Virus record (IMG/VR): IMGVR_UViG_638341084_000025
Reading direction: 5' to 3' (one strand)
DNA from: a virus
Lineage: Duplodnaviria; Heunggongvirae; Uroviricota; Caudoviricetes
DNA: 24,021 nucleotides
Shown here: positions 1 through 24,021 of the stretch, one piece after another
Layout: every line of letters starts with the position of its first letter
Numbering within the stretch: the stretch's first letter is position 1
The notes under the pieces: model-generated
What the model was told of the DNA's origin: nothing
The model's input: only the letters and a program-made list of their open reading frames with translations
Database searches by the model: none
Made by a program: the position numbers and the translations under genes

Positions 1-1020
1 TTAATCCCCCGTGGACACTGCGTGGACACTTACGCCACCTTTCAGCGGATTAAGGGCCACCGCATCCTGCAGGTAATCCGGTGCAAAATGCGCATATGCC
101 ATTGTTTGCTGAATGGTTGCGTGACCAAGAATCTTCTGAAGCGCAATAATGTTTCCTCCGTTCATCACAAAATGGCTGGCGAACGTATGCCGCAGCACAT
201 GTGCAGCCTGGCCTTTTGGTAAATCGGGCTTAACTCTTTTCAGCGCCAGGCAGAATTCCCGGTACTTCACCTCAAACAAGCCGCCTGTTTCTCTGGTTTT
301 GATCGCCTCACAAACTGCCTGCGAAATTGGCACTGTTCTCTTCCGGCCATTTTTGGTTTCAAGAAACGTTACACGGTTATGAACTATCTGTTCACCACGA
401 AGCTTACAAGCTTCACTCCAGCGCGCCCCTGTGCTTAAACACAAAAGCGCAACACGCCAGTAGTCGCCCTCCAGTGTATCGAGCAATAGCGCCACTTCCT
501 TCTGTGACAGGAACGCCATTTCTCGTGGAGATACATAAAGAATAGAAATTCCCCTTACTGGATGTTCTGCATCCCAAAGACCTATTTTTTTCAGCACGGT
601 AAACATTCCGGATAACCGATTCATGTACCTGTTAGCAGATGACGGTTTCAATCCTTCAGCTATCTTTTGAGAACGCCACGCGATAATTTTCAGCTTATCA
701 AGATCCACAGCCTGCATATCAGCGCCAAGCTCATTGATTATGTTGCGCAGTTGTTTTCGGTCTTCTTCCGCCTTACGCCTGTGCTGGCCGTGATACATCC
801 ACCACAACTCAAGCAAATCATTTAGCGTTCGACGATCACGGTAGCCCTGTATATATTCCCGCTTTTCAGCGTTCGCCATGATGTAGCGTTCAGTGGCCAC
901 CGCTACCGATTTTTTGTCAAATACCTTACGCACGCGCTTTCCCTTGCGTCCGTTCGGCCTGATGTCCAGCAAATAACGACCATCTTCGAGCTTCTTAATC
1001 GACATTACGAAGCCCTCCAA
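1..1020 (-). CDS. int: Phage integrase, tyrosine recombinase (P2 Int family)
   Basis: 339-aa minus-strand ORF; C-terminal catalytic region with the R..HxxR..Y pattern typical of tyrosine recombinases (VLRHTFASHF...GHATIQQTMAYAH); sits next to the repressor as in P2. Attachment site would be left of position 1, outside the window. Confidence 0.9.
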   Translation of the reverse strand: MEGFVMSIKKLEDGRYLLDIRPNGRKGKRVRKVFDKKSVAVATERYIMANAEKREYIQGYRDRRTLNDLLELWWMYHGQHRRKAEEDRKQLRNIINELGADMQAVDLDKLKIIAWRSQKIAEGLKPSSANRYMNRLSGMFTVLKKIGLWDAEHPVRGISILYVSPREMAFLSQKEVALLLDTLEGDYWRVALLCLSTGARWSEACKLRGEQIVHNRVTFLETKNGRKRTVPISQAVCEAIKTRETGGLFEVKYREFCLALKRVKPDLPKGQAAHVLRHTFASHFVMNGGNIIALQKILGHATIQQTMAYAHFAPDYLQDAVALNPLKGGVSVHAVSTGD

Positions 1021-1101
1021 TGAACCGCTCTACAATTTCTCCAGCCTCTTTCCAGCAATAATCAGACCAGACAAAAAGCAGGTCTAACCAGTTTTCTGGC
1101 C

Positions 1102-1422
1102 TCAGCGGGATAATTTTTGGATTGTTTCGGTTGAAACGCGATCTCCCTCCGAATTGCAGGAACCATCAAGAGAGAGAGCCGGAGAAATTTGCCCGACCTC
1201 CGGCATCGTTTCATCTGTTGATAACCAATAAGCATACTTCTTAAATTTAGGGTGTTTCGTAACCTTAAGTAAGGCACCCTCTGTTACTTGCTTCCCCCTC
1301 ACCTCATAGTTAGTTACCGTCCCATAAGGCAGCCCAACACAATCCGCAAACTCCTGGCGGGTCATACCTTCTGCTTCACGAATCAGGCGAAATTTTTCAC
1401 CCATGCTTGACAAAGATGCCAT
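1102..1422 (-). CDS. C: P2 C-type immunity repressor (HTH)
   Basis: Minus-strand ORF open to 1476; start chosen at the ATG (rc of 1420-1422) that has a GGAGG ~11 nt upstream (rc of 1434-1438). HTH segment MTRQEFADCVGLPYGTVTNYE and C-terminal KFKKYAYWL...GQISPAL resemble P2 C as remembered. Start is uncertain (alternatives up to 1476). Confidence 0.7.
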   Translation of the reverse strand: MASLSSMGEKFRLIREAEGMTRQEFADCVGLPYGTVTNYEVRGKQVTEGALLKVTKHPKFKKYAYWLSTDETMPEVGQISPALSLDGSCNSEGDRVSTETIQKLSR

Positions 1423-1535
1423 ATCGGGCATATCCTCCATCGAAACATGCCACATCGGGCACAAACATAAAAACACTCAAATAAGCCGATATAAGCCATT
1501 TTGAGCCATTCGAACGAATTAGGGAGATTACCACA
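1423..1535. promoter_or_regulatory. Lysis-lysogeny switch region between divergent C and cox (Pc/Pe-like), with candidate operator repeats
   Basis: Intergenic between divergent repressor and cox. Direct repeats ATAAGCC at 1482-1488 and 1492-1498, ATCGGGCA twice around 1423-1460, and palindrome TTCGAACGAA. P2 C is known to bind direct repeats flanking the Pe -10; exact promoter hexamers not assigned. Confidence 0.4.
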
Positions 1536-1823
1536 ATGAGCGAATCAGAGCTTGGGGGGTTCATTCAGGTAGCACCATATCCACTTGAAGCGGTGCCATA
1601 TCAACTATTCGCCAAGATGATCGGCCGCAAGGAATCCACAGTCAGAACCATGATTGACGCAGCAAAGCTACCGACAATTGACTTTGTGAAACCAGGTTCA
1701 GTAAAGACGCGTGCATCAGAAAACTGGGTATATCTGCCAGCATTTAACGAAGGCATGCGCAAAGCGTTTTTTGAGCAACCGAAAGAACGCCGCGACGCAT
1801 GGTTGTTGTGGCTGGGACTTTAG
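1536..1823 (+). CDS. cox: Cox-like excisionase / early repressor
   Basis: 95 aa; AVPYQLFAKMIGRKESTVRTMIDAAKLP...WVYLPAFN...RDAWLLWLGL matches the remembered P2 Cox pattern (IPYQEFAKLIG...WVYLPAWN...GWLMWLGL). RBS GGGAG upstream; divergent from C. Confidence 0.8.
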   Translation: MSESELGGFIQVAPYPLEAVPYQLFAKMIGRKESTVRTMIDAAKLPTIDFVKPGSVKTRASENWVYLPAFNEGMRKAFFEQPKERRDAWLLWLGL

Positions 1824-1829
1824 TCATAA

Positions 1830-2036
1830 ATGACCAGCCATATCATCAGCGCCATTCTGACCCTTGTTTTTATTGAGATAGGCGTAATAGCGATCTATTT
1901 GTTTCGCAAGTTAACGGGACATGAAGAACGCTTTATTGAACTCAGCATTGAATATATCGCCGCTTATACCAAAGGACTTTTCCCGGCAGCTATTGGGGCG
2001 ATGTTTATAGCGTTTGTTATCTGGTTTATCGGGTGA
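1830..2036 (+). CDS. Small membrane protein, two predicted TM helices, unknown function
   Basis: 68 aa, two hydrophobic stretches (IISAILTLVFIEIGVIAIYLF and AAIGAMFIAFVIWFIG), directly after cox in the early operon. Weak RBS. Confidence 0.45.
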   Translation: MTSHIISAILTLVFIEIGVIAIYLFRKLTGHEERFIELSIEYIAAYTKGLFPAAIGAMFIAFVIWFIG

Positions 2037-2179
2037 GAAACCTGACAACCCACAACTACTGCAATGAGGGTAATTATGTGTGGCATGGACAAATTGGACC
2101 TTATGTTAATTGTAATACTATCAATTAACTTCGGTTACCTCTTAAGCGGCGCAATTCTCATGTGCGGAGGCAAACGAAA

Positions 2180-2287
2180 ATGAACCAGCAGTCCGCAAAA
2201 CGTGAAAACAATGCGATGCGATTTAATCGCAAATATTTTGAGTTCGGCCTCTATGCCGGAATAATTAAATCTGTACAGAGTCTTTAA
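2180..2287 (+). CDS. Small basic protein (35 aa), hypothetical; below ORF-track cutoff
   Basis: ATG at 2180 preceded by GGAGG (2166-2170) at 9-nt spacing; translation MNQQSAKRENNAMRFNRKYFEFGLYAGIIKSVQSL; stop TAA 2285-2287 is 1 nt before the next gene's ATG (2289). Confidence 0.3.
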   Translation: MNQQSAKRENNAMRFNRKYFEFGLYAGIIKSVQSL

Positions 2288-2288
2288 C

Positions 2289-2630
2289 ATGAAACAGCAA
2301 CGTAATTCACGCTTTCGCAATGGTGCAGAACGCCACGCTAACCGTTTTGCTACCAGTGCATCACGCAGCAACATCCGCTACAGCCTGAGTGATACACACG
2401 CAACGCCGGATGGCTACCCAGTAAAACAAATCGGCGAGCATGCCTGGCTGATTGAGAAAGCTGGAATCGTGATCCACAAATGCCCACGCAATCCGTTTAC
2501 CGGAAACCGCATTTTTGCTCTAAGCAGTGGCGACAATCAGTTCGGGCAGGATTTCACATTATACGAAGCACTTCGCACGGTTGATCGTCTGCTTCGCGGG
2601 CAAAGTTTTATTAAACAGGCTGATTTATAA
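2289..2630 (+). CDS. Hypothetical early-region protein (113 aa)
   Basis: Intact ORF in the early operon with protein-like composition; no family recognised with confidence. Confidence 0.55.
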   Translation: MKQQRNSRFRNGAERHANRFATSASRSNIRYSLSDTHATPDGYPVKQIGEHAWLIEKAGIVIHKCPRNPFTGNRIFALSSGDNQFGQDFTLYEALRTVDRLLRGQSFIKQADL

Positions 2631-2640
2631 CAGGTGCTTT

Positions 2641-2928
2641 ATGACCAAAGACCATGCACAAGGTGTATTTATCCGTTTTATTGATTTTCGCGGTGAACTG
2701 TTATTACGCGCATCCGCTATTGACGGAGTGACTCCTGCGGGTAAAAACGGAGCCGACGAAGCCACTTACGTTTATCTGAACGGCACGCGACTGCTTGTGG
2801 AACTTCCGTACCAGACCGTACGAGAAATCATTAGCGAAGCTGAAAAGGCACGCCAGGTTAATGGCGATGAACCCTATATCGAAATTATTTGTATGGATTC
2901 AGAAGCTGAAATACAGAAAGCAGATTAA
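2641..2928 (+). CDS. Hypothetical early-region protein (95 aa)
   Basis: Track ORF 2527..2928 overlaps the upstream gene; the first ATG after that gene's stop is 2641 (MTKDHAQGVFIRF...). Confidence 0.5.
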   Translation: MTKDHAQGVFIRFIDFRGELLLRASAIDGVTPAGKNGADEATYVYLNGTRLLVELPYQTVREIISEAEKARQVNGDEPYIEIICMDSEAEIQKAD

Positions 2929-2939
2929 AGGGCGTTGTG

Positions 2940-3182
2940 ATGGGCAAAGAATATAAAACTCTCATTAACAAAGCACTTGAGCGTTTTTATTTTCGCTTAA
3001 GTGCATCAGGCGCTCATGCTGAACGTGCGGCCCGTGACTCATTGACCAGAGCAATCCGAAGTCTGTATGACGTGGCTTTTTACGCTGATGATCTGGATGC
3101 ACTTAACGAACTTTCCGAGCTGATCTGTGCCGCAGAATGCGGGGAACATATTGAACCGTATAAGCTGGGGAATATCGCATGA
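2940..3182 (+). CDS. Hypothetical early-region protein (80 aa)
   Basis: ATG 2940 (GTG 2937 alternative), AAGGG upstream; helical-looking protein with a short Cys/His stretch (LICAAECGEH). Confidence 0.5.
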   Translation: MGKEYKTLINKALERFYFRLSASGAHAERAARDSLTRAIRSLYDVAFYADDLDALNELSELICAAECGEHIEPYKLGNIA

Positions 3183-3292
3183 GTATATTTATCTCATGGC
3201 TTGTTCTGATTATTTCGGTGGCCTGCGCTATTGGGATTATGCGAATTATTCATTCAATAAAAAAGATTGAACGCTTTTTCACTGGCGAATAA
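3179..3292 (+). CDS. Small hydrophobic peptide (37 aa), single TM; below ORF-track cutoff
   Basis: ATG 3179-3181 overlaps the upstream stop TGA 3180-3182 (ATGA coupling); translation MSIFISWLVLIISVACAIGIMRIIHSIKKIERFFTGE is a hydrophobic helix followed by a basic tail. Locally AT-rich. Confidence 0.3.
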   Translation: MSIFISWLVLIISVACAIGIMRIIHSIKKIERFFTGE

Positions 3293-3378
3293 CAGAGCAA
3301 ATAAAACCACAGATTAAATAAGAAAATGTAAAAACAATCCGCATTCGCGGAGGTATTCGCACACGCCAAGGAGGCGTA

Positions 3379-3582
3379 ATGGCAATTAAGCATTTTCCTG
3401 TCGTTCGTTTTACCTCCAGAGGGCGNGAATACGAAGTCGACGAACGCCTGATTACCACAATCGACAAACACCGTTCAGAAAAGGATGCACATCACATCTA
3501 TCTCACTGACGGCACTTACTTCTGCGCCACGAATGTGGTGCGGGTGAACCTTATCCGACAGGTACAGGAGTCACGCAGATGA
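3379..3582 (+). CDS. Hypothetical early-region protein (67 aa)
   Basis: Strong RBS AAGGAGG before ATG 3379; ATGA-coupled to the next ORF. Contains one N (3426). Confidence 0.5.
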   Translation: MAIKHFPVVRFTSRGXEYEVDERLITTIDKHRSEKDAHHIYLTDGTYFCATNVVRVNLIRQVQESRR

Positions 3583-3824
3583 CCATTCTGGACCATATCG
3601 CCGCCAATCCGGGGTGTAGCGGTGGAGAAATCGCCGCAGCACTGAATACCCCAACCACAGCCATTAATGCGGAGTTACGCCGACTCTGGCGCAGCGGTTC
3701 AGTCATAAGAAAAGAGCGCAAAACAGGCGGTCGCTTTTCTTACCAGATAAACCCGATGCCGTTCGGGTGCGGCAATCCACTTACCAACATGTTTAACCAG
3801 CTACTGAAGGAAGCCAGAGCATGA
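3579..3824 (+). CDS. Putative winged-helix DNA-binding protein (81 aa)
   Basis: ATGA overlap with upstream ORF; ILDHIAANPGCSGGEIAAALNTPTTAINAELRRLWRSGSV looks like a helix-turn-helix/wing; fold inferred only. Confidence 0.55.
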   Translation: MTILDHIAANPGCSGGEIAAALNTPTTAINAELRRLWRSGSVIRKERKTGGRFSYQINPMPFGCGNPLTNMFNQLLKEARA

Positions 3825-4120
3825 GCGCCATCAACCACCAGGAATTACGCGAACTGGCGACTGACCTGCAACGAATGGCAACGCCTCAAAAATTACTGGC
3901 GTTTCGCGCAATGCTCTCGCCGTCTGCTGTGCTGGCGCTGCTGGATGAGCTGGAGCACGCCAGAACCACACCTCTCGCCATTCGCCTGACGCTCCGTCAT
4001 GAAATCGAGGATTTCTGCGCGACGTTGGAGGCGCCAGGCGAACCGGAAACGCCGGAAGCAATACAGAAAGAGCTGCTGCAACGCATTGACAAGGTTTTTG
4101 ATTTTTTTCTGAACCACTAA
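3821..4120 (+). CDS. Hypothetical early-region protein (99 aa)
   Basis: ATGA overlap with upstream ORF; acidic, helical-looking protein. Confidence 0.55.
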   Translation: MSAINHQELRELATDLQRMATPQKLLAFRAMLSPSAVLALLDELEHARTTPLAIRLTLRHEIEDFCATLEAPGEPETPEAIQKELLQRIDKVFDFFLNH

Positions 4121-4152
4121 GAAACCAGAACATGCACACACAAAAAAACCGC

Positions 4153-4181
4153 TTGCCATGCCGCAATCAGTCAGGTTACAT
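4153..4181 (+). promoter_or_regulatory. Candidate sigma70 promoter (TTGCCA-17 nt-TTACAT)
   Basis: -35 TTGCCA 4153-4158, 17-nt spacer, -10 TTACAT 4176-4181; by hexamer match only. Confidence 0.3.
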
Positions 4182-4187
4182 TTCCGC

Positions 4188-4263
4188 TGCACCTCACAAA
4201 ACGGGTGCCGGGTTTCGCAGCCTGCTGACTACACAAGCGCACAACCGCGCCAGCGGTTTTTTT
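4188..4263 (+). ncRNA. Candidate ~76-nt small RNA: 5' hairpin plus intrinsic terminator
   Basis: Lies between the candidate promoter and the terminator; hairpin GCACC(4189-4193)/GGTGC(4204-4208); no ribosome-binding site or credible ORF inside; carries repeats GTTTCGCAGC and ACTACACAAG that recur in the downstream leader. Confidence 0.25.
4243..4263 (+). terminator. Rho-independent terminator
   Basis: Stem AACCGC(4243-4248)/GCGGTT(4253-4258), 4-nt loop, then a run of seven T (4257-4263). Confidence 0.55.
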
Positions 4264-4275
4264 GTGCGTACTGTA

Positions 4276-4304
4276 TTGCCACGTTTTTTTCGCGTCAGAA
4301 TTAT
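4276..4304 (+). promoter_or_regulatory. Candidate second promoter (TTGCCA-17 nt-AATTAT) for the ORF76/ORF121/A transcript
   Basis: Same -35 hexamer as the upstream candidate promoter; located just after the terminator. Confidence 0.25.
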
Positions 4305-4442
4305 GGCGGGGCGTACGGGGCCGACTTCGGTCGGGCCGGGTTCTTGTGTAGCCGGTACTGCGAACCTCGTACGTCTCGCCACCCACAGTTTCGCAGCTCT
4401 GGATGGTGAGTTTTCACAACTTACTACACAAGGGGCCACACC

Positions 4443-4673
4443 ATGGCAAACCGCAAACCACACCGCGCTATCGCGGAGCGTCGTCACATCCAGACTGAAA
4501 TCAACCGCAGACTTTCCCGCGCATCACGCGTCGCGCAAATCATGCACATCAATATGTTGCATGAGCGCAGCCACGCACTATCAAACATTTATTCCGCCTC
4601 TGTTTTCAGCTATCTGGCGGATGATCTGCACGAGCTTCAACAGCTCATCCAGCAGCAAAACAAACTCCATTAA
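4443..4673 (+). CDS. Hypothetical small basic protein (76 aa)
   Basis: ATG 4443 with AAGGGG at 7-nt spacing; Arg/His-rich, no Cys; no family recognised. Confidence 0.4.
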   Translation: MANRKPHRAIAERRHIQTEINRRLSRASRVAQIMHINMLHERSHALSNIYSASVFSYLADDLHELQQLIQQQNKLH

Positions 4674-4745
4674 TTCCTGTTCCGGGCCTTTCCTGCACCT
4701 TGCGGCGGGAGGCCTTCGCACATCTGTAACAAGAGGATTGCCGCA

Positions 4746-5111
4746 ATGATTCTCGCCAACGACTTTCTTGAATACCTGCTCAACACAGAACGTGATCTTG
4801 CCGCTCGCGTGCGTGATCGTTATGACATGTACCTGAAATCCCTGCCTGTACCGCAGCTCGCTGACGGAAAGATTGTTATTGATGGTCGCTACATGATTGA
4901 CAGCCACGAGGGAAATTACAGGCTTTACCGCATTGAAGGTGGCACCCCGTCCGTTATTGGCATTTACCAGCGCCCATCCTCTGCAATCGTCGATGTGATT
5001 GCCGACAGCATCCGCATCACACATCGCCATGCCGACACAGAAGACACCGTGCTGGAAATTCAGCGGCTGGCTACAGTCTGCCGCGACACCCTGAATGGCA
5101 TGACGAAGTAA
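4746..5111 (+). CDS. Hypothetical protein (121 aa) immediately upstream of A
   Basis: Intact ORF ending 6 nt before the A start; globular-looking composition. Confidence 0.5.
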   Translation: MILANDFLEYLLNTERDLAARVRDRYDMYLKSLPVPQLADGKIVIDGRYMIDSHEGNYRLYRIEGGTPSVIGIYQRPSSAIVDVIADSIRITHRHADTEDTVLEIQRLATVCRDTLNGMTK

Positions 5112-5117
5112 ATCACT

Positions 5118-7940
5118 ATGACGGCAGAGTATATCAGGGACTGGCAACAACCGCGCCACGCAGTGGGGCGTGAAGGAACGGAGATCCCCGCTCCTGAATC
5201 CGCGCTTTCCTCCTGGCTGGATGCCTACCGGGTAGAGAACGAACGCCGCCAGGAAATGGCTGATGCGGCGTTCTCCGCCACGCCGCTGGGCAACCTGATT
5301 AATAAAAGCCTGGACGCACAGGAAAAACAGGACAAAACCATCACACTGGCAGGAGACGCCAGAAAACAGGCACGTGGCGCGGTGGATGAAGCCATGGCCT
5401 CACTGCGCCTGCTGCCGTCCTATCTGCGCGATCCGCTTATTCGCCACCTCTCCTTCCTGCGCAAAAAACAGGAAGCCGATCGCCGGAAAGGCAAAAAGAG
5501 CTGGCAGGCTGAACGCTACGCGTGCGGAACCCTGCGCAAAATATTCGAACGTCTGGACCGCACCGACCACCGCTGGCTGACACCGGGTTATCGCTCCCTT
5601 GCCGGACGCGAACGCCTGGATGATTTGCTTTACCTGCCGCAGCTCAACAAACACCAGATACAGACGCTGGCCACCATGACGGCGGCGATGTTCAGCAGCA
5701 CCTTCGAAAAACTCTGCGATGGCTTTGGCGCGACTGATGGCGAGCTGACCATGGATGTAACGCTGAAGGCTTATCAGATGCTGGCCCGCATGGCGTTACA
5801 CCTGCACGCCATGCCTCCACATTATGACGCACTGACAACAGACAAAGACCGGAGGAACGAACCGGACACGGAGCTGCTGCCGGGCGCAATCCTTCGCCTG
5901 ACCTGTGCGGAATGGTGGAAACGCAAACTGTGGCTGTTACGTTGTGAGTGGCGGGAAGAACAACTCCGCGCCGCCTGTCTGGTTTCCAGAAAAACATCCC
6001 CCTATCTGAGCCAGGACGCGTTAAGCGAGTTTCGCGCACAGCGCGAGAAAACGCGCGATTTCCTGAAAAGTTTCATGCTGGAAAATGAAGACGGGTTCAC
6101 GATTGATCTCGAGACGGTGTATTACGCGGGAGTAAGTAACCCGGTTCACCGTAAGGCAGAAATGATGGCCACCATGAAGGGACTGGAACTTCTGGCCGAA
6201 GCCCGTGGCGACAGAGCGGTGTTTCTGACCGTCACCTGCCCGTCAAAATACCACGCAACAACGGAGAACGGTCATCCGAACCCCAAATGGAACGGGGCCA
6301 CCATGCGCGACTCCAGCGATTACCTGGTTAACACGTTTTTTGCGGCGGTCCGCAAAAAACTGAACCGCGACGGCCTGCGCTGGTATGGCATCCGCACGGT
6401 GGAGCCTCACCATGACGGCACTGTGCACTGGCATATGATGGTCTTTGCACATCCGGACGAGATTGAAACCATCGTGTCCCACGTCTGCGATATTGCCATT
6501 CAGGAGGACCGCCACGAGCTGGGCGATGACATAACTCCGCGTTTTAAGGCGGAGTATGTCGACGGCTCAAAAGGCACACCAACCAGCTACATCGCCACCT
6601 ACATCGGAAAGAACCTGGACAGCCGCGCCGTGGATGGCATCGACCCGAAAACGGGCAAGCCACGCGTTGACCACGAAACAGGTAAATCAATGGCCGAGAG
6701 CGTGGAGCGCGCCATCGGCTGGGCGCGCCTTCACCGGGTCCGTCAGTTCCAGTTCTTTGGCATCCCCTCCCGTCAGGTGTGGCGTGAACTGCGCCGCCTT
6801 GCCAGCCAGATGGCACGCAATCCGGAAGGCCCGCAACGGCTGAAAGATGATGCAATGGATGCGGTACTCGCTGCCGCCGATGCCGGGTGTTTTGCCACCT
6901 ACATTGAAAAACAGGGTGGCGTGCTTGTTCCACGCAAGGACTACCTGATTCGCACCGCCTACGACCTCGCAGATGAGCTGAACGATTACGGCGAACAGAG
7001 CGTACAGATTTACGGGATCTGGTCACCACTCATCGGGGAATCCTCCCGTGTGTGCACGCATCCGGATAACTGGAAGCTGGTAAGACGTAAACCAGAACCG
7101 GAAGACAACGCCCACGAAAATGGTTTTGACCTTCAGGGCGGCCCTGCCGCCCCTTGGACTCGTGGCAATAACTGTCCCCGTGTACAGGAAACAGGCAACA
7201 ACGGGACAGAACAGCCGGAAGAACGGCCAGCACCGTGGCCGCAGCTTCCTGACGGCGTTGAAGTAAATGAATGGATGCGCTCACTGAAACGGCACGAACG
7301 CCGGGCGCTGATGCGTTCGCTTCGTGACAAACAGGCAAAAAACAGCAGCGATGAAATGCAGAACTGGACACAGAGCCGCAAACAGCAGCGGCCTTTGCCT
7401 GATAACCACGAGTTACTCGCTAAAGAATGGCGGGAGTCTGCTGAATCTCTCGGCCTGCATATCGGTGAACAACAGATGCAGCACCTGTTACGGGGCGGCA
7501 GTCTGTACGTTGACGGCAGCATCATTGCACCGCAGGGATTTGAAATTGTACGCAAACCGGATACCCGCCCGGACAGCCGAATCACGCAGCTCTGGCAGCG
7601 TCTGAGCCGTAATCATGGCGTAAGCAGCACGGAGATCCGCCATAACCCGGTCGCCAGCTATCTGGCACAGCTGGGGGCATCAGACCCTGAAGCCGCCGCA
7701 CGCCTGGCATCCACACTTCAGCAGGACCAGAACACCATGAAAACACCCGTTACCGTGCTTTCTGACATGCTGCGCGCCATCCGCGACGCAGAGCACGCAC
7801 AGAGAATCAGTGAAACCACTGAACGCGCCAGCCGCAAAGCAGACCTGCTGCGGGGTGGCCTGACCAGTGGAAACAAAAAACAGACAGAAACGGGACTCAC
7901 GAATCCCGTAAATGAGCAAAAAACGCGCAGCGATATATGA
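5118..7940 (+). CDS. A: Replication initiation endonuclease, P2 gpA family (HUH rolling-circle initiator)
   Basis: 940 aa; HUH-type motif VHWHMMVF and paired active-site tyrosines YIATYIGK as in P2 A; position after the early genes. The C-terminal ~300 aa is low-complexity and appears to extend beyond P2 A (761 aa from memory). Confidence 0.85.
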   Translation: MTAEYIRDWQQPRHAVGREGTEIPAPESALSSWLDAYRVENERRQEMADAAFSATPLGNLINKSLDAQEKQDKTITLAGDARKQARGAVDEAMASLRLLPSYLRDPLIRHLSFLRKKQEADRRKGKKSWQAERYACGTLRKIFERLDRTDHRWLTPGYRSLAGRERLDDLLYLPQLNKHQIQTLATMTAAMFSSTFEKLCDGFGATDGELTMDVTLKAYQMLARMALHLHAMPPHYDALTTDKDRRNEPDTELLPGAILRLTCAEWWKRKLWLLRCEWREEQLRAACLVSRKTSPYLSQDALSEFRAQREKTRDFLKSFMLENEDGFTIDLETVYYAGVSNPVHRKAEMMATMKGLELLAEARGDRAVFLTVTCPSKYHATTENGHPNPKWNGATMRDSSDYLVNTFFAAVRKKLNRDGLRWYGIRTVEPHHDGTVHWHMMVFAHPDEIETIVSHVCDIAIQEDRHELGDDITPRFKAEYVDGSKGTPTSYIATYIGKNLDSRAVDGIDPKTGKPRVDHETGKSMAESVERAIGWARLHRVRQFQFFGIPSRQVWRELRRLASQMARNPEGPQRLKDDAMDAVLAAADAGCFATYIEKQGGVLVPRKDYLIRTAYDLADELNDYGEQSVQIYGIWSPLIGESSRVCTHPDNWKLVRRKPEPEDNAHENGFDLQGGPAAPWTRGNNCPRVQETGNNGTEQPEERPAPWPQLPDGVEVNEWMRSLKRHERRALMRSLRDKQAKNSSDEMQNWTQSRKQQRPLPDNHELLAKEWRESAESLGLHIGEQQMQHLLRGGSLYVDGSIIAPQGFEIVRKPDTRPDSRITQLWQRLSRNHGVSSTEIRHNPVASYLAQLGASDPEAAARLASTLQQDQNTMKTPVTVLSDMLRAIRDAEHAQRISETTERASRKADLLRGGLTSGNKKQTETGLTNPVNEQKTRSDI

Positions 7941-7982
7941 AGCGCGCACAAAACAGGCAAAAACGGGATTTCAGAATCCCGT
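7890..7982. promoter_or_regulatory. Two near-identical palindromes, candidate parC centromere/operator
   Basis: ACGGGACTCACGAATCCCGT (7890-7909, inside the A 3' end) and ACGGGATTTCAGAATCCCGT (7963-7982), centres ~73 bp apart, just upstream of the parM RBS AAGGAAAA. Confidence 0.35.
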
Positions 7983-8016
7983 AAACGATTAATTAATCAA
8001 CATAAGGAAAACCGAC

Positions 8017-8976
8017 ATGAAAATTTACATCGACGACGGCTCCACCAACATCAAGCTGGCATGGACTGAGAACGGCGAACGCCGCAACGCCATCAGCCCG
8101 AACAGCTTCAAGTCGGAATGGTCTGCGCCGTTCGGTGGCTCGCAGCCTGCTAACTACATGCTTGATGGCGTGCGCTATGGTTTTGATCCGGTCAGCGATC
8201 GCTTTGTCCAGACGACCGACACGCAATACCAGTACAGCGATGTGAATGTCATTGCCATTCATCACGCGCTGGTCAAATCAGACATCACGCCACAGGAAGT
8301 GGATGTGGTTGTTACCCTGCCACTGAGCGAATATTTCGACACAAACGCACAGCCGGACATGGCCAACATCAACCGCAAAAAAGCGAACGTCATGCGCCCG
8401 GTGGAGTACCAGAACGGCGAAGCATTCACTATCCGTAACGTACGGGTTATGCCTGAATCCATTCCGGCTGGCTTTAAAGCACTGGCTGACATGAGTCCGT
8501 TTGAATCCCTGCTGATTGTGGATTTGGGCGGAACCACGCTGGATGTGGCAAAGGTTCAGGGGCAACTGGCAGGTATCAGCCAGGTGTTTTGCGATCCACA
8601 CGTAGGCGTTTCTCTTATGGCCGATGCCGTACTGTCGGTGATGGCCACTAACGGTATGCGCACCAGTCACCACATCGCCAATACCATTATCGAACATCGC
8701 CATAATGAAGCCTGGCTGCGCCAGCACATCCACAATGACGCGCATTACGCCAGCCTGATGGCGGTTATTCGTGAAAAGGAAGAAACACTGAAACAACGCG
8801 TGATCCGCGCGCTGGCGGTTTTTTCGGGTTACGGGCGGGTGATGGTTGTCGGTGGCGGGGCGGAGATTGTGGCACCCGCTATCCGCGAAGCCTGCGGAGT
8901 TAATGCGACTTTCATCGCGGACGGGGTGCCACANTTTGCTCTGGTTAATGGGCTGTACGCAATGGACAAGGAGTAA
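8017..8976 (+). CDS. parM: Actin-like segregation ATPase ParM/StbA
   Basis: 319 aa; MKIYIDDGSTNIKLAW, YSDVNVIAIHHAL, VMPESIPAG, LIVDLGGTTLD and VMVVGGGAEI closely follow the remembered plasmid R1 ParM sequence. One N at 8934. Confidence 0.85.
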   Translation: MKIYIDDGSTNIKLAWTENGERRNAISPNSFKSEWSAPFGGSQPANYMLDGVRYGFDPVSDRFVQTTDTQYQYSDVNVIAIHHALVKSDITPQEVDVVVTLPLSEYFDTNAQPDMANINRKKANVMRPVEYQNGEAFTIRNVRVMPESIPAGFKALADMSPFESLLIVDLGGTTLDVAKVQGQLAGISQVFCDPHVGVSLMADAVLSVMATNGMRTSHHIANTIIEHRHNEAWLRQHIHNDAHYASLMAVIREKEETLKQRVIRALAVFSGYGRVMVVGGGAEIVAPAIREACGVNATFIADGVPXFALVNGLYAMDKE

Positions 8977-8980
8977 ACCA

Positions 8981-9292
8981 ATGACGACACCAACCAGACG
9001 GATAAGTTTCTATCTGAAGCCCGCCGCCGTCAAGAACGAAGGAGAAGCATGCGCCTGGCTGGACAGCCTTACACCAGAAGCCCGCAAAAGCGGCCAACGC
9101 GTGGCTTTTCTGGCCGGGCTGGCACTTCTGAAGACGAATCCGGCAGAGGCTTACCGACTGGCCGCATGGGCTGATGATGAGATGTTACCTGTGACACAAA
9201 TCAGCTCAAAAAAGTTTGAAGCACAGTCTGCACCAGTGGCTAAGATAACCAGCCAGATGGCTGGGAATATCCGGGCGTTATTTCCTGAGTAA
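8981..9292 (+). CDS. parR: ParR-like centromere-binding adaptor (putative)
   Basis: 103 aa immediately after parM (stop 8976, ATG 8981, RBS AAGGAG); N-terminal RISFYLKP...ACAWLDSL and FLAGLALL loosely resemble R1 ParR (RHH fold). Assigned mainly by position and size. Confidence 0.45.
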   Translation: MTTPTRRISFYLKPAAVKNEGEACAWLDSLTPEARKSGQRVAFLAGLALLKTNPAEAYRLAAWADDEMLPVTQISSKKFEAQSAPVAKITSQMAGNIRALFPE

Positions 9293-9412
9293 AAGCATCT
9301 GCGCGAAAAATGCTCACGTTTATAGAGACAGTATCATTCCATTTGGCACACTTACTTCAATAATCGATCTGTTAAACAAATAGATTGTCTATTATCTATC
9401 GATTAAAACGAT

Positions 9413-9477
9413 CAATTATCTTGACAGTAATGTGCCTTTTTGTAAGATCGTTCGCATTGTGAGCGACAAGATAATTG
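9413..9477 (+). promoter_or_regulatory. Candidate promoter (TTGACA-16 nt-TAAGAT) bracketed by a perfect 11-bp inverted repeat
   Basis: -35 TTGACA 9421-9426, -10 TAAGAT 9443-9448; CAATTATCTTG (9413-9423) and its reverse complement CAAGATAATTG (9467-9477) flank the core, as an operator would. Confidence 0.35.
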
Positions 9478-9498
9478 CGCGGCATTGTCCATGCAAAA

Positions 9499-9526
9499 CG
9501 CCCCAATAGCAGCAACTATTGGGGCG
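9499..9526 (-). terminator. Perfect 11-bp-stem hairpin; terminator-like on the minus strand
   Basis: CGCCCCAATAG (9499-9509) / CTATTGGGGCG (9516-9526), loop CAGCAA; on the minus strand it is followed by TTTT (rc of 9495-9498); no U-tract on the plus strand. Confidence 0.4.
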
Positions 9527-9554
9527 TAAAACTCGGTCGGACTCACTTAACCTG

Positions 9555-9635
9555 ATATGCGTGCCTTCCGAAGTAAATCAAAATGTGCGTCGTATATTTT
9601 ATTGCTTACACGCACCTCTGTAAAGGCACGCATAT
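9555..9635. repeat. 13-bp perfect inverted repeat enclosing an inner hairpin
   Basis: ATATGCGTGCCTT (9555-9567) and AAGGCACGCATAT (9623-9635), 55 bp apart; inner stem GTGCGT(9585-9590)/ACGCAC(9610-9615); followed on the plus strand by TTTTT, then GAGG and the GTG start of the next ORF. Confidence 0.5.
9596..9624 (-). promoter_or_regulatory. Candidate minus-strand promoter (TTTACA-17 nt-TAAAAT), convergent with the plus-strand promoter
   Basis: rc of 9619-9624 = TTTACA, 17-nt spacer, rc of 9596-9601 = TAAAAT; it would drive a ~100-nt transcript antisense to the ORF89 leader, ending at the 9499-9526 hairpin. Confidence 0.35.
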
Positions 9636-9656
9636 TTTTCCTATGAGGTAAATAAA

Positions 9657-9926
9657 GTGCGGGCTAAAACAGGTATTTGCAAGAACCCTCATCGTTATAA
9701 TCCAACATTTCTGTCTCTCCCTGAATATCAAGGACAAGAAGGTCGGCACAAATGCGCTGCCTGTGCTTTTGAGCTAGGCATAAAAGATGCGCTTGAAGGA
9801 CGCGCTATGGCTCAGAATGATTTAGTTTTAGCTAACATTCCGTTTAGCCAGGCTGGAACTGTAAGGCACAGAGATGCCTATGAAGCATATGTTCGTGGTT
9901 GGCGATTAATAAACAGCAACAATTGA
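9657..9926 (+). CDS. Small Cys/His protein (89 aa), possible zinc-binding; unknown function
   Basis: GTG start with GAGG 9 nt upstream; Cys8, His12, His32, Cys34, Cys37 arrangement; followed by a clean terminator. Last gene before cos (P2 has orf91/tin/old in this position). Confidence 0.5.
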   Translation: MRAKTGICKNPHRYNPTFLSLPEYQGQEGRHKCAACAFELGIKDALEGRAMAQNDLVLANIPFSQAGTVRHRDAYEAYVRGWRLINSNN

Positions 9927-9934
9927 TACTTTTG

Positions 9935-9958
9935 AAGCGCCGATAAGGCGCTTTTTTT
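9935..9958 (+). terminator. Rho-independent terminator
   Basis: Stem AAGCGCC(9935-9941)/GGCGCTT(9947-9953), loop GATAA, then a T-run to 9958. Confidence 0.6.
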
Positions 9959-10084
9959 GTTTGCACGATAGTGCACAAGTTTGCACAATTTTTTTGAACG
10001 ACTTTTTGTACTTCCGGCCCGCGTGGTGGCTGGATCCGTCAAGGATCCGTACGTGCACAAAAAAACGCGTTTTTTCTGCGCGCA

Positions 10085-10103
10085 GGTGACGGGGGAACAG
10101 CCC
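10085..10103. other. Candidate cos cohesive-end site
   Basis: GGTGACGGGGGAACAGCCC matches about 13 of 19 positions of the P2 cohesive end as remembered (GGCGAGGCGGGGAAAGCAC); it lies between the accessory island and Q, as in P2; a cluster of N bases at 10127-10151 is consistent with read ends or assembly trouble at cos. Confidence 0.3.
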
Positions 10104-10362
10104 GCGTTTCAGGGGGTAAATAGCATNCCCTGAACGATGTCGCAGNGANANAACAGAATGGCTGTATTTCTCACGCTGAGCGTGAAAAAGACGTGAGGGC
10201 TTTTGATTTGATGGGGTGAAAGGTAAGGCCGTCAAAATCGCACTGAGACGGCGAGAACATGCAGTCAACGCGGTGGGATTGCGTAAGAGTCTGACTGTCG
10301 ATGATGGCAATCAGCAGGAAAGCGTCGTGAAATTATCTGACTGATACAGGAGCTGGAGAGTC

Positions 10363-10385
10363 GGGGCATAAATTTTTTATGCCCC
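10363..10385. terminator. Palindromic hairpin downstream of Q (possible bidirectional terminator)
   Basis: GGGGCATAAA / TTTATGCCCC perfect 10-bp stem around a T-rich centre, 28 bp beyond the Q stop. Confidence 0.4.
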
Positions 10386-10412
10386 GGCGAAGCAGCAGAC
10401 AAGCGAAGNGCG

Positions 10413-11459
10413 TCAGGATGTGGGCTGGGTGTCTAACAGTGCGTAAGGGTTAAAGCGGATCACCTCTTCGCCAAGCCAGTCATTGATGTGCTTCATGGCC
10501 TCCATGACGGGCATCAGCTCGTTAATTGCGTAAACCCGCGCGGCCTTCTCCACATCACCAAACGCACTTTTTTCGCCCGGCATCGCCCCCATCAGTTGCG
10601 GCGGAACGCGGTGCGCAGCCAGCACATCATCACGGGATGCCGCCTTAACATTCATGAACTCATCTTTTGCGGTGATCTGCTGGAACGGCAAAATTTGCAC
10701 CCCTTCTTTGCCCCCGTTGGGCGCATGAATGAGCACGTTTTTAAATGCACCACCACCACGCGCACCCTGTAACGTTTCTTTCAGGGAGTCCATGCTTTCG
10801 CGGTTTACCTGCGCTGCACCGATGTAGATGATGCACCCGGCGTGGGATCCGTTGTCGTAGTACAGTTTTCTGAACATGTCCGCCGAATGAGAAAGGCTGG
10901 CCGAGAGTAATGCGCCAAGATATTCCGGCATGCCGTAGATTTCCTGGTTAATATCCGGATTCATCAGGTGGCACACTTTGCCAGGGCGAAACTGGAACGC
11001 GTCCTTGCCATCCTGCACATACCACCATGATTCAAGATCGCTTCCGCGTCGCATGTATTTCGCCAGGGCGTGCCGTAATTTAAGCGGTTCGCCGAGCATA
11101 TTGCTCCGAAGCTCAAGGAATGCGTTACCGAACACAAACCAGTCCAGCGCCAGCGCCGAGAAATCCTGCCGGGAAAGCAGCGGGTGCGGGATGTAGCACC
11201 CGAGCAATACATTACGCTTAAAGTAAAGCGCAGACTGATGCCAGGACGTTTGCCGGGCNGCTCTTGCCAGACNGTACCAGTCCACCGGGGTTTCATACCA
11301 CCGCCCGTTATCAGCACAGTACATATTGTCCAGCAGGTCATGCCCGGTCAGGCGATAAGGACCATCAAATGTGAATGCACTGAGCGATGATTCTTTCCTG
11401 AGCGCATCAGCGAGATCAATGCGTGAACTCATGCGCACTTTTTTATTTTTTCTGCTCAT
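10413..11459 (-). CDS. Q: Portal protein (P2 gpQ)
   Basis: 348 aa minus-strand ORF; N-terminus MSRKNKKVRMSSRIDLADAL and size fit P2 Q; start codon overlaps the P stop. Contains N bases (X in translation). Confidence 0.9.
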   Translation of the reverse strand: MSRKNKKVRMSSRIDLADALRKESSLSAFTFDGPYRLTGHDLLDNMYCADNGRWYETPVDWYXLARXARQTSWHQSALYFKRNVLLGCYIPHPLLSRQDFSALALDWFVFGNAFLELRSNMLGEPLKLRHALAKYMRRGSDLESWWYVQDGKDAFQFRPGKVCHLMNPDINQEIYGMPEYLGALLSASLSHSADMFRKLYYDNGSHAGCIIYIGAAQVNRESMDSLKETLQGARGGGAFKNVLIHAPNGGKEGVQILPFQQITAKDEFMNVKAASRDDVLAAHRVPPQLMGAMPGEKSAFGDVEKAARVYAINELMPVMEAMKHINDWLGEEVIRFNPYALLDTQPTS

Positions 11460-13210
11460 CAGAACTCCATAACCGTNAAACGCTCGTTTTCNCCTTCGCC
11501 GCCAATCGGTTCGTTAATGACAGCAAGCATGGTCGCCCACGCAAGGTCGCCGTGGCTGATCCCCCTCGCGCGGTCCGTTTCGTAAGTGATAAAGCCGCCC
11601 GGTGTTTTCACCTTACGCACGGCGTTAAAGGCCGCGACCAGTTCGCGTTCGGCGCGATCGTATTCCCACCGCCCGGCACGCATTATTTGCAGCATTTTCA
11701 GTACCAGCGACCGTTTTGATGACAGCGTGAAGGTGTACGGAATAGCAGCAGGGAAAAACCGTTTCACTATCTGATAAACAGCCTCCCCGTTCCCGCCCGT
11801 CACATCAATGCCGATGTGTTCCACGTTGTAGCGACACGTGAACTCTTCAATGACTCTGGCCTGTTCTTCAAACTCCAGCCCCTGAACGCGTCGCGTCTCC
11901 ACCGTTCGAAAACGGCCACCAGGAACAGCCGGAGGAACCACCACGGACACCGCGCCGCTGTCGCCGTTGCCACTGCTGCCGTTTGCGTCATACCCAATCC
12001 ATACCGGACGATTTCCCATCGGGCGGGGAGCAAAAGGTTTCCAGTCTTTCCAGTCGTCGTATCCGTCAACGCCGCAGCCAATCAGGATATTCAGGTTAAA
12101 TGCCGATTCCCCTTCGCGGACAAACTCACACATGTAGAGATTGAGGAACTCGTCTTCGGTGTTTTCATCGCGGATTTCGTCAATATCGGTGTGTTTCCAG
12201 CCGTGATTAACCACATCTTCCAGCGTGACAATCTGCCGCCATGTCCGGTCAGGGCAGATAAGTCCGTTATGCAGCGTTTTCCAGTCCACAGAAAAACGCT
12301 GGCGTTTATGCGAGGCCTTTTTCTCGTTCCAGCGGTCGCCGTTCCAGTAGGCGTATGCCTCGTGCGTTTCGGTGGATGGCGTGGAGAAGTAGGTGCGCCG
12401 CAGTCCGCTGAGGGTTGCCATAGCGCCAGCCACCTTGCGCAGTTCAGCAAAGCGACTGACCCAGAAAAATTCATCAAAATAAAAATTGCCCGTATAGGAC
12501 TGTGCCGACGCAGCAGAAGTGCCGAGAAAATGCAGCTCTGCGCCGTTGGAGAGGATGATTTTATCGCCCCCTTTCAGCTCCACATCAACTTCAGCCGCGG
12601 CCTTCTGAATAATGCTTTTAAACTGGAACGCCTGACGACGCGACGCAGACAAAAAAATCTGGTTACGCTGGTAAGGTTGCGCCACATCGTCACGCAGCGC
12701 CATCAGCAGCGCTTCCTGTGCAAAATACCAGGTCGCCCCAATCTGTCGGGATTTCAGGATCATCCTGTTACGTATCCCGGCTTCCCTGCAAAGGGTCAGG
12801 GAGTCAAACCAGCCCCGCTGATGCCACTCCAGCCTGCTGATGATTTTTTCCCGCAGTGCGGCAATCTGTTCCGGCGTGAAATGATTTTTGAGTTTTTTCG
12901 CCCGGCCTTTCTTTCCTGTGACCGTCGCATCCGGCTGGCCATCATGCAGTTTTTTAAGCTGCCGGGTCAGCAGGTCTATTTCCTTAAAGTCACCACCTGT
13001 TTTATTCTGTTTTTCAGTAAGCTGGATGAGGCGCGCATCGATGGACTGCGTGACACGCTGCACGGGTGGCGTTTCATCCCACTGGTCGCGTTTTTTCCAC
13101 GCATAAATCGTGTTCGGGTTTATTCCCATCAGACGTGATATTTCAGCGGGCGGATAACCCTGCCAGTAAAGTTGTCGCGCACGCTGGCGCACAAAAGCGT
13201 CCTGAATCAT
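11459..13210 (-). CDS. P: Terminase large (ATPase) subunit (P2 gpP)
   Basis: 583 aa; N-terminal HTH (MGINPNTIYAWKKRDQW) and size fit P2 P; divergent from O. Confidence 0.9.
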   Translation of the reverse strand: MIQDAFVRQRARQLYWQGYPPAEISRLMGINPNTIYAWKKRDQWDETPPVQRVTQSIDARLIQLTEKQNKTGGDFKEIDLLTRQLKKLHDGQPDATVTGKKGRAKKLKNHFTPEQIAALREKIISRLEWHQRGWFDSLTLCREAGIRNRMILKSRQIGATWYFAQEALLMALRDDVAQPYQRNQIFLSASRRQAFQFKSIIQKAAAEVDVELKGGDKIILSNGAELHFLGTSAASAQSYTGNFYFDEFFWVSRFAELRKVAGAMATLSGLRRTYFSTPSTETHEAYAYWNGDRWNEKKASHKRQRFSVDWKTLHNGLICPDRTWRQIVTLEDVVNHGWKHTDIDEIRDENTEDEFLNLYMCEFVREGESAFNLNILIGCGVDGYDDWKDWKPFAPRPMGNRPVWIGYDANGSSGNGDSGAVSVVVPPAVPGGRFRTVETRRVQGLEFEEQARVIEEFTCRYNVEHIGIDVTGGNGEAVYQIVKRFFPAAIPYTFTLSSKRSLVLKMLQIMRAGRWEYDRAERELVAAFNAVRKVKTPGGFITYETDRARGISHGDLAWATMLAVINEPIGGEXENERXTVMEF

Positions 13211-13364
13211 TGCTCCCCCTGAGTAATTACAGGAAGATTACCCGCGCGCGAAACCGTTCTCCTTAACCCCCTGTTCTGGCCGTTTTCTTACAACAAAAGC
13301 CCTTTGTATCAGCCTGTTACGCTTTGCCATCATGACTGAAGTACCAGTCAGAGGGGCAAAAACT
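13211..13364. promoter_or_regulatory. Divergent late promoter region between P and O
   Basis: Position equals the P2 PP/PO region; a TGT...ACA partial dyad is present (TGTTCTGGCCGTTTTCTTACA) but with 15-nt rather than the canonical 12-nt spacing, so the activator site is not confirmed. Confidence 0.3.
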
Positions 13365-14201
13365 ATGGCTAATGAAAAAAAGACATCCCGCAAAAAGTTT
13401 CGCGTGGCTGTCTCCGGATCAACTGTTGATGGCCGCGAAATCAGTCCGGTACATCTGCGTGAAGCCGCCGAGAACTTCAACCCGGATGTTTACGCTGCCC
13501 GCGTGAACGTTGAGCACTATCTCTCGCCATGCCCGTCAAGCGAATTTTCCGCAATGGGCGATGTCACCGCGCTGAGTACGGAAGATATTACGGAAGGCCC
13601 GCTGGCCGGACGTACTGCGCTGTATGCAGAAATCGAACCGACCGAGCGCATGAAGCAGCTTGTCGCTGACGGCAAGAAAATCTATTCCAGTATCGAACTG
13701 CACCCGCAGTTCTCCGTTAACGGGCGCGCCTATCTGGTCGGGCTGGCGATGACCGACACCCCGGCAAGCCTGGGCACTGAGCGCCTGAAATTCACGGCAC
13801 AGCAACGTCAGGCGGTGATGACGTTCAACAGTGTCCAGGGTGAAGCACCGCTTATCTCCGAAGCCATCGAGTCTGAAATCATCGAAATGGCAGAACAACG
13901 CCAGGAAGAAGGCACCCAGTGGTTTAACCGCGTAATGGGGATTATTGGCCGTGGCCGCAAAGCGGATGACGCCAGTTTCTCCCGCATTCAGGAAGCGGTG
14001 GAAGGCGTCGCAACGTCACAGGCCGACATTATCGACCGTTTTAATGCACTGGAAACCCGCCATCAGCAGGACAGCCAGAAAATCACTTCACTGACCACAG
14101 AGCTGGCAGCACTGAAGGAAAAACTGCGCACGCAGGACGGCGATCCGCAGAACCGGTTCACCGCAACGGGCGCAGCCTCCGACCAGCTGGCTGACTTCTG
14201 A
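13365..14201 (+). CDS. O: Capsid scaffolding protein (P2 gpO)
   Basis: Start taken at ATG 13365 (GAGGGG upstream) rather than the track's 13332; MANEKKTSRKKFRVAVSG...NVEHY parallels the P2 O N-terminus. Confidence 0.85.
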   Translation: MANEKKTSRKKFRVAVSGSTVDGREISPVHLREAAENFNPDVYAARVNVEHYLSPCPSSEFSAMGDVTALSTEDITEGPLAGRTALYAEIEPTERMKQLVADGKKIYSSIELHPQFSVNGRAYLVGLAMTDTPASLGTERLKFTAQQRQAVMTFNSVQGEAPLISEAIESEIIEMAEQRQEEGTQWFNRVMGIIGRGRKADDASFSRIQEAVEGVATSQADIIDRFNALETRHQQDSQKITSLTTELAALKEKLRTQDGDPQNRFTATGAASDQLADF

Positions 14202-14224
14202 TAAGACAAAGGAGCAAATTTTTT

Positions 14225-15277
14225 ATGAATCTGGTGATGTCAGATATTACCCGCAACAAGCTGGGGTGCTATATGGCGCAGCAGGCGTCGCTTAACAATA
14301 TCCCGGTTTCCGCACTGGTATCGCGATTTACCGTGGAACCCTCGGTACAGCAGCGTTTTGAAAACGCCTCAAAGGAAAGCACCGAATTTACAAAAAGAAT
14401 TAACGTGATCGGCGTGACCGACCAGAAAGGTGAAAAAATCCTCCTGGATACCACCGGGCCGATTGCGCGCACGAATACCAGTTATGACGGCACAAAACGC
14501 CGTAACCCGAATAACGTGGTTGATCTGAAAAACCGCAAATACCAGTGCGAACAGGTGAACTACGACACGTTTATTTCATATCCGCAGCTTGATGCCTGGG
14601 CGGCACACCCTGATTTTCAGTCCCGCATCAGCACACAGATTGCCCGACAGGTGGCGCTTGACCGCATCATGATCGGTTTCAACGGCACGTCTCACGCGGA
14701 TGAGTCTAACTTCAGCACCAACAAGTTGCTTCAGGACGTTAACGTGGGCTGGCTGGAGCACATCAGAACCGACGCCAGCGAACGCGTTATGAATGACGTG
14801 ACGCTGACCTCCCGTAACATGGACAACACCGTGGCGCACGCGGGTAAGTATGCGAACGCTGATGCACTGGTACAGGACGCGCGCTCATCCCTGCTGGATG
14901 AATGGCACAAGGAAGCTGACGACCTCGTGGTGATTATGGGGCGCAACCTGTTTAACTCGCTGCGTCTGCCCGTGCTGAACAGCATCAGCGGCCAGAATCC
15001 CAATGCGGAATTACTCGCCGGGCAGCTCATTCTGTCATCGCGCACCATTGGCGGGCTGGGCGTGTTCCTTGCGCCGTTCTTCCCGGATTCAACGATGCTG
15101 ATCACCTCGTTCAACAACCTGTCGATTTACTGGCAGAAAGGTTCAATGCGTCGTCTGATGAAAGACGAACCGGAATACAACCGCATCGCCACCTACCAGT
15201 CCATCAATGACGCTTATGTCGTTGAAGACTATGGCAAGTGCGCGATGGTCACTGGCCTGAAGTTCGCCGACAGCTAA
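14225..15277 (+). CDS. N: Major capsid protein (P2 gpN)
   Basis: 350 aa; FTVEPSV, GEKI, LSIY and YVVEDYG segments align with remembered P2 N. Confidence 0.9.
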   Translation: MNLVMSDITRNKLGCYMAQQASLNNIPVSALVSRFTVEPSVQQRFENASKESTEFTKRINVIGVTDQKGEKILLDTTGPIARTNTSYDGTKRRNPNNVVDLKNRKYQCEQVNYDTFISYPQLDAWAAHPDFQSRISTQIARQVALDRIMIGFNGTSHADESNFSTNKLLQDVNVGWLEHIRTDASERVMNDVTLTSRNMDNTVAHAGKYANADALVQDARSSLLDEWHKEADDLVVIMGRNLFNSLRLPVLNSISGQNPNAELLAGQLILSSRTIGGLGVFLAPFFPDSTMLITSFNNLSIYWQKGSMRRLMKDEPEYNRIATYQSINDAYVVEDYGKCAMVTGLKFADS

Positions 15278-15287
15278 TCAACTCACN

Positions 15288-15304
15288 GCGGGCATCATGC
15301 CCGC
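15288..15304 (+). other. Short GC hairpin after the capsid gene (possible attenuator)
   Basis: GCGGGCATCATGCCCGC palindrome right after the N stop; no T-run follows. Confidence 0.25.
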
Positions 15305-15322
15305 CTGTAACGGAGAGAAAAA

Positions 15323-16123
15323 ATGATTACTCCTGCACAGCAACACTGGCAGAACGTGATGGCACAGCGCGCAGGCCGGGCGAATGAAGGCGTGGACCAC
15401 GCCGCGCGTACCGCGCATGAAGAGGTGCTGTATCGTCTGCGTCTGGCACAGGCCCGGCTTAAGGGCGTACAGGCCAGAAGCGCGAAAGCCGCCATCAAAA
15501 AAGAGTTGTTGCCGGACTTTTCCGGCTGGATTGAGGGAACGCTGGAGGCTGACGGCGGGCAGCAGGATGAAGTGATTGCCACGCTGATGGTGTGGGCGAT
15601 TGACTGCGGCGATCTTCCGCTGGCGTTGCGTATTGGTGCGTATGTGGTCCGTCATAACCTCATTATGCCGGATAACTTTGGCCGTACTGCTGCCACAGTG
15701 CTGACCGAAGAAATCTGCAACCCGGTACTGACGCAGGCCGGGACGGATGCCGACGCGGATTTGTCCGCCTTTATCGAACCACTGGATACCCTCCGGGAGA
15801 TTGTCACCGACCAGGACATGCCGGACGAAGTGCGCGCCAAATTATGCAAGGCGTGCGCCTTTGCCCGTCGTGGCCTGAGTGATGCGGACAGCATGGCCCT
15901 GTCACTGAAGCTGCTGCGCGAAGCAATGCACCTGAACCCGAATGCAGGTGTGAAACGCGAGATTGCAACCCTTTCCCGCGCCCTGAAAAAAGCCGATTCC
16001 GCAGCCGAACCAGAAGACGCCAGCGCACAGCAGGCGCAGGACGAAAGCAGCAAAAGTAAAAAGACAACGCGGAAGCCTGCAACACGAAAAACCACCGCGA
16101 CGCAGAAGGCGAAGCGCGGTTAA
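15323..16123 (+). CDS. M: Terminase small (endonuclease) subunit (P2 gpM)
   Basis: 266 aa, position and size fit P2 M; basic K/R-rich C-terminus. Confidence 0.85.
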   Translation: MITPAQQHWQNVMAQRAGRANEGVDHAARTAHEEVLYRLRLAQARLKGVQARSAKAAIKKELLPDFSGWIEGTLEADGGQQDEVIATLMVWAIDCGDLPLALRIGAYVVRHNLIMPDNFGRTAATVLTEEICNPVLTQAGTDADADLSAFIEPLDTLREIVTDQDMPDEVRAKLCKACAFARRGLSDADSMALSLKLLREAMHLNPNAGVKREIATLSRALKKADSAAEPEDASAQQAQDESSKSKKTTRKPATRKTTATQKAKRG

Positions 16124-16147
16124 CGACTGACCCCGTCAGCGGGCGGC

Positions 16148-16211
16148 GTGCGCGGTGTTCCGGTTTGACTCCGTGACCGTTTACACCGCGCACCCACCGC
16201 CCGATTTTTTT
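16148..16211 (+). other. 11-bp perfect inverted repeat plus downstream T7 tract between M and L
   Basis: GTGCGCGGTGT (16148-16158) / ACACCGCGCAC (16183-16193); TTTTTTT at 16205-16211 is 12 nt after the stem, so terminator function is uncertain. Confidence 0.3.
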
Positions 16212-16225
16212 CAGGAGTGAACCCC

Positions 16226-16720
16226 ATGAGTATGGTTGCCAGAACCAACCCCGGCCCCGCAGAGGACGACATCACCGATACCGATGATGGTGATACCCGT
16301 ATTTCAGCGGGTGCATTCTGGCCGGATATTGTGCTGCGTGAGCTGCGTCTGGCGGTACGACTGCCGGGCCGTGTGACCACCTCCCGTCTGCTGCATACCG
16401 CCACCGGGGCTGTGGCACATGTTACCCGCGAGCTGGAAGCATGGCAGCAGGAACAGCAGGCGGCTGGCCATCAGACGCTGGCCGATGTTCCGGCACCCGT
16501 AATTAACGGAGAAAGCGTCAATCTCTGGCACTGGCGCAATGCGGTTTACACCGCCACACGCGCCCTGATTCTGGAGCGTTACCGCGATGCGGACACAACG
16601 GACAAGGGCGACCGCCGGGCGGACGCACTGGATATACAGACATCGGATTTGTGGCGTGATGTGAGCTGGGCCATCTCTGACATTCTGTGCCGTCCGCGAA
16701 TCTTTGCGGAGTTGTGCTGA
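16226..16720 (+). CDS. L: Head completion/stabilisation protein (P2 gpL)
   Basis: Start at ATG 16226 (AGGAG upstream); FWPDIVLRELRL...RLLHTATGAVAHVTREL...WRDVSWAISDIL...ELC parallels P2 L. Confidence 0.85.
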   Translation: MSMVARTNPGPAEDDITDTDDGDTRISAGAFWPDIVLRELRLAVRLPGRVTTSRLLHTATGAVAHVTRELEAWQQEQQAAGHQTLADVPAPVINGESVNLWHWRNAVYTATRALILERYRDADTTDKGDRRADALDIQTSDLWRDVSWAISDILCRPRIFAELC

Positions 16721-16920
16721 TGAAAGTAAAGGCACTGGAAGGCGACACCGTGGATTCGCTCTGTTTCCGGTACTACGGCACGACGCAGGGCGTCACCGAA
16801 AAGGTGCTGGATGCCAACCCCGGACTCTGTCAGCAGGTATTTCTGGACGCCGGGCAGGAAGTGGAGATGCCGGAGCCGGAGAAGAAGAAACGAGAAATGA
16901 TTCAGTTGTGGGGGGAGTAG
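16720..16920 (+). CDS. X: Tail protein X (P2 gpX)
   Basis: 66 aa from ATG 16720, which overlaps the L stop; size and position fit P2 X. Confidence 0.7.
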   Translation: MKVKALEGDTVDSLCFRYYGTTQGVTEKVLDANPGLCQQVFLDAGQEVEMPEPEKKKREMIQLWGE

Positions 16921-16922
16921 CA

Positions 16923-17246
16923 GTGAGCACCATTCAAACAGGGATCACAGAGCAGGTTATTGCATGGCTCTTTGACCACCTGCCAACGGTGTATGCAGTA
17001 GGCGCGGCGGTCAGCATTTCCGCGCTGATGAGTCTTTATGACGGACGAACACTGGTTCAGACCGTAACGGGATCGCTGGCGTGCGGCGTTCTTGCCATGG
17101 CCGTGGCCGGGTCGTTGCGCTTCTTCGGTTTTCCTGAAGATGCCGTGACGTTTATCGGCGCATCAATCGGTTTTATGGGGGCAGAGAAAGCACGCGACAA
17201 GGTTATTGCGGCCTTTAATCGCAGGGTGAAGGAGAAGGACGAATGA
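16923..17246 (+). CDS. Y: Holin (P2 gpY-like)
   Basis: GTG 16923 with GGGGGGAG upstream; ~107 aa with two or three hydrophobic helices and a charged C-terminus; ATGA-coupled to the endolysin. Confidence 0.6.
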   Translation: MSTIQTGITEQVIAWLFDHLPTVYAVGAAVSISALMSLYDGRTLVQTVTGSLACGVLAMAVAGSLRFFGFPEDAVTFIGASIGFMGAEKARDKVIAAFNRRVKEKDE

Positions 17247-17635
17247 GCAACACATTTAAATTCAGCAGCCGGAGCGAAAAGAATTTGCAGGGCGTAAATC
17301 CTGATCTGGTGAAAGTGACCCGACGGGCACTGGAAATCTCGGAAGTGGATTTTGGTATCACCGAAGGGTTGCGCAGCCGTTACCGCCAGAAGCAACTGGT
17401 GGCCACGGGTAAGAGCCAGACCATGAACAGCCGCCACCTTACGGGGCATGCCGTGGATGTTGTGGCTTATATCGGCAGCCAGGTGTCATGGGAATGGTCG
17501 CTGTACGAAAAAATCGCAGCAGCATTCAGACAGGCCAGCCGGGAACTGAATATTCCGGTGGAATGGGGCGGCGACTGGAAGACCCTGAAAGACGGACCGC
17601 ATTTTCAGTTACCACACGGAGCCTATCCGGCATGA
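17243..17635 (+). CDS. Endolysin, peptidase M15 (L-alanyl-D-glutamate peptidase type)
   Basis: 130 aa; SRHLTGHAVDV and GGDW...DGPHFQL motifs are typical of M15 zinc peptidase endolysins; this is not the P2 K lysozyme family. Confidence 0.75.
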   Translation: MSNTFKFSSRSEKNLQGVNPDLVKVTRRALEISEVDFGITEGLRSRYRQKQLVATGKSQTMNSRHLTGHAVDVVAYIGSQVSWEWSLYEKIAAAFRQASRELNIPVEWGGDWKTLKDGPHFQLPHGAYPA

Positions 17636-18039
17636 AGCTCTGGCCCACGCTGGGTGTCGCTTTCCTTCTGATTGCCGCATGGGGAACATCCATACGTCTG
17701 TCGTGGTCGCTGGGCCGGGAGAACGCCAGAAACGAAGCGCAGGCCAGCACCCTGAAAAGTACCGTCGACACCCTGAATATCATCAGCACCGGGGTACAGG
17801 ATATGCAGCAGGTGCTGGCGCAACTCCGCGTGGAAAATCAGCAACGCAATCAGGACGGAGAAGCCAGACGTGAACAGCTACGCAACGATATTGCAAAAGA
17901 TGAATGCGCCCACGCTTTGCCTGATGCTCGTTTTACTGACAGGTTGCGCAGGCACGCAGAACGCGCCACGGCCAGCGCCGTCAGTCCGGCTTATACCGCA
18001 GACGCTGACCATACCGGTAACGCCTCCCCCCTTCCCTGA
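17632..18039 (+). CDS. lysB: Inner-membrane spanin (Rz/LysB-like)
   Basis: ATG 17632 overlaps the endolysin stop; N-terminal TM (LWPTLGVAFLLIAAW) followed by a charged coiled-coil-like region. Confidence 0.6.
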   Translation: MKLWPTLGVAFLLIAAWGTSIRLSWSLGRENARNEAQASTLKSTVDTLNIISTGVQDMQQVLAQLRVENQQRNQDGEARREQLRNDIAKDECAHALPDARFTDRLRRHAERATASAVSPAYTADADHTGNASPLP

Positions 18040-18190
18040 CACTCCCACATGGGGAAATCTCGGTATATGGGGCGACCGCCTTCTGGATGCACTGGAAACC
18101 TGTAACGCGGATAAACGGGCCATTGAATTACTGGAACAGCGCAGACTGCAACGACTGAACAACGAGGACAACAACCATGCTGAAAACTGA
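17870..18190 (+). CDS. lysC: Outer-membrane lipoprotein spanin (Rz1/LysC-like)
   Basis: Different frame, overlapping the 3' half of lysB; lipobox LLTGC and Pro-rich mature region; start may instead be the internal ATG 17900. Confidence 0.5.
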   Translation: MNSYATILQKMNAPTLCLMLVLLTGCAGTQNAPRPAPSVRLIPQTLTIPVTPPPFPDTPTWGNLGIWGDRLLDALETCNADKRAIELLEQRRLQRLNNEDNNHAEN

Positions 18191-18620
18191 TTCCCTGCGT
18201 GAAGCCATGACCCGTTCATGCCGATGGTGTCAGGCCAACCCGGAAAAATTCACCATTTTCGTGGAGAGCGGCAACATTGAAACGACCGGAGAAACGCCCT
18301 CGTTTGTTTACCGCTATCAGATGGTGATGTTTGTCATGGATTACGCCGGGGAGCTGGACGACCTCACGCTGCCGCTGCTGGCGTGGTTATCCGAAAATCA
18401 GCCACAGTTGTTGCTCAACCCTGAGCGTAATCAGGACATCAAATTTTCCGCCGTTATCAATGACGATGACAGCGCCGATCTCCTGTTTACGCTCCCCCTG
18501 CGGGAACGCGTTCGCATCACGCGCAGCAGTCAGGCACACCGCAGGCAGAACACCTGCCGGAGCCAAAACCCCGCCTGCCATCTTCCGAAGGCGACTGGTC
18601 GCATGTATTCCAGGATGTGA
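18177..18620 (+). CDS. R: Tail completion protein R (P2 gpR)
   Basis: N-terminus MLKTDSLREA and size (147 aa) fit P2 R; the last ~30 codons are compositionally odd and another frame reads protein-like to a stop overlapping the S start (see finding). Confidence 0.7.
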   Translation: MLKTDSLREAMTRSCRWCQANPEKFTIFVESGNIETTGETPSFVYRYQMVMFVMDYAGELDDLTLPLLAWLSENQPQLLLNPERNQDIKFSAVINDDDSADLLFTLPLRERVRITRSSQAHRRQNTCRSQNPACHLPKATGRMYSRM

Positions 18621-18635
18621 CGTGGGGTGAAAGCG

Positions 18636-19271
18636 ATGGATAAGGCATTCACCCGCGTGGATGAAACCTTTGAGGCCATCCGCGACAGCCTGAATCAGCA
18701 GGCCATCAATAACATCGCCAGAAAGCTGGCACAGGATTTACGCCGCGCCCAGCAGGCGCGCATCCGGTCACAGAAAGCGCCGGACGGGACCGCATGGACA
18801 CCACGCAGACGCCGCGTAACCCGGATACAGGAGCGCATTCGCTTTATCTGGAATAACGAAGCACGCACGCTGAAAAACTGGCATCACGACACGGGGAAAT
18901 ACGGGCGAACCATTACCGGGTGGGATGAGGATAAAAACAATATCCGCACGTTTTACCGGGATGACATCGACCGTTTTCTGGAAATACGCACCCGGCGCAT
19001 CAACCAGGACAGCACAAAGCGCGTCCCCATGTTCGTAAAACTGCGCACCGCCCGCTACCTGAAAGCCCGTGCAGATGCTTCCGGTGTGACGGTGGGTTAC
19101 AGCGGCGTGGCCGCACGTATTGCACGCGTTCATCAGTTCGGTGAGCGCGATCAGGTTGCGCCGGGCATTTTCACCGATTACCCGGTACGTGAGCTGCTGG
19201 GTATCAGCCAGGCAGATGAGCGCCTGATTTATAACACGGTGCTGGGCCGGATTGCGGAGGCTGTACGGTGA
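18636..19271 (+). CDS. S: Tail completion / virion morphogenesis protein S (P2 gpS-like)
   Basis: Position between R and V; start at ATG 18636 (GTG 18627 alternative); stop overlaps the V start. Confidence 0.75.
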   Translation: MDKAFTRVDETFEAIRDSLNQQAINNIARKLAQDLRRAQQARIRSQKAPDGTAWTPRRRRVTRIQERIRFIWNNEARTLKNWHHDTGKYGRTITGWDEDKNNIRTFYRDDIDRFLEIRTRRINQDSTKRVPMFVKLRTARYLKARADASGVTVGYSGVAARIARVHQFGERDQVAPGIFTDYPVRELLGISQADERLIYNTVLGRIAEAVR

Positions 19272-19849
19272 GCGCAGAACTCATGCGACTGCTGAGCAAC
19301 ATCATCCGTACCGGGATCATCTCTGAAGTTGATGAGGAATCCTGGTGCGTGCGCGTTCGCAGCGGCGAACTGGAAACAGGCTGGCTGCGCTGGAACACCA
19401 CGCGCGCGGGAGCCTTCAATGTGTGGCTGCCGCCATCACCAGGCGAACAGGTGGTAATTGCCTGCATTGGCGGCAACCCGGAAACCGCCATGATAATTGG
19501 CAGCCTGTGGAGTGATGCCAGTCCGGCCCCCGGCAAAAGCCTGAAAGAAATCGTGATCAGCGCGCCGGATGGCGCGGTGTTCCGCTACGACACGGACGCA
19601 GGCGCACTGAGCGCCAGCGGCATGAAAACAGCCACCCTGCAGGCATCCGTCAGCGTGACACTGGATACGCCCGTCGTGGAATGCACAGACCTTCTGAGAA
19701 CAGCGACGCTTGACGTCACAAAAGGGGGAAAGATGAGCGGCAATATCACGCACAGCGGCGGCGATTTCACCTCAAACGGCATCACAGTGCATACGCATAA
19801 GCACGGTGGCGTTAAAGGTGGCAGCGATTCGACAGGAGGCCCGCAGTGA
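19268..19849 (+). CDS. V: Baseplate spike protein V (P2 gpV)
   Basis: 193 aa; IRTGII, GEQV, LDTPVVECTDLL, VTKGGKMSGNITHSGG and VHTHKHGG parallel P2 V. Confidence 0.85.
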   Translation: MSAELMRLLSNIIRTGIISEVDEESWCVRVRSGELETGWLRWNTTRAGAFNVWLPPSPGEQVVIACIGGNPETAMIIGSLWSDASPAPGKSLKEIVISAPDGAVFRYDTDAGALSASGMKTATLQASVSVTLDTPVVECTDLLRTATLDVTKGGKMSGNITHSGGDFTSNGITVHTHKHGGVKGGSDSTGGPQ

Positions 19850-20196
19850 CAACCCGCTACACAGGAATGAATCCGGACGGGACGGGAAACCTGAACGATA
19901 TGGAGCACCTGAAACAGTCAGTCAGGGACATCCTGATCACCCCGCTGGCAAGCCGGGTTATGCGACGGGAATATGGCAGCCTTGTGCCTGATTTGATTGA
20001 CGAACCCATGAATAACACAACTCGTCTGCAATGCATGAGTGCTGCCGTGATTGCGCTGACACGATGGGAACCCCGCATTGCCCTGGACGCCATCGACGTT
20101 GTCTGGAAAGCGGGAGGCCGCGCCGGGGTGACGCTGTCGGGCACTGTCATGCAGACCATGCAGAATGTTGAGTTAACCATCACGCTGAAGGAGTAA
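19846..20196 (+). CDS. W: Baseplate wedge protein W (P2 gpW)
   Basis: 116 aa; MTTRYTGMN...RVMRREYGSL...WEPRI parallels P2 W; GTG start overlapping the V stop, AGGAGG upstream. Confidence 0.85.
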   Translation: MTTRYTGMNPDGTGNLNDMEHLKQSVRDILITPLASRVMRREYGSLVPDLIDEPMNNTTRLQCMSAAVIALTRWEPRIALDAIDVVWKAGGRAGVTLSGTVMQTMQNVELTITLKE

Positions 20197-20199
20197 ATC

Positions 20200-21096
20200 A
20201 TGCCCGCCGTTGACCTTTCCCAGTTACCGGAACCCGCCATCATCGCGGAGCCTGACTTTGAGGCAATTCTGGCTGACACAAAGGCCATGATGATTGCGGC
20301 TTATCCCGCCGAACAGCGTGAAGCCGTCTCCGCCGCGCTGGAGCTGGAATCGGAACCCCTGAACGTTATCGCCCAGACAACAGCGTTTCGTGAAATGCTG
20401 TTACGCCAGCGGGTCAATGAGGGGGCACGCGCCTGCATGTTAAGCCACAGCGCCGGGACAGACCTGGACAACCTCGCGGGCAATATGAACACAAAGCGCC
20501 TGACCATCACTCCGGCAACGGATACCACCGACGCAGTGATGGAAAGTGACACCTCGCTGAGACTGCGCGCACAGCGGGCGTACGATGGCCTGAGTGTTGC
20601 TGGCCCGTCAGGTGCATACGAGTATTTTGCACGCAGCGCCAGCGGTCTGGTGCGTGATGCGCGGGCCATCAGCCCGTCTCCGGCCTGTGTGACGGTTTCC
20701 ATTCTGTCCACTGAAGGCGACGGCACAGCAACGGAGGCGTTGCTTAATACCGTTCGCGCCGTTCTGAATGCAGAGGATACCCGTCCGGTGGCCGACCGCC
20801 TGACCGTACAGAGCGCCAGAATCGTGACATGGCGGCTGAATGCAAAACTGTACTTTTACCCCGGCCCGGAATCCGAACCTATTCTGGCCGCGGCTGAATC
20901 GTCGTTCAGGAAGTGGCTGGCTGAGCAGGGGCTTATCGGTCAGGACGTGGCGTTGTCCGCCATTGCTGCCGCACTGCATGTGCACGGTGTGCAACGCGTG
21001 GAGATAATCGAACCCACACAGAATATGGCCATCAGCGACATACAGGCGGCGCGCTGTGAGTCATTCACCATCAGCGAAGGTGGGCGCAATGAGTAA
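20200..21096 (+). CDS. J: Baseplate assembly protein J (P2 gpJ)
   Basis: 298 aa; DLSQLPEP, LESEPL, RQRVNEGARA, LSVAGPSGAYEY, SPSPACVTVSILS and VADRLTVQSA follow remembered P2 J. Confidence 0.9.
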   Translation: MPAVDLSQLPEPAIIAEPDFEAILADTKAMMIAAYPAEQREAVSAALELESEPLNVIAQTTAFREMLLRQRVNEGARACMLSHSAGTDLDNLAGNMNTKRLTITPATDTTDAVMESDTSLRLRAQRAYDGLSVAGPSGAYEYFARSASGLVRDARAISPSPACVTVSILSTEGDGTATEALLNTVRAVLNAEDTRPVADRLTVQSARIVTWRLNAKLYFYPGPESEPILAAAESSFRKWLAEQGLIGQDVALSAIAAALHVHGVQRVEIIEPTQNMAISDIQAARCESFTISEGGRNE

Positions 21097-21697
21097 TTCG
21101 TTGTTACCACCATCAGCCAGCAATTTCATGCGTTGTGCCGAAGCCGTCGGAACACGCATTACAGACATTCCGGTAGACCTCAACACGCTGTGGTCGCCGG
21201 ACACCTGCCCGGTGCATCTGCTGCCTTATCTCGCCTGGGCGTTTTCCGTTGACCGCTGGGATCGCAACTGGCCGGAAGAGACAAAGCGACAGGTGATTCG
21301 TGATGCATGGCTGATACACCGACACAAAGGGACCATCAGCGCACTGCGAAGAGCCGTGGAGCCTCTCGGTTACCTGATTGAAGTAAAGGAGTGGTGGCAA
21401 CTCAACGAGGAGCCGGGAACATTTCGCATTGTTGTCGGAGTACTTGATCAGGGCATCACCGATGAAATGTATCAGGAACTTGAGCGCCTTATTGCGGATG
21501 CAAAACCAGTAAGTCGCCATCTGACGGGGCTGGCGATCAGCCTGAGTGTGAACGGAAAGATTTTCGTTGGTACGGGATGCTATCACGGCGATGCCCTGAC
21601 GGTTTATCCCTACACCCCGGAGTCCATTATTGTCGAAGGGGACTATTTCCCTGCCCCGGCCATTCATTTAATTGATAATCTGAGAGTAAACGCATGA
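21089..21697 (+). CDS. I: Baseplate protein I (P2 gpI)
   Basis: Start at ATG 21089, overlapping the J stop; LWSPDTCPVHLLPYLAWAFSVDRWD and ERLIADAKPVSRHLTGL parallel P2 I. Confidence 0.85.
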   Translation: MSNSLLPPSASNFMRCAEAVGTRITDIPVDLNTLWSPDTCPVHLLPYLAWAFSVDRWDRNWPEETKRQVIRDAWLIHRHKGTISALRRAVEPLGYLIEVKEWWQLNEEPGTFRIVVGVLDQGITDEMYQELERLIADAKPVSRHLTGLAISLSVNGKIFVGTGCYHGDALTVYPYTPESIIVEGDYFPAPAIHLIDNLRVNA

Positions 21698-23304
21698 CAG
21701 TGAAATACTACGCCATTCTGACTAATCAGGGCGCGGCACGACTGGCTAACGCGACGATGCTCGGCAGTAAGCTGAATCTGACGCAAATGGCCGTTGGTGA
21801 TGCAAATGGTGTGTTACCAACACCAGACCCTGCACAAACAAAACTGATTAACCAGAAACGCATTGCACCGCTGAATCTTCTGAGTGTTGACCCTAACAAT
21901 CAGAGCCAGATTATTGCGGAGCAAATCATCCCTGAAAACGAGGGAGGATTCTGGATCCGTGAGATTGGTCTTTATGATGATGAAGGTGTACTCATTGCGG
22001 TGGCAAACTGCCCGGAAACGTACAAACCGCAGTTGCAGGAAGGCAGTGGTCGTACCCAGACTATCCGCATGATTCTGGTTGTCACGAACACCGAAGCCAT
22101 CACGCTGAAAATCGACCCGTCTGTGGTTCTGGCAACCCGCAAATATGTGGATGATAAAATCTCAGAGCACGAACAGTCACGACATCACCCGGACGCCTCG
22201 CTGACCGCAAAAGGTTTTACTCAGTTAAGCAGTGCAATTAACAGTGAATCAGAAACACTGGCCGCAACACCGAAAGCAGTTAAGGCTGCATATGACCTGG
22301 CTGACGGGAAATATACCGCCCAGAACGCCACCACAACACAAAAAGGGATTGTTCAGCTCAGTAGCGCCACGAACAGCACGTCTGAAACGCTGGCAGCAAC
22401 ACCAAAAGCTGTTAAGGCGGTAATGGATGAAACGAACAAGAAAGCACCATTAAACAGCCCGGCACTGACCGGAACGCCAACAACACCAACAGCGCCACAG
22501 GGGACTAATAGTACCCAGATCGCAAGCACGGCTTTCGTTATGGCCGCGATTGCCGCACTTGTAGATTCGTCACCTGATGCACTAAACACGCTGAGCGAAC
22601 TGGCTGCGGCGCTGGGCAATGACCCGAATTTTGCGACCACCATGACTAACGCGCTTGCGGGTAAGCAACCGAAAGATGCCACCCTGACGGCGCTGGCCGG
22701 GCTTGTTACTGCGGCAGACAGGTTTCCGTATTTTACGGGGAATGACGTTGCCAGTTTGGCAACCCTGACAGAAGTCGGGCGGGATATTCTTGCGAAATCG
22801 ACCGTTGCCGCTGTTATCGAATACCTCGGTTTACAGGAAACGGTAAACAAGGCTGGTAACGCCGTTCAGCGTTCCGGCGATAAAATGACCGGAGAACTGA
22901 AAATTGGAACGATGAATGCGCTGCGAATTTTTAATGATGCCTTCGGTCTTATTTTCCGCCGTTCAGAAGAGTCCCTTCATTTCATCCCTACGGCTGAAGG
23001 ACAAGGCGAAAACGGTGATATCGGCCCATTAAGGCCATTCGCTATAAATCTAAGAACAGGTGCTATATATGTCAGCCACGGGGCCAAAATTGAAGGAGGT
23101 CTAGCTATTGGTGCTACTGATAACGCACTGGGTGAAAACTCCATTGTTCTGGGAGATAACGACACCGGATTTAGGCAAGATGGAGATGGTATTATTAGCT
23201 TCTATTCAAATGGTTCGCGCATCGGACATATTGATGGGTTAGGATTACATCTTTATAAAGATATTGAATCTAATTGCAGCAATTTTAGATTAAAAAGTAA
23301 TTAG
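21694..23304 (+). CDS. H: Tail fibre protein H (P2 gpH-like), 3' end abutting IS2
   Basis: 536 aa; conserved N-terminus MTVKYYAILTNQGAARLANA; internal duplicated tail-fibre repeat (QLSSAxNSxSETLAATPKAVKA twice); AT-rich 3' portion; its stop codon TAG (23302-23304) is the first three bases of the IS2 left end. Confidence 0.85.
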   Translation: MTVKYYAILTNQGAARLANATMLGSKLNLTQMAVGDANGVLPTPDPAQTKLINQKRIAPLNLLSVDPNNQSQIIAEQIIPENEGGFWIREIGLYDDEGVLIAVANCPETYKPQLQEGSGRTQTIRMILVVTNTEAITLKIDPSVVLATRKYVDDKISEHEQSRHHPDASLTAKGFTQLSSAINSESETLAATPKAVKAAYDLADGKYTAQNATTTQKGIVQLSSATNSTSETLAATPKAVKAVMDETNKKAPLNSPALTGTPTTPTAPQGTNSTQIASTAFVMAAIAALVDSSPDALNTLSELAAALGNDPNFATTMTNALAGKQPKDATLTALAGLVTAADRFPYFTGNDVASLATLTEVGRDILAKSTVAAVIEYLGLQETVNKAGNAVQRSGDKMTGELKIGTMNALRIFNDAFGLIFRRSEESLHFIPTAEGQGENGDIGPLRPFAINLRTGAIYVSHGAKIEGGLAIGATDNALGENSIVLGDNDTGFRQDGDGIISFYSNGSRIGHIDGLGLHLYKDIESNCSNFRLKSN

Positions 23305-23392
23305 ACTGGCCCCCTGAATCTCCAGACAACCAGTATCACTTAAATAAGTGATAGTCTTAATACTAGTTTTTAGACTAGTCATTGGAGAACAG

Positions 23393-23758
23393 ATGATTGA
23401 TGTCTTAGGGCCGGAGAAACGCAGACGGCGTACCACACAGGAAAAGATCGCAATTGTTCAGCAGAGCTTTGAACCGGGGATGACGGTCTCTCTCGTTGCC
23501 CGGCAACATGGTGTAGCAGCCAGCCAGTTATTTCTCTGGCGTAAGCAATACCAGGAAGGAAGTCTTACCGCTGTCGCCGCCGGAGAACAGGTTGTTCCTG
23601 CCTCTGAACTTGTTGCCGCCATGAAGCAGATTAAAGAACTCCAGCGCCTGCTCGGCAAGAAAACGATGGAAAATGAACTCCTCAAAGAAGCCGTTGAATA
23701 TGGACGGGCAAAAAAGTGGATAGCGCACGCGCCCTTATTGCCCGGGGATGGGGAGTAA
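23393..23758 (+). CDS. insC: IS2 transposase OrfA (InsC)
   Basis: 121 aa, [56 protein letters not shown]... essentially identical to IS2 InsC as remembered. Confidence 0.9.
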
Positions 23759-24021
23759 GCTTAGTCAGCCGTTGTCTCCGGGTGTCGCGTGCGCAGTTGC
23801 ACGTCATTCTCAGACGAACCGATGACTGGATGGATAGCCGCCGCAGTCGTCACACTGATGATACGGATGTGCTTCTCCGTATACACCATGTTATCGGAGA
23901 GCTGCCCACGTATGGTTATCGTCGGGTATGGGCGCTGCTTCGCAGACAGGCAGAACTTGATGGTATGCCTGCGATCAATGCCAAACGTGTTTACCGGATC
24001 ATGCGCCAGAATGCGCTGTTG
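23716..24021 (+). CDS. insD: IS2 transposase OrfB (InsD), 5' part only, -1 frame relative to insC
   Basis: From GTG 23716: [40 protein letters not shown]...[12 protein letters not shown], matching the IS2 InsD N-terminus; truncated by the window edge. Confidence 0.85.

Follow-up and report, generated by a model that had tools for sequence, protein, structure and literature searches.

The 37-codon open reading frame at 3179–3292 (plus strand, stop codon included; ATG at 3179–3181, TAA at 3290–3292) is, on comparative sequence evidence, very probably a genuine gene encoding a membrane peptide, MSIFISWLVLIISVACAIGIMRIIHSIKKIERFFTGE. As to what that peptide does, the reading we favor, with a probability of roughly 0.55, is a bitopic inner-membrane peptide of the early lytic phase, coupled to the upstream DUF4754 gene, that acts by binding a membrane protein. 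The earlier note on this DNA had placed a 37-aa frame here, and its coordinates and sequence proved exact. It had also called the peptide unannotated, which is true only of the 60-aa ORF track: the identical protein is present in RefSeq (PGAP) as WP_000021652.1, a “hypothetical protein”; the homologue in phage P88, YP_009113050.1, is 97% identical and named “membrane protein”; Xuanwuvirus P884B11 carries an annotated peptide that is 100% identical; and UniRef uses the names “Membrane protein” and “Prophage membrane protein”. In short, the peptide is already listed in databases and is an ordinary but well-supported small phage gene. The general lesson is that a 60-aa ORF cut-off hides a well-supported gene under purifying selection, in about one-quarter of complete E. 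coli genomes.

Genomic setting and coupling to DUF4754

The window, meaning the whole stretch of 24,021 nucleotides that was analyzed, covers the left two-thirds of an Escherichia coli prophage of the P88-like type (genus Xuanwuvirus, family Peduoviridae, P2-like). The 701 bases surrounding the peptide ORF match Xuanwuvirus P884B11 at 99.3% identity and phage P88 at 94%. On the minus strand lie the integrase (1–1020) and a C-type repressor, which in the gene order falls between the integrase and a Pe-like promoter at 1407–1436. That promoter is upstream of cox (1536–1823), the first of a plus-strand string of short genes, and the early operon ends with the GpA replication endonuclease (5118–7940). 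The peptide ORF thus sits in the early lytic operon between cox and A, all of which is expected to be silenced in a lysogen by the C repressor.

Immediately upstream of the peptide ORF, and preceding it in every locus examined, is an 80-aa gene at 2940–3182 (plus strand; phrog_2549; WP_000514277.1) that matches the Pfam family DUF4754 over its full length (PF15946, E=2.8e-54). Its TGA (3180–3182) overlaps the ATG of the peptide in a shared ATGA, so that the coupling proposed in the earlier note is present here, and it is conserved in 96 of 97 homologous loci. A Shine-Dalgarno-like GGGGA (plus strand, 3167–3171, with GGGG at 3167–3170) lies 7–8 nt 5′ of the ATG, within the last codons of DUF4754. 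The signal is only moderate: the anti-Shine-Dalgarno duplex energy at the peptide start is −5.5 kcal/mol, as against −4.8 to −6.9 kcal/mol for the other coupled genes of the operon, and it ranks in about the top 19% among window positions. The purine- and G-rich run before the ATG is retained even where the C-terminal residues of DUF4754 differ (CTTGGGAGCGCCGCATGA, GAAGGGGAAACATGA, GAGGAGCTGGCATGA). A promoter scan near the peptide gene found no promoter of its own that stands out above chance; the only promoter-like match nearby, at 2965–2993 with 9 of 12 positions matching, is of a kind found 6 times against 4.9 expected. Database proteins of 103–128 aa labeled “DUF4754” were considered as possible fusions to the peptide and set aside as frameshift or assembly artifacts, since they mostly read the third frame. 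The AlphaFold model of DUF4754 is all-helical (pLDDT 88.8) and found no fold match in the PDB at E≤0.001, so the protein is predicted to be an acidic, generic helical bundle whose fold offers no functional lead. Because DUF4754 and the peptide are always paired, they are best studied together.

Evidence for a real gene under selection

To follow the frame through its relatives, 97 homologous loci were compiled from IMG/VR, GenBank phages, RefSeq genomes, and other assemblies. An ATG overlapping the DUF4754 stop, followed by an open frame of 30–45 codons, is present in 96 of them, which answers the question of whether the ORF and its coupling are conserved in related prophages; the frame has 37 codons in 84 loci, 45 in seven, 41 in four, and 30 in one. 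The sole broken frame is that of phage 503458, where several indels affect both this region and the annotation of the replication gene; the locus was treated as a poor assembly or a decayed copy. Substitutions were analyzed over the first 29 codons of 30 distinct alleles. Polymorphic sites fall at codon positions 1, 2, and 3 in the numbers 10, 5, and 17, and pairwise Nei-Gojobori dN/dS is 0.26 in the peptide frame versus 1.24 and 1.04 in the two alternative frames; the DUF4754 genes of these loci give 0.12.

Three divergent alleles (L092, L099, and L100) differ at 26–40 of 108 nt with no stop codon or indel and with an excess of synonymous changes (Fisher p 1e-5 to 1e-4). Between the window allele and L099 or L100, 38–40 of 108 nt differ (35–37%), with pS 0.74, pN 0.23–0.26, and Fisher p ~1e-5, and the replacements at this distance are conservative. 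Both loci keep the same architecture, an 80-aa gene and then a small gene with the 4-nt overlap and a purine-rich Shine-Dalgarno sequence, and the host of L100 is also E. coli. Moreover, their DUF4754 homologue has diverged further than the peptide (pN 0.48–0.54), and by this comparison the peptide is the more constrained half of a fixed DUF4754-peptide gene pair. Taken together, the frame-specific substitutions, a frame that stays open at high divergence, and the conserved overlap and Shine-Dalgarno sequence are strong evidence of translation and purifying selection. As for direct translation data, CFT073, a uropathogenic strain with Ribo-seq, carries a 186-like prophage and lacks a P88-like one.

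The earlier note had also taken the minus-strand ORFs at 3250–3471 to be, probably, spurious shadows of the peptide ORF. They are spurious, since the region is colinear in 43 of 97 loci and the ORFs are broken in 11–17 of those, but they are hardly shadows of the peptide, which they overlap by just 43 nt; mainly they shadow the intergenic region and the downstream plus-strand gene at 3379–3582.

A conserved hairpin bounds the pair on the right

A hairpin with a 5-bp stem, TCCGC-ATTC-GCGGA, lies at 3338–3351 (plus strand), after an A-rich tract at 3326–3337 and 46 nt past the stop codon of the peptide. It is found in 96 of 96 loci, including the divergent L099 and L100; in 17 loci a C-G pair has changed to T-A in compensatory fashion, and in 6 loci there are G-U wobbles that fit only plus-strand RNA. 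Immediately to its right the gene content is mosaic, and sequence downstream of 3365 is unconserved between loci. Hence DUF4754, the peptide, and the hairpin behave as one conserved module. The P88-type hairpin has no U-tract on the plus strand, and on the minus strand it resembles a weak intrinsic terminator; its role may lie in RNA processing or stability, in a nut-like site, or in a protein-binding palindrome. At the corresponding point in their early operons, 186 and P2 have annotated terminators (tR1, and one after gene B), which in 186 come after the host-modifying genes fil and dhr; the likeness should be taken as a positional analogy only. A second RNA element was looked at and rejected: a long-range helix predicted by folding, between the last codons of the ORF (GCGAAUA) and 3354–3360, is not kept in GAAGAATAA alleles or where the downstream sequence is altered (alleles read by eye).

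The next gene of the operon in the window, 67 aa at 3379–3582 (plus strand, phrog_3459), has a strong Shine-Dalgarno sequence of its own (−11.4 kcal/mol), and in many loci other genes stand before it or in its place; one ambiguous base (N) at 3427, inside this gene, marks an unresolved position of the assembly. Many P88-like phages have, between the hairpin and the 67-aa gene, an inserted gene of about 137 aa that carries no functional annotation (2708–3118 in L086; 3446–3859 in L087–L090 and L095–L096), and its slot is a variable, moron-like one inside the early operon.

Predicted structure and topology of the peptide

Codons 2–21, SIFISWLVLIISVACAIGIM (3182–3241, plus strand), are predicted by hydrophobicity, AlphaFold, and the alignments to form a transmembrane helix, and codons 22–37, RIIHSIKKIERFFTGE (3242–3289, plus strand), a basic amphipathic tail on the cytoplasmic side. 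The mean Kyte-Doolittle value of residues 3–21, 2.68, is the highest in the window, where 274 ORFs reach 30 aa, and the summed Hessa scale over the same residues is −2.9 kcal/mol. Since 2 of 161 other small ORFs also exceed a mean of 2.5 (both of them antisense ORFs inside gpA), the hydrophobicity of the peptide ORF alone could be due to chance, and it is conservation rather than hydrophobicity that takes the ORF beyond it. With the family alignment, AlphaFold predicts one continuous helix over residues 2–35 at a mean pLDDT of 88.5, rising to 93–96 over the predicted transmembrane segment. All the basic residues are C-terminal to the hydrophobic core, where the tail has four K/R against two D/E, and by the positive-inside rule this predicts an N-out/C-in topology; an inner-membrane peptide so oriented is the most likely form of the product. 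The description in the earlier note of a single-pass membrane peptide with a basic tail is thus borne out at the level of prediction, in the modeled helix, the hydrophobic N-terminal 20 residues, and the net-basic tail.

Positions conserved throughout the alignments are S6, W7, L10, S/A13, A17, G19, R/K22, I23, I24, and K28, and the tail motif K28-x-I30-E31-x-(F/L)-F34-T-G-(E/D) is retained in the most divergent family members. The small residues at 6, 13, and 17 recur with helical periodicity, a pattern that would be typical of helix-helix packing faces. The extreme C terminus varies. About 12% of alleles have alternative tails (frameshifted, extended, or truncated) that arise when single bases are gained or lost in the A6 and T5 runs close to the 3′ end: the A AAA AAG run at 3259–3265 (plus strand) and the T5 run at 3275–3279 make a mutational hot spot, with frameshifted tails in the 45-aa alleles. 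Either the last 5–9 residues are dispensable, then, or the tail-variant alleles are defective. Programmed −1 frameshifting of the dnaX or IS3 type at A AAA AAG was considered and rejected. Of 96 loci, 70 have the heptamer in phase and 26 have lost it; L092, L099, and L100 do not have it, and inspection of the window sequence by eye found no upstream Shine-Dalgarno sequence or convincing downstream hairpin around it.

Family and distribution

No significant match to the peptide was found in Pfam, PHROGs, NCBIfam, PADLOC, or PDB sequences; in Pfam at E up to 1, the solitary hits are DUF6007 and PET117, both at E ~0.2. Searching 1.84 billion representative proteins with a profile brought up just 17 matches, and the eight that were retrieved are all family members or fragments, with no distant relatives among these eight; they include 41-aa members 57–68% identical to the window peptide. 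By exact look-up, the 37-mer falls in a 90% cluster of 183 members and occurs on about 1000 contigs, and the region was found in 1366 of 5426 complete E. coli genomes. When one genome from each of 185,579 species was scanned, matches came from E. albertii and a “Vagococcus” assembly alone. The latter match (L103; NZ_JBQPOM010000071.1, “Vagococcus sp. WN89Y”, Firmicutes) is on a 226-kb contig with a P88-like early region at 92% identity and a peptide at 97%, and is most likely E. coli contamination of the assembly. As far as these searches extend, the family does not appear to reach beyond P88-like (Xuanwuvirus) prophages in Escherichia and its close relatives. Literature searches on the peptide sequence, DUF4754, and P88 turned up no publication mentioning the peptide gene or DUF4754.

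A proposed role as a membrane-protein binder

For the peptide and its partner we infer membrane insertion, topology, timing of expression, a partnership with DUF4754, and the existence of a host target, and the scheme that joins them would run as follows. The early lytic operon would be transcribed from the Pe-like promoter upstream of cox through to the replication gene A. Ribosomes that finish DUF4754 most likely reinitiate at the ATG overlapping its stop codon, with the help of the modest Shine-Dalgarno sequence, so that DUF4754 and the peptide would be made together, early in lytic growth. The peptide would fold as one long helix, spanning the membrane from about residue 2 to 21 with its N terminus outside and laying its basic amphipathic residues 22–37 along the cytoplasmic face. 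The face of small residues (S6, S/A13, A17, and G19, with W7 at the outer interface) would pack against a larger inner-membrane protein, and the tail motif, K-x-I-E-x-F/L-F-T-G-E/D, would reach a partner in the cytoplasm, with the acidic, helical DUF4754 as the obvious candidate. The outcome would be a host membrane function modified early in lytic development.

The proposed contact between the peptide and DUF4754 comes from their obligate adjacency and complementary charge alone, and we regard the binder scheme with DUF4754 as the partner as tentative, well short of an even chance. A bolder version, which we consider doubtful, makes the two proteins a dedicated host-takeover module of P88-like phages: through its conserved helix face the peptide would bind and inhibit a specific and possibly essential host inner-membrane protein, and DUF4754 would control or deliver it. 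The protein hit could possibly serve in division or envelope synthesis, or be a transporter that rival phages use. Should that version be true, the peptide would be a natural inhibitor not known before, aimed at a target that is also new.

Several known systems come close to the peptide. Enterobacterial small single-pass inner-membrane regulators such as AcrZ, MgrB, MgtS, CydX, and PmrR (reviewed in PMC12648545) have, like the peptide, 30–50 residues, one transmembrane helix, and a short soluble extension; regulators of the AcrZ/MgrB type bind larger membrane proteins and are often missed by length cut-offs. Unlike them, the peptide comes from a phage, is made from an early lytic operon, and has a conserved soluble protein as its translationally coupled partner; it shows no Pfam or NCBIfam similarity. 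Within the P2-like phages, the equivalent genome position in 186 is held by fil, a cell-division inhibitor, and dhr, an inhibitor of host DNA replication; according to the NC_001317 annotation these are short, non-essential genes that run from the cox/apl switch to the replication genes and have a hairpin or terminator after them. Neither Fil (75 aa) nor Dhr (66 aa) is related to the peptide in sequence; Dhr is plainly a soluble protein, and Fil is mostly polar, its only hydrophobic stretch being a short one close to the C terminus. That a 37-mer can have a specific membrane-protein target is known from LysM of phage M, which has 37 aa and blocks MurJ. LysM is one of the Sgl proteins of ssRNA phages, single-helix peptides that inhibit an essential host membrane enzyme. 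The Sgl proteins, whose diversity is treated in PMC7693330, share with the peptide their size class and the combination of a transmembrane helix with a short tail; the Sgl proteins are, however, lysis genes of ssRNA phages with no sequence similarity to the peptide, and the dsDNA phage here has a full lysis cassette elsewhere. If the peptide does act on one particular host protein, it would add to the few viral mini-proteins known as inhibitors of membrane machinery.

Alternative readings

A different way to use such a peptide would be to damage the membrane outright, as a pore-former or depolarizer of the type I toxin kind or as a minimal holin, with DUF4754 either neutralizing it or irrelevant; the effect would be to shut down host energy metabolism or to block competing phages in lytic growth. 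The size, the single transmembrane helix, and the short charged C-terminal extension all fit the type I membrane toxins, some of which reside in prophages (PMC12648545), and Hok/Gef, TisB, IbsC, LdrD, ShoB, DinQ, and ZorO are likewise small and hydrophobic, with one transmembrane helix and a charged C terminus. The locus, however, does not look like theirs. The peptide gene is internal to a polycistronic operon and co-translated with a conserved partner, where a type I toxin would have a separate transcription unit, and the peptide matches no curated small-toxin family in Pfam and none in NCBIfam. There is no Rfam RNA at the peptide locus and no minus-strand promoter-like site in a consensus scan of 1000–5200, and since the sequence right of the hairpin is unconserved, there is no conserved antisense transcription unit either; a type I toxin-antitoxin arrangement is accordingly unsupported and was rejected as a candidate. 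The conserved polar and small residues and the tail motif would also suggest specific contacts over bulk membrane disruption. As for a holin, the phage has its own cassette at 16.7–18.2 kb, with a holin (PF05106), an M15 endolysin, and the spanin gene LysC at 16704–18190, and the role of lysis-cassette holin was rejected for a peptide encoded in the early operon 13.5 kb away. In sum, we find a membrane-damaging toxin unlikely, and prefer the membrane-protein binder.

The earlier note had suggested superinfection exclusion; in one form of this, the lysogen would express the peptide and block DNA entry of incoming phages. Small inner-membrane proteins do exclude superinfecting phages elsewhere, as with T4 Imm, P22 SieA, and HK97 gp15, and these are, as predicted for the peptide, encoded by phages and located in the inner membrane; T4 Imm also belongs to the early genes. 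They are larger, however, with at least two transmembrane helices or more than 80 aa, and most are expressed from the prophage or from promoters of their own. The peptide is smaller, shows no homology to them, and has no PADLOC match. Moreover, it is encoded between cox and A, where the C repressor is expected to silence it in the lysogen, and the promoter-like match at 2965–2993 is no better than chance. A repressor-controlled early operon with no standout promoter of the peptide's own argues against exclusion by a resting lysogen, but not against a role in an infected or induced cell. The known defense genes of P2-type phages are at other hot spots, going by PMC9122126 and by the moron positions given in PMC3573123. 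Exclusion by a lysogen expressing this peptide is improbable in our view, and clearly more so than membrane damage.

It could also be argued that there is no protein at all, the frame being open by chance and conserved for an RNA or DNA function or through recent common ancestry. Chance hydrophobic small ORFs do occur (the two others in the window), most alleles are more than 90% identical, and frameshift variants of the tail are tolerated. Against this stand the frame-specific pattern of substitution, the frame that remains open with conservative replacements at 35–37% DNA divergence, and a start-stop overlap and Shine-Dalgarno sequence conserved despite the changing DUF4754 C terminus, and we rate a non-coding origin as very improbable. 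Least probable of all is a processed precursor, either a lipoprotein (lipobox SVAC, Cys16) or a Sec signal peptide cut after ACA to leave a mature extracytoplasmic product of about 20 residues: S13-V14-A15-C16 is loosely lipobox-like and A15-C16-A17 AxA-like, but Cys16 is F, M, or S in family members P0141, P0136, and P0059, no K/R gives a positively charged n-region before the hydrophobic core, hydrophobicity extends beyond the putative cleavage site, and the C-terminal position of the basic residues favors C-in.

Other features of the window

The peptide ORF has two other small hydrophobic ORFs for company in the early operon: one of 68 aa at 1830–2036 (phrog_14475), with two hydrophobic stretches resembling transmembrane helices, and one of 39 aa at 2064–2183, in a stretch where P884B11 annotates small CDSs. 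The early operon seemingly codes for several membrane mini-proteins. Farther along it, Rfam identifies isrK (4189–4263, 64 bits) and the C4 antisense RNA (4299–4386, 83 bits) directly 5′ of a “Derepression” family protein (4443–4673), and this is a P1/P7-style, c4-ant-like immunity or derepression module within a P2-like early operon. A 205-aa ORF at 4132–4749 spans the module, overlaps both RNA genes, and may be a miscall; a colinear 618-nt CDS of P884B11 is named “transcriptional regulator”. At the other end of the window, an IS3-family transposase orfA (HTH_Tnp_1) at 23348–23758 starts 44 nt past the tail-fiber gene (21694–23304); an insertion sequence interrupting the tail-fiber region means that this copy of the prophage may be defective. 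Finally, the variable slot between the replication gene A and the portal gene Q is filled by a ParM/StbA-type actin-like ATPase (8017–8976, E=1e-80) and a StbB-like plasmid stability protein (8846–9292), a plasmid-partition system aboard an integrating prophage.

Follow-up and report, generated by a model that had tools for sequence, protein, structure and literature searches.

A probable IsrK-C4 RNA immunity module before an epsilon-type antirepressor gene in a P88-like prophage

We analyzed a 24,021-nt stretch of viral DNA (IMGVR_UViG_638341084_000025; the whole stretch is called the window below), which is a P88-like (Xuanwuvirus, P2-family) prophage. The segment at positions 4121-4442 is located in the early operon, before a P4-epsilon-type antirepressor gene and the replication gene A. 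From 5′ to 3′, its layout is a predicted promoter, an IsrK-like RNA with sites a1 and b1, a C4-family RNA with sites a′ and b′, and targets a2 and b2, the latter adjoining the ribosome-binding site of the first downstream gene, ORF76; all of these features are on the plus strand, as is a 205-aa ORF (4132-4749) that runs through IsrK, C4, and a2/b2. In a scan of the window with Rfam, isrK and C4 were the only families above their gathering scores; weak matches to STnc410, anti-hemB, and a snoRNA were far under threshold. A sequence-only reading of this DNA had reported repeats, a hairpin, and terminator-like and promoter-like sites in the segment, and we found all of them where it had placed them. 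It had also called the segment GC-rich, which holds for the C4 part (64.8% G+C) but is marginal for the segment as a whole (55.3%, vs 53.5% for the window). Its remark that P2 lacks an insert before A was correct: in P2, orf83 overlaps A, and an Rfam search of the early regions of P2 and 186 found neither C4 nor isrK.

A sigma-70-like promoter (TTGCCA-18-TACATT) was predicted by consensus scan at 4153-4182 (plus strand), inside the long ORF, and its predicted start at about 4189 is the 5′ end of the IsrK-like RNA. Both hexamers are invariant among 21 unique P88-type modules, and the annotated P1 promoter P1c4 (formerly P51b) is placed in the same way relative to the isrK/c4-a1b1 element of that phage. 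The IsrK-like small RNA (4189-4263, plus strand), which corresponds to seqA of P4 and to the a1/b1 region of P1, matched RF01394 at 64.1 bits (gathering score 50) over model positions 1-77 of 77; it is the unit of about 76 nt ending in a terminator that had been picked out from the letters before. Fold prediction gave three hairpins, and the predicted RNA begins with a hairpin, displays a1 in a second one, leaves b1 single-stranded, and ends in an intrinsic terminator (a hairpin at 4243-4258 followed by a U run), which is conserved, like the promoter-like site. The c4-a1b1 model (RF03163; threshold 46.7 bits), which scores 51 bits in P1 and 44.1 bits in P4, gave only 20.9 bits here, at 4176-4228, overlapping the isrK match; c4-a1b1 and isrK are the same region here, and the isrK model describes the element better.

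The second RNA (4299-4386, plus strand; 88 nt) is a C4-family antisense RNA, the counterpart of P4 CI and Salmonella STnc1160, and matched RF01695 at 83.2 bits (gathering score 45; model positions 1-87 of 87; E = 2.8e-15). It consists of a 17-bp closing stem, a UUCG-capped hairpin at 4319-4337, a second hairpin with b′ in its loop, and, on the 3′ side, a single-stranded a′ junction followed by a CCACCC tail. An independent minimum-free-energy prediction reproduced this family fold (closing stem, tetraloop hairpin, exposed-loop hairpin, and 3′ junction) at -47.7 kcal/mol (z = -4.46), and none of 200 shuffles folded as well. The UUCG hairpin noticed earlier is therefore present, but it is one arm of the 88-nt C4 and not a free-standing leader hairpin. 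A tRNA or tmRNA was considered as well, with a tRNA-like stem (GGCGGGG...CGCCACCC), but was rejected, as ARAGORN found none in the window.

ORF76 (4443-4673, plus strand) encodes a homologue of epsilon, the derepression (antirepressor) protein of P4: it matched Pfam PF25738 (Derepression) at 32.5 bits (cut-off 27), and BLASTP aligned it with P4 epsilon at 29% identity over 66 aa (E = 4e-9). It is named "derepression protein" in RefSeq, it is kept after the module in P2-family contigs, and by analogy with related systems it would be the first gene that the module controls. Further downstream on the plus strand are ORF121 (4746-5111) and gene A (5118-7940; Phage_GPA, replication; PF05840, 431.9 bits), a gene order common to relatives; on the same analogy, the module probably has polar effects on both. 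Domain and family searches returned no Ant-family match for ORF76 or ORF121. We rejected ORF76 as an Icd homologue (it has no similarity to P1 Icd) and ORF121 as a counterpart of P4 orf151 (the similarity is not significant). The epsilon-like allele was not seen to follow the C repressor of its own phage: the C proteins found alongside one and the same ORF76 allele (96-100% identical) are 100%, 46-48%, and 29% identical, so that a simple pairing with the phage's own repressor only is unsupported. Control by LexA was likewise rejected: no LexA box was found near the module, matches to CTGT-N8-ACAG across the window are at chance level, and the half-site TACTGTAT in the spacer is not kept in lambdoid modules.

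Two 10-mers each occur twice in the segment and nowhere else in the 24-kb window, GTTTCGCAGC at 4212-4221 and 4388-4397, and ACTACACAAG at 4228-4237 and 4423-4432; the sole reverse complement of the second repeat is CTTGTGTAG at 4343-4351. Of 5000 dinucleotide shuffles of 4121-4442, 14 gave at least two direct 10-mer repeats, and 16 gave a 9-mer with two direct copies and one inverted copy. The a1 site (TTCGCAG, 4214-4220), located in the second IsrK hairpin on its loop and 3′ side, is complementary at 7/7 positions to a′ (CTGCGAA, 4358-4364) in the single-stranded C4 junction, which is also antisense to the a2 target (TTCGCAG, 4390-4396) just 3′ of C4. Similarly, the b1 site (CTACACAAG, 4229-4237), in the single-stranded part of IsrK, is complementary to b′ (4343-4351), which the second C4 hairpin carries in its loop, and b′ is antisense as well to the b2 target (CTACACAAG, 4424-4432). 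The b2 target lies 10 nt from the ATG of ORF76 and runs into the Shine-Dalgarno sequence of that gene (AAGGGG, 4430-4435; the two together span 4424-4435). All six sites are on the plus strand. The sequence-only reading had recognized that a copy of the second repeat adjoins this Shine-Dalgarno sequence; it had overlooked that the first repeat also pairs with C4, through CTGCGAA and TTCGCAG. The local duplex is predicted at -14.7 kcal/mol for b′:b1 and at -17.7 kcal/mol for b′:b2, in which two added G-U pairs reach into the Shine-Dalgarno sequence.

In other phages (14-16 specificity types), the C4 loop, the IsrK site, and the ribosome-binding-site-proximal site change together, which indicates that the pairing logic is under selection. 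Cognate complementarity of b′ averaged 7.9 of 8 positions downstream and 7.4 of 8 upstream, compared to 5.2-5.4 for non-cognate pairs, none of which was perfect (0/172); for a′ the cognate mean was 6.9 of 7, compared to 3.8-4.3, again with no perfect non-cognate pair (0/152), and a1 changes together with a′ and a2 across the other specificity types. These figures rest on the test of cognate against non-cognate pairs; an alignment-based pair count was dropped, since MAFFT placed the lambdoid b2 three columns off register. For example, the C4 of P88 is of a different specificity, with CTGTAGTTG as its b′ and GTGGAAA as its a′. Among the 21 P88-type modules, variable columns cluster in the six pairing sites (27/60, vs 18/235 elsewhere; Fisher p = 1e-10), and in several relatives b1 departs from b2 by C-to-T changes that preserve G-U pairs. 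The three-way covariation, seen in 14 specificity combinations, confirms the logic suggested earlier, in which 4343-4351 could pair with the element next to the Shine-Dalgarno sequence and the copy in the small RNA may compete for it; known C4/IsrK systems follow this scheme of a′/b′, a1/b1, and a2/b2. Whole-molecule cofolding of C4 with its targets gave little net gain (ddG 0 to -3 kcal/mol), owing to the great stability of the C4 fold, so C4 binding must begin at loop contacts.

Family membership, architecture, co-evolving complementarity, a conserved open frame (see below), and the homology of ORF76 to epsilon were all computed here, and with them we identify 4121-4442, with considerable confidence, as an IsrK-C4 (seqA-CI, a1b1-c4) RNA immunity module of the type known from P1/P7, the satellite P4, and Gifsy-1; most likely, it gates translation of the antirepressor-like gene ORF76. 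There is no new mechanism here: both RNAs are curated Rfam families, and the system is already known. The IsrK-C4 pairing has been described for P4, P1/P7, and Gifsy-1 (PMC3632133, PMC4825925), IsrK being the same as seqA and C4 the same as CI (PMC3632133). We found the isrK and C4 tandem in six other phages (P88, Shae_phiSM, and four lambdoid phages).

The order and nearly equal spacing of promoter, a1, b1, c4, a2, and b2 are shared with immI of P1/P7 (Rfam scores in P1: 68.8 bits for C4 and 35 bits for isrK, besides the c4-a1b1 score given above). In P1, b2 is also 10 nt before the start codon of a first gene of about 75 codons (icd), and the annotated a2 begins 4 nt past c4, the a2 here being in the matching position. 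The antirepressor cargo is a further likeness, as are the compensatory changes between specificity variants, which are also seen between P1 and P7. The window departs from P1/P7 in that ORF76 has no relationship to Icd, an Ant1/2 gene is absent, and the upstream element scores as isrK, not as c4-a1b1. P4 has matches to the same two Rfam models (isrK 60.8 bits, C4 74.9 bits), and its immunity region has the order PLE, seqA, CI RNA, seqC, kil/eta, epsilon, ..., alpha. In both P4 and the window, an epsilon-family gene lies downstream of the RNAs and is followed by a replication gene, and the promoter is internal to a long Phage_ASH-matching ORF through both RNAs (for P4, see PMC10111431). However, P4 is a satellite, whereas the host element here is a complete P2-family phage; the epsilon-like gene here is 57 nt past C4 with b2 on its ribosome-binding site, whereas P4 has kil first and the epsilon start about 245 nt downstream; kil is nested in frame within eta, whereas ORF76 is out of frame with the long ORF; the replication gene is the alpha primase in P4 and A (GPA nickase) here; and the a′/b′ sequences of P4 are unlike those in the window.

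The IsrK/orf45/anrP locus of Salmonella Gifsy-1 (STnc1160) contains IsrK itself, RF01394's founding member. Work on this locus described a short, terminated IsrK and a read-through form, trans-activation, and a processed STnc1160 species, and compensatory mutations proved a helix that joins mid-IsrK to a site about 130 nt downstream; the model put forward there has IsrK as an activator and does not name C4 (PMC4825925). Gifsy-1 resembles the arrangement proposed here in having a stable processed RNA downstream and an antirepressor gene under control, but its context is lambdoid and its antirepressor is of another family. Lambdoid modules (ST64B sb41, mEp460, Stx2a phages, and 1720a-02) share about 70% nucleotide identity with the window module and have, as here, both Rfam matches and the three-way complementarity; they sit between cII-like and replication O/P-like genes and control a Rha-type antirepressor that, unlike ORF76, is in frame with the long ORF. 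Judging from these modules, the Gifsy-1 antirepressor would be in frame with an AUG in the C4 5′ flank, and we infer that this frame is the published "orf45."

In P1, RNase P cuts C4 out of a longer transcript, and in both P1 and P4 the C4/CI RNA is, genetically, the repressor, excised and acting in trans. RNase P processing of the P4 RNA is known (PMC10111431). Our account of promoter activity, processing, blocked translation, polarity, IsrK as a decoy, and the part played by Eta-like translation is taken from such homologous systems. By analogy, the internal promoter (4153-4182) would give rise to an IsrK-like RNA of about 75 nt that ends at its own terminator, and read-through transcripts would carry the C4-like RNA, to be excised as a stable species of about 80 nt (by RNase P, as in P1 and P4); of the features bearing on this step, the sequence shows the 3′ CCACCC tail and the conserved 5′ flank. 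The a′ junction and b′ loop of C4 would then pair with a2 and b2; since b2 runs into the ribosome-binding site, ORF76 would be left untranslated, and polarity would curtail transcription of ORF121 and A downstream. These stretches of C4 may also be bound, in cis or in trans, by a1 and b1 of IsrK, which would make IsrK a competitor able to relieve repression. Transcripts from the upstream early promoter, on the other hand, would include the start of the long Eta/Ash-like ORF, and ribosomes passing through both RNAs and their targets could render expression of the early operon insensitive to C4, with a handover to ORF121/A at an ATGA overlap.

The read-outs of the homologues differ: in P1 it is a translational block with polarity, and in P4 it is premature transcription termination. 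In Gifsy-1, the short IsrK activates, and disrupting the helix similar to a1:a′ raised translation (PMC4825925, Table 1D). With three differing read-outs, the direction and the dominant step are not readable from sequence alone. A mechanism of the P4 kind, in which C4 would act on the nascent a1/b1 and a2/b2 so that transcription terminates prematurely before the replication gene, and in which occlusion of the ribosome-binding site merely exposes a Rho-dependent terminator, has a real though less than even chance in our view. The nearest overall architecture is indeed that of P4 (isrK, C4, epsilon, ..., replication gene), with its promoter internal to the Eta-like ORF (PMC10111431), and ORF76 is an epsilon homologue; but a Rho-dependent site is not identifiable from the sequence, and the overlap of b2 with the ribosome-binding site is exactly that of P1, in which, according to the P1 annotation, repression of translation is the primary step. 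The P4-type termination view and the P1-type translational view are not mutually exclusive.

Alternatively, and tentatively, the module may work as a switch of the Gifsy-1 type, in which a1/b1 and a′/b′ form a lock in cis that the short IsrK opens in trans, so that ORF76 is produced and induction of the prophage follows; the repressing effect of free C4 would then be secondary. The minimum-free-energy fold of the full-length leader (4189-4460) does pair a1 with a′ and b1 with b′ in cis, but it leaves the ribosome-binding site of ORF76 unpaired, so that the cis fold alone does not silence ORF76. In Gifsy-1, the short IsrK raises downstream translation at least 100-fold and is required for induction (PMC4825925). 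P88 has been induced chemically, and Sp13, which is P2-like and has an epsilon-like gene, is inducible by mitomycin although its repressor is without a cleavage motif (PMC6456863, PMC2669165). Against this switch, b2 usually matches b′ better than b1 does and the G-U wobbles are confined to b1, which fits b2 as the primary target and b1 as a weaker competitor. The genetics of P1 and P4 also speak against it, the C4/CI RNA being the repressor in both.

The sequence-only reading had proposed an independent sRNA gene and a separate cis leader (4311-4445) expressed from a second promoter, with a local hairpin element that folds back onto the repeat next to the ribosome-binding site within the same molecule; we consider this quite unlikely. 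The complementarity is real, and our scan also found the second promoter-like site (4276-4304, plus strand; TTGCCA-17-AATTAT), with the same -35 hexamer as the first. However, this -35 is not conserved in the closest relatives (it is TCGCCA in P88 and Shae_phiSM), the spacer of the site is 11 nt shorter in lambdoid modules, and its -10 (AATTAT) is the 5′ flank that is conserved in the C4 model, so the site is probably not functional. A start from this site, at about 4311, would truncate C4 by removing the 5′ strand of its 17-bp stem, the best-supported structure in the segment, and the homologous RNA in P1 and P4 is excised and acts in trans.

That reading had also found no credible ORF in the segment and taken it as non-coding, which did not hold up. 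The long ORF (4132-4749) matches Pfam Phage_ASH over aa 16-109, as well as PHROG "transcriptional regulator" families. It starts 11 nt past the upstream gene and 21 nt before the internal promoter, overlaps ORF76 in the +1 frame (offset 2 in another comparison), and stops where ORF121 starts, the two overlapping in ATGA, an ending that is retained even where the next gene differs. Its frame is open in 20 of the 21 unique P88-type modules; across ORF76, the Eta-like frame has no stops in 10 divergent alleles, compared to 1-5 stops in the third frame. An open frame across ORF76 would arise by chance with a probability of 0.065 in the window allele; for the diverged codons of two further alleles, the figures are 0.083 and 0.036. 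We dropped the view that this ORF is purely spurious, as its frame is conserved in lambdoid and P88-type modules and there is the precedent of P4, in which eta reads through the RNAs and the promoter is internal to the long ORF (summarized in PMC10111431). That the region is simply protein-coding, with incidental RNA-like features, could be argued from the family matches, the open frame, and the CDS in one record (NC_049391 gp51, an Ash-family "transcriptional regulator"), but is highly improbable, given that substitutions compensate at the RNA level over three separated sites, amino acid conservation over the ORF76 overlap is no better in the Eta-like frame (53-60%) than in the non-coding third frame (57-63%), Phage_ASH also matches the obsolete P4 "cI protein," which covers the CI RNA, and other records leave the region blank or call a minus-strand ORF.

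The IsrK-C4 module is present in 1276 of 5426 complete E. coli genomes (about a quarter), including ST131 and O157 lineages. The RNAs are without annotation in the two RefSeq records examined, and some phage records have a doubtful "transcriptional regulator" or "ash family" call over the region. Recognition of the module accounts for the seemingly empty 320-bp gap in P88-like prophages, and shows that two RNA genes, in translation, make up both Pfam Phage_ASH and the N-terminal extensions found in many annotated Rha/antirepressor genes, a point that bears on the annotation and clustering of "Bro network" proteins. The module is also a concrete candidate for the induction route of P2-like prophages with uncleavable repressors, such as Sp13 and P88. 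We speculate that P88- and Sp13-like phages have a second, RNA-based immunity that assorts independently of the C repressor, with an IsrK/C4 induction switch, specificity alleles, and an overlapping Eta-like ORF. If this were true, the Eta-like frame, which overlies the antirepressor gene in a different frame, would be a true overlapping ORF "translated for its own sake," and transcripts from the early promoter would express the replication genes while bypassing the antirepressor; the many a′/b′ types would be heteroimmunity or anti-satellite alleles; and the balance of IsrK and C4, not repressor cleavage, would gate an epsilon-type antirepressor in common E. coli prophages.

We scanned the whole window with Rfam at curated thresholds, a check proposed by the sequence-only reading, and obtained two matches in total, both within the segment flagged before the A operon (4121-4442): isrK (RF01394; 4189-4263, 64.1 bits for a cut-off of 50) and the C4 antisense RNA (RF01695; 4299-4386, plus strand, full length, 83.2 bits for a cut-off of 45). 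No tRNA or tmRNA was found in the window. The C4 fold consists of a 17-bp closing stem, a UUCG hairpin, a second hairpin with a CTTGTGTAG loop (b′), and a single-stranded junction with CTGCGAA (a′); an independent energy fold agrees with this model (-47.7 kcal/mol, z = -4.46, 0 of 200 shuffles as stable). The UUCG hairpin had been described on its own; it is present, but as one arm of the larger C4 fold. The element joins a well-described family as a member that had so far gone without annotation, and it lies in a P2-family phage.

All features listed in the sequence-only reading lie where it had placed them, and its observation is confirmed. The 10-nt direct repeats (4212-4221/4388-4397 and 4228-4237/4423-4432) each have only those two copies in the 24-kb window, and CTTGTGTAG (4343-4351) is the sole reverse complement of the second repeat; the complement of the first, which had been overlooked, is CTGCGAA at 4358-4364. 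Dinucleotide shuffles of 4121-4442 gave two direct 10-mer repeats in 14 of 5000 cases, and a 9-mer found twice direct and once inverted in 16 of 5000. On the plus strand, the complements of a′ are located at 4214-4220 (a1, in IsrK) and 4390-4396 (a2, 3′ of C4), and those of b′ at 4229-4237 (b1) and 4424-4432 (b2). The b2 site extends into the AAGGGG ribosome-binding site of ORF76 (ATG at 4443, plus strand), with a predicted b′:b2 duplex of -17.7 kcal/mol; when the whole leader is folded, a1:a′ and b1:b′ are predicted to pair. The suggested pairing, in which the repeat next to the ribosome-binding site could be sequestered and the small-RNA copy could compete, is essentially the known mechanism.

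A consensus scan recovered the proposed promoter-like site (TTGCCA-18-TACATT, 4153-4182, plus strand) and the terminator-like hairpin (4243-4258) followed by a T run. It also found the second site (TTGCCA-17-AATTAT, 4276-4304), but this one is probably fortuitous, since its -35 is not conserved in relatives, its -10 is the conserved C4 5′ flank, and a start from it would shorten the C4 stem. The 4264-4298 spacer, which separates C4 from the IsrK terminator, holds TACTGTAT, a perfect LexA half-site without a second half, kept among P88-type modules only (P2-family modules like that of the window); no LexA box was found near the module. The description of the segment as GC-rich applies to its hairpin-rich part (64.8% vs. 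53.5% for the window), but not to the rest.

The arrangement closely follows that of phage P1, whose annotated order is promoters P2c4 and P1c4, a1, b1, c4, a2, b2, with icd 10 nt after b2: the order is identical in the window and the distances are nearly so. With the same Rfam models, P1 gave C4 at 68.8 bits and one overlapping upstream element (c4-a1b1, 51 bits; isrK, 35 bits), and satellite P4 gave C4 on the CI RNA (74.9 bits) and isrK on the seqA region (60.8 bits). By these scores, isrK, c4-a1b1, and seqA all describe a single type of element and C4 and CI a second one, an equivalence already stated by Barquist et al. (PMC3632133) as P4's IsrK-C4 immunity system. The window differs from P1 in its first gene: ORF76 (4443-4673) is a member of the P4 epsilon family (Pfam PF25738; 29% identity with epsilon across 66 residues, E = 4e-9), and homology to P1 Icd was rejected, the two being unrelated by comparison. 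The order isrK, C4, epsilon-like gene, small ORF, replication gene is nearest to the P4 left operon. In Gifsy-1, downstream translation is activated by the short IsrK and controlled by a helix between mid-IsrK and a site ∼130 nt downstream (PMC4825925). We infer from position that a1:a′ is the counterpart of this helix and that the AUG in the C4 5′ flank is the counterpart of the "orf45" start as published; the positions agree to within 1 nt.

The pairing sites covary, which indicates selection on the pairing logic. The isrK and C4 tandem is found in P88, Shae_phiSM, and four lambdoid phages, and in a side-by-side comparison the C4 loop, the IsrK site, and the site adjoining the ribosome-binding site vary between phages and always match within one; the C4 junction and its two targets behave likewise. 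A scan of viral contigs with a pattern of the invariant C4 core gave 120 loci, that is, 70 unique modules with 24 loop/junction combinations; eight combinations were chance pattern matches without complementarity, and the remaining 16 have complementarity at fixed positions. In a formal test on 14 combinations, b′ matched its cognate downstream site at a mean of 7.9 of 8 positions (non-cognate, 5.4) and its upstream site at 7.4 of 8 (non-cognate, 5.2), with 0 of 172 non-cognate pairs perfect in either case; a′ matched either site at 6.9 of 7 (non-cognate, 3.8-4.3; 0 of 152 perfect). Strongly variable columns among 21 unique P88-type modules are concentrated in the six pairing sites (27 of 60, vs. 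18 of 235 elsewhere; Fisher p = 1e-10). The b1 copy often carries C-to-T changes that turn its G-C pairs with b′ into G-U, while b2 stays Watson-Crick (loci L005, L008, L020, L030, and L071), so that the IsrK copy appears to be the systematically weaker partner of b′; this fits b2 as the tighter target and b1 as the weaker competitor. Three viral contigs (L102, L121, and L036) have a CTGCGTTTG loop with b1 CAAACGTAG (one G-U) and b2 CACACGTAG (one mismatch and one G-U), apparently an imperfect-match specificity type.

The segment had been said to hold no credible ORF. An Eta-like ORF (4132-4749, 205 aa) nevertheless matches Pfam Phage_ASH (PF10554), at residues 16-109, which are exactly the DNA of both RNAs. 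The same family matches an obsolete P4 "cI protein" over the CI RNA (8168-8584, minus strand) and the 5′ extension of an annotated Rha antirepressor in an Stx2a phage; PHROGs 995, 6928, and 821 ("transcriptional regulator") likewise match conceptual translation of isrK-C4 RNA genes, and such matches include the 5′ extensions of annotated Rha/antirepressor CDSs in lambdoid phages (L006, 1146-2297). The "domain" is the protein-level shadow cast by two RNA genes that lie within an Eta-like read-through ORF. Our first view was that the ORF is a spurious translation; that view was dropped on frame conservation in lambdoid and P88-type modules. In the lambdoid modules (L006, L007, L008, L009, and about 40 viral contigs), the antirepressor gene is always in frame with the C4-flank AUG, and the frame is open for 53-360 codons upstream, through both RNAs, which would imply that the protein is made in a long form and in a short form nested within it, as with P4 eta/kil. 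In the P88 type the ORF76 frame differs from the long frame, yet the latter is open across all of ORF76 and ends 76 nt past it, where an ATGA joins its stop to the start of the following gene, an overlap that is kept where the next gene differs. Ten divergent ORF76 alleles have 0 stops in the long frame vs. 1-5 in the third; synonymous recoding left it open in 6.5% of trials for the window allele, and recoding limited to diverged codons in 8.3% and 3.6% for two other alleles. Amino-acid identity in the long frame (53-60% in the most diverged ORF76 alleles) does not exceed that in the third frame, and the conserved property is openness, not protein sequence. In this the frame agrees with P4 eta, which the part of PMC10111431 relaying Forti et al. 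(1999) describes as a long ORF starting upstream of a constitutive internal promoter, whose translation from upstream-promoter transcripts prevents termination; the one architectural twist here is that the Eta-like ORF runs across the epsilon-like gene in a different frame.

The window shares 99.6% identity with Xuanwuvirus P88_4B11, with phage P88 and Citrobacter phage Shae_phiSM also close; all three are P2-family (Peduoviridae) temperate phages. The genes run integrase, C-type repressor, Cox, small early genes, the RNA segment, ORF76, ORF121 (4746-5111), replication gene A (5118-7940; Phage_GPA, 431.9 bits), and ParM-type partition genes. Ambiguous base(s) around 3290-3430 show up as X when ORFs 3250-3471, 3279-3467, and 3379-3582 are translated. 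The remark that P2 lacks such an insert is correct, and 186 lacks it too: orf83 overlaps A in P2, and neither the P2 nor the 186 early region has a C4 or isrK match in Rfam. The A protein has 940 aa (761 in P2), with long N- and C-terminal extensions outside the GPA domain (residues 179-503). The ParM-type actin-like gene 3′ of A (8017-8976; StbA_N and ParM C-terminal domains, E = 1e-80 and 6e-67) has a partition partner in relatives, and its presence in an integrase-bearing P2-family phage hints at a plasmid-like phase.

By analogy with P1, P4, and Gifsy-1, whose published read-outs are not alike (translational block, termination, and activation), a short IsrK would be made from the internal promoter and processed C4 released from read-through transcripts. 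C4 on a2/b2 would keep ORF76 from being translated and exert a polar effect on ORF121 and A; a1/b1 of IsrK would vie for C4, in cis or trans, and translation of the Eta-like ORF on early-promoter transcripts would override the system.

The module is present in 1276 of 5426 complete E. coli genomes. Two RefSeq records examined carry "derepression protein" or nothing over the stretch, with no RNA annotated, and one phage record labels the long ORF a transcriptional regulator. One E. coli genome (NZ_CP025892) is 100% identical over 4121-4700; its gene for the replication endonuclease (locus L136, 2198 onward) carries an internal stop and is listed as a pseudogene, and this prophage copy may be defective. 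O157 genomes contain the module at 92% identity; Asadulghani et al. (PMC2669165) noted a P4-epsilon-like gene in Sp13, a P2-like prophage of O157 Sakai, and suggested it as the cause of Sp13's unexpected mitomycin induction. Among the viral contigs, C-repressor type and ORF76/C4 type assort independently, which speaks against ORF76 being simply paired with the repressor of its own phage and resembles the two separate immunity regions of P1. C4 loop and junction types are also mutually independent in their assortment; for example, b′ TTTGGTTG is seen in these contigs with a′ GTTCCAA, CTGCGAA, or GTGGAAA, that is, a′ and b′ recombine independently. Taken with the assortment of ORF76/C4 against the C repressor, the a′/b′ types look like a modular heteroimmunity system.

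Follow-up and report, generated by a model that had tools for sequence, protein, structure and literature searches.

An R1-type ParMRC-like cassette beside the replication gene of P88-like P2 prophages

In the stretch of viral DNA analysed in this study (24,021 nucleotides, hereafter the window), an intact plasmid-type actin-like DNA-segregation cassette adjoins the replication gene of a P2-like prophage; it consists of parM and parR, with two palindromes upstream. We lean towards the view that it is a functional type II (ParMRC, R1/StbAB-type) partition cassette that belongs to the vertically inherited backbone of the P88-like (Xuanwuvirus) branch and distributes or positions extrachromosomal phage circles. 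The initial annotation had described a seemingly complete arrangement of ParM, ParR and upstream palindromes on a P2-like phage that encodes an integrase, and this was recovered, with int, a C-like repressor, Cox, gpA and portal all found in the window.

The parMR module of the P88-like lineage is common, published and annotated. RefSeq and PHROGs already label it a partition system, Rousset 2022 discusses it and proposes an episomal state, and Pfeifer 2021 counts P88 among the candidate phage-plasmids, with both an episomal and an integrated state; a partition system on an integrase-encoding phage is thus not the unexpected find that the initial annotation took it for. That annotation also asked whether the module might be a common, already characterised component of its lineage: common and described it is, but not experimentally characterised, and no experiments on the P88-like module were found in the literature searched. 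What we add is modest, namely the backbone status of the module, the boundary of the adjoining hotspot and a conserved two-site candidate centromere. Around a quarter of E. coli P2-like prophages, including those of O157:H7, O26 and ST131 backgrounds, carry this close homologue of the R1 actin-like segregation machine. The inheritance and loss of these very common prophages would be better understood if one could choose between a transient episome, a hidden plasmid lifestyle and a part in phage replication. Such a choice would further give a third case, after the SXT/R391 ICEs and CGP3, of cytoskeletal partition on integrative elements.

ParM and ParR

The module and the gene before it comprise the following features.

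5118-7940, plus strand: gpA, rolling-circle replication endonuclease, 940 aa (Pfam Phage_GPA, 1.7e-129)
7890-7909, no strand: candidate parC site 1, palindrome ACGGGACTCACGAATCCCGT, in the 42-nt repeat copy at 7874-7915, inside the 3' end of gpA
7963-7982, no strand: candidate parC site 2, palindrome ACGGGATTTCAGAATCCCGT, in the repeat copy at 7947-7988, 35 bp upstream of the parM ATG
8017-8976, plus strand: parM, actin-like segregation ATPase, 319 aa (Pfam, PDB 1MWK, PHROG 691, dN/dS)
8981-9292, plus strand: parR (stbB-like), centromere-binding adaptor, 103 aa (Pfam Plasmid_stab_B, 1e-23; PHROG 2515)

ParM matches its family in Pfam, PDB and PHROG searches and ParR its own in Pfam and PHROG searches, and the supposed ParM homologue is a full-length R1-type ParM. 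Its product matches Pfam StbA_N over residues 1-157 (9.8e-81) and the ParM C-terminal domain over residues 159-316 (6e-67), and it aligns end to end with the R1 ParM structure 1MWK (E 3.6e-91, span 1-316), to which R1-type protein it is 46-50% identical over the full length with the ATP-binding motifs kept (IDDGSTNIKL, MPESIPAG, DLGGTTLD and GGGAE). An ambiguous base at 8934 masks codon 306, where an E. coli chromosome of 99.9% identity has CAG (Gln). The dN/dS of parM is 0.05-0.10 within the E. coli-type group and 0.14-0.19 in comparisons with other genera, which indicates that the gene is under strong purifying selection. In a tree of 12 sequences the P2-like ParMs fall outside the clade of plasmid and ICE ParMs and form two groups. 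Plasmid ParMs are all at most 60% identical to the phage protein, except for six records at 95-99%, and these six, although deposited as plasmids, consist of prophage DNA or of an entire phage genome.

The ParR-sized downstream gene proved to encode a StbB/ParR adaptor, whose match to the PHROG 2515 'partition protein' is full-length (2e-59). We place its start at the ATG at 8981, 4 nt after the parM stop and preceded by a GGAG Shine-Dalgarno sequence; alternative starts at 8978 and 8846 were rejected. ParR is far more diverse than ParM, with 53-98% identity between alleles, more than 40 clusters and at least three allele classes (100%, about 83% and about 55% identity), of which the window carries one. 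Between alleles, the N-terminus RRISFYLKP...LAGLAL and the tail N-I-x-x-x-F-P are invariant and the linker between them is hypervariable. The C-terminal tail, (K/A)xNIxxLFPE, is unchanged across 21 alleles, with a dN of 0.03 although synonymous sites are saturated (dS 2.1). By alignment it corresponds to the C-terminus of R1 ParR, ...KKNAMKLIN, and is predicted to bind ParM; the last 17 residues of R1 ParR are the ParM-binding part in PDB 4A62 (PMC3794156). An AlphaFold monomer of low confidence (pLDDT 56) gave a helix pattern consistent with a ribbon-helix-helix domain that is joined by a disordered linker to a helix at the C-terminus.

Three features of an R1/StbAB-type ParMRC were found: the ParM ATPase motifs, a small ParR gene directly downstream and repeated upstream sites. 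The type II parMRC (stbAB) of R1/R100 has the same order of centromere, parM and parR. Its ParR is a member of the same Pfam family and shows N-terminal homology and a matching K-x-N-x-x-x-L tail at its C-terminus, and the leader CATAAGGA before the start codon is common to R1 and the phage module. The R1 module lies on a plasmid, whereas the phage module lies on an integrating phage. The locus is identical, and at the same position after gpA, in P88 and other Xuanwuvirus (P884B11, 520873, 503458, phiSM, PhiR44_2 and Chuche), with DNA 94-97% and ParM 96-98% identical to the window; nothing essential differs, but the window has its own ParR allele and downstream cargo.

Candidate centromere and operon context

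The upstream palindromes of the initial annotation were confirmed as two CGGGA-N8-TCCCG sites 73 bp apart, one within each copy of a 42-nt direct repeat at the same spacing, the second falling in the 76-bp spacer between gpA and parM. CGGGA-N8-TCCCG is matched exactly at these two places only in the 24-kb window; the chance expectation, even with one mismatch allowed, is 0.74 matches. Across nine E. coli-type loci the arms are invariant and the loop is variable. Relative to parM, GGG-N10-CCC pairs are found at -125/-52 in E. coli, -128/-55 in Hafnia and -131/-59 in Plesiomonas phages, so that three lineages with ParM identities of only 60-61% have the position, the core and the 72-73 bp spacing of the sites in common; shuffled sequences gave such a pair in 0-1 of 20,000 cases. 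The layout of the upstream repeats differs in the Serratia/Enterobacter group.

In R1 the centromere is built of direct 11-bp iterons, 2 x 5 of them, on either side of a strong, autoregulated sigma-70 promoter, and no such array of about ten direct iterons was found in the phage module, which has two inverted sites only, one of them inside gpA. The phage arm AA(A/T)CCC nevertheless resembles the AAAACCC core of the R1 parC iterons, and two iterons suffice for the binding of R1 ParR (PMC4949242).

gpA lies directly upstream of parMR in the same direction. A sigma-70 promoter scan between gpA and parM gave no match and no canonical promoter overlaps the palindromes, thus autoregulation of the R1 kind is unproven; a weak or non-canonical promoter may permit expression of parMR in the lysogen. 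A Pe-like promoter was found upstream of cox, and no terminator-like site was found on the plus strand between 4340 and parM. With neither a terminator nor a recognisable promoter in between, parMR closes the early operon that runs from cox to gpA, and its products are hence probably co-expressed with the replication proteins.

Lineage backbone and variable slot

The initial annotation had regarded the module as cargo of an accessory hotspot, a view that does not agree with its distribution. Downstream of parR the following features were mapped.

9293-9961, no strand: variable cargo slot of low GC (0.43-0.47), not part of the module
9657-9926: 89-aa ORF in the variable slot
9934-9954: terminator in the variable slot

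The module is present in 1304 of 5426 complete E. coli genomes, closely tracking the gpA type of the window (1321-1443 genomes), and in every sequenced P88-like (Xuanwuvirus) phage. In contrast, 9293-9961 is common to only 166 of the 1142 matching E. coli genomes, the others matching from 9962 on, and different genes occupy the slot downstream of parR in P88, 569R5, phiSM and pS2122_1. The GC content of parMR is like that of the phage backbone and unlike that of the downstream cargo. A survey of related P2-like prophages, as had been advised, placed parMR at the same position after gpA across the lineage, and the order gpA, parM, parR, variable genes, portal recurs in prophages of four other genera, Hafnia, Plesiomonas, Serratia and Enterobacter (ParM 53-62% identical), with one or two extra ORFs between gpA and parM in Hafnia and Enterobacter. 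These comparisons indicate that parMR is a vertically inherited part of the lineage backbone, travelling with the gpA of the lineage, and not swappable cargo. The variable slot begins after parR at 9293, and the boundary of the hotspot is also placed inside parR.

Possible roles of the module

The most likely role of parMR is to partition or position the extrachromosomal phage circle actively, and co-expression with the replication genes would lead it to act on this form. ParR dimers would bind the two GGGA-N8-TCCC palindromes through their ribbon-helix-helix N-terminus, the conserved C-terminal tail would capture ParM-ATP filaments, and filaments growing between paired copies would push the circular genomes apart. 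With parMR presumably made alongside the replication proteins after infection or induction, the target would be a circle that is either not yet integrated or excised and replicating, and copies would be distributed or positioned such that the episomal form is lost less often. We propose that this action would be analogous to that of two known systems. srpMRC of the SXT/R391 ICEs, likewise an actin-type partition system on a normally integrated element, stabilises the excised, rolling-circle-replicating plasmid-like form (PMC4489591), although SrpM and SrpR are related to R1 ParMR only distantly and the phage proteins closely, and the host element is an ICE, not a phage. In the Corynebacterium prophage CGP3, AlpC/AlpA/alpS is induced early after excision and needed for efficient replication of the phage DNA (PMC4446434), but it belongs to a family unrelated to the phage ParMR, has a Gram-positive host and shows the reverse gene order, with the adaptor first.

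The hypothesis put forward in Rousset 2022 and Pfeifer 2021 goes further, to a true phage-plasmid with a dual lifestyle, in which the prophage would persist long-term as a low-copy plasmid, for example where attB is missing or occupied, with gpA replication throttled and ParMRC ensuring inheritance. We consider this unlikely, although the circular 34,461-bp record pZ1323PEC0009-2, filed as a plasmid, holds an entire P88-like genome, int and parMR included, and 1 kb of it (variable gene, parR and the 3' end of parM) is 100% identical to an integrated copy in the chromosome of another strain. This record begins exactly at the edge of the att core, as expected for an assembly-graph node from an excising prophage, and hence may be an induced replicative form; several other 'plasmid' matches are chimeric or chromosomal. 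The P1-like phage-plasmid D6 does use a phage-borne R1-type (StbA-type) ParM, 47% identical, in a conventional partition role, but the 91-kb D6 prophage is obligately a plasmid. The integrase and att are retained, with the integrase found in the window and its relatives, gpA is a rolling-circle lytic initiator with no plasmid-type copy control evident, and 1450 of the 1452 locations of the module in complete E. coli genomes are chromosomal. Neither extrachromosomal upkeep in lysogens nor independence of integrase and att, both expected of a phage-plasmid, was found. Carriage as a stable plasmid may occur, though assemblies rarely show it.

Partition of extrachromosomal circles, the role that we prefer, also has to be weighed against a role in lytic growth instead of inheritance. 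In its broader form, which we likewise regard as improbable, parMR would be coupled to the HUH nickase gpA and handle DNA in the lytic or establishment phase, and would not serve plasmid maintenance. Its minimal two-palindrome centromere, which lies partly in the 3' end of gpA, would load ParR/ParM onto new monomeric circles and so stimulate rolling-circle replication and/or spread genomes for packaging; if true, an R1-type ParMRC would here have a new task and a centromere of new design. The narrower proposal that ParM and ParR might aid gpA, or position replicating or monomeric circles for packaging, is a little less probable still. It is an argument by analogy, drawn from R1 ParM and ParR, which bind and stimulate the HUH relaxase TraI (PMC4949242), and from AlpAC, which is required for efficient CGP3 replication (PMC4446434). 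Although parMR is invariably joined to gpA and one candidate ParR site lies inside the gpA 3' end, the extra ORFs of Hafnia and Enterobacter split the two, and parMR is absent from P2, 186 and most other P2-like phages, which replicate well all the same.

Defence, exclusion or incompatibility, with prophage ParR/ParM disturbing incoming phages or plasmids that have related centromeres, appears very unlikely, and the defence idea of the initial annotation is unsupported. The locus adjoins a known anti-phage hotspot (Rousset 2022), and the diversity of ParR alleles could reflect incompatibility-driven diversification, as in the C. perfringens ParMRC families (PMC9426499). However, no PADLOC family matches ParM, ParR or the 89-aa ORF, presence of the module is constant within the lineage, purifying selection on parM is strong, and the GC of parMR is that of the backbone. 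ParR diversity is confined to the linker, and the invariance of the DNA-binding N-terminus and of the palindrome arms across alleles suggests that DNA specificity is shared between them.

Least probable is an inert relic, in which decaying passenger genes would accompany palindromes that are RNA hairpins or minus-strand terminators and not a centromere: both palindromes are terminator-like on the minus strand (a hairpin, then a T-rich tail), but the ORFs are intact, with strong purifying selection over more than 1300 genomes and five genera, and there is no gene on the minus strand that would be read into the palindromes. The Hafnia T-run sits on the wrong side and in Plesiomonas the pairs are GGG/CCC only, yet the motif and the 72-73 bp spacing are kept without the hairpin features, which argues for a protein-binding site.

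parMR and its position behind gpA

The prophage is of the P2 type, and 3' of the replication gene the order is parM, parR, a short low-GC stretch, portal and terminase. The relevant features are as follows.

1-1020, minus strand, integrase
1102-1476, minus strand, C-like HTH repressor
1536-1823, plus strand, Cox, followed by a co-directional early array up to gpA
5118-7940, plus strand, co-directional, gpA replication endonuclease (Phage_GPA, 1.7e-129)
7890-7909 and 7963-7982, two 8-4-8 palindromes upstream of parM
8017-8976, parM, 319 aa (Pfam StbA_N, 9.8e-81; ParM C-terminal domain, 6e-67)
8981-9292, parR, 103 aa (Pfam Plasmid_stab_B, 1e-23)
9293-9961, variable cargo of this prophage
10413-11459, minus strand, portal, with terminase beyond it, also on the minus strand

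Residues 1-316 of ParM align with the crystal structures of R1 ParM (1MWK, E 3.6e-91), and the phosphate-binding and adenosine-binding motifs of the latter are kept. The start codon of parR (ATG 8981) lies 4 bases past the parM stop, and PHROG 2515 'partition protein' covers the full length of ParR; a PDB sequence search with ParR gave no match. A 42-nt direct repeat occurs in two copies 73 bp apart, each enclosing one of the palindromes, and exact CGGGA-N8-TCCCG occurs in the window only at the two palindromes. The initial annotation had described a ParM homologue, a ParR-sized gene 3' of it and upstream palindromes; since all three are confirmed, that description is correct. The module is real and intact and, judged from its sequence, almost certainly functional.

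A Pe-like promoter (TTGACA-18-TATCCT) is found upstream of cox, no plus-strand terminator-like site occurs between 4340 and parM, a promoter scan revealed no sigma-70 promoter between gpA and parM, and the first strong terminator past parMR is at 9934-9954. The GC content of parMR is 0.53-0.55, as in the backbone, versus 0.43-0.47 at 9293-10000. The simplest reading of these features is that parMR forms the end of the early replication operon and would be made after infection or induction. A sigma-70 promoter over palindrome 2 (-35 TTCAGA) was considered and rejected, as it has no acceptable -10 at the scan threshold.

The gpA of the window is 940 aa long versus 785-907 aa in parMR-bearing relatives (Enterobacter 785, Plesiomonas 789, Hafnia 835 and Serratia 907 aa), and the end of its long region past the Phage_GPA domain (179-503) encodes candidate parC site 1. 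The window contains 12 ambiguous bases (N; 3426, 8934, 10127, 10146, 10149, 10151, 10409, 11259, 11273, 11477, 11492 and 15287), one of them in parM codon 306, where a 99.9% identical genome has Gln, and four in the cos-proximal region.

Distribution of parMR and the start of the hotspot

Megablast of 7880-9420 returned 14 phage records with the module at 94-97% identity, including P88, P884B11, 520873, 503458, PhiR44_2, Chuche and Citrobacter phiSM, in which the genes, where annotated, are mostly called partition or ParM proteins. Among complete E. coli genomes 1304 of 5426 carry parMR, at 1450 chromosomal places and 2 on plasmid records, and the RefSeq name is 'plasmid segregation protein ParM' for the one gene and 'plasmid partitioning/stability family protein' for the other. 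A tblastn search of ParM against ~50,000 phage records matched only phages of the P88-like lineage (the Xuanwuvirus branch of P2-like phages) and the P1-like phage-plasmid D6 (47% identity), with ParM absent from P2, 186 and other P2-like genera. ParM identities in the plasmid collection show a clean gap, with at least 4994 records below 60% and six at 95-99%; of these six, the ones inspected proved to be plasmid entries made up of prophage DNA or of an entire phage genome. In the genome papers on P88 and phiSM the genes are listed but not studied, and the literature searched yielded no experiments on the parMR of P2-like or P88 phages. parMR is an ordinary, annotated and already discussed part of a very common prophage lineage.

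A scan of genome contigs with ParM gave 9 loci. In the assembly of 'Vagococcus sp. WN89Y', a member of a Gram-positive genus, a 226-kb contig (NZ_JBQPOM010000071.1) encodes a ParM with 97% identity to that of the E. coli prophage; the contig probably stems from enterobacterial contamination.

The module had been taken for cargo of the variable anti-phage hotspot of P2-like phages (Rousset 2022), a framing that the genome counts do not support: the gpA of the lineage is found in 1321 genomes (coverage >=80%) and parMR in nearly the same number, 1304, whereas the 1.1 kb past parR is common in full to only 166. In most of the other genomes the match begins only at window position 9962, in conserved cos-proximal DNA, and many phage matches stop exactly at 9292, the parR stop. 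The genes between parR and portal differ among P88, 569R5, phiSM, pS2122_1 and the window, and in Rousset's Table S5A StbA and Plasmid_stab_B are paired with many different partners. The Rousset-type hotspot begins past parR.

A survey of related P2-like prophages located parMR at the same position in Plesiomonas, Hafnia, Serratia and Enterobacter ludwigii (ParM identity 62%, 61%, 57% and 53%, respectively), in the order gpA, 0-2 ORFs, parM, parR, variable genes (HicAB, KAP NTPase and others) and portal. Chromosomal ParMs of ~50% identity in Dickeya and Mangrovibacter belong instead to an ICE and an integrated plasmid. A neighbour-joining tree built from 12 ParMs places those of plasmids and ICEs in one clade and those of P2-like phages outside it, in two groups; given the conserved synteny and this tree, the association of parMR with P2-like phages looks old and vertical.

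The cargo of the window itself contains an 89-aa ORF (9657-9926) that belongs to PHROG 3941 (unknown function) and has no Pfam or PADLOC match. The plus strand carries a promoter-like site at 9421-9448 and the strong terminator at 9934-9954; on the minus strand, a convergent promoter-like site (9624-9596) together with a T-run hairpin (9527-9498) would yield an antisense RNA of ~100 nt over the 5' UTR of the ORF. Positions 9555-9567 / 9623-9635 form a perfect 13-nt inverted repeat. Rfam gave only sub-threshold matches for the 9498-9527 hairpin and none for the palindromes.

ParR variation and the candidate centromere

Within the E. coli type the dN/dS of parM is 0.05-0.10; comparison with other genera gives 0.14-0.19. 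At the 90% level ParR forms more than 40 clusters versus four for full-length ParM; the ParR allele of the window has 83% identity with that of P88 and 55% with that of 569R5/E. albertii, and across the same allele classes ParM stays 96-99% identical. The diversity is limited to a linker, about residues 62-95, and neither the N-terminus (RRISFYLKP...LAGLAL) nor the final ten residues (N-I-x-x-x-F-P) vary across 21 alleles. An AlphaFold monomer of low confidence (pLDDT 56) has helices at 20-61, disorder at 62-86 and a C-terminal helix at 87-100. Between window and P88 parR, dS rises from 0.07 (codons 1-60) to 0.55 in the linker and 2.1 in the tail, a jump past about codon 60 that puts the left edge of hotspot recombination inside parR, and since tail dN is 0.03 despite this dS, the tail is strongly constrained. 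It aligns with the C-terminus of IncF StbB/ParR (...ETKKNAMKLIN), and in R1 ParR the C-terminal 17 residues are ParM-bound in the crystal (PDB 4A62; PMC3794156).

Nine E. coli-type loci, which represent all three classes of ParR allele, have the same palindrome arms and differ in loop bases. In the phages of Hafnia and Plesiomonas the upstream DNA is not alignable to the E. coli type but again contains exactly two GGG-N10-CCC sites, -128/-55 (Hafnia) and -131/-59 (Plesiomonas) relative to parM (E. coli, -125/-52), with a spacing of 73, 73 and 72 bp in E. coli, Hafnia and Plesiomonas, respectively. In 20000 shuffles, the three upstream regions gave a pair of this kind 0, 0 and 1 times. Since pairing in the Plesiomonas sites is possible for GGG/CCC alone, what is conserved is a motif and its spacing and not a hairpin. 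The iteron core of R1 parC, AAAACCC, which is seen upstream of IncF parM, resembles the window arm AA(A/T)CCC, and two iterons are enough for R1 ParR binding (PMC4949242). We infer that ParR binds the palindrome sites. The Serratia/Enterobacter group has a different, large inverted repeat upstream. For the A-rich flanks, an array of direct 11-bp iterons was rejected, as AAAC does not recur with regular phasing.

Proposed partition of the circular phage genome, and other possible roles

The best-supported mechanism, which we favour with modest confidence, is that parMR, co-expressed with replication, would partition or position a circular extrachromosomal genome in the manner of R1-type ParMRC (ParM filament ATPase, ParR adaptor, parC centromere). 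Precedents are srpMRC of SXT/R391 ICEs, which stabilises the excised form (PMC4489591), and AlpAC of prophage CGP3, which is needed for efficient replication (PMC4446434). An episomal state, already proposed in print (Rousset 2022; Pfeifer 2021), appears plausible.

Stable carriage of the phage as a plasmid is rather unlikely. It is suggested by the PLSDB record pZ1323PEC0009-2 (NZ_CP148288.1), a circular, complete P88-like genome of 34,461 bp with int and parMR that is filed as a plasmid; however, its base 1 is the att-core edge, as would be the case if an excising prophage had formed a node of the assembly graph. Over 1 kb (variable gene, parR and the parM 3' end) it matches a prophage integrated in the Z1323HEC0067 chromosome with 100% identity. 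The record shows that circles exist, not that they are stably inherited, and a query over complete genomes, which did not include the strain bearing it, found no record of an intact attP junction.

That ParMR serves instead as a helper of gpA replication we consider quite unlikely, although R1 ParM and ParR stimulate the HUH relaxase TraI (PMC4949242), by analogy with which coupling to the HUH nickase gpA is conceivable. A role in defence, as the initial annotation had suggested, or in incompatibility is very improbable, the module having no PADLOC match, and that parMR is a relic is barely credible.

Several further 'plasmid' records were not counted as episomes, among them one that is chimeric or chromosomal and one riddled with IS1. 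The 272-kb IncHI2 record of Salmonella pS2122_1 (NZ_CP110658.1) holds at 1-30957 the chromosomal genes rplS, aroF, tyrA and pheA, together with a P88-like prophage with parMR and sopE, and represents either an assembly chimera or the capture of chromosomal DNA by the plasmid. The linear record of Shigella boydii (NZ_CP049283.1, 1590-2501) is a degraded P2-like remnant broken by IS1 copies, in which parM survives only as fragments (residues 119-313 at 69% identity) and parR is frameshifted; it is among the few visibly decayed copies of parMR.

Follow-up and report, generated by a model that had tools for sequence, protein, structure and literature searches.

Background

The textbook type II centromere is an array of direct iterons wrapping a ring of ParR. 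In type II systems parC lies upstream of parM, and the parC of plasmid R1 serves as both centromere and operator (PMC5016525). The parC of pSK41 is built of 20-bp units with 10-bp sub-repeats, each unit being bound by a ParR dimer of dimers (PMC5016525), and for the ParR of pB171 binding to just two 10-bp repeats, located upstream of parM, has been reported (PMC9426499). According to a paper of 2022, all ParR proteins characterised by then bind directly repeated sequences (PMC9426499). The cParCMR of C. botulinum Bf has a parC of three palindromic repeats that shifts with ParR in EMSA; a figure legend places this parC after parR and the text of the same paper places it upstream (PMC12270681). 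Ribbon-helix-helix (RHH) partition proteins can bind direct and inverted repeats equivalently, as omega does (PMC5016525). A literature search for the ParMRC of P88 or Xuanwuvirus found no paper.

Here we describe two palindromes immediately 5' of the parM-parR genes of a P88-like (Xuanwuvirus, P2-like) E. coli prophage, contained in a stretch of 24,021 nucleotides (the window). Judging from sequence comparison, we consider it likely that they are the specific binding sites of ParR and together make up the parC centromere of a type II (ParMRC) cassette.

The parM and parR genes

parM (8017-8976, plus strand) encodes an actin-like partition ATPase of 319 aa. Its product scores against Pfam StbA_N with E = 9.8e-81 and against the ParM C-terminal domain with E = 6e-67, and it matches R1 ParM (PDB 1MWK) over its full length (E = 3.6e-91). 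The Shine-Dalgarno sequence AAGGA (8003-8007, plus strand) is conserved in the alignment of orthologues. With a dN/dS of 0.05-0.2 parM is under purifying selection, and the parMR module is maintained.

parR (8981-9292, plus strand) follows directly and encodes a ParR/StbB-family adaptor (Pfam PF10784; E = 9.8e-24, 83.4 bits with a cut-off of 25). The protein is short (103 aa) and its middle region has diverged. A search of the PDB with the single sequence gave no match and the family profile was required: this profile, in which the protein itself is included, hit pB171 ParR (2JD3) with E = 2.6e-18. An AlphaFold2 monomer model computed from a shallow alignment reached a pLDDT of about 52 and was unusable for recognising a ribbon-helix-helix fold. 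The N-terminal strand reads TRRISFYLKP and the C-terminal tail NIRALFPE. The motif N-I-x-x-x-F-P within this tail is invariant even in variants of ParR whose C-terminal half is otherwise swapped, and by analogy with R1 it is taken as a putative ParM-binding tail.

Two palindromes in two 42-nt repeats

Palindrome 1, ACGGGACTCACGAATCCCGT, occupies positions 7890-7909 (ACGGGA-CTCACGAA-TCCCGT; core GGG-N10-CCC at 7892-7907) and palindrome 2, ACGGGATTTCAGAATCCCGT, positions 7963-7982 (ACGGGAT-TTCAGA-ATCCCGT; core at 7965-7980); neither is assigned to a strand. The first would be the distal ParR site and the second the proximal one and candidate operator. Their cores begin 125 and 52 nt 5' of the parM ATG, respectively. 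Each palindrome lies in the middle of a 42-nt unit that a repeat search found on the plus strand (unit 1, 7874-7915; unit 2, 7947-7988); the two units are 81% identical and spaced by 73. Between the cores lies an unstranded A-rich spacer of 57 bp (7908-7964), the length of which is kept while its sequence is not conserved. The first-pass annotation had reported both palindromes exactly as they are found here, and its estimate of about seven helical turns between them agrees with the 73 bp from start to start. Its 20-bp palindromes are real, but the core that has been conserved in evolution is shorter, namely GGG-N10-CCC.

An exact search of the window for ACGGGA-N8-TCCCGT returned the two palindromes and nothing else. 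Allowing up to two mismatches, the window contains four matches against 0.68 expected, a count of four being reached in 0/100 shuffles, and the bare core GGG-N10-CCC occurs four times in the whole 24-kb window. A position-weight matrix derived from 8 orthologous sites scored the palindromes at 28.6 and 26.1 and the next unrelated match in the window at 10.9. Neither this matrix nor a half-site search revealed further half-sites between 7500 and 8300, and inspection of the spacer showed no degenerate half-sites at 10.5-bp phasing. Thus a ParM ATPase, a ParR/StbB-family adaptor encoded right after parM and repeated sites upstream are all present, as in type II (ParMRC) loci, while in place of several tandem direct iterons there are two separated, internally palindromic units. 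Because these units are only two and non-contiguous, and no further half-sites accompany them, we call the locus a parC variant and not a classical parC.

The upstream gene, A (5118-7940, plus strand; Pfam Phage_GPA), encodes a replication endonuclease of 940 aa and ends with a TGA at 7938-7940. Repeat unit 1 overlaps its last 16 codons, and palindrome 1 takes up codons 925-931, so that the first palindrome does lie inside the end of gene A, as had been noted. The further suggestion that a DNA site constrains the C-terminal coding sequence of A has to be reversed: the tail of the overlapped reading frame is lineage-specific and variable, whereas the DNA motif is conserved. Other P2-like gpA proteins lack anything that corresponds to residues from about 800 to 940, and the upstream reading frame overlapped by the sites in Hafnia is another one, of 167 aa, which is not gpA. 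A fusion of A with this Hafnia reading frame, which precedes parM, was considered as the origin of the long A protein and rejected, the two having no similarity.

Conservation and distribution of the sites

GGG-N10-CCC is found exactly twice upstream of parM in the E. coli window, in Salmonella (L084), in Hafnia (L123) and in Plesiomonas (L126). In all four lineages the sites are spaced by 72-73 bp and the proximal copy lies 52-59 nt 5' of the parM ATG. The ParM proteins of Hafnia and Plesiomonas are 61-62% identical to that of the window and their ParR proteins 33-37%. The 12 bases of the core consensus, GGGATT-N4-AATCCC, are nevertheless identical (12/12) in every comparison, with an identity of 33-42% outside the sites. 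As the flanks differ, the matches in Hafnia and Plesiomonas are not recent transfers of the whole upstream segment. The proposal that the palindromes are a candidate centromere or operator, i.e. functional DNA sites of parMR, gains support from this retention of a two-site layout amid diverged flanks.

The deep comparison covers three lineages, because scans and database yielded almost no further members of the clade with the TRR strand: viral-contig scans with the ParM proteins of Hafnia and Plesiomonas found almost none, and at 57-79% ParM identity the protein database held the Hafnia and Plesiomonas lineages only. Conservation within the E. coli prophages proves little, because these are 95-99% identical overall. 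Most of the variation among 67 distinct P88-like sequences is located in the spacer and at the outermost positions of the arms, the commonest arm polymorphisms of site 2 being A7963G and C7980T. The site is not inviolable, since CCC has become CCT in site 2 of 14/67 of these sequences and both cores are missing in one.

The association of the sites with parMR is exclusive. All 73-bp pairs in IMG/VR fall in P88-like contigs, and the motif is missing after gene A in two P2-like phages without parMR, those of Klebsiella (L209) and Yersinia (L210). In complete E. coli genomes, about 25% of which carry this prophage, the 42-nt unit was found in 1303/5426, at a median of 2 and a maximum of 6 places per genome. 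It was confined to genomes with the prophage and its copies matched the prophage number. Scattering over the genome, which the first-pass annotation had named as one outcome that would speak against a specific site, is thus not what the genomes contain, and a dispersed repeat element of the REP/ERIC type was rejected.

Repeat type tracks the N-terminal strand of ParR across clades, although this correlation is also phylogenetic. The strand TRR[IV]SFYL accompanies GGG-N10-CCC, NRKISFYL a long inverted repeat (GGGAAC...GTTCCC), RRKI.FY iterons of the TTCTC type and RRKLTYYVHP palindromes of the type TCTCAnnnTGAGA, while the strand of R1 ParR, KRRTIAFKL, goes with AAACCC iterons.

Candidate promoter and operator

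A consensus scan detected no sigma-70 promoter above the scanner threshold near parM. Below the threshold, TTCAGA-N16-ATTAAT is a weak promoter-like match (8/12), the -35 position of which falls inside site 2. Its possible -10 element belongs to an A/T block, ATTAAT(TAAT)CAA (7988-8000, plus strand), that is common to Hafnia and Plesiomonas; the block is conserved in the alignment with these lineages while the -35-like hexamer is not. Another candidate between the sites, TGAGCA-N16-TATATG (7/12), was rejected, being destroyed in Salmonella. The operator half of our proposal, for which this 8/12 match is the basis, is weak because no promoter passes the threshold and the -35-like hexamer varies. 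parMR may be read through from gene A.

A model for ParR binding

Each palindrome of 16-20 bp can be read as two inverted half-sites, GGGATT and AATCCC, with centres 10 bp (one helical turn) apart, a geometry that would fit a pair of ribbon-helix-helix ParR dimers, i.e. a dimer of dimers. The spacing of 72-73 bp, about seven turns, would place both sites on one face of the DNA, so that the two ParR assemblies could touch across the spacer. Contact would be made over the bent or looped 57-bp A-rich stretch, and the C-terminal tails (..NIRALFPE) of the assemblies would be offered to ParM filament ends. Since the weak promoter-like element 20-50 nt 5' of parM has its -35 position within the proximal site, the same binding event probably also represses parMR.

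That an E. coli P2-like prophage should hold a working miniature centromere, made of two palindromic ParR sites and an R1-type ParM motor, is a bolder idea, and we put it forward as a possibility about which we remain doubtful. If it is active, the cassette might segregate excised or freshly injected phage circles, or its ParM filaments might act on the host chromosome at the place of the prophage. The phage is regarded as strictly integrative, and segregation of phage circles would point to a transient plasmid-like stage or to the positioning of replicating genomes. For the capture of a ParM filament, two looped sites with about four ParR dimers would then suffice, with no need for the ring of 10-12 dimers of R1 and pSK41.

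Alternative explanations

It might be argued that the sites are ParR operators and nothing else, parMR being autoregulated and the locus having lost, or never had, a centromere role in DNA segregation. The palindromes would then belong to an ordinary autoregulated operon. There are just two sites, the proximal one lies over the -35 position of the sole promoter-like element, and the prophage is chromosomal in 1541/1543 places, where a centromere has no obvious use. But a pure repressor needs neither ParM, which has its full length, resembles that of R1 and is subject to purifying selection, nor the N-I-x-x-x-F-P tail that ParR variants keep unchanged, and the distal site is likewise conserved in spite of its intragenic position 125 nt from the ATG. 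We therefore regard this explanation as unlikely. It is distinctly unlikely that the sites act as RNA or transcriptional hairpins, either as intrinsic terminators on the minus strand, which would keep antisense transcription coming from the cargo region out of gene A, or as plus-strand sites at which the mRNA is stabilised or processed. In E. coli both sites do look like terminators on the minus strand, with 8-bp stems followed by T-rich tails, the minimum free energies are -10.2 kcal/mol for the minus strand and -8.7 to -10.7 kcal/mol for the plus strand, and with A7963G or C7980T the plus-strand RNA can still pair, through G.U. On the plus strand of E. coli, however, neither stem is followed by a U-tract, and an Rfam search of 7600-8200 found no RNA family. 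Among the 8 orthologous sites, each folded on both strands, stable stems were formed only in E. coli and Salmonella: those of Hafnia and Plesiomonas pair over only 3-4 bp with 10-nt loops, have minimum free energies between -4.2 and -8.4, mostly about -4.5, and lack a T-run on either strand. A hairpin or terminator was thus rejected as the conserved function; the conserved features are the GGG/CCC bases, held at a fixed distance, and the fixed phasing of the two sites, which suggest a protein-DNA site and not a stem.

Such a protein need not be ParR. The origins of P2 and 186 lie within gene A, as site 1 does, and rolling-circle origins often have hairpin-forming palindromes. The sites could accordingly be an origin or auxiliary site of the gpA initiator, or bind a phage regulator (CI, Cox/Apl or Ogr) or a host factor. 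This we consider very improbable. The sites lie in or after the extension of A (beyond residue ~800) to which no part of other gpA proteins is homologous; the Klebsiella and Yersinia phages in which the motif is missing have related gpA; and the reading frame overlapped in Hafnia is a different one. A P2-type origin with a gpA nick site was rejected on the first two of these grounds. No extra copy of the motif was found around the window's immunity or late regions, and the motif is unlike the Ogr (TGT-N12-ACA) and IHF consensus sequences. Hardly credible, finally, is a functionless local duplication of 42 nt that has been retained through the recent kinship of the prophages. The near identity of the E. 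coli prophages and the core mutations in some copies would suit it, but Hafnia and Plesiomonas retain core, copy number, spacing and position in the midst of DNA that is only 33-42% identical. A parC centromere bound by ParR at both palindromes remains the explanation that we favour.

Comparison with other partition systems

Like R1 parC, the prophage sites lie upstream of parM-parR, are accompanied by a homologous ParM and a ParR of the same family (PF10784), and form two blocks that flank the operon start or lie next to it. R1 parC differs in consisting of ten 11-bp direct iterons (5 + 5) around a strong promoter (PMC5016525), and three R1-like loci (L110-L112) have AAACCC repeats around TTGACA. 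The prophage locus has two inverted-repeat units 73 bp apart, the first within a coding region, and no clear promoter lies between them or downstream. The expectation of the first-pass annotation that a centromere at this place would be of another design than R1 parC has therefore been borne out. The iteron arrays that we compared comprise 10 x 11 bp in R1, 4 x 20 bp in pSK41 and 4 x 17 bp in pCW3. With two sites, for about four ParR dimers, the locus falls far short of the 10 iterons of R1 and of the 12 dimers per turn in the ParR superhelix of pSK41, which counts against our proposal. The low number has a precedent in pB171, the ParR of which uses two repeats. pB171 par1 also supplies the nearest solved ParR (2JD3), but its repeats are described as direct and its strand reads RKKYTLYLHP in place of TRRISFYLKP. 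One prophage palindrome matches a pSK41 unit in length and implied stoichiometry, whereas in pSK41 four such units follow one another as contiguous tandem direct repeats and build a continuous superhelix, and the prophage has two separated palindromic units.

Palindromic sites link the locus to other systems. The cParCMR of C. botulinum is likewise a chromosome-borne ParMR cassette with a palindromic parC (PMC12270681), although it comes from an unrelated Firmicute lineage and no prophage context has been described for it. Contigs of Erwinia, Mixta and Pantoea (L087, L090, L092 and L096) have palindromic repeats upstream of parM too; there, three to four palindromes of the type TCTCAnnnTGAGA flank a strong promoter (TTGACC...TAAAGT), the half-site is TCTCA, and the enterobacterial ParR relative has the strand RRKLTYYVHP. 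These loci suggest that the ParR family tolerates inverted half-sites. In omega-parS of pSM19035 an RHH centromere-binding protein that is also a repressor binds direct and inverted heptads equivalently (PMC5016525), but this system is of type Ib, with a Walker ATPase and many copies of contiguous 7-bp heptads. As far as the sequences tell, the palindromic design is unusual but not unique, since other relatives of ParR have palindromic repeats upstream of parM. The sites would give a DNA handle on the role of a plasmid-partition machine in an integrating temperate phage. Compared with the known systems, a conserved parC of two palindromic sites together with a motor closely related to that of R1 would be a minimal natural substrate on which to ask how many ParR dimers it takes to hold the end of a ParM filament.

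The parMR module of the prophage

The window represents a P88-like prophage of the P2 type (Peduoviridae, Xuanwuvirus). Between 7500 and 9400 it showed 95-97% identity to phages P88, 520873, 503458 and Citrobacter phiSM, and a search of 5426 complete E. coli genomes located the prophage in 1372 (~25%), nearly always in the chromosome. Two Pfam domains, StbA_N and the ParM C-terminal domain, were recognised in the parM product (8017-8976), which also matched R1 ParM (1MWK) over its full length (E = 3.6e-91). The next gene, parR (8981-9292), encodes a 103-aa protein of the ParR/StbB family (PF10784, 83 bits); a family profile including it matched the pB171 ParR structure 2JD3 (2.6e-18). The dN/dS of parM against four relatives was 0.05-0.2, the mark of purifying selection. 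An intact R1-type ParM/ParR cassette (8017-9292) is maintained by purifying selection in an integrating P2-like prophage. A literature search found no study on the ParMRC system of P88-like phages or on its role there.

Downstream of parR lies a short variable cargo region, followed by the oppositely oriented portal gene. The interval from parR to the portal gene (9292-10413) varies among otherwise near-identical phages: its gene content is not the same in the loci L216, L218 and L220, and in many matches query coverage ended at 1678-1793 of 1901. It appears to be the cargo hot-spot of the P88-like phage group; in the window it holds an 89-aa ORF (9657-9926). parR itself is mosaic (window 8981-9292; L216, L218 and L220, parR 3001-3315). 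The first ~16 residues and the RHH core are conserved and the remainder is swapped among variants, which are 53-57% identical overall; parM of the same variants is ~97% identical. A C-terminal N-I-x-x-x-F-P motif is kept in all ParR variants, even where the C-terminal half is otherwise replaced. Such mosaicism would fit recombination with breakpoints within parR, bordering the variable cargo region. An N at 8935 inside parM gives an X at about residue 307, and several further positions in 9906-11459 are ambiguous; the portal ORF and a minus-strand ORF (9906-10310) contain several X residues. Because of these bases the window is taken to derive from an imperfect assembly.

Two palindromes upstream of parM

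Directly upstream of parM are two near-identical palindromes, ACGGGA-CTCACGAA-TCCCGT (7890-7909, site 1) and ACGGGAT-TTCAGA-ATCCCGT (7963-7982, site 2), which the first-pass annotation had put forward as a candidate centromere or operator. Their positions were confirmed, as was their spacing of ~7 helical turns (73 bp start to start). Site 1 does indeed fall within the last codons of gene A (5118-7940; Phage_GPA, E = 1.7e-129), namely codons 925-931 of 940, ahead of the TGA at 7938-7940. Each palindrome is central in one of two 42-nt direct repeats (7874-7915 and 7947-7988; 81% identical, 73 bp start to start). Within the 24,021-bp window the pattern ACGGGA-N8-TCCCGT is matched exactly at these two positions only; with up to two mismatches there were four matches against 0.68 expected, a number reached in 0 of 100 shuffles. 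The inner core GGG-N10-CCC occurs only four times in the entire window.

Scattering of the palindrome over the genome had been named as the sign of a generic repeat element. The 42-nt unit occurred in 1303 of the 5426 E. coli genomes, which had it at two positions in the median case and at six at most; it is not a dispersed repeat, and its copies match the prophage copy number. When IMG/VR was scanned with CGGGATT-N4-AATCCCG, 57 of the 80 loci listed were P88-like, and every 73-bp pair listed fell in those 57. Each of the other 23 was a lone match, on an unrelated contig that encoded none of ParM, ParR and gpA; with 14 bases specified, such matches are expected by chance.

Conservation in deeper lineages

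E. coli prophages are 95-99% identical throughout, and deeper relatives were therefore sought. The protein database had only two lineages intermediate between the E. coli group and the clade next to it, prophages of Hafnia (ParM 61%) and Plesiomonas (62%), so that the deep comparison comprises only three deep lineages. Both are P2-like, with gpA, parM and parR followed by ogr, portal and terminase genes on the opposite strand. Within 400 nt upstream of parM, two GGG-N10-CCC copies were counted in each of E. coli (window), Salmonella (L084), Hafnia (L123) and Plesiomonas (L126), spaced by 73, 73, 73 and 72 bp, the proximal copy lying 52, 52, 55 and 59 nt before the ATG. In the four-way alignment only GGG(A), CCC, an ATTAAT.AA stretch, the Shine-Dalgarno motif and the start ATG were invariant as blocks. 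The 12 core bases were identical (12/12) in all pairwise comparisons, against 33-42% identity for DNA outside the sites, and the consensus of the eight sites, GGGAtt-N4-AAtCCC, is palindromic too. Among 67 distinct P88-like sequences, 14 carried CCC>CCT in site 2 (third C, 7980) on different spacer backgrounds, and one was missing both cores. Recombination or, in some prophages, a decaying proximal site could explain the recurrent change, as could a tolerance of degeneracy at this position.

Repeat type and the ParR N-terminal strand

In a comparison of ~45 parMR loci, the repeats upstream of parM varied with the N-terminal strand of ParR. Two GGG-N10-CCC copies accompany TRR[IV]SFYL[KN]P, 11-bp TTCTC direct iterons flanking a promoter accompany RRKI.FY[IL]NP, and AAACCC iterons accompany KRRTIAFKLNP (R1). 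NRKISFYLKP characterises a sister clade of Serratia and Enterobacter prophages with a DNA methylase gene between A and parM (L085 3860-4000, L129, L130, L131, L211 2880-3000, L213 1215-1338). Here 19-bp inverted arms, GGGAACGAwATAGAAAAAT-N28-ATTTTTCTGTTTCGTTCCC, are separated by ~28 bp that include a small palindrome, and are followed by CCGTTTAAACGG; the half-site AAAAACGGGA is common to this clade and the window. With RRKLTYYVHP, a strand resembling that of pB171 ParR, go TCTCAnnnTGAGA palindromes: Erwinia, Mixta and Pantoea loci (L087, L090, L092, L096) have three to four of them on either side of a strong promoter (TTGACC..N..TAAAGT) in the 250 nt that precede parM, and look like another candidate palindromic parC type. 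Inverted half-sites thus occur elsewhere in the ParR family. That repeat type tracks the strand is the pattern expected of ParR sites, although as a cross-clade correlation it is no independent test.

Related contigs were also found under Gram-positive genome records (L083 Vagococcus sp., L111 Streptomyces morookaense, L112 and L117 Clostridiales/Lachnospiraceae MAGs). Some share 97% identity with the E. coli prophage, others have R1- or pB171-like parMRC; enterobacterial contamination or mis-binning in the assemblies is the most likely reason.

Alternative explanations

It might be thought that the palindromes belong to gene A, as an origin or a gpA site. This is disfavoured because the sites travel with parMR and not with gene A. 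The motif is absent from the end of A in two P2-like phages with related gpA and without parMR (Klebsiella ST11-OXA245phi3.1 and Yersinia YenM_42.18). The Plesiomonas sites overlap the final nine codons of a 789-aa gpA; in Hafnia they overlap an unrelated 167-aa ORF (L123 3453-3956), whose stop codon is within site 2, after an 835-aa gpA; in E. coli the overlap is with the lineage-specific tail of a 940-aa gpA. Homology of the window A protein to other gpA proteins ends at about residue 800, and 7515-7940 encodes a P88-type extension of ~140 aa (residues ~800-940) without counterpart in other P2-like gpA. A common variant, C7896T, changes Leu to Phe in this tail. The first-pass annotation saw the C-terminal coding sequence of A as constrained by a DNA site; the overlap is real, but of the two it is the DNA motif that is conserved, and the protein tail varies freely.

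Neutral duplication is disfavoured because core and spacing are kept in Hafnia and Plesiomonas while the flanking DNA has diverged. As RNA hairpins or terminators, the E. coli sites do resemble minus-strand terminators (8-bp stems, T-rich tails, ~-10 kcal/mol), but the plus strand has no U-run, the Hafnia and Plesiomonas sites have stems of just 3-4 bp and loops of 10 nt (MFE mostly ~-4.5), with a T-run on neither strand, and Rfam gave no match. What is conserved is two triplets at fixed spacing, which speaks for a protein site. That the palindromes are operators without centromere function is less likely, since ParM is intact and under selection and the C-terminal motif of ParR is invariant.

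Proposed mechanism and comparison with known parC

We consider it probable that ParR binds the palindromes. Within each palindrome 10 bp separate the centres of the half-sites GGGATT and AATCCC, which would place two RHH dimers on one face, similar to the 20-bp dimer-of-dimers unit of pSK41 (PMC5016525). The RHH partition protein omega reads direct and inverted repeats alike (PMC5016525). Because the 72-73 bp spacing (~7 turns) is conserved, and the spacer sequence is not, both sites should face the same way, which suggests that two ParR assemblies may come into contact across a bent or looped A-rich spacer. Site 2 covers the -35 position relative to the conserved A/T block (TTCAGA-N16-ATTAAT, 8/12); Hafnia and Plesiomonas share this geometry, but the -35 hexamers match poorly, and a promoter scan called none upstream of parM. 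Autoregulation of parMR by ParR is plausible; alternatively, parMR mRNA might arise by read-through from gene A.

The first-pass annotation was right that the design departs from R1 parC, whose ten 11-bp direct repeats are split by the promoter (PMC5016525). Elsewhere parC comprises four contiguous 20-bp repeats (pSK41; PMC5016525), two 10-bp repeats (pB171; PMC9426499) or, in the C. botulinum chromosome, three palindromic repeats bound by ParR in EMSA (PMC12270681). About four ParR dimers are predicted here, whereas classical complexes hold 10-12. The window locus has the defining ParM, ParR and upstream repeats of a type II partition cassette but lacks the tandem direct-iteron architecture, and because of this combination we class it as a putative two-site palindromic parC, a variant of that cassette.

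Follow-up and report, generated by a model that had tools for sequence, protein, structure and literature searches.

Replication protein A of a P88-like prophage: a lineage-typical initiator whose long C-terminal tail appears modular and exchangeable

Replication protein A of this prophage is considerably longer than its counterpart in phage P2, which raises the question of what the additional C-terminal sequence is and how it came to be there. The locus was analysed in a window of 24,021 nucleotides, the whole stretch of DNA from a virus of the class Caudoviricetes (IMG/VR record IMGVR_UViG_638341084_000025). The original prediction described positions 6990-7940 as a low-complexity extension that might be a disordered interaction domain or the product of a fusion or acquisition at the boundary with an accessory island.

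5118 to 7940, plus strand: gene A, predicted rolling-circle replication initiator (HUH endonuclease) of a P88-like (Xuanwuvirus) prophage, from the open reading frame, Pfam and identity to P88

Open reading frame analysis of the window gives an A protein of 940 aa, starting with ATG at 5118 and ending with the stop codon at 7938-7940; both this length and the 761 aa given for P2 A (P2 record 28034..30319) are borne out. The Pfam family Phage_GPA (PF05840) matches residues 179-503 over the whole profile (E 1.7e-129; 431.9 bits against a cut-off of 31.4), and PHROG 91, "nicking at origin of replication", matches A with an E value of 8.5e-274. The family is marked by an HUH metal-binding motif and a pair of tyrosines three residues apart, both of which serve catalysis in P2 A. 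In the window protein these are H437-W438-H439 and Y491/Y495, and none of them varies when it is aligned with the A proteins of P2, 186 and Fels-2. By these features, A is a P2-type gpA and a predicted site-specific nicking initiator. It is 98.5% identical to the gpA of Escherichia phage P88, likewise 940 aa long, and this near-identity and the gene order assign the prophage to Xuanwuvirus, the P88-like Peduoviridae.

The long form is widespread. Its tail is carried by all 14 Xuanwuvirus phage records at 93-99% identity, so that the tail is uniform among A proteins of the lineage, the outcome that had been named beforehand as refuting the idea of an unusual extension. Among complete E. coli genomes, at least 80% of 7000-8016 is covered in 1,356 (about 1,350 of 5,426 carry the tail). 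Positions 6900-9400 match chromosome NZ_CP035819 at 100% identity and a total of 1,349 records of complete E. coli genomes at 95-100%, and protein clusters of 940, 941 and 946 aa together hold more than 20,000 member sequences. A Hafnia protein of 913 aa, 62% identical to A, has the same tail modules and a different ending. Because the tail is uniform across homologues, the length of A is normal for the lineage rather than an anomaly or a frameshift. As judged from these records, the 940-aa protein is the normal, intact form in the P88 type, a lineage of P2-like prophages that is very common in E. coli.

7149 to 7179, plus strand: predicted replication origin core, encoding AAPWTRGNNC, also a recombination breakpoint, from homology to the P2 and 186 origins
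7180 to 7850, plus strand: post-origin tail module (residues ~688-911), exchanged as a unit and under purifying selection, from segment identities, DNA breakpoints and dN/dS

Position 6990 proved too early as the start of the extension: residues 625-688 (6990-7179) belong to the conserved gpA core, whose last stretch, a linker rich in Pro, Gly and Glu, doubles as the predicted origin. When A was aligned with its counterparts from P2, 186 and relatives, a check that had been proposed, homology with Fels-2, P2 and 186 reaches about residue 796, and the lineage-specific part begins at about residues 801-816 (7518-7563). Of the 179-aa excess over P2 A, about 60 residues precede the origin (NNC motif at residue 684 versus 624) and about 120 follow it; the post-origin residues number 254 in the window protein, 135 in P2 and 77 in 186. 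The origin and its nick site are predicted to lie inside the A coding sequence, with 7152-7175 as the stretch that aligns to the nick sites marked inside A in the sequence records of phages P2 and 186. Comparison with the P2 nick (29892 in its record) and the ori of 186 places the nick at about 7156 of the window. The origin sequence is identical to that of Fels-2 over CCTTGGACTCGTGGCAATAACTGT, and the core conserved among P2, 186 and window A reads ..GGA(G/C)T..TG(T/G)CAATAACTGT.

Past this core, closely related A proteins diverge abruptly. Some relatives match A at 94-100% identity as far as 7179 and then continue into unrelated tails, in proteins of 830 or 870-879 aa. In the 830-aa CP-933T-type proteins, identity drops from 92-100% to 15-39% across residues 677-687, and the 870-879-aa type shows the same pattern. 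Two other proteins have the reciprocal pattern, in which identity rises from about 50% to 96-98% past the breakpoint. At the DNA level, tail breakpoints fall at 7148 and 7179; the breakpoints of three loci bracket the origin core, and a 44-nt island (7140-7183) retains 91-93% identity in A genes that otherwise do not match. Reciprocal hybrids, with a Fels-2-like body and a P88 tail, occur only in one metagenome scaffold and one Logan contig; a search among complete E. coli genomes found none across such a junction, and these hybrids could be chimeric assemblies. In all, near-identical catalytic bodies are combined with four or more allelic forms of the post-origin tail.

This exchangeable sequence is under purifying selection. 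The dN/dS ratio is 0.18 for residues 691-800, 0.12 for 801-866 and 0.27 for 867-905, versus 0.11 for the catalytic domain, and third-position variation dominates through residue 905. At the end of the gene (residues ~913-940) the ratio is 0.99, a value for short terminal segments that rests on few substitutions. By these measures, 7180-7850 is a selected protein module that is swapped apart from the catalytic body.

Three parts can be distinguished within the module.

7395 to 7562, plus strand: small alpha-alpha-beta-beta-beta unit (residues ~760-815) with an LLRGGS..DG motif that aligns in P2 and Fels-2 A; pLDDT 80-85
7563 to 7715, plus strand: helical segment (residues ~816-866) with the motif RxDxxxDxxIxxxWxxxxxxHxxxxxxIRxxP; pLDDT 59-69
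7746 to 7859, plus strand: long terminal helix (residues ~877-914), specific to P88-type tails and also present in the Hafnia relative, from AlphaFold2 and alignment

The motif-bearing segment is common to the 841-aa gpA of another lineage and to the 870-879-aa "type II" tails, and the terminal helix is kept in prophages with other cargo in place of parMR. These assignments derive in part from an AlphaFold2 model of moderate confidence (mean pLDDT 64), built on a shallow alignment of 26 sequences, in which 108 of 250 residues reach pLDDT 70-90 and form defined helices and a three-stranded sheet; helices continue after about residue 815 through residue 914 (pLDDT 59-76).

It is unlikely that the tail is instead an intrinsically disordered, low-complexity interaction region. 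Without an alignment, AlphaFold2 gives the tail an uninformative pLDDT of 47.5, which would fit disorder, as would the segments that stay below 50 even with the alignment (residues 691-704, 743-754 and 915-940) and a composition enriched in Q with S, N and P and poorer in hydrophobic residues (22% versus 29% in the body). However, the Shannon entropy of the tail (residues 625-940 for these comparisons) is 4.07 bits, versus 4.14 for the body (residues 1-624), and windowed entropies are equal; the lowest 12-residue window has a higher value in the tail (2.36 bits) than in the body (1.90). The tail is thus of ordinary complexity, contrary to its earlier description. The partly folded model and purifying selection on residues 801-866, as strong as that on the catalytic domain, also argue against disorder; low model confidence is limited to the three segments named. 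The tail had also been called Arg/Gln/Glu-rich with repeated basic motifs. Glutamine is indeed enriched (7.6 versus 3.5% in the body), whereas arginine is not (9.5 versus 9.3%), glutamate shows no clear enrichment (8.2 versus 6.9%), and K/R clusters are as frequent in the tail as in the body (2.2 versus 2.1 per 100 aa).

Searches for relatives of the tail outside gpA were negative. Pfam and NCBIfam scans of the tail alone returned no family, a PHROGs scan returned gpA families only, and a sequence search of the PDB had no match. Foldseek comparison of the alignment-based model with the PDB and BFVD gave nothing below E 0.05, and the alpha-alpha-beta-beta-beta unit had no fold match. Word-indexed homologue searches recovered only fragments of the same protein. 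An exhaustive HMMER search with residues 801-940 against 1.84 billion representatives gave 16 hits, among which there was no free-standing homologue; three non-gpA hits were repeat proteins matched in multiple stretches and were treated as spurious. The terminal helix was also considered as a relative of a zinc-ribbon ORF of 151-155 aa that follows type II A genes. This candidate was rejected: BLASTP matches only the peptide read through from parC, and the resemblance in a MAFFT alignment is too weak for use. Literature on the A tail, or on parMR in P88-like phages, was not found, and the P88 paper (PMC5285337) does not discuss the tail.

Downstream of A lies a partition cassette, the left end of which overlaps the gene.

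7874 to 7915, no strand assigned: putative parC repeat 1 (42 nt), with the 20-bp palindrome ACGGGACTCACGAATCCCGT at 7890-7909, inside the A coding sequence, from the repeat and palindrome scan
7947 to 7988, no strand assigned: putative parC repeat 2 (42 nt), with the palindrome ACGGGATTTCAGAATCCCGT at 7963-7982, 73 bp from repeat 1, from the same scan
8017 to 8976, plus strand: parM, actin-like segregation ATPase (Pfam StbA_N 9.8e-81; ParM C-terminal domain 6e-67)
8981 to 9292, plus strand: parR, 103 aa, Plasmid_stab_B (Pfam PF10784 9.8e-24), coordinates after the P88 annotation

The pair of genes for an actin-like ATPase (ParM) and its adaptor (ParR) identifies the locus as a type II ParMRC cassette. 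As had been noted, A ends over the first palindrome, which occupies codons 925-931. The palindrome pattern has two exact matches in the window, versus 0.03 expected by chance, and these are the only ones. Even where ParR identity drops to 55% the palindromes do not change, and the N-terminal 17 residues are identical in all ParR alleles. The two palindromes are probably ParR-binding parC sites.

It is unlikely that they are instead intrinsic terminators of leftward (minus-strand) transcripts, or other RNA hairpins. On the minus strand both do score as terminator-like, each having an 8-bp stem and a T-rich tract after it, but terminator-like structures are not more numerous than chance allows (4 found versus 1.9 +/- 1.3 expected), and no leftward transcript is expected since parM and parR are on the plus strand. 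Moreover, the sites travel with the parMR cassette and sit in 42-nt direct repeats spaced 73 bp, or about seven helical turns, apart; variation falls mostly in the central spacer, though some alleles have single-base changes in the arms. A consensus scan found no sigma-70 promoter for parM.

Loci with different cargo indicate where the tail ends as a protein module and the cassette begins.

7854 to 7940, plus strand: cargo-dependent, protein-neutral end of gene A (residues ~913-940), of which the last 21 codons (from ~7871) are parMRC cassette, from variants, dN/dS, indels and pLDDT

The interval between gpA and gpQ is a described hotspot of variation in P2-like phages (Rousset et al. 2022, PMC9122126). 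In the window its near-identical flanks enclose parMR; CS18F and HSP60 have AAA-ATPase and S8 peptidase genes in that place, and Shigella boydii has Fic/Phd. Variants with the AAA-ATPase and S8 cargo diverge from about 7826-7850, and their A protein is 927 aa long and ends in ..LLQDKGNSEKKK; a 910-aa variant has yet another ending. At one locus a different ORF upstream of parMRC ends in the same 21 residues as A, and this terminal sequence is found on another ORF only when parMRC follows and is absent when it does not. The last ~21-28 residues of A are thus, on the evidence of these variants, incidental read-through into the partition cassette.

By comparison, acquisition of the whole tail (from residue 625 or 801 to 940) with the parMR island, as a cargo-gene fusion working with ParMR, is very improbable. 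The cassette origin of the last 21 codons would be in keeping with such a fusion, as would the tail being more conserved than the rest of A in divergent phages and the separate 151-155-aa ORF that type II relatives have between A and cargo. However, in prophages that carry the AAA-ATPase with the S8 peptidase, or some other cargo, the tail persists to about residues 903-911, and the Hafnia homologue has the tail modules with another ending. In addition, BLASTP of the tail against the separate ORF matches the last 29 residues only, and the GC content of the tail equals that of the A body, with no foreign base-composition signature seen. The idea of a fusion at the island boundary therefore survives in two forms: narrowly, for the last ~21-28 codons, and broadly, in that the whole post-origin tail is exchangeable, with its breakpoint at the origin core.

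A sequencing or assembly frameshift fusing A to a downstream ORF can be dismissed: homopolymer-run indels do occur near the end of A (at 7874 and 7917, in the isolated phage Chuche and two genomes) and PGAP flagged one such gene as frameshifted, but the indels change only the last ~20 residues, selection and third-position variation hold through residue 905, and the same 940-946-aa frame recurs across independent assemblies, including the 14 phage records, the ~1,350 complete genomes and the clusters of more than 20,000 sequences.

Taken together, A is very probably a lineage-typical initiator whose C-terminal third is stacked from distinct layers: core with origin, swappable selected module and cargo read-through. 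Up to 7179, the protein would be the conserved gpA core, with a linker doubling as origin. From 7180 to ~7850 there would follow the alpha/beta unit common to P2 and Fels-2, the motif-bearing helical segment and the lineage-specific helix. The short, highly conserved origin sequence would serve as a crossover point, allowing the tail to be inherited apart from the catalytic body, and near-identical A bodies would therefore carry tails of ~75-255 residues. From ~7850 the frame would run into whichever cargo fills the gpA-gpQ hotspot, here parMRC. The last 21 codons would then be the left end of the cassette, and the first palindrome, with the second, would most likely act as ParR-bound centromere and operator for parMR, leaving the terminal residues unconstrained as protein. 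The tail would have no part in catalysis, given that the A protein of 186 functions with no more than 77 residues after its origin. Most likely, the selected tail would be an accessory DNA- or host-factor-binding module that aids origin use, for instance by recruiting a host helicase.

A more tentative proposal, which we consider possible but on balance doubtful, is that the effective left edge of the hotspot is the origin nick site inside A. The ~30-nt core, kept alike among lineages by the need to be recognised and cut, would be the preferred crossover, with tail and cargo reshuffled in nested blocks and the A C-terminus rewritten at each cargo swap. Two routes to such crossovers are conceivable: recombination stimulated by the nick, or strand transfer that the initiator mediates between phages replicating together.

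The suspected anomaly is thus cleared: the long A is simply standard for its lineage, which is among the commonest of E. coli prophages. The pattern of the origin as breakpoint is the one modestly new point. For annotation, pipelines can miscall such A genes as pseudogenes when a homopolymer indel alters only the dispensable last ~20 residues (one case). Hotspot analyses that delimit cargo as lying between gpA and gpQ miss the junction inside A and the second junction at the origin. Finally, its several allelic forms mark the post-origin tail as a candidate module for specificity or interaction in a classic, structurally uncharacterised initiator.

Among known initiators, the A proteins of P2 and 186 (761 and 694 aa) have in common with window A the Phage_GPA catalytic domain, HUH motif, paired tyrosines and in-gene origin, as well as the ERRAL and LLRGG-type C-terminal motifs. 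However, they are only 32-33% identical to it and have no counterpart of the segment at residues ~816-912. The Fels-2/PsP3-type gpA (809 aa) is closer, at 45% identity in a four-protein alignment and 41.8% by tblastn. Its pre-origin length equals that of window A (NNC motif at residue 684) and its origin core is identical, whereas its tail stops ~30 residues past the LLRGGS motif, without the RNHGV-type motif or the terminal helix. P88 (YP_009113059; NC_026014) has the same neighbors as the window, with small ORFs upstream and parM, parR, then portal and terminase genes downstream; its gpA differs by a few substitutions, and the flank of palindrome 1 has C where the window has T.

The cassette resembles type II (R1-like) ParMRC systems in its actin-like ParM, Plasmid_stab_B ParR and repeated sites that lie before parM on either side of a ~53-bp core, and a plasmid ParR homologue has a C-terminal NIxxLFPE in common with the prophage ParR. 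Neither the tail nor the palindromes resemble the DNA that precedes parM homologues on plasmids. Type II (R1-like) parC normally consists of arrays of 10-11-bp iterons, whereas two 20-bp palindromes are present here (compare the upstream region of IncL/M plasmids). Unlike type II plasmid systems, the window parMRC lies on an integrating P2-like prophage, with its first site inside the coding sequence of a replication gene. With respect to the P2-like hotspot (PMC9122126), the cargo lies in the same place, between A and the portal gene. In that paper the hotspot is taken as the genes between gpA and gpQ, whereas here the left junction could be resolved to ~7826-7871, within the 3' end of A, and another junction lies at the origin.

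The replication initiator gene A belongs to the early/replication arm of a P88-type (genus Xuanwuvirus) prophage of the P2 family; its long C-terminal tail, mis-described as low-complexity, is usual in this common lineage of prophages. Within the P2 gpA family, the protein is essentially that of P88, already in databases, and shares 98.5% identity with the P88 replication endonuclease along its entire length. The P88 gene order is also kept, with small early ORFs followed by A, parM, parR, a few small ORFs and, on the other strand, the portal and terminase genes. The E. coli WS3294A chromosome contains a stretch 100% identical to window 6900-9400, which recurs at ≥95% identity in 1,349 complete E. 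coli records and, counting any match, in 1,437 of 5,426 E. coli genomes. The features discussed here are as follows:

5118-7940: gene A, 940 aa, with a Pfam Phage_GPA match over aa 179-503 (E = 1.7e-129)
7146-7175: putative origin DNA, GCCGCCCCTTGGACTCGTGGCAATAACTGT, encoding AAPWTRGNNC, counterpart of the P2/186 nick-site region
7180 to ~7850: post-origin tail proper
7874-7915 and 7947-7988: 42-nt direct repeats 73 bp apart, each with a 20-bp palindrome, ACGGGA-N8-TCCCGT
8017-8976 (+ strand): parM
8981-9292 (+ strand): parR

The original prediction was right in giving 940 aa for this protein and 761 aa for P2 A (186 A has 694 aa and Fels-2 A 809 aa); about 60 of the 179 residues in excess of P2 A precede the origin, and about 120 follow it. 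The ORF is intact and of the usual form for a lineage whose A proteins uniformly carry the extension. The description of this extension as low-complexity, Arg/Gln/Glu-rich and with repeated basic motifs does not survive measurement. Entropy is 4.07 bits for aa 625-940 versus 4.14 for the rest, with windowed entropies the same, and basic clusters number 2.2 per 100 aa in the tail versus 2.1 in the body. Arg stands at 9.5% versus 9.3% and Glu at 8.2% versus 6.9%; only Gln doubles (7.6% versus 3.5%).

Four layers are separable within 6990-7940, the first being a conserved core with the origin, and no natural boundary exists at 6990, where the extension was said to begin. Homology with Fels-2, P2 and 186 A extends to approximately aa 796 (alignment; tblastn against phages). 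The nick site is annotated within gene A in the P2 and 186 GenBank records. The core in the window is identical to that of Fels-2, and the P2 nick position maps to ~7156, which by homology would place the origin here and thus inside the supposed tail. A 44-nt island (7140-7183) retains 91-93% identity in A genes of other E. coli prophages, between wholly non-matching flanks (matches H141-144 of the genome search), which is what one expects of constraint at the DNA level.

Beyond the origin, the tail is a real protein, selected to about aa 905, as is evident from low dN/dS and mainly third-position variation. Among 12 P88-like A genes, dN/dS is 0.18 for aa 691-800, 0.12 for aa 801-866 and 0.27 for aa 867-905, compared with 0.11 for the catalytic domain. 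An AlphaFold2 model built with a 26-sequence alignment is confident (pLDDT 80-85) for a small unit at aa ~760-815, made up of two helices and three strands and bearing an LLRGGS..DG motif common to P2 and Fels-2; helices follow up to aa 871 (pLDDT 59-69), and then one long helix spanning aa 877-914 (pLDDT 63-76). This terminal helix is also found in a 913-aa Hafnia protein of 62% overall identity, and the segment at aa ~808-866 (R.D...D..I...W......H......IR..P) is shared with the 870-879-aa variants and with an 841-aa gpA from a different lineage. Searched exhaustively with a profile, 1.84 billion representatives yielded almost nothing beyond gpA, and Pfam, NCBIfam, PDB and Foldseek searches gave no match assigning a fold or function. 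The tail may be an accessory module that binds DNA or a host factor rather than a part of catalysis, since in 186 A just 77 residues follow the origin. Additionally, a 101-aa protein on five contigs (P0022; Pfam DUF4761) has a DUF4761-type N-terminus followed by the A-tail segment RPDSRITQLWQRLSRNHGVSSTE; a deletion within a P88-like prophage probably left it behind, with an early gene fused to the A tail.

Tail and body have separate histories and are joined at the origin core. Bodies 92-100% identical to that of window A bear unrelated tails of the 830-834-aa CP-933T type or the 870-879-aa type, both present on large genome contigs; at the DNA level, identity in these relatives is 94-100% up to ~7179 and 30-60% immediately beyond. 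The reciprocal hybrid, in which a Fels-2-like body (~50% identity) is joined at ~7149 to a window-type tail, parM and parR (96-100% identical), comes from one Logan contig and one metagenome scaffold whose early genes are 186-like. It is possibly a chimeric assembly and is regarded as unconfirmed because no complete E. coli genome spans the junction. The origin core might be a preferred crossover, either as the sole stretch conserved between lineages or through stimulation of recombination by nicking there. This pattern of the origin as breakpoint is the one point possibly worth systematic study. At the other end of the gene, the N-terminal ~100 residues (5118-~5420) occur in two forms, ~25-30% identical (940-aa versus 946-aa proteins), while the rest of the body is 94-100% identical, which makes a third mosaic junction. 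Where A has one of the shorter tails of type II/III, its stop overlaps the start of a small downstream ORF (143-155 aa):

L012:5292-5759
L024/L025:6637-7092
L022:6490-6921

None matches a Pfam family; those of type II have a CxxC...CxxC N-terminus, and the P88 type is without such an ORF.

The last ~21-28 residues of A are unconstrained and set by the neighbouring cassette. In the CS18F and HSP60 prophages, an AAA-ATPase and an S8 peptidase stand where parMR would be, and A, here 927 aa, follows the window sequence to ~7826-7850 and then diverges, ending in ..LLQDKGNSEKKK; the ending is different again in a 910-aa variant. This cargo, equivalent in position to window ~7941 onward, is presumably of the defence type:

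L010:4565-7855: AAA-ATPase and S8 peptidase
L011:4565-7829: AAA-ATPase and S8 peptidase

In these two otherwise near-identical prophages, the AAA-family ATPase has a weak C-terminal HTH match. In a type II A genome, a separate 155-aa zinc-ribbon ORF between A and parM ends in KKQTKTGFTNPVNEQKTRRDI, the 21 residues with which window A also terminates (BLASTP, 20/29 identical, E = 2e-11; nothing matching upstream), and this ORF family ends differently where parMRC does not follow. Because the shared ending tracks parMRC, the last 21 codons of A are cassette sequence, read into by any upstream ORF. In keeping with this, the terminal codons have a dN/dS of 0.99 and pLDDT below 50. Likewise, one-base indels in the A-runs at 7874 and 7917 (isolated phage Chuche and two genomes) shift only these codons, giving 938- and 957-aa products and, in a third gene, a frameshifted pseudogene flagged by PGAP. 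The indels in NZ_CP101305.1 (L013, 101-2942) and NZ_CP020835.1 (L015, 119-2992) alter only the unconstrained last ~20 codons; RefSeq calls one gene a frameshifted pseudogene and the other a 957-aa protein. Acquisition at the island boundary, as originally proposed, holds for the last ~21-28 codons and, in another sense, for the modular swap of the whole post-origin tail, but not otherwise.

The accessory island is the gpA-gpQ hotspot of Rousset et al. 2022 (PMC9122126). In the literature searched, no description was found of a left hotspot junction inside the 3ʹ end of A, of the origin as a second junction, or of a site such as the candidate parC embedded in the A reading frame. Directly 3ʹ of parR, G+C falls to 0.40-0.44 (9200-9800) versus 0.52-0.61 in A and parMR, which suggests more cargo, acquired separately, ahead of the portal gene. 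Complete E. coli genomes hold the A-parMR region in two plasmid-borne places. NZ_CP148288.1 (1-34461), circular, 34.5 kb long and deposited under the heading of an E. coli "plasmid", matches this region and is a complete P88-like phage genome in which integrase, cox, A, parMR and the structural genes are all present. Either assembly caught an excised circle, or this is an episomal prophage, in which case the parMR cassette would have a purpose.

A palindrome does lie at the end of A, as predicted: the first 20-bp copy occupies codons 925-931, and the stop codon is 7938-7940. The pattern occurs exactly twice in 24 kb versus 0.03 expected, and the palindromes travel with parMR. Their repeats are an integral number of helical turns apart and flank a 53-bp core, with variation mostly in the central spacer. 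A consensus scan found no parM promoter. The same sites are kept in phages with a ParR just 55% identical, and all ParR alleles share the first 17 residues, MTTPTRRISFYLKPAAVK, and a C-terminal NIxxLFPE. At least three alleles (~98%, ~84% and ~55% identity; window 8981-9292 compared with L020:1330-1644 and L001:9820-10131) stand behind essentially identical palindromes. The most economical reading is that the palindromes are a candidate parC centromere/operator to which ParR would bind. The alternative, minus-strand terminators, has a pattern match as its sole point in favour, and this match occurs at chance frequency. As a candidate parC, the two palindromes differ from the iteron arrays of R1-type parC. 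They also differ from the T-rich ~10-bp iterated units 5ʹ of parM in an IncL/M plasmid (L008:1290-1465), whose parM is ~66% identical at the DNA level; two 30-nt repeat blocks in that plasmid are 73 bp apart, the spacing of the window repeats, although the sequences are unrelated.

What the first reader, a model, noticed from the sequence alone, without database searches (positions are those of the whole stretch)
9293..9656. Convergent promoters, each bracketed by a perfect inverted repeat, with a perfect hairpin between them
A plus-strand promoter (TTGACA/TAAGAT, 9421-9448) sits inside an 11-bp inverted repeat (9413-9423 / 9467-9477). A minus-strand promoter (TTTACA-17-TAAAAT, 9596-9624) sits inside a 13-bp inverted repeat (9555-9567 / 9623-9635). 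Between them is an 11-bp-stem hairpin (9499-9526) that is terminator-like only for the minus strand. The predicted ~100-nt minus transcript would be antisense to the ORF89 leader. On the plus strand the 13-bp repeat plus TTTTT forms a terminator-like structure just before the ORF89 RBS. This resembles countertranscript-driven attenuation as used in plasmid copy control. The segment is also AT-richer than the flanking phage DNA.
Basis: seen in the sequence. Interest (0 to 1): 0.6.

Follow-up and report, generated by a model that had tools for sequence, protein, structure and literature searches.

The report
Antisense RNA switch on a prophage cargo gene
A small accessory-gene cassette in a P2-like E. 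coli prophage carries a conserved backward-facing promoter inside its own structured leader, which most likely makes a ~95-nt antisense RNA that holds down an 89-residue protein of unknown function; it is a new, unannotated example of a familiar kind of control.

Summary

The region is the control part of a self-contained cargo cassette (9293-9955). It sits in the gpA-gpQ defence hotspot of a P88-like (Xuanwuvirus) prophage.

I compared about 30 distinct homologous leaders from five unrelated sequence groups, found at three different phage hotspots.
- All keep a minus-strand promoter, TTTACA-17-TAnnnT. Its -35 lies 35-40 nt upstream of the start codon.
- These are the only invariant blocks in an alignment with 54% mean column identity.
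- All keep a GC-rich hairpin with a short U tail on the minus side only.
- All keep three mRNA helices maintained by compensatory changes.

A cis-antisense RNA acting on the ORF89 leader is therefore strongly supported. pT181-style transcription attenuation is not supported. The antisense RNA covers the 5' arm of the only terminator-like helix, and the U run after that helix is not conserved.

The 11-bp repeat around the plus promoter is specific to this lineage and remains unexplained. ORF89 has no Pfam family and no fold match. No Rfam family and no paper was found. All of this is inference from sequence; no transcript data were available.

The parts
9293..9955 (+). Whole cargo (moron) cassette: upstream element, promoter, structured leader with embedded antisense gene, ORF89 and terminator.
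   Evidence: Phage P88 and relatives match the window only up to 9292 and again from 9956 and carry other genes in this slot. GC is 0.40-0.44 against 0.52-0.57 in the flanks. The slot lies between gpA (5118-7940) and portal gpQ (10413-11459), which is the P2 defence hotspot of PMC9122126.
9359..9415 (.). Imperfect palindrome rich in ATCGAT, just upstream of the plus -35. It includes GATC at 9410-9413. Probably a protein-binding site; function unknown.
   Evidence: Inverted repeat I1. It is almost invariant between the window and L039/L040 although the flanks diverge. A 22-nt core occurs in 38 IMG/VR contigs, essentially the set that carries the ORF89 cassette.
9421..9448 (+). Plus promoter P(+), TTGACA-16-TAAGAT. 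Inferred transcription start near 9455, giving a leader of about 202 nt.
   Evidence: A promoter at the equivalent position, with GATC 5-6 nt upstream of the -35, was found in 19 of 20 leaders checked (not in L104).
9413..9477 (.). 11-bp perfect inverted repeat (9413-9423/9467-9477) bracketing P(+). Specific to this lineage and unexplained.
   Evidence: I5. Not conserved in L039/L040. No substitutions among the 13 G1 sequences compared.
9498..9527 (-). H1: 12-bp GC-rich hairpin, the probable terminator and 3' stabiliser of the antisense RNA (tail UUUUG on the minus strand).
   Evidence: (I4). An equivalent hairpin with different stem sequences is present in all 24 distinct antisense candidates. 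It is not listed by the terminator scan.
9494..9589 (-). Predicted cis-antisense sRNA of about 96 nt. Both ends are inferred, not mapped.
   Evidence: Lies between the minus promoter and H1. Fold energy -35.6 kcal/mol, z = -3.8. No Rfam family reaches threshold.
9555..9635 (+). Its 3' arm begins inside the minus -35 and runs toward the ribosome-binding site.
   Evidence: A helix at the same position occurs in all five groups with unrelated sequences. It shows covariation in groups G3+G4. The covariance model aligns the window repeat to this helix.
9585..9615 (+). H3: inner mRNA hairpin (GTGCGT 9585-9590 with ACGCAC 9610-9615). Its 19-nt loop contains the -10 of the minus promoter.
   Evidence: Arms flanking the minus -10 are complementary in all five groups with different sequences.
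9596..9624 (-). Minus promoter P(-), TTTACA (9624-9619) - 17 - TAAAAT (9601-9596).
   Evidence: Conserved as TTTACA-17-TAnnnT in 30 of 30 leaders. These positions are invariant in alignment A5.
9625..9660 (+). H4 region: local structure that can pair the Shine-Dalgarno GAGG (9645-9648) and the GTG start (9657), using part of the H2 3' arm.
   Evidence: Much clearer ribosome-binding-site hairpins occur in the other groups (ACCTCA/TGAGGT, GCACCTT/AAGGTGC).
9657..9926 (+). ORF89: 89 aa, phrog_3941, function unknown.
   Evidence: 173 library representatives at E<=1e-3. AlphaFold model pLDDT 90.7 with no fold match.
9934..9954 (+). Intrinsic terminator that closes the cassette.
   Evidence: 8-bp stem with 5 GC pairs, followed by TTTTGTTT.

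Best explanation
Window 9293-9955 is a self-contained cargo cassette in the gpA-gpQ hotspot of a P88-like prophage. A sigma-70 promoter (9421-9448) transcribes a ~200-nt structured leader followed by ORF89.

A second, convergent sigma-70 promoter (9624-9596) is embedded in the leader. Its -10 sits in the loop of an inner hairpin, and its -35 overlaps the 3' arm of a long-range helix. It makes a ~96-nt non-coding RNA that ends at the GC-rich hairpin 9498-9527.

This RNA is perfectly complementary to the 5' half of the leader, including the 5' arms of the long-range helix and the inner hairpin. I infer three consequences of pairing:
- it dismantles those helices;
- it leaves the 3' arms free to close a local structure over the Shine-Dalgarno sequence and start codon;
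- it creates a long duplex that RNase III could cut.

The net effect would be to hold ORF89 synthesis low. Collisions between the two convergent polymerases may add to this.

Shown by sequence comparison: the promoters, the hairpin and the helices, and their conservation.
Inferred: that the RNAs are made, that the antisense RNA represses rather than activates, and the route by which it acts.
For: - **Minus promoter.** TTTACA-17-TAnnnT occurs in 30/30 distinct leaders, with the -35 35-40 nt before the start codon.
- **Invariant blocks.** In a 20-leader alignment with 54% mean column identity, the invariant blocks are TGTAAAG and the three key -10 positions.
- **Plus promoter.** It is positionally conserved in 19 of 20 leaders checked (not in L104).
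- **Hairpin H1.** It is present with different stem sequences in all 24 distinct antisense candidates, with U residues only on the minus side.
- **mRNA helices H2, H3 and H4.** They recur in five unrelated sequence groups.
- **Covariation in groups G3+G4.** 85% of cells are paired against 36-53% when partners are slid. The covariation score is 0.233 against at most 0.104 in the slid controls. No shuffle of 500 reached it.
- **Covariance model.** A model built from G3+G4 finds the G2 leaders (E 4e-4; 7.8e-7 locally). Its best local hit in the window is 9545-9654, with the 13-bp repeat aligned to H2.
- **Fold energies.** Leader z = -3.9 and antisense z = -3.8.
- **Effect of masking.** Masking the antisense-covered segment lowers predicted accessibility of the ribosome-binding site in 17 of 20 leaders (mean 0.41 to 0.29).
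- **Linkage.** The leader was only ever found in front of ORF89 homologues.
Against: - No transcript data were available, so neither RNA is shown to exist.
- The U tail after H1 is short (2-4 U) and almost absent in L044. The scan does not call H1 a terminator.
- The predicted change in ribosome-binding-site accessibility is modest. In group G3 the ribosome-binding-site hairpin forms with or without the antisense RNA, so the structural-switch step is weakly supported.
- The covariance-model hit in the window is weak (8.1 bits).
- The covariation statistics come from related sequences and from helices I chose by eye.
- The inverted repeats around the minus promoter could in principle also bind a protein.
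Confidence: 0.6

Rival explanations
1. Type I toxin-antitoxin or abortive-infection module. ORF89 would be a toxic effector and the antisense RNA a labile antitoxin. Loss of transcription, through prophage loss or shut-off by an infecting phage, would release ORF89 translation from a stable, structured mRNA. This extends the best explanation rather than excluding it.
For: - A cis-antisense RNA against a long structured 5' UTR with a sequestered ribosome-binding site is the usual type I layout.
- The cassette is stand-alone and sits in prophage defence or moron hotspots: gpA-gpQ, downstream of cI in a P22-like phage, and between Q and the lysis genes.
- A homologue lies beside PemK and HepT toxin genes.
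- The ORF89 domain is fused to HNH and NOV_C nucleases in other proteins.
Against: - ORF89 is 89 aa and shows no sign of being a membrane peptide by inspection of its sequence.
- No toxicity data exist.
- There is no match in PADLOC.
- In other phyla, homologues are ordinary last genes of restriction-modification operons with no antisense leader. That argues the protein is not intrinsically lethal.
Confidence: 0.25
2. Countertranscript-driven transcription attenuation. The 13-bp helix plus T5 would act as an intrinsic terminator in the leader, and its formation would be controlled by the antisense RNA.
For: In the window, a 13-bp perfect stem is followed directly by TTTTT, 5 nt before the Shine-Dalgarno sequence. 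G2 leaders also have AUUUUAUU after the helix.
Against: - The antisense RNA covers the 5' arm of that helix. It would therefore block the helix, the opposite of pT181/pIP501 logic, and no alternative 5' partner exists.
- The helix closes a 55-nt loop and is not scored as a terminator.
- In G3 the U run lies in the loop of the ribosome-binding-site hairpin, 9 nt after the helix core. In L049 and L042 there is no U run at all.
Confidence: 0.1
3. Pure transcriptional interference. The convergent promoters, with starts about 135 bp apart, would regulate each other by polymerase collision or occlusion, and the RNA products would have no role.
For: The face-to-face promoter geometry is conserved in all groups, with starts about 100-135 nt apart.
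Against: This does not explain the compensatory changes that keep three mRNA helices and the antisense terminator hairpin.
Confidence: 0.15
4. The inverted repeats are DNA elements: either operators for a repressor, or the ends of small invertible promoter segments.
For: Each promoter lies between perfect repeats. The 57-bp palindrome and the three ATTATCT copies near P(+) look like protein-binding sites.
Against: - The repeat arms around the minus promoter differ completely between groups while staying complementary. That is an RNA signature, not a signature of a shared DNA-binding protein.
- The segments between the arms are 43 and 55 bp, which I judge too short for site-specific inversion (general knowledge, not tested here).
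- All 32 IMG/VR contigs that carry both junctions have the same orientation relative to the upstream palindrome.
- 166 E. coli genomes cover at least 80% of the cassette. The rows listed are single colinear alignments at 98.8% identity or more, apart from one copy split by an IS1.
- No recombinase gene is in the cassette.
Confidence: 0.05

Closest known systems
Type I toxin-antitoxin loci whose antisense RNA targets the 5' UTR (hok/sok, ldrD/rdlD; also tisB/istR-1 and zorO/orzO, where the RNA binds far upstream of a hairpin-closed ribosome-binding site)
   Same: - A small RNA complementary to a long structured leader.
- A ribosome-binding site held in a hairpin.
- Long-range mRNA helices.
- A stand-alone cassette on mobile elements and prophages.
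   Different: - The target is an 89-aa protein with no sign of being a membrane peptide, a novel predicted fold and unknown activity.
- No conserved leader ORF of the mok type is present.
- Toxicity is untested.
- The antisense promoter sits inside the loop of an mRNA hairpin.
Antisense control of plasmid rep genes by translation (ColIb-P9 Inc RNA/repZ, R1 CopA/CopT)
   Same: The antisense RNA binds an upstream leader element whose long-range pairing influences a structured ribosome-binding site about 60-100 nt downstream.
   Different: - No leader peptide or translational coupling was found.
- The target is not a replication gene.
- The long-range element is a plain helix, not a loop-mediated pseudoknot.
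Countertranscript-driven attenuation (pT181 RNAI/II, pIP501 RNAIII, pAMbeta1)
   Same: Convergent promoters and a short countertranscript against the leader. In the window, a stem followed by a U run precedes the ribosome-binding site.
   Different: Here the antisense RNA would destroy the terminator-like helix rather than induce it, and the U run is not conserved.
Phage P22 sar RNA / ant, and IS10 RNA-OUT / RNA-IN
   Same: A phage or mobile-element gene whose leader contains a convergent promoter that makes a ~70-nt antisense RNA ending in a strong hairpin. Rfam gives a sub-threshold sar match (22 bits, threshold 43) to the hairpin only.
   Different: Those RNAs overlap the ribosome-binding site or start codon of their target. 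This one ends about 65 nt upstream of the Shine-Dalgarno sequence.
Cargo of the P2 gpA-gpQ hotspot (old, tin and others; Rousset et al. 2022, PMC9122126)
   Same: The same slot, next to cos, in a P2-like prophage. In this lineage it follows a ParM/ParR pair, as that paper reports for about a quarter of P2-like phages.
   Different: No defence phenotype or known defence domain is attached to ORF89. RNA-level control of hotspot cargo is not mentioned in the passages of that paper I read or searched.

Membership tests
Cis-encoded antisense RNA regulator (generic class) | A promoter on the opposite strand, inside the target transcript | tested here: met
   TTTACA-17-TAAAAT at 9624-9596. It is conserved in 30/30 homologous leaders and invariant in alignment A5. 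Activity itself has not been measured.
Cis-encoded antisense RNA regulator (generic class) | A defined 3' end (terminator) giving a short discrete RNA | tested here: inconclusive
   A conserved GC-rich hairpin with U residues on the minus side only. However, the tail is only 2-4 U and the scan does not call it a terminator.
Cis-encoded antisense RNA regulator (generic class) | The RNA is actually produced and changes target expression | not testable with these tools
   Needs RNA-seq, Northern blots and reporter fusions.
Type I toxin-antitoxin | The protein product is toxic (classically a hydrophobic peptide under 60 aa) | tested here: inconclusive
   ORF89 is 89 aa with no hydrophobic segment evident by inspection, so it does not fit the classic type. 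Soluble type I toxins do exist (SymE, RalR). Toxicity cannot be tested here.
Type I toxin-antitoxin | An RNA antitoxin base-pairs with the toxin mRNA | tested here: met
   Perfect complementarity follows from the geometry, 9494-9589. It is inferred, not observed.
Type I toxin-antitoxin | A labile antitoxin against a stable toxin mRNA | not testable with these tools
   Needs half-life measurements.
Countertranscript-driven transcription attenuation (pT181/pIP501 type) | Antisense binding induces an intrinsic terminator upstream of the ribosome-binding site | tested here: not met
   The antisense RNA covers the 5' arm (9555-9567) of the only terminator-like helix. The U run is not conserved. The helix is not scored as a terminator.
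Countertranscript-driven transcription attenuation (pT181/pIP501 type) | The target is the replicon's initiator gene | tested here: not met
   ORF89 has no Rep domain. The phage replication gene, gpA, is at 5118-7940.
IncI-alpha/IncB/R1-type antisense translational control | A leader peptide whose translation is coupled to the target gene | tested here: not met
   No leader ORF is conserved across groups. The short ORFs in the window and in G2 leaders have no counterpart in G3.
IncI-alpha/IncB/R1-type antisense translational control | A long-range RNA interaction between the antisense target region and the ribosome-binding-site region | tested here: met
   Helix H2 is conserved through covariation. 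Its effect on translation is only predicted, and the predicted effect is modest.
Rfam families sar, ctRNA_pGA1, Spot_42 | A score at or above the family's gathering threshold | tested here: not met
   Scores of 22.0, 22.1 and 19.4 bits against thresholds of 43, 45 and 80. There were no gathering-level hits in the region or in 10 homologous loci.
Cargo of the P2-like gpA-gpQ hotspot | Located between the replication endonuclease gene and the portal gene, and variable between related phages | tested here: met
   The hotspot is defined in PMC9122126.
Invertible promoter switch | Both orientations exist in sequence collections, and a recombinase is nearby | tested here: not met
   32 of 32 contigs have one orientation. 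The listed E. coli copies are colinear. No recombinase gene is in the cassette.

The most novel reading that the evidence does not exclude
The cassette is a previously unrecognised RNA-gated defence or addiction module. A short-lived antisense RNA would keep a stable, folded mRNA silent. Its product would be a small DNA-recognition protein of novel fold, released when transcription collapses during infection or after prophage loss.

Three observations leave this reading open:
- The same domain is the last gene of Dam-class restriction-modification operons, including DpnII (GATC) operons.
- The domain is fused to HNH and NOV_C nucleases in other proteins.
- GATC sites are fixed at the plus promoter in all groups. 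In three groups they also sit in both arms of the hairpin around the antisense -10.

Together these are compatible with expression, or the protein's target, being tied to the adenine-methylation state of DNA.
Probability: 0.15. Interest if true: 0.8.

Novelty: new member of a known kind. Interest (0 to 1): 0.55.

Why it matters
- **Prevalence and annotation gap.** At least 80% of the cassette is present in 166 of 5426 complete E. coli genomes (about 3%), with relatives in Salmonella, Providencia, Proteus, Yersinia and Rahnella phages. The RNA gene has no Rfam family, and in many of the genome records examined the ORF itself is unannotated.
- **A new RNA family.** If the antisense RNA is real, this adds a conserved phage-borne sRNA and leader family that has five mutually non-complementary sequence versions.
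- **An overlooked level of control.** It would show that cargo in phage defence hotspots can be controlled at the RNA level, something protein-centred hotspot surveys would not detect.
- **A handle on the protein.** Removing the antisense promoter would be a practical way to find out what the phrog_3941 protein family does.
- **If it is not real.** If the RNA is not made, this is simply a well-structured leader of an ordinary moron.

Tried and rejected
- **Rfam.** Searches of the window at gathering thresholds, of 9200-10150 at permissive thresholds, and of 10 homologous loci at gathering thresholds found nothing for the region.
- **parC hypothesis.** I considered that the palindrome 9359-9415 is the centromere for the adjacent ParM/ParR. 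I rejected this because P88 has ParM/ParR without the block, and the block travels only with the ORF89 cassette.
- **Inverton hypothesis.** My first junction search was uninformative, because a perfect repeat makes the 'flipped' junction identical to the reverse complement of the native one. I resolved it by comparing strands with a third anchor: 32 of 32 contigs have the native orientation.
- **Small ORFs.** The 44-aa minus-strand ORF (9412-9546) and short plus-strand leader ORFs are not conserved in other groups.
- **RNAalifold.** I therefore used per-sequence duplex searches, a subgroup alignment and a covariance model.
- **Variation within G1.** It is too small to test covariation. The few substitutions mostly fall in unpaired spacers, and one lies in H1.
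- **Word-indexed protein search.** It returned only near-identical sequences.
- **Literature.** Searches by accession, by PHROG number and by topic found no description.
Full report
**Where the region lies.** The window is a P88-like (Xuanwuvirus, Peduoviridae) prophage of E. coli, 99% identical to Escherichia phage 520873 over the finding. The gene order is:
- gpA-type replication endonuclease, 5118-7940;
- ParM, 8017-8976;
- StbB/ParR-like partition protein, 8981-9292;
- the finding and ORF89;
- the cos region, then portal (10413-11459) and terminase on the minus strand.

Phage P88 and its relatives match the window only up to 9292 and again from 9956, and they carry other genes in between. 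So 9293-9955 is a replaceable cargo cassette. It ends in its own terminator at 9934-9954. Its GC content is 0.40-0.44 against 0.52-0.57 in the flanks. The slot between gpA and the portal gene is the P2 defence hotspot described by Rousset et al. 2022 (PMC9122126).

**Checking the observation.** Three perfect repeats of 11 bp or more with loops up to 60 nt in 364 nt compare with 0.0065 expected from dinucleotide shuffles. None of 2000 shuffles reached three. Two cautions apply. The number of promoter-like matches alone is no higher than in shuffles. The terminator scan lists neither the central hairpin nor the 13-bp stem. Function therefore had to be judged from conservation.

**Collecting relatives.** ORF89 (89 aa) belongs to phrog_3941, of unknown function, and has no Pfam, NCBIfam or PADLOC family. 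Protein-guided scans of viral and genome collections, together with BLAST, gave about 30 distinct upstream regions. They fall into five groups whose leaders are too different to align by sequence alone:
- G1: the window and its near-identical copies.
- G2: other Xuanwuvirus prophages, for example L039.
- G3: lambdoid and P22-like prophages. This group includes Salmonella phage BIS08P22, where the gene lies just downstream of cI.
- G4: Yersinia and Rahnella.
- G5: Providencia and Proteus phages, in one case between Q and the lysis genes.

The cassette therefore moves between at least three classic moron hotspots. The leader was never found in front of any gene other than an ORF89 homologue.

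**The antisense promoter.**
- In every one of the 30 leaders, TGTAAA lies 35-40 nt upstream of the start codon. On the minus strand this reads TTTACA.
- Exactly 17 bp further along the minus strand lies a TAnnnT hexamer: TAAAAT, TACGAT, TAATCT, TACTCT, TAGACT or TAGTCT.
- In a MAFFT alignment of 20 leaders with 54% mean column identity, TGTAAAG is the only invariant run. The isolated invariant columns include the three that correspond to T1, A2 and T6 of that hexamer.

This is the pattern expected of a working sigma-70 promoter. I could not find a plus-strand reading that explains it.

**The plus promoter.** It is also conserved in position in 19 of the 20 leaders checked, the exception being L104. 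That gives a leader of about 170 nt, or 202 nt in the window, which has a ~27-nt insertion. A GATC lies 5-6 nt upstream of the -35 in each of those 19.

**The hairpin between the promoters.** All 24 distinct antisense candidates fold into a strong GC-rich hairpin at the same place, with different stem sequences in different groups. On the plus strand it is preceded by G/A-rich sequence and followed by AAAAC. So only the minus-strand RNA has U residues after it:
- UUUUG in the window;
- UUUUCC in G2;
- UUUCCC or UUCCC in G3 and G5;
- almost none in L044.

A GUUUU run just upstream of the hairpin in the antisense RNA is nearly invariant. The predicted RNA is about 96 nt in the window (9589 to about 9494) and about 70 nt elsewhere. 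It contains no conserved ORF and matches no Rfam family.

**What the 13-bp repeat is.** In all five groups the mRNA can form three helices.
- **H2** is a long-range helix. Its 3' arm starts within or just after TGTAAAG and its 5' arm lies about 55-65 nt upstream.
- **H3** is an inner hairpin of 6-8 bp. Its ~19-nt loop holds the -10 of the antisense promoter.
- **H4** is a local hairpin over the Shine-Dalgarno sequence or start codon, and it shares bases with the 3' arm of H2.

The arm sequences are unrelated between groups:

| Helix | G1 | G2 | G3 | G4 | G5 |
|---|---|---|---|---|---|
| H2 | ATATGCGTGCCTT / AAGGCACGCATAT | GAGGTGTCATCT / AGATGAACACCTC | GTGCTTGAATGTTTT / AAAGCGTTCGGCAC | – | CAGGGTTTACA / TGTAAAGCCCTG |
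| H3 | GTGCGT / ACGCAC | – | GATCTCG / CGAGATC | GAGATCTC / GAGATCTC | GATCACC / GGTGATC |

Supporting numbers:
- On a G3+G4 alignment, 85% of cells are paired against 36-53% with slid partners. Seven pairs change on both sides. The covariation score is 0.233 against at most 0.104 in the slid controls, and no shuffle of 500 reached it.
- A covariance model built from those ten sequences finds the G2 leaders (E about 4e-4 in 126 kb; 7.8e-7 locally).
- In the window, its best local hit is 9545-9654, with the 13-bp repeat placed on H2. This hit is weak: 8.1 bits, E 0.04 in 201 nt.

The repeat that 'brackets' the minus promoter is therefore an mRNA helix, not a DNA feature of that promoter.

**Likely mechanism.** The antisense RNA is complementary to H1, the A-rich spacer and the 5' arms of H2 and H3. 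I masked that segment and refolded 20 leaders.
- Predicted accessibility of positions -14 to +3 fell in 17 of them (mean 0.41 to 0.29). The drop was strong in G4 and some G5 leaders, and moderate in the window (0.63 to 0.47).
- In G3 it hardly changed, because H4 forms in both states there.

I therefore favour repression of ORF89 by the antisense RNA. The route is open: closure of the ribosome-binding site, blocking of an upstream ribosome landing site, RNase III cleavage of the ~70-95-bp duplex, or polymerase collision.

The attenuation model fails for three reasons. Antisense pairing would remove the only terminator-like helix, not create it. The U run after the helix is absent or displaced in several groups. 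The helix encloses 55 nt and is not scored as a terminator.

**What remains unexplained near the plus promoter.** The 11-bp repeat 9413-9423/9467-9477 is intact in all G1 copies apart from a single-base gap at 9419 in the lower-quality phage record L003. It is absent from G2. Its core, ATTATCT, occurs three times: at 9391, at 9415, and inverted at 9469. The 57-bp palindrome 9359-9415 is almost invariant between G1 and G2 and travels only with this cassette, so it is not the parC site of the neighbouring partition genes. Both look like protein-binding sites for an unknown regulator.

An invertible-promoter reading is excluded as far as the data reach.
- All 32 contigs that carry both junctions have one orientation.
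- 166 E. coli genomes cover at least 80% of the cassette. The rows listed are single colinear alignments at 98.8% identity or more, apart from one copy split by an IS1.

**The regulated protein.**
- The family has 173 representatives at E<=1e-3 in a 1.84-billion-protein library.
- By inspection of the sequences, it is a tandem duplication of a ~35-residue motif, LPxSQxGxxRHKxxxxAYxxG. C8, H12, R30, G41, Q65, R70 and H71 are invariant.
- As a domain it is fused to WYL, DndB, HNH and NOV_C modules in other proteins.
- Outside Enterobacterales the free-standing gene is repeatedly found in or next to restriction-modification operons that carry a Dam-class (D12) methyltransferase. In L048 it is the last gene of a D12 methyltransferase-DpnII-N6_N4 methyltransferase operon. 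In another context it follows a D12 methyltransferase and a PDDEXK_11 nuclease. In a third it lies near a convergently transcribed methyltransferase pair. One homologue lies in a toxin-antitoxin island.

These contexts suggest a DNA-recognition role linked to defence, but they do not establish one. Toxicity is unknown.

**Comparison and verdict.** In working principle the closest systems are type I toxin-antitoxin loci whose RNA targets a structured 5' UTR, and the translational antisense controls of plasmid rep genes. P22 sar and IS10 RNA-OUT share the convergent-promoter layout but overlap the ribosome-binding site of their targets.

I file the finding as a new, unannotated member of the cis-antisense regulator class. 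I do not file it as a member of the attenuation family, because a defining feature was tested and not met. Type I toxin-antitoxin membership is undecided. No Rfam family and no paper describing it was found. The literature search covers open-access text only.

All functional statements are inferences from sequence conservation. No transcript or phenotype data were available.

Noticed in passing
window 4189-4386 (+): isrK (64 bits) and C4 antisense RNA (83 bits) lie side by side. This is the P1/P7/P4-type RNA-based immunity element of this P88-like phage, so the window holds a second, known antisense system.
   Followed up: no
window 9359-9415; L039 4016-4072: A 57-bp imperfect palindrome rich in ATCGAT sits directly upstream of the plus promoter. 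It is almost invariant between G1 and G2 cassettes although their flanks diverge, and it is found only with the ORF89 cassette. It is probably a binding site for an unknown regulator and is not parC.
   Followed up: partly
window 9410-9413; homologous leaders at about -217, -73 and -44 relative to the start codon: GATC (Dam) sites occupy fixed positions. One lies 5-6 nt upstream of the plus -35 in all five groups. In G3-G5, but not in the window or G2, one lies in each arm of the hairpin that encloses the antisense -10. In the G3-G5 leaders there are 3-5 sites per 260 nt against 0.6-1.6 in shuffles; the window has 2 against 0.7.
   Followed up: partly
L048 57-2764; L045 193-2755; contexts of P0018 and P0009: Outside Enterobacterales, ORF89 homologues lie at the end of, or next to, restriction-modification operons that carry a Dam-class methyltransferase, including a DpnII (GATC) system. 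They have no antisense leader there.
   Followed up: partly
[not shown]
   Followed up: partly
L039 4626-4913; L040 4614-4901: G2 cassettes carry an extra 95-aa gene (WP_000129682.1; no Pfam family) downstream of the ORF89 homologue. The ORF89 homologue itself is unannotated in those RefSeq records.
   Followed up: no
NZ_CM166350.1 1996361-1997805 (hit H24): One E. coli genome has an IS1X4 element inserted inside its copy of the cassette, so the match is split into two pieces.
   Followed up: no
window 9412-9546 (-): A 44-aa minus-strand ORF with a hydrophobic stretch (MSPTEFYAPIVAAIGAFC...) starts inside the predicted antisense RNA and reads through the hairpin. It has no counterpart in G3-G5, so I treated it as fortuitous.
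   Followed up: partly
window, e.g. about 8930-8950, 10130-10190, 11260-11490, 11470-11480: The window contains ambiguous bases. They appear as X in the translations of ParM, the portal protein, terminase and other ORFs. None lies in 9293-9955.
   Followed up: no
window 9391-9397, 9415-9421 (+) and 9469-9475 (inverted): There are three copies of ATTATCT around the plus promoter, and two of them form the core of the 11-bp inverted repeat. G2 leaders have only one copy, as TTTATCT.
   Followed up: no

Follow-up and report, generated by a model that had tools for sequence, protein, structure and literature searches.

A solitary zinc-knuckle gene with a predicted antisense RNA in a P2-like prophage belongs to a widespread protein family linked to Dam-class methyltransferases

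The transposase gene of IS10/Tn10 is known to be controlled by the Dam-sensitive pIN promoter together with the antisense RNA RNA-OUT. Both IS10/Tn10 and the finP/traJ system of F-like plasmids resemble the prophage cassette described here, in that a mobile-element gene lies under GATC sites and a short cis-antisense RNA from an opposing promoter. The cassette differs from these systems in its product, which is a zinc-knuckle protein and not a transposase or a transfer activator, and in its antisense RNA, which covers the middle of the 200-nt leader and not the start codon; its dependence on Dam is one that we infer. The hok/sok, symE/symR and ralR/ralA systems, of which the latter two have soluble toxins, share with the cassette a long structured 5′ UTR and an occluded ribosome-binding site. 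Type I toxin-antitoxin systems also encode an antisense sRNA in cis, with a promoter and a terminator of its own, as predicted for the cassette, and are located on prophages or plasmids. However, no hydrophobic peptide is encoded here, most homologues of the protein come without such an RNA, and the family is unrelated to the known type I toxins.

Other described systems resemble the locus through its protein. In reader-nuclease restriction enzymes, where EVE, SRA or McrB-N domains are joined to PD-(D/E)xK or HNH nucleases, the same N-terminal slot is taken by the doubled domain in relatives of our protein, whereas the window protein differs from such enzymes and from the candidate system PDC-S36 in being the reader domain alone, with no nuclease. 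SeqA, MutH and DpnI/DpnII are tied to the Dam-type methylation state, as is the function proposed below, but they have no sequence or fold similarity to the 89-aa protein. The C proteins of restriction-modification (R-M) systems are, like members of this family, small accessory proteins encoded within type II R-M operons, although the family lacks a helix-turn-helix (HTH) and the promoters of its operons lack a GATC candidate operator. P2 Ogr and P4 Delta are likewise small Cys-containing proteins of P2-like phages, but they are not homologous to the window protein, and the window gene is accessory and not core.

The window, that is, the whole 24,021-nucleotide stretch of DNA that was analysed, represents an integrated prophage, P2-like and belonging to the genus Xuanwuvirus, and Escherichia phage 520873 is 97-99% identical to this prophage. 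The 701-bp region around the gene of interest was present in 166 of 5,426 complete E. coli genomes (~3%), with O157:H7 strains among the carriers, and it was chromosomal in every case. The features of the locus, in order of position, are as follows.

5118-7940: replication protein
8017-8976: ParM
8981-9292: ParR/StbB
9293-9946, plus strand: cargo cassette of 654 bp, delimited by blastn against P88 and PhiR44_2, which have other genes in its place
9366-9449, no strand assigned: three GATC sites (9366, 9410 and 9446) around the sense promoter, the third overlapping its -10 (TAAGATC)
9413-9423 and 9467-9477, no strand assigned: perfect 11-nt inverted repeat bracketing the sense promoter, a candidate operator (repeat search)
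9421-9448, plus strand: putative sense promoter of the sigma-70 type, TTGACA-16-TAAGAT (10/12 consensus match)
9455-9656, plus strand: 5′ leader of the mRNA of the open reading frame (ORF), ~200 nt with an approximate start, the architecture of which is kept in relatives
9489-9589, minus strand: predicted cis-antisense sRNA of ~100 nt with approximate ends, running from a conserved promoter to a conserved terminator
9498-9527, minus strand: predicted terminator of the antisense RNA, a GC-rich hairpin of 12-13 bp followed by TTTTG (repeat search)
9555-9567 and 9623-9635, plus strand: predicted long-range stem of 13 bp (repeat search; constrained folding)
9596-9624, minus strand: putative antisense promoter, TTTACA-17-TAAAAT (10/12 consensus match)
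9645-9648, plus strand: Shine-Dalgarno sequence GAGG, read off the sequence, 8 nt 5′ of the start
9657-9926, plus strand: ORF of the 89-aa zinc-knuckle protein, with two tandem LPxSQxGxxRH + AYxxG units
9934-9954, plus strand: intrinsic terminator, a hairpin followed by a T-run, at the hotspot boundary and common to the phage backbone
Between the ORF and the portal gene: non-coding stretch
10413-11459, minus strand: portal gene, with the large terminase next in order

The ORF is a genuine gene, and it is the final plus-strand gene ahead of the portal gene. The GTG start, the length of 89 aa and the GAGG ribosome-binding site reported in the first-pass annotation are all present, and the protein's match to the profile of PHROG 3941 (E = 9.1e-49) is far beyond chance. 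When the prophage was compared with P88 and PhiR44_2 by blastn, the flanks (7900-9292 and 9935/9947-10500) were 92-95% identical, whereas the interior was unrelated, and homology with these differently loaded Xuanwuviruses resumed at 9935 in PhiR44_2 or at 9947 in P88. Variable content is therefore held between conserved flanks, gpA (here with parMR) on one side and gpQ on the other, and the gpA-gpQ interval has been documented as a hotspot for defence genes in P2-like phages (PMC9122126; PMC13586616). The window gene is a solitary cargo in this hotspot of a Xuanwuvirus prophage, as had been suspected at first pass; it is exchangeable, and the sister phages hold unrelated genes. The gene had also been credited with a strong terminator of its own. 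The hairpin and T-run do lie just downstream, but they do not belong to the gene; since homology with other Xuanwuviruses resumes at 9935/9947, the hairpin is a feature of the backbone at the shared boundary. Relatives at least 50% identical were found in three unrelated phage settings, P2-like, lambdoid and P22-like. In lambdoid elements of Providencia and Arsenophonus the cassette is found on the opposite strand, with the Q antiterminator on one side and the lysis genes on the other, and in P22-like Salmonella phages it lies directly downstream of cI in an 81-aa form that occurs on >1,000 contigs.

PHROG 3941 is a phage protein family of unknown function, and the match to it covers the full length, with residues 4-89 aligned to profile positions 1-86 of 86. 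An exhaustive phmmer search with the 89-aa protein returned 173 representative clusters, a profile search with the family returned 1,596 clusters, and a search of genome contigs with the single window protein returned only 4 loci. Where the sources name family members at all, they are called "hypothetical protein". Scanning the 89-aa protein against Pfam, NCBIfam and PADLOC turned up nothing useful; in Pfam, with an E-value cutoff of 1, a single irrelevant match (0.06) was all that appeared. With the family profile as query, the PDB sequences yielded 0 matches at E up to 10, a viral scan with P0005 gave no matches, and no description of the gene or its RNA was found in the literature on the PHROG, on DUFs and on Dam-plus-antisense prophage cassettes. 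Judging by the profile matches, the 89-aa protein is a member of a large, uncharacterised and widespread family of small proteins.

Each protein of the family carries two tandem units of ~40 residues, in which LP-x-SQ-x-G-x-x-RH is followed by a helix AYxxG; the family consensus is LPxxQGGxGRHKCxxCAYxxG, then LPxSQAGxxRHKxxxxAYxxGY. The Cys and His residues of the window protein are C8, H12, H31, C33 and C36, so that the first two positions given at first pass were right and the other three (H32, C34 and C37) were off by one. Among 50 diverse homologues, each of the five is kept in at least 90%, and R30, G41, Q65, R70 and H71 are invariant. The idea of a small Cys/His protein thus held up well, the four-ligand site being made of C8, H12, C33 and C36, and the zinc site is likely to be the C-x3-H ... 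C-x2-C predicted in the first unit. An AlphaFold2 model built with the 50-homologue alignment (mean pLDDT 89.6, pTM 0.82) shows short bridges and then a helix in both halves, and C33 and C36 are placed at the start of the predicted helix 34-46, as in a four-ligand zinc-knuckle or treble-clef-like fold. From its sequence the protein seems to be soluble: its net charge is ~+4, and it has no hydrophobic stretch. The homology and structure searches that had been recommended thus yielded a family and a confident model, but not a structural relative, as fold comparison of the AlphaFold2 model gave no significant match (best Foldseek E = 1.0).

The region upstream of the gene is also conserved, with about 200-220 nt of homologous sequence in all relatives at least 50% identical, whether P2-like, lambdoid or P22-like, and the -35 and -10 of the putative sense promoter occupy equal aligned positions across the homologous leaders. 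GATC is found 3 times in 84 nt at the sense promoter versus 1 per 407 nt over the window. Across 13 diverged leaders, which are related to each other and thus are not independent samples, GATC occurred 48 times versus 9.3 ± 3.0 in dinucleotide shuffles (5-fold, z = 13), and it was the only palindromic tetramer enriched to that degree. Its conserved positions are just 5′ of the sense -35, at the sense -10 or after it, and in the spacer of the antisense promoter. GATC is also conserved inside a GAGATCTC or GTGATCAC palindrome at the 5′ end of the sRNA, and this palindrome is absent from the window copy in the aligned leaders. Dam/SeqA control acting on the promoters could also account for this enrichment, with no tie to the protein's own activity.

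On the minus strand of the leader, a cis-antisense sRNA was predicted. The most conserved element of the leaders is an invariant TGTAAAG, the complement of which supplies the antisense -35 (TTTACA). In the 13 diverged leaders, CTTTAC at the antisense -35 and TAnnnT at the -10 are invariant and the 17-nt spacer is fixed, and 3′ of this promoter the minus strand carries a stem-loop and then a GC-rich hairpin with a U-tract. The terminator stem shows double compensatory changes at 10 of 12 pairs in the family. A covariance model was built on 7 P22-like copies, with the window left out, and it recovered copies at full length from three further subclades (E = 1e-5 to 3e-3), whereas the Providencia copies were recovered weakly (E = 0.03). 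The best match of this model in the window comprised only the terminator part (9499-9529, 16.5 bits, E = 0.07), on the expected strand. Plain MAFFT put the hairpins out of register, and the alignment was fitted to a hand-specified structure and the covariance model. In this alignment, which leans toward its own structure in the figures on pairing and covariation, 90.5% of cells were paired versus 44-58% with slid partners, double compensatory changes occurred at 17 of 21 pairs, and the covariation score was 0.44 versus 0.05-0.10 in slid controls. Three pairs are mostly G-U on the minus strand and become A-C mismatches if read on the plus strand; because only a minus-strand RNA allows such G-U pairs, that strand seems to be the functional RNA. 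No Rfam family matched the leader or the sRNA, and four other loci were also without an Rfam match at the cassette; the terminator-type matches in the window stayed below threshold (ctRNA_pGA1, 22 bits versus 45; sar, 22 versus 43). The conserved antisense sRNA predicted at the cassette is previously unannotated.

Folding of the leader agreed with the first-pass description of a structured element, giving an MFE of -71.4 kcal/mol (z = -3.86) that 0 of 200 shuffles could equal. In all subclades other than that of the window, a local hairpin sequesters the Shine-Dalgarno sequence together with the start codon, and the sequences of its arms differ by subclade (GCACCUU/AAGGUGC, GAUGCC/GGUAUC and CCUGU/ACAGG). 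In the window this hairpin is replaced by the long-range stem, whose 5′ arm (9555-9567) lies within the region covered by the antisense RNA. When the covered segment was blocked in constrained folding, the prediction was that the freed 3′ arm (9623-9635) pairs with the region of the GUG start. In this folding model the sRNA would be a repressor that acts by switching the leader stem. Distant homologues are encoded in ordinary operons without the leader, and therefore the protein does not intrinsically need such control. Heavy control of the gene, which had been noted before, is conserved across phage types and is richer than described, as it includes the predicted cis-antisense sRNA, GATC-rich promoters and occlusion of the ribosome-binding site and start. 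From this control architecture the gene product may, as suggested at first pass, be toxic or conditionally deployed. Overall, the anatomy of the locus, with a real protein, a cargo cassette, a sense promoter, an antisense sRNA and start-site occlusion, is well supported.

The strongest functional clue is a link to D12 (Dam-class) methyltransferases, which had gone unseen at first pass. In a tblastn census of all fetched loci, a D12 methyltransferase was found within the fetched flanks in 24 of the 27 non-gammaproteobacterial loci; many of these 24 are near-duplicates, and they reduce to ~10 different gene arrangements. The three loci without one are a deletion variant (L012), a 2.7-kb contig (L016) and a contig end (L099). 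As such, the domain adjoins a D12 methyltransferase in every non-gammaproteobacterial locus with enough flank. The same search found a D12 methyltransferase in 0 of 75 gammaproteobacterial or phage/viral-contig loci, the viral contigs carrying no host label, and the window has none either. The named hosts of these solitary copies are Escherichia, Salmonella, Providencia, Arsenophonus, Enterobacter, Kosakonia, Serratia, Vibrio, Aliivibrio and Aeromonas, lineages that we take to have chromosomal Dam, itself the founding D12 enzyme. The genomic link of the family to Dam-class methylation is strong, and it was previously undescribed.

The methylase-linked loci take several forms. In Bacteroidales contigs and Lactobacillaceae plasmids, the family gene is the last of a three-gene cassette, D12 - DUF6996/6997/7226 - this protein; several of the Bacteroidales copies lie on mobile elements, and one such cassette is located among housekeeping genes. 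In another arrangement the family gene comes first, together with a DUF3644 HEPN protein and a D12/DUF6996/6997/7226 methylase pair. The family gene is also present in DpnII-type operons, once as a 279-aa fusion between DpnII and a second methylase. We considered whether the C-terminal part of this fusion is the 178-aa gene of DpnII operons, and rejected it, as the two have no similarity. Furthermore, the doubled unit (2xZn) forms the N-terminus of NOV_C (PD-(D/E)xK) and HNH_2 nucleases. The fused 2xZn-NOV_C relatives match PADLOC PDC-S36 (E = 1e-40 to 1e-51), whereas the window protein matched nothing in PADLOC, PDC-S36 included. The nucleases with the doubled unit are encoded in D12 - PDDEXK_11 - nuclease operons, among them D12 - PDDEXK_11 - 2xZn-NOV_C, and sister NOV_C proteins have EVE, MrcB_N or DUF3427 in the same N-terminal slot. 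DndB/DpdB-like and HTH-WYL proteins likewise carry the unit, as a C-terminal fusion.

Based on this linkage, we propose that the domain reads an unmethylated Dam-type site and that the prophage deploys the protein conditionally, a reading to which we give a probability of roughly 40%. The domain would be a DNA-reading module for the unmethylated state of a Dam-type target. The unmethylated state is suggested because a nuclease encoded in a methylase operon must spare methylated DNA; the fused nucleases share operons with D12 methyltransferases, and the reading of an unmodified rather than a modified site would follow. GATC is the most likely target, because of the DpnII partners. In Dam+ enterics the host Dam may stand in as the partner methylase, which would be why the gene travels alone there. 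The prophage would keep the protein almost silent through the antisense RNA and start-site occlusion, and expression might rise when the balance of sense and antisense transcription, or the methylation of the GATC-bearing promoters, shifts; replication, DNA entry and transcription shut-off are possible triggers. The protein would then bind under-methylated DNA, for example that of a rapidly replicating invader, and the outcome could be exclusion of this DNA, growth arrest as in type I toxin-antitoxin systems, or an epigenetic switch. An excess of the protein could disturb replication-linked GATC transactions, which would fit both the tight control and the GATC-bearing promoters. More speculatively, each unit has an invariant Gln and an invariant Arg, residue types that are able to recognise adenine and guanine, and this would be apt for a target with palindromic symmetry.

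Several points run counter to this proposal. DpnII already reads GATC, so a separate reader would have no obvious job in DpnII operons, and the GATC specificity of the linked D12 enzymes is an assumption carried over from the DpnII partners. The promoters of the R-M operons hold almost no GATC. In addition, the window's antisense RNA fits the family model in its terminator only. Tentatively, and with less confidence than the proposal itself, the tandem zinc-knuckle units may represent a new kind of DNA reader that partners D12 methyltransferases across phyla. It would serve both as the targeting module in a new R-M nuclease architecture (D12 - PDDEXK_11 - 2xZn-NOV_C) and as a solitary prophage factor for which the host's Dam supplies the mark of self; in enteric phages a switch dependent on Dam and the antisense RNA would release it only upon a disturbance of methylation or transcription.

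A type I toxin-antitoxin-like module for addiction or abortive infection would account for much of the same anatomy. Here an unstable antisense sRNA would restrain a toxin mRNA, and prophage loss or phage-induced transcription shut-off would free translation and stop growth. The predicted cis-antisense sRNA over a long structured 5′ UTR with an occluded ribosome-binding site and start is what such a module would have, the cassette is self-contained and mobile between phage types, it comes directly after the parMR partition genes, and plasmid copies lie near yefM/yoeB, RES and TIR genes. However, typical type I toxins are small and hydrophobic, usually <60 aa, whereas this protein is 89 aa long, soluble, mildly basic and zinc-knuckle-like, and most family members have neither leader nor sRNA, their genes sharing transcripts with those for methylases and nucleases. 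We regard the module as possible though not probable, and it is compatible with a reader of unmethylated sites because it concerns deployment and not biochemistry. A free reader could also act in anti-restriction or anti-defence, masking target sites or competing with 2xZn-NOV_C-type nucleases and so protecting an incoming element. Carriage by phages, conjugative plasmids and integrative elements is in keeping with this role, as is the use of the same domain as the N-terminal module of candidate defence nucleases; yet the gene shares operons with restriction and methylase genes, which is the defence side, and its positions and orientations seem typical of lysogen-expressed accessory genes and not of early lytic ones. 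Moreover, enteric hosts are Dam+, and GATC-directed restriction is no obvious threat to their phages. We consider this role rather unlikely.

The protein might instead be a transcription regulator, acting either in the manner of R-M C proteins, though without an HTH, or as an autoregulator in a Dam-dependent epigenetic switch. The family gene is small and stands at the start or end of R-M operons, the unit is fused to HTH-WYL regulators and DndB/DpdB-like proteins at their C-termini, and GATC-centred palindromes, GAGATCTC and GTGATCAC, are conserved in the gene's own control region. Nevertheless, the promoter and intergenic regions of the R-M operons hold almost no GATC (0-1), on which ground a controller acting at GATC in these promoters was rejected; the window copy is without the GAGATCTC element, and the nuclease fusions point to targeting. 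We consider a regulatory role rather unlikely. A zinc-finger late activator like P2 Ogr, or a translation factor like ribosome modulation factor (RMF), would suit a small Cys/His protein within a P2-like phage, and RMF (2jrm) was the top Foldseek match (E = 1.0, probability 0.51) with a shared A-x-x-G-Y-x-x-G helix motif. This motif is the only part at which the two proteins align, with an hhalign probability of 5.7%, while the Pfam scan gave neither Ogr_Delta, in line with the first-pass view that the protein is not P2 Ogr, nor RMF or any other relevant family, and the gene is dispensable, being missing from sister phages. The Pfam and hhalign results and the cargo status effectively refute both identities, and we consider them very improbable.

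Taken all together, the first-pass annotation was partly confirmed in what it observed and partly supported in how it interpreted the gene. The mechanism that we propose, the reading of unmethylated Dam-type sites, is plausible, and the locus is genuine, with an unnamed protein family and a predicted, conserved antisense sRNA that had not been annotated. If the proposal is true, it would give a function to ~1,600 "hypothetical protein" clusters and to the candidate defence system PDC-S36, and would explain the strict pairing of an unnamed domain with Dam-class methylases. The prophage would then use the host's housekeeping Dam methylation as a mark of self and non-self, with no need for a methylase or nuclease of its own, and, as a speculation, this may be relevant to the fact that many coliphages carry a Dam gene themselves. 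Whatever the function of the protein, the antisense sRNA predicted here, conserved and so far unannotated, is a further feature of the cassette in ~3% of complete E. coli genomes and on >1,000 Salmonella contigs.

The sense promoter of the zinc-protein gene, a sigma-70-type promoter, is flanked in the window by a perfect 11-nt inverted repeat (9413-9423, CAATTATCTTG; 9467-9477, CAAGATAATTG), which was found in the repeat search, and ATCGAT-type motifs lie directly upstream of this repeat (9360-9412). The inverted repeat may serve as an operator. Upstream of the cargo cassette, the prophage, which is P2-like and integrated, also has a parMR partition module of plasmid type (7901-9292). Ahead of parM, the same search detected two 15-nt direct repeats, GAATCCCGTAAA(T/C)GA, one at 7901 and the other at 7974, and these could be part of a centromere. 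The partition genes and a candidate cohesive end, whose sequence is similar to the 19-nt P2 cohesive end GGCGAGGCGGGGAAAGCAC, are as follows.

Window features
8017-8976, ParM
8981-9292, ParR/StbB
10085-10103, GGTGACGGGGGAACAGCCC, candidate cos-like sequence

The assembly behind the window is imperfect: ambiguous bases (n) are present at 10127-10150 and 10409 and also within the portal, terminase and ParM ORFs, so that several translations contain X residues. In one genome, that of E. coli CH4793 (match H45, chromosome 1996368-1997845), the 701-bp region around the zinc-protein gene is split by an IS1 element and is otherwise 99.9% identical.

Homologues of the zinc protein were also found in other forms and settings. 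Two metagenomic proteins of 182-187 aa, P0003 and P0153, are natural tandem duplications in which each chain contains the small protein twice in full. On a Vibrio campbellii plasmid (L027, 3243-5359), four genes with products of 80, 86, 344 and 187 aa form a tight operon, and the second of them encodes the zinc protein. A Pfam scan of the remaining three proteins gave no meaningful match, and in the NCBIfam scan, which among these covered the 344-aa protein only, the sole match was to an acylphosphatase family and fell below threshold (17 bits vs a 109-bit cut-off).

Further homologues are encoded beside D12 adenine methylases. A D12 methylase, a small PDDEXK_11 protein and the PADLOC candidate nuclease PDC-S36, in which two zinc-protein units precede NOV_C (2xZn-NOV_C), are encoded in one operon. 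Since the first two share this operon, PDC-S36 may not be a defence made up of one gene but part of an R-M-like system of several genes. A three-gene cassette common to Bacteroidales genomes and Lactobacillaceae plasmids combines a D12 methylase, a DUF6996/DUF6997/DUF7226 protein of ~425 aa and the small zinc protein. In Bacteroidales mobile elements, a DUF3644 protein (HEPN; HEC-08-like) is immediately adjacent to the zinc protein and the methylase pair (PMC3710099; bioRxiv 10.1101/2024.01.29.577857).

Loci with zinc-protein homologues
PDC-S36 (2xZn-NOV_C): L100 3792-5843; L101 1726-3777; L096 5001-7266
DUF3644 protein next to zinc protein and methylase pair: L014 5271-6584; L017 5317-6612; L091 1203-2174
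Three-gene cassette: L010 2872-5255; L092 2873-5258; L028 1307-3752; L102 1321-3644

Searches of PDB and NCBIfam with the ~425-aa middle protein returned no match. The three-gene cassette is probably an uncharacterised R-M system.

Follow-up and report, generated by a model that had tools for sequence, protein, structure and literature searches.

Source and gene content of the locus

The stretch of DNA analysed, hereafter the window (24,021 nucleotides), is the last 24 kb of the draft contig AAJX02000034.1 of Escherichia coli B171, a contig that breaks inside the insertion element IS2 at position 24021. The host of the P2-like prophage is the enteropathogenic E. coli B171. The gene order upstream of the tail-fibre gene H was of the V-W-J-I type, with gpI (PF09684) located directly 5' of H, and the 536-aa H protein was identified by exact-sequence look-up as EDX28795.1, 'gpH', of E. 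coli B171. The window contained 12 N.

The map of IS2, H and the invertase described below is a composite of three B171 contigs of the same assembly, GCA_000167895.4, namely AAJX02000034.1 (window), AAJX02000102.1 (locus L009) and the 82-kb contig AAJX02000019.1 (locus L011). Each of the three breaks off within either IS2 or the constant part of H, and no single molecule covers the whole region. The features of the window are the following:

21694..23304, plus strand: truncated tail-fibre gene H, 536 codons and a TAG stop; longest open reading frame (ORF) of the region, from the ORF list and its translation
21694..22813, plus strand: Hc, the constant part of H, not included in the invertible segment; most related P2-like prophages cease to be homologous at about 22740-22854
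22814..22839, no strand: gix-type 26-bp crossover site, TTATCGAATACCTCGGTTTACAGGAA; three genomic contexts turn identical exactly here
22840..23301, plus strand: variable fibre end (Sv), 5' part, lying within the invertible segment; 462 bp, GC 0.426
23297..23301, no strand: left copy of the target duplication GTAAT; the right copy is in L009 at 797-801, followed by TACCGCC... of H
23302..23304, plus strand: stop codon TAG of H, equal to the first three bases of IS2; stands for TAC (Tyr537)
23302..24021, plus strand: left-hand 720 of the 1331 bp of a complete IS2, truncated where the contig ends; begins TAGACTGGCCCCC...
23393..23758, plus strand: IS2 orfA (InsC/TnpA, 121 aa); NCBIfam NF006928, 'IS2 repressor TnpA', 274 bits (cut-off 229 bits), model positions 1-121 of 121
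23710..24021, plus strand: A6G slippery run and start of IS2 orfB (-1 frame); orfB incomplete at the window end

The N-terminus of H (residues 1-150) corresponded to the Phage_tail_fib collar domain (PF12571, E 3e-62, Pfam), and Phage_fiber_2 (PF03406) repeats were also detected with Pfam. The N-terminal collar domain, the fibre repeats and the place after gpI are all those of a P2 gpH-type protein; the complete C-terminal tip of that type was absent, the ORF of the window lacking the last 141 residues.

Characterization of the insertion element

From position 23302 onwards, thousands of matches in E. coli RefSeq records are annotated as IS2 family transposase. The ends of the element were set from two complete copies, L006 and L007 (IS2 splits ompT in the latter), for which both flanks are present. 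Each of them is 1331 bp long, starts TAGACTGG, ends GGGGCAAATCCA and is flanked by a 5-bp duplication (GTAAC and GCAAT, respectively). All 720 IS2 bases of the window were identical to these two RefSeq-annotated copies, and the start of IS2 was thereby fixed at 23302, confirming the initial claim that the stop codon of H is formed by the first bases of the element.

An alternative boundary of IS2 was suggested by BLAST matches reaching 5-21 bases upstream, and it was excluded by the two copies starting TAGACTGG. These upstream extensions were attributed to chance similarity, because more than 23,000 places were matched and the copies with both flanks fix the end.

The A6G run was read directly at 23710-23716, and identical IS2 copies are annotated in RefSeq as one CDS via programmed frameshift. 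The -1 frameshift arrangement of orfA and orfB that defines IS2 was found here, with orfB completed on L009 save one discrepant base, and the full length of 1331 bp with the right end ...GGGGCAAATCCA was recovered as a composite of two contigs. The window and L009 share IS2 positions 537-720 (184 bases), which were identical save one extra base in L009; this base may be a sequencing error or may come from a read of another IS2 copy. By every sequence feature tested, the element is IS2, of the IS3 family.

Intact homologues and the missing fibre end

The 3'-terminal 502 bp of H are also present, at 95-99.8% identity, in 25 complete E. coli genomes. The intact homologue of E300082 has 677 codons and differs from the window in 3 of 1608 nucleotides and 1 of 536 amino acids. 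It reads ...AAT TAC CGC CAC... where the window has ...AAT TAG ACT GG in the alignment. The uninterrupted target is AAAAAGTAATTACCGCC. Alignment of H to the intact homologues placed the truncation after codon 536 of 677. With a 200-bp probe placed symmetrically over the insertion point, the target proved uninterrupted in all of the complete E. coli genomes that carry the module (25/25). The H-IS2 junction was absent from all 5,426 complete E. coli genomes searched, and its 48-base sequence gave no exact match in the genome-contig or metagenome-contig collections scanned.

The part that is missing from the window, 141 codons in length, bears out that IS2 was inserted into the receptor-binding end of H. 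A gp37-type trimerisation region (PF20744, residues 542-610) was found in the intact protein only, and the last 66 residues of the intact protein were homologous to the Mu S/S' structures 8JU3 and 5YVQ. The intact gene of E300082 is followed by a 175-aa Caudo_TAP assembly gene, which starts 2 bp past its stop. In Mu S/U and related fibres, the C-terminal tip is folded by an assembly chaperone and contacts the receptor. We infer that the truncated H gives no functional fibre; in the window orientation, fibre function would be lost because the chaperone-dependent, receptor-binding tip is lost.

Right junction and genes beyond IS2

The right end of IS2 and the 5-bp duplication were both found on AAJX02000102.1 (L009), the duplication being GTAAT. 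This contig carries, in this order, IS2 positions 537-1331, GTAAT, the missing 426 bp of H and the 175-aa assembly gene (tfa), and further a second, inverted assembly gene of 177 aa (tfa'). H thus resumes past IS2 with all of its remaining 426 bp, and it does so at exactly the next base after the duplication. GTAAT was also found past the right end of IS2 in L010. The 1621 bp beyond the right junction were identical to the intact relative, tfa included. Both assembly proteins (175 and 177 aa) were identified by Pfam as Caudo_TAP; neither of them had a model in NCBIfam.

The ORFs at the right junction were predicted beforehand from the IS2 end, GTAAT and TACCGCC..., and were then sought as exact proteins. 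The predicted 155-aa ORF, comprising the right end of IS2, the duplication and the remainder of H, was identical to BAG66656.1 of E. coli O111:H-, and the predicted 126-aa ORF of the remainder of H was identical to EDX27705.1 of B171.

It had been stated that no assembly gene is present between H and IS2, and this is correct, as both abut without any space between them. Of the two possibilities then raised for that gene, that it lies beyond the element or that it was lost, the first one holds and the second does not: the gene is intact (175 aa) on L009, and it starts 1331 + 5 + 426 + 2 bases downstream of the present stop of H. Since the right junction has GTAAT, the remainder of H and the assembly gene, the contigs indicate a simple insertion with a 5-bp duplication, in which nothing was deleted.

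Invertible segment and invertase

The 26-bp site at 22814-22839 matches what we take to be the gix sequence of phage Mu. Three genomic contexts were aligned over it, namely the P2-like H, a Mu-like fibre gene of E24377A and a silent copy located by a recombinase in FDAARGOS_1059, and the point where they converge reads TTATC.AA.ACCTCGGTTTACAGGAA in the alignment. Inverted partner sites were found in loci L001, L002, L003, L009 and L011, with the cores at 3266-3282 (minus strand) in L009 and at 9939-9955 in L011. In the intact relatives, the fibre gene is followed at its 3' side by an assembly gene, an inverted assembly gene, an inverted alternative fibre end and a small recombinase. The invertase of B171 is located outside the window, at 9285-9875 of L011; it has 196 aa with Resolvase and HTH_7 domains, it is identical to its counterpart of E300082, and its comparison with Mu Gin (4M6F) gave an E value of 9e-101.

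The locus therefore has the composition of the Gin/Cin/Pin/Hin type, that is, an adjacent small serine invertase and two inverted 26-bp sites, one of them inside the fibre gene. Additionally, two fibre ends in opposite orientation were present, as in Gin-type systems: the interrupted Sv with the 175-aa tfa, and S' with the 177-aa tfa' (L009). Because H crosses the gix-type site at 22814-22839 and the inverted partner closes the segment, IS2 can be placed, as far as the assembled contigs tell, within a Gin-type invertible segment, some 460 bp from its edge. The segment now measures about 4.3 kb, compared with 2.96 kb without IS2. As a switch, it belongs to the Gin/Cin/Pin class, here combined with a fibre of the P2 gpH type.

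The final ~300 bp of H had been described in the original prediction as markedly AT-rich and typical of an exchanged module, and both parts of this description proved accurate. The GC content of H fell to 0.40 over its final 300 bp and to 0.365 over its final 200 bp, compared with 0.52 in the constant part and 0.535 across the whole window. The fall in GC sets in at the gix site, some 490 bp ahead of IS2, and values throughout the invertible segment were 0.42-0.47. The same module was found in P2-like, Mu-like and plasmid surroundings, with 95-99% identity. The AT-rich 'exchanged module' of H is the Gin-type invertible segment.

Orientations of the segment in strain B171

To describe the junctions, the interrupted 5' part of Sv joined to IS2 is designated Sv5'::IS2. 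The window (AAJX02000034.1) contains the junction Hc-gix-Sv5'::IS2, and AAJX02000102.1 contains the junction Hc-gix-S', in which the stretch corresponding to window positions 22170-22847 (3' Hc, gix and 8 bp beyond) was 100% identical to the window. Read on its other strand, L009 runs from S' through gix into 653 bp that were 100% identical to window positions 22170-22822. The end of AAJX02000019.1 carries P2-type tail genes, the intact invertase, gix, Sv5' and 336 bp of IS2, and its Sv5'::IS2, located by the invertase, was identical to the window from gix on, save the last 6 contig bases. The ORF predicted for this copy of Sv beside the invertase, from Met398 to the stop supplied by IS2 (139 aa), was identical to EDX29589.1 of B171 and to BAG66659.1 of E. 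coli O111:H-. The contigs with the minor junctions reach about one Sanger read past gix (653 bp and 815 bp). In total, three of the four possible junctions, representing both orientations, were found in GCA_000167895.4; the fourth, invertase-gix-S', was not retrieved from this assembly.

Two loci were considered as the source of three mismatches between the Sv5'::IS2 copies of B171; the mismatches were really due to a slip of one base within the final 6 bases of a contig.

The junctions Hc-Sv5'::IS2, invertase-Sv5'::IS2 and Hc-S' cannot share one molecule, so the simplest reading is a culture mixed for orientation. Coexisting orientations in culture have been described for the fibre segments of P2-like prophages in the EPEC strain E2348/69 (Goldberg et al. 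2014, PMC4272514). On the simplest reading of these contigs, which are assemblies of reads and not single molecules, the segment would still be inverting, and inversion would have been ongoing after the arrival of IS2.

The gene formed by Hc and S', designated H', is open over 696 codons; between its product and an annotated 696-aa protein, 15 residues differ. Behind it lies an intact assembly gene of its own (177 aa).

In strain B171-8, a second element has an identical 247-aa S' end (BAG66550.1). Given this element, some of the reads in the small contig could stem from another locus.

Interpretation

An ordinary transposition of IS2 has very probably knocked out one of two alternative fibre ends, with fibre function as such kept via inversion. 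A complete IS2 would have been inserted after codon 536 of the 677-codon fibre gene, duplicating GTAAT, and its TAG would end the frame, with the loss of the last 141 residues (gp37-type trimerisation region and Mu S-like tip). In the window orientation, Hc would be joined to the broken end, with the assembly gene behind IS2, and no functional fibre would be expected. In the other orientation, Hc would be joined to the intact S', giving H' of 696 aa together with the 177-aa assembly gene, and IS2 would be located in the unexpressed arm. Fibre function would not be lost overall, since the intact S' arm can be brought next to the constant part by inversion, and we infer that H' is functional and the prophage viable. 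The suspicion that the prophage is tail-fibre defective thus stands for one orientation of the switch only; it does not stand for the other, in which S' and its assembly gene are intact. An enlargement of the segment by 45% evidently does not prevent switching.

The chances are about even that a host-range switch has been turned in this way into an on/off switch for infectious particles. If true, induced lysogens would release fibre-less or dead particles in one orientation and infectious ones in the other.

Two copies of the prophage or of the segment, fixed in opposite orientations and without ongoing inversion in the sequenced culture, would also yield the three junctions. B171-8 does have another element with an identical S' end, and draft assemblers collapse repeats, leaving copy number invisible. 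On the other hand, a prophage of about 36 kb (estimated from the composite map) would have to be duplicated after the insertion, with IS2 at the same base, and the shortness of the minor contigs past gix (653 bp and 815 bp) fits a mixed population. Moreover, the invertase is intact and Gin-like, and mixed orientations are documented for such loci, as in E2348/69 (PMC4272514). Two fixed copies are unparsimonious, and we consider them improbable.

A deletion or rearrangement mediated by IS2, removing the end of H and the assembly gene, had been raised in the original prediction and would suit the window taken by itself, which has one IS2 end only and stops within the element. It is very improbable: the right junction shows the matching GTAAT and the next base of H, then 1621 bp identical to the relative including tfa, and the exact chimeric ORF over this junction was deposited independently (BAG66656.1).

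That H ends naturally at this position, with IS2 in intergenic DNA, is improbable in the extreme: although the ORF is properly terminated and was submitted under the name 'gpH', the stop is IS2's own TAG replacing TAC, the homologues that are identical up to that base do not end there and go on for 426 bp (141 codons), 25/25 module-bearing genomes are uninterrupted, and the missing 426 bp lie directly behind the right end of IS2 in B171. There is scarcely any likelihood that misassembly of a low-quality draft, with 12 N in the window and a contig ending in a multi-copy repeat, produced the H-IS2 junction; against this stand the same left junction in a second B171 contig and in the Logan assembly of SRR1931652, both junctions in GCA_002466105.1, and the matching ORFs in the independently produced O111:H- records (BAG66656.1, BAG66659.1).

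The preferred reading, a simple IS2 insertion in one arm of a working switch, involves components of known kinds only, and the ORFs are already deposited for B171 and B171-8, annotated as split ORFs. Insertions of IS elements in prophage genes and Gin-type fibre switches are textbook matters. The biological weight of this ordinary, already-sequenced event is small. An IS at the end of a draft contig combined with a flipping segment leads to misleading annotations: the 536-aa 'gpH', the 139-aa 'long tail fiber protein p37' and the 126-aa 'tail fiber protein' are pieces of one gene. Likewise, calling a prophage tail-fibre defective from one contig can mislead where an alternative arm exists. The mildly interesting point is that an IS in one arm of a switch may convert host-range switching into the switching on and off of infectivity.

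Comparison with known systems

Among the closest known systems are the G segment of Mu with Gin, and also the C segment of P1 with Cin and the P segment of e14 with Pin. The catalytic domain of the invertase is almost identical to that of Mu Gin. Common to the Mu G segment and the present locus are the 26-bp inverted sites within the fibre gene and the layout of a constant part plus [Sv-U; U'-Sv'], and the S' tip found here matches the Mu S' structure 8JU3. Unlike in Mu S, the constant part is of the P2 gpH type (PF12571) and located in a P2-like prophage, and one arm is interrupted by IS2.

With genes H and G of P2, the locus shares the V-W-J-I-H order and the N-terminal domain, as well as the Caudo_TAP gene that follows H in the intact relatives. 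To our knowledge, P2 has a single fixed H end and no invertase; unlike in P2, the H end is switchable here, and one version of it is broken.

The invertible loci of EPEC E2348/69 resemble the present one in that both belong to P2-like prophages of EPEC strains in which orientations coexist; unlike in B171, no IS insertion in the segment is reported in the passages on the E2348/69 loci (PMC4272514).

Among 5,426 complete E. coli genomes, none had IS2 in one arm of this tail-fibre inversion switch. Compared with the standard disruption of E. coli genes by IS2, the sequence of the element, its left end, its frameshift site and the 5-bp duplication are the same. The insertion does not differ in kind from the known IS2 disruptions; what is particular is the target, one arm of an inversion switch for phage tail fibres.

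Distribution of the tail-fibre module

BAG66550.1, a protein encoded outside the window, from E. coli O111:H- (B171-8) and annotated as 'alternative part of phage tail fiber protein', is 247 aa long and identical to S', the intact alternative end of tail-fibre gene H at the present locus, so that this second element implies at least two fibre-switch loci in B171-8 with a module in common. Among complete E. coli genomes, 12 of the 27 places carrying the variable-end module of H were on plasmids of 48-134 kb (e.g. NZ_CP023732.1 and NZ_CP047663.1), which are probably phage-plasmids, and therefore one receptor-binding module moves among P2-like and Mu-like prophages and putative phage-plasmids.

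IS2 copies and sequence quality

The three IS2 target duplications examined were alike: GTAAT (window 23297-23301), GTAAC and GCAAT, the last two flanking the complete reference copies in L006 (1201-1205) and L007 (1206-1210); their similarity hints at a target preference of IS2. A single extra base was detected in orfB of the IS2 portion of contig AAJX02000102.1, at position 54 of locus L009 (IS2 position 589/590, about window 23890), being absent from the overlapping IS2 of the window itself and from the reference copies. This base stems either from a sequencing error or from a read that belongs to a different copy of IS2.

The window contains twelve N (3426, 8934, 10127-10151, 10409, 11259, 11273, 11477, 11492 and 15287), two of them in the portal gene. 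Its sequence is of draft quality, which precludes a judgement on the intactness of the other prophage genes.

Replication, partition and cargo genes

The following protein-coding features were located in the window and in L011, the 82-kb B171 contig AAJX02000019.1:

Window 5118-7940, replication gene A, product of 940 aa
Within window 8017-9292, ParM/StbA, 319 aa (PF06406 and PF21523, E about 1e-80)
Within window 8017-9292, StbB-like ORF overlapping the ParM/StbA gene (PF10784)
L011 1256-2278, (+), right end of the B171 prophage, ORF of 340 aa flanked by ogr and gene D

The GPA domain is confined to residues 179-503 of the gene A product, and its N- and C-terminal extensions, both long, had no Pfam matches. 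Pfam matches were likewise lacking for the 340-aa ORF, which may be cargo. The genes at 8017-9292 constitute a plasmid-type partition module in a P2-like prophage, occupying a cargo slot flanked by replication gene A on one side and portal gene Q on the other.

RNAs of the early region

Rfam identified two RNAs in the prophage's early region:

Within window 4189-4386, (+), isrK, 64 bits
Within window 4189-4386, directly after isrK, (+), C4 antisense RNA, 83 bits

This pair is an immunity RNA module of the P1/P7 type within a P2-like genome.
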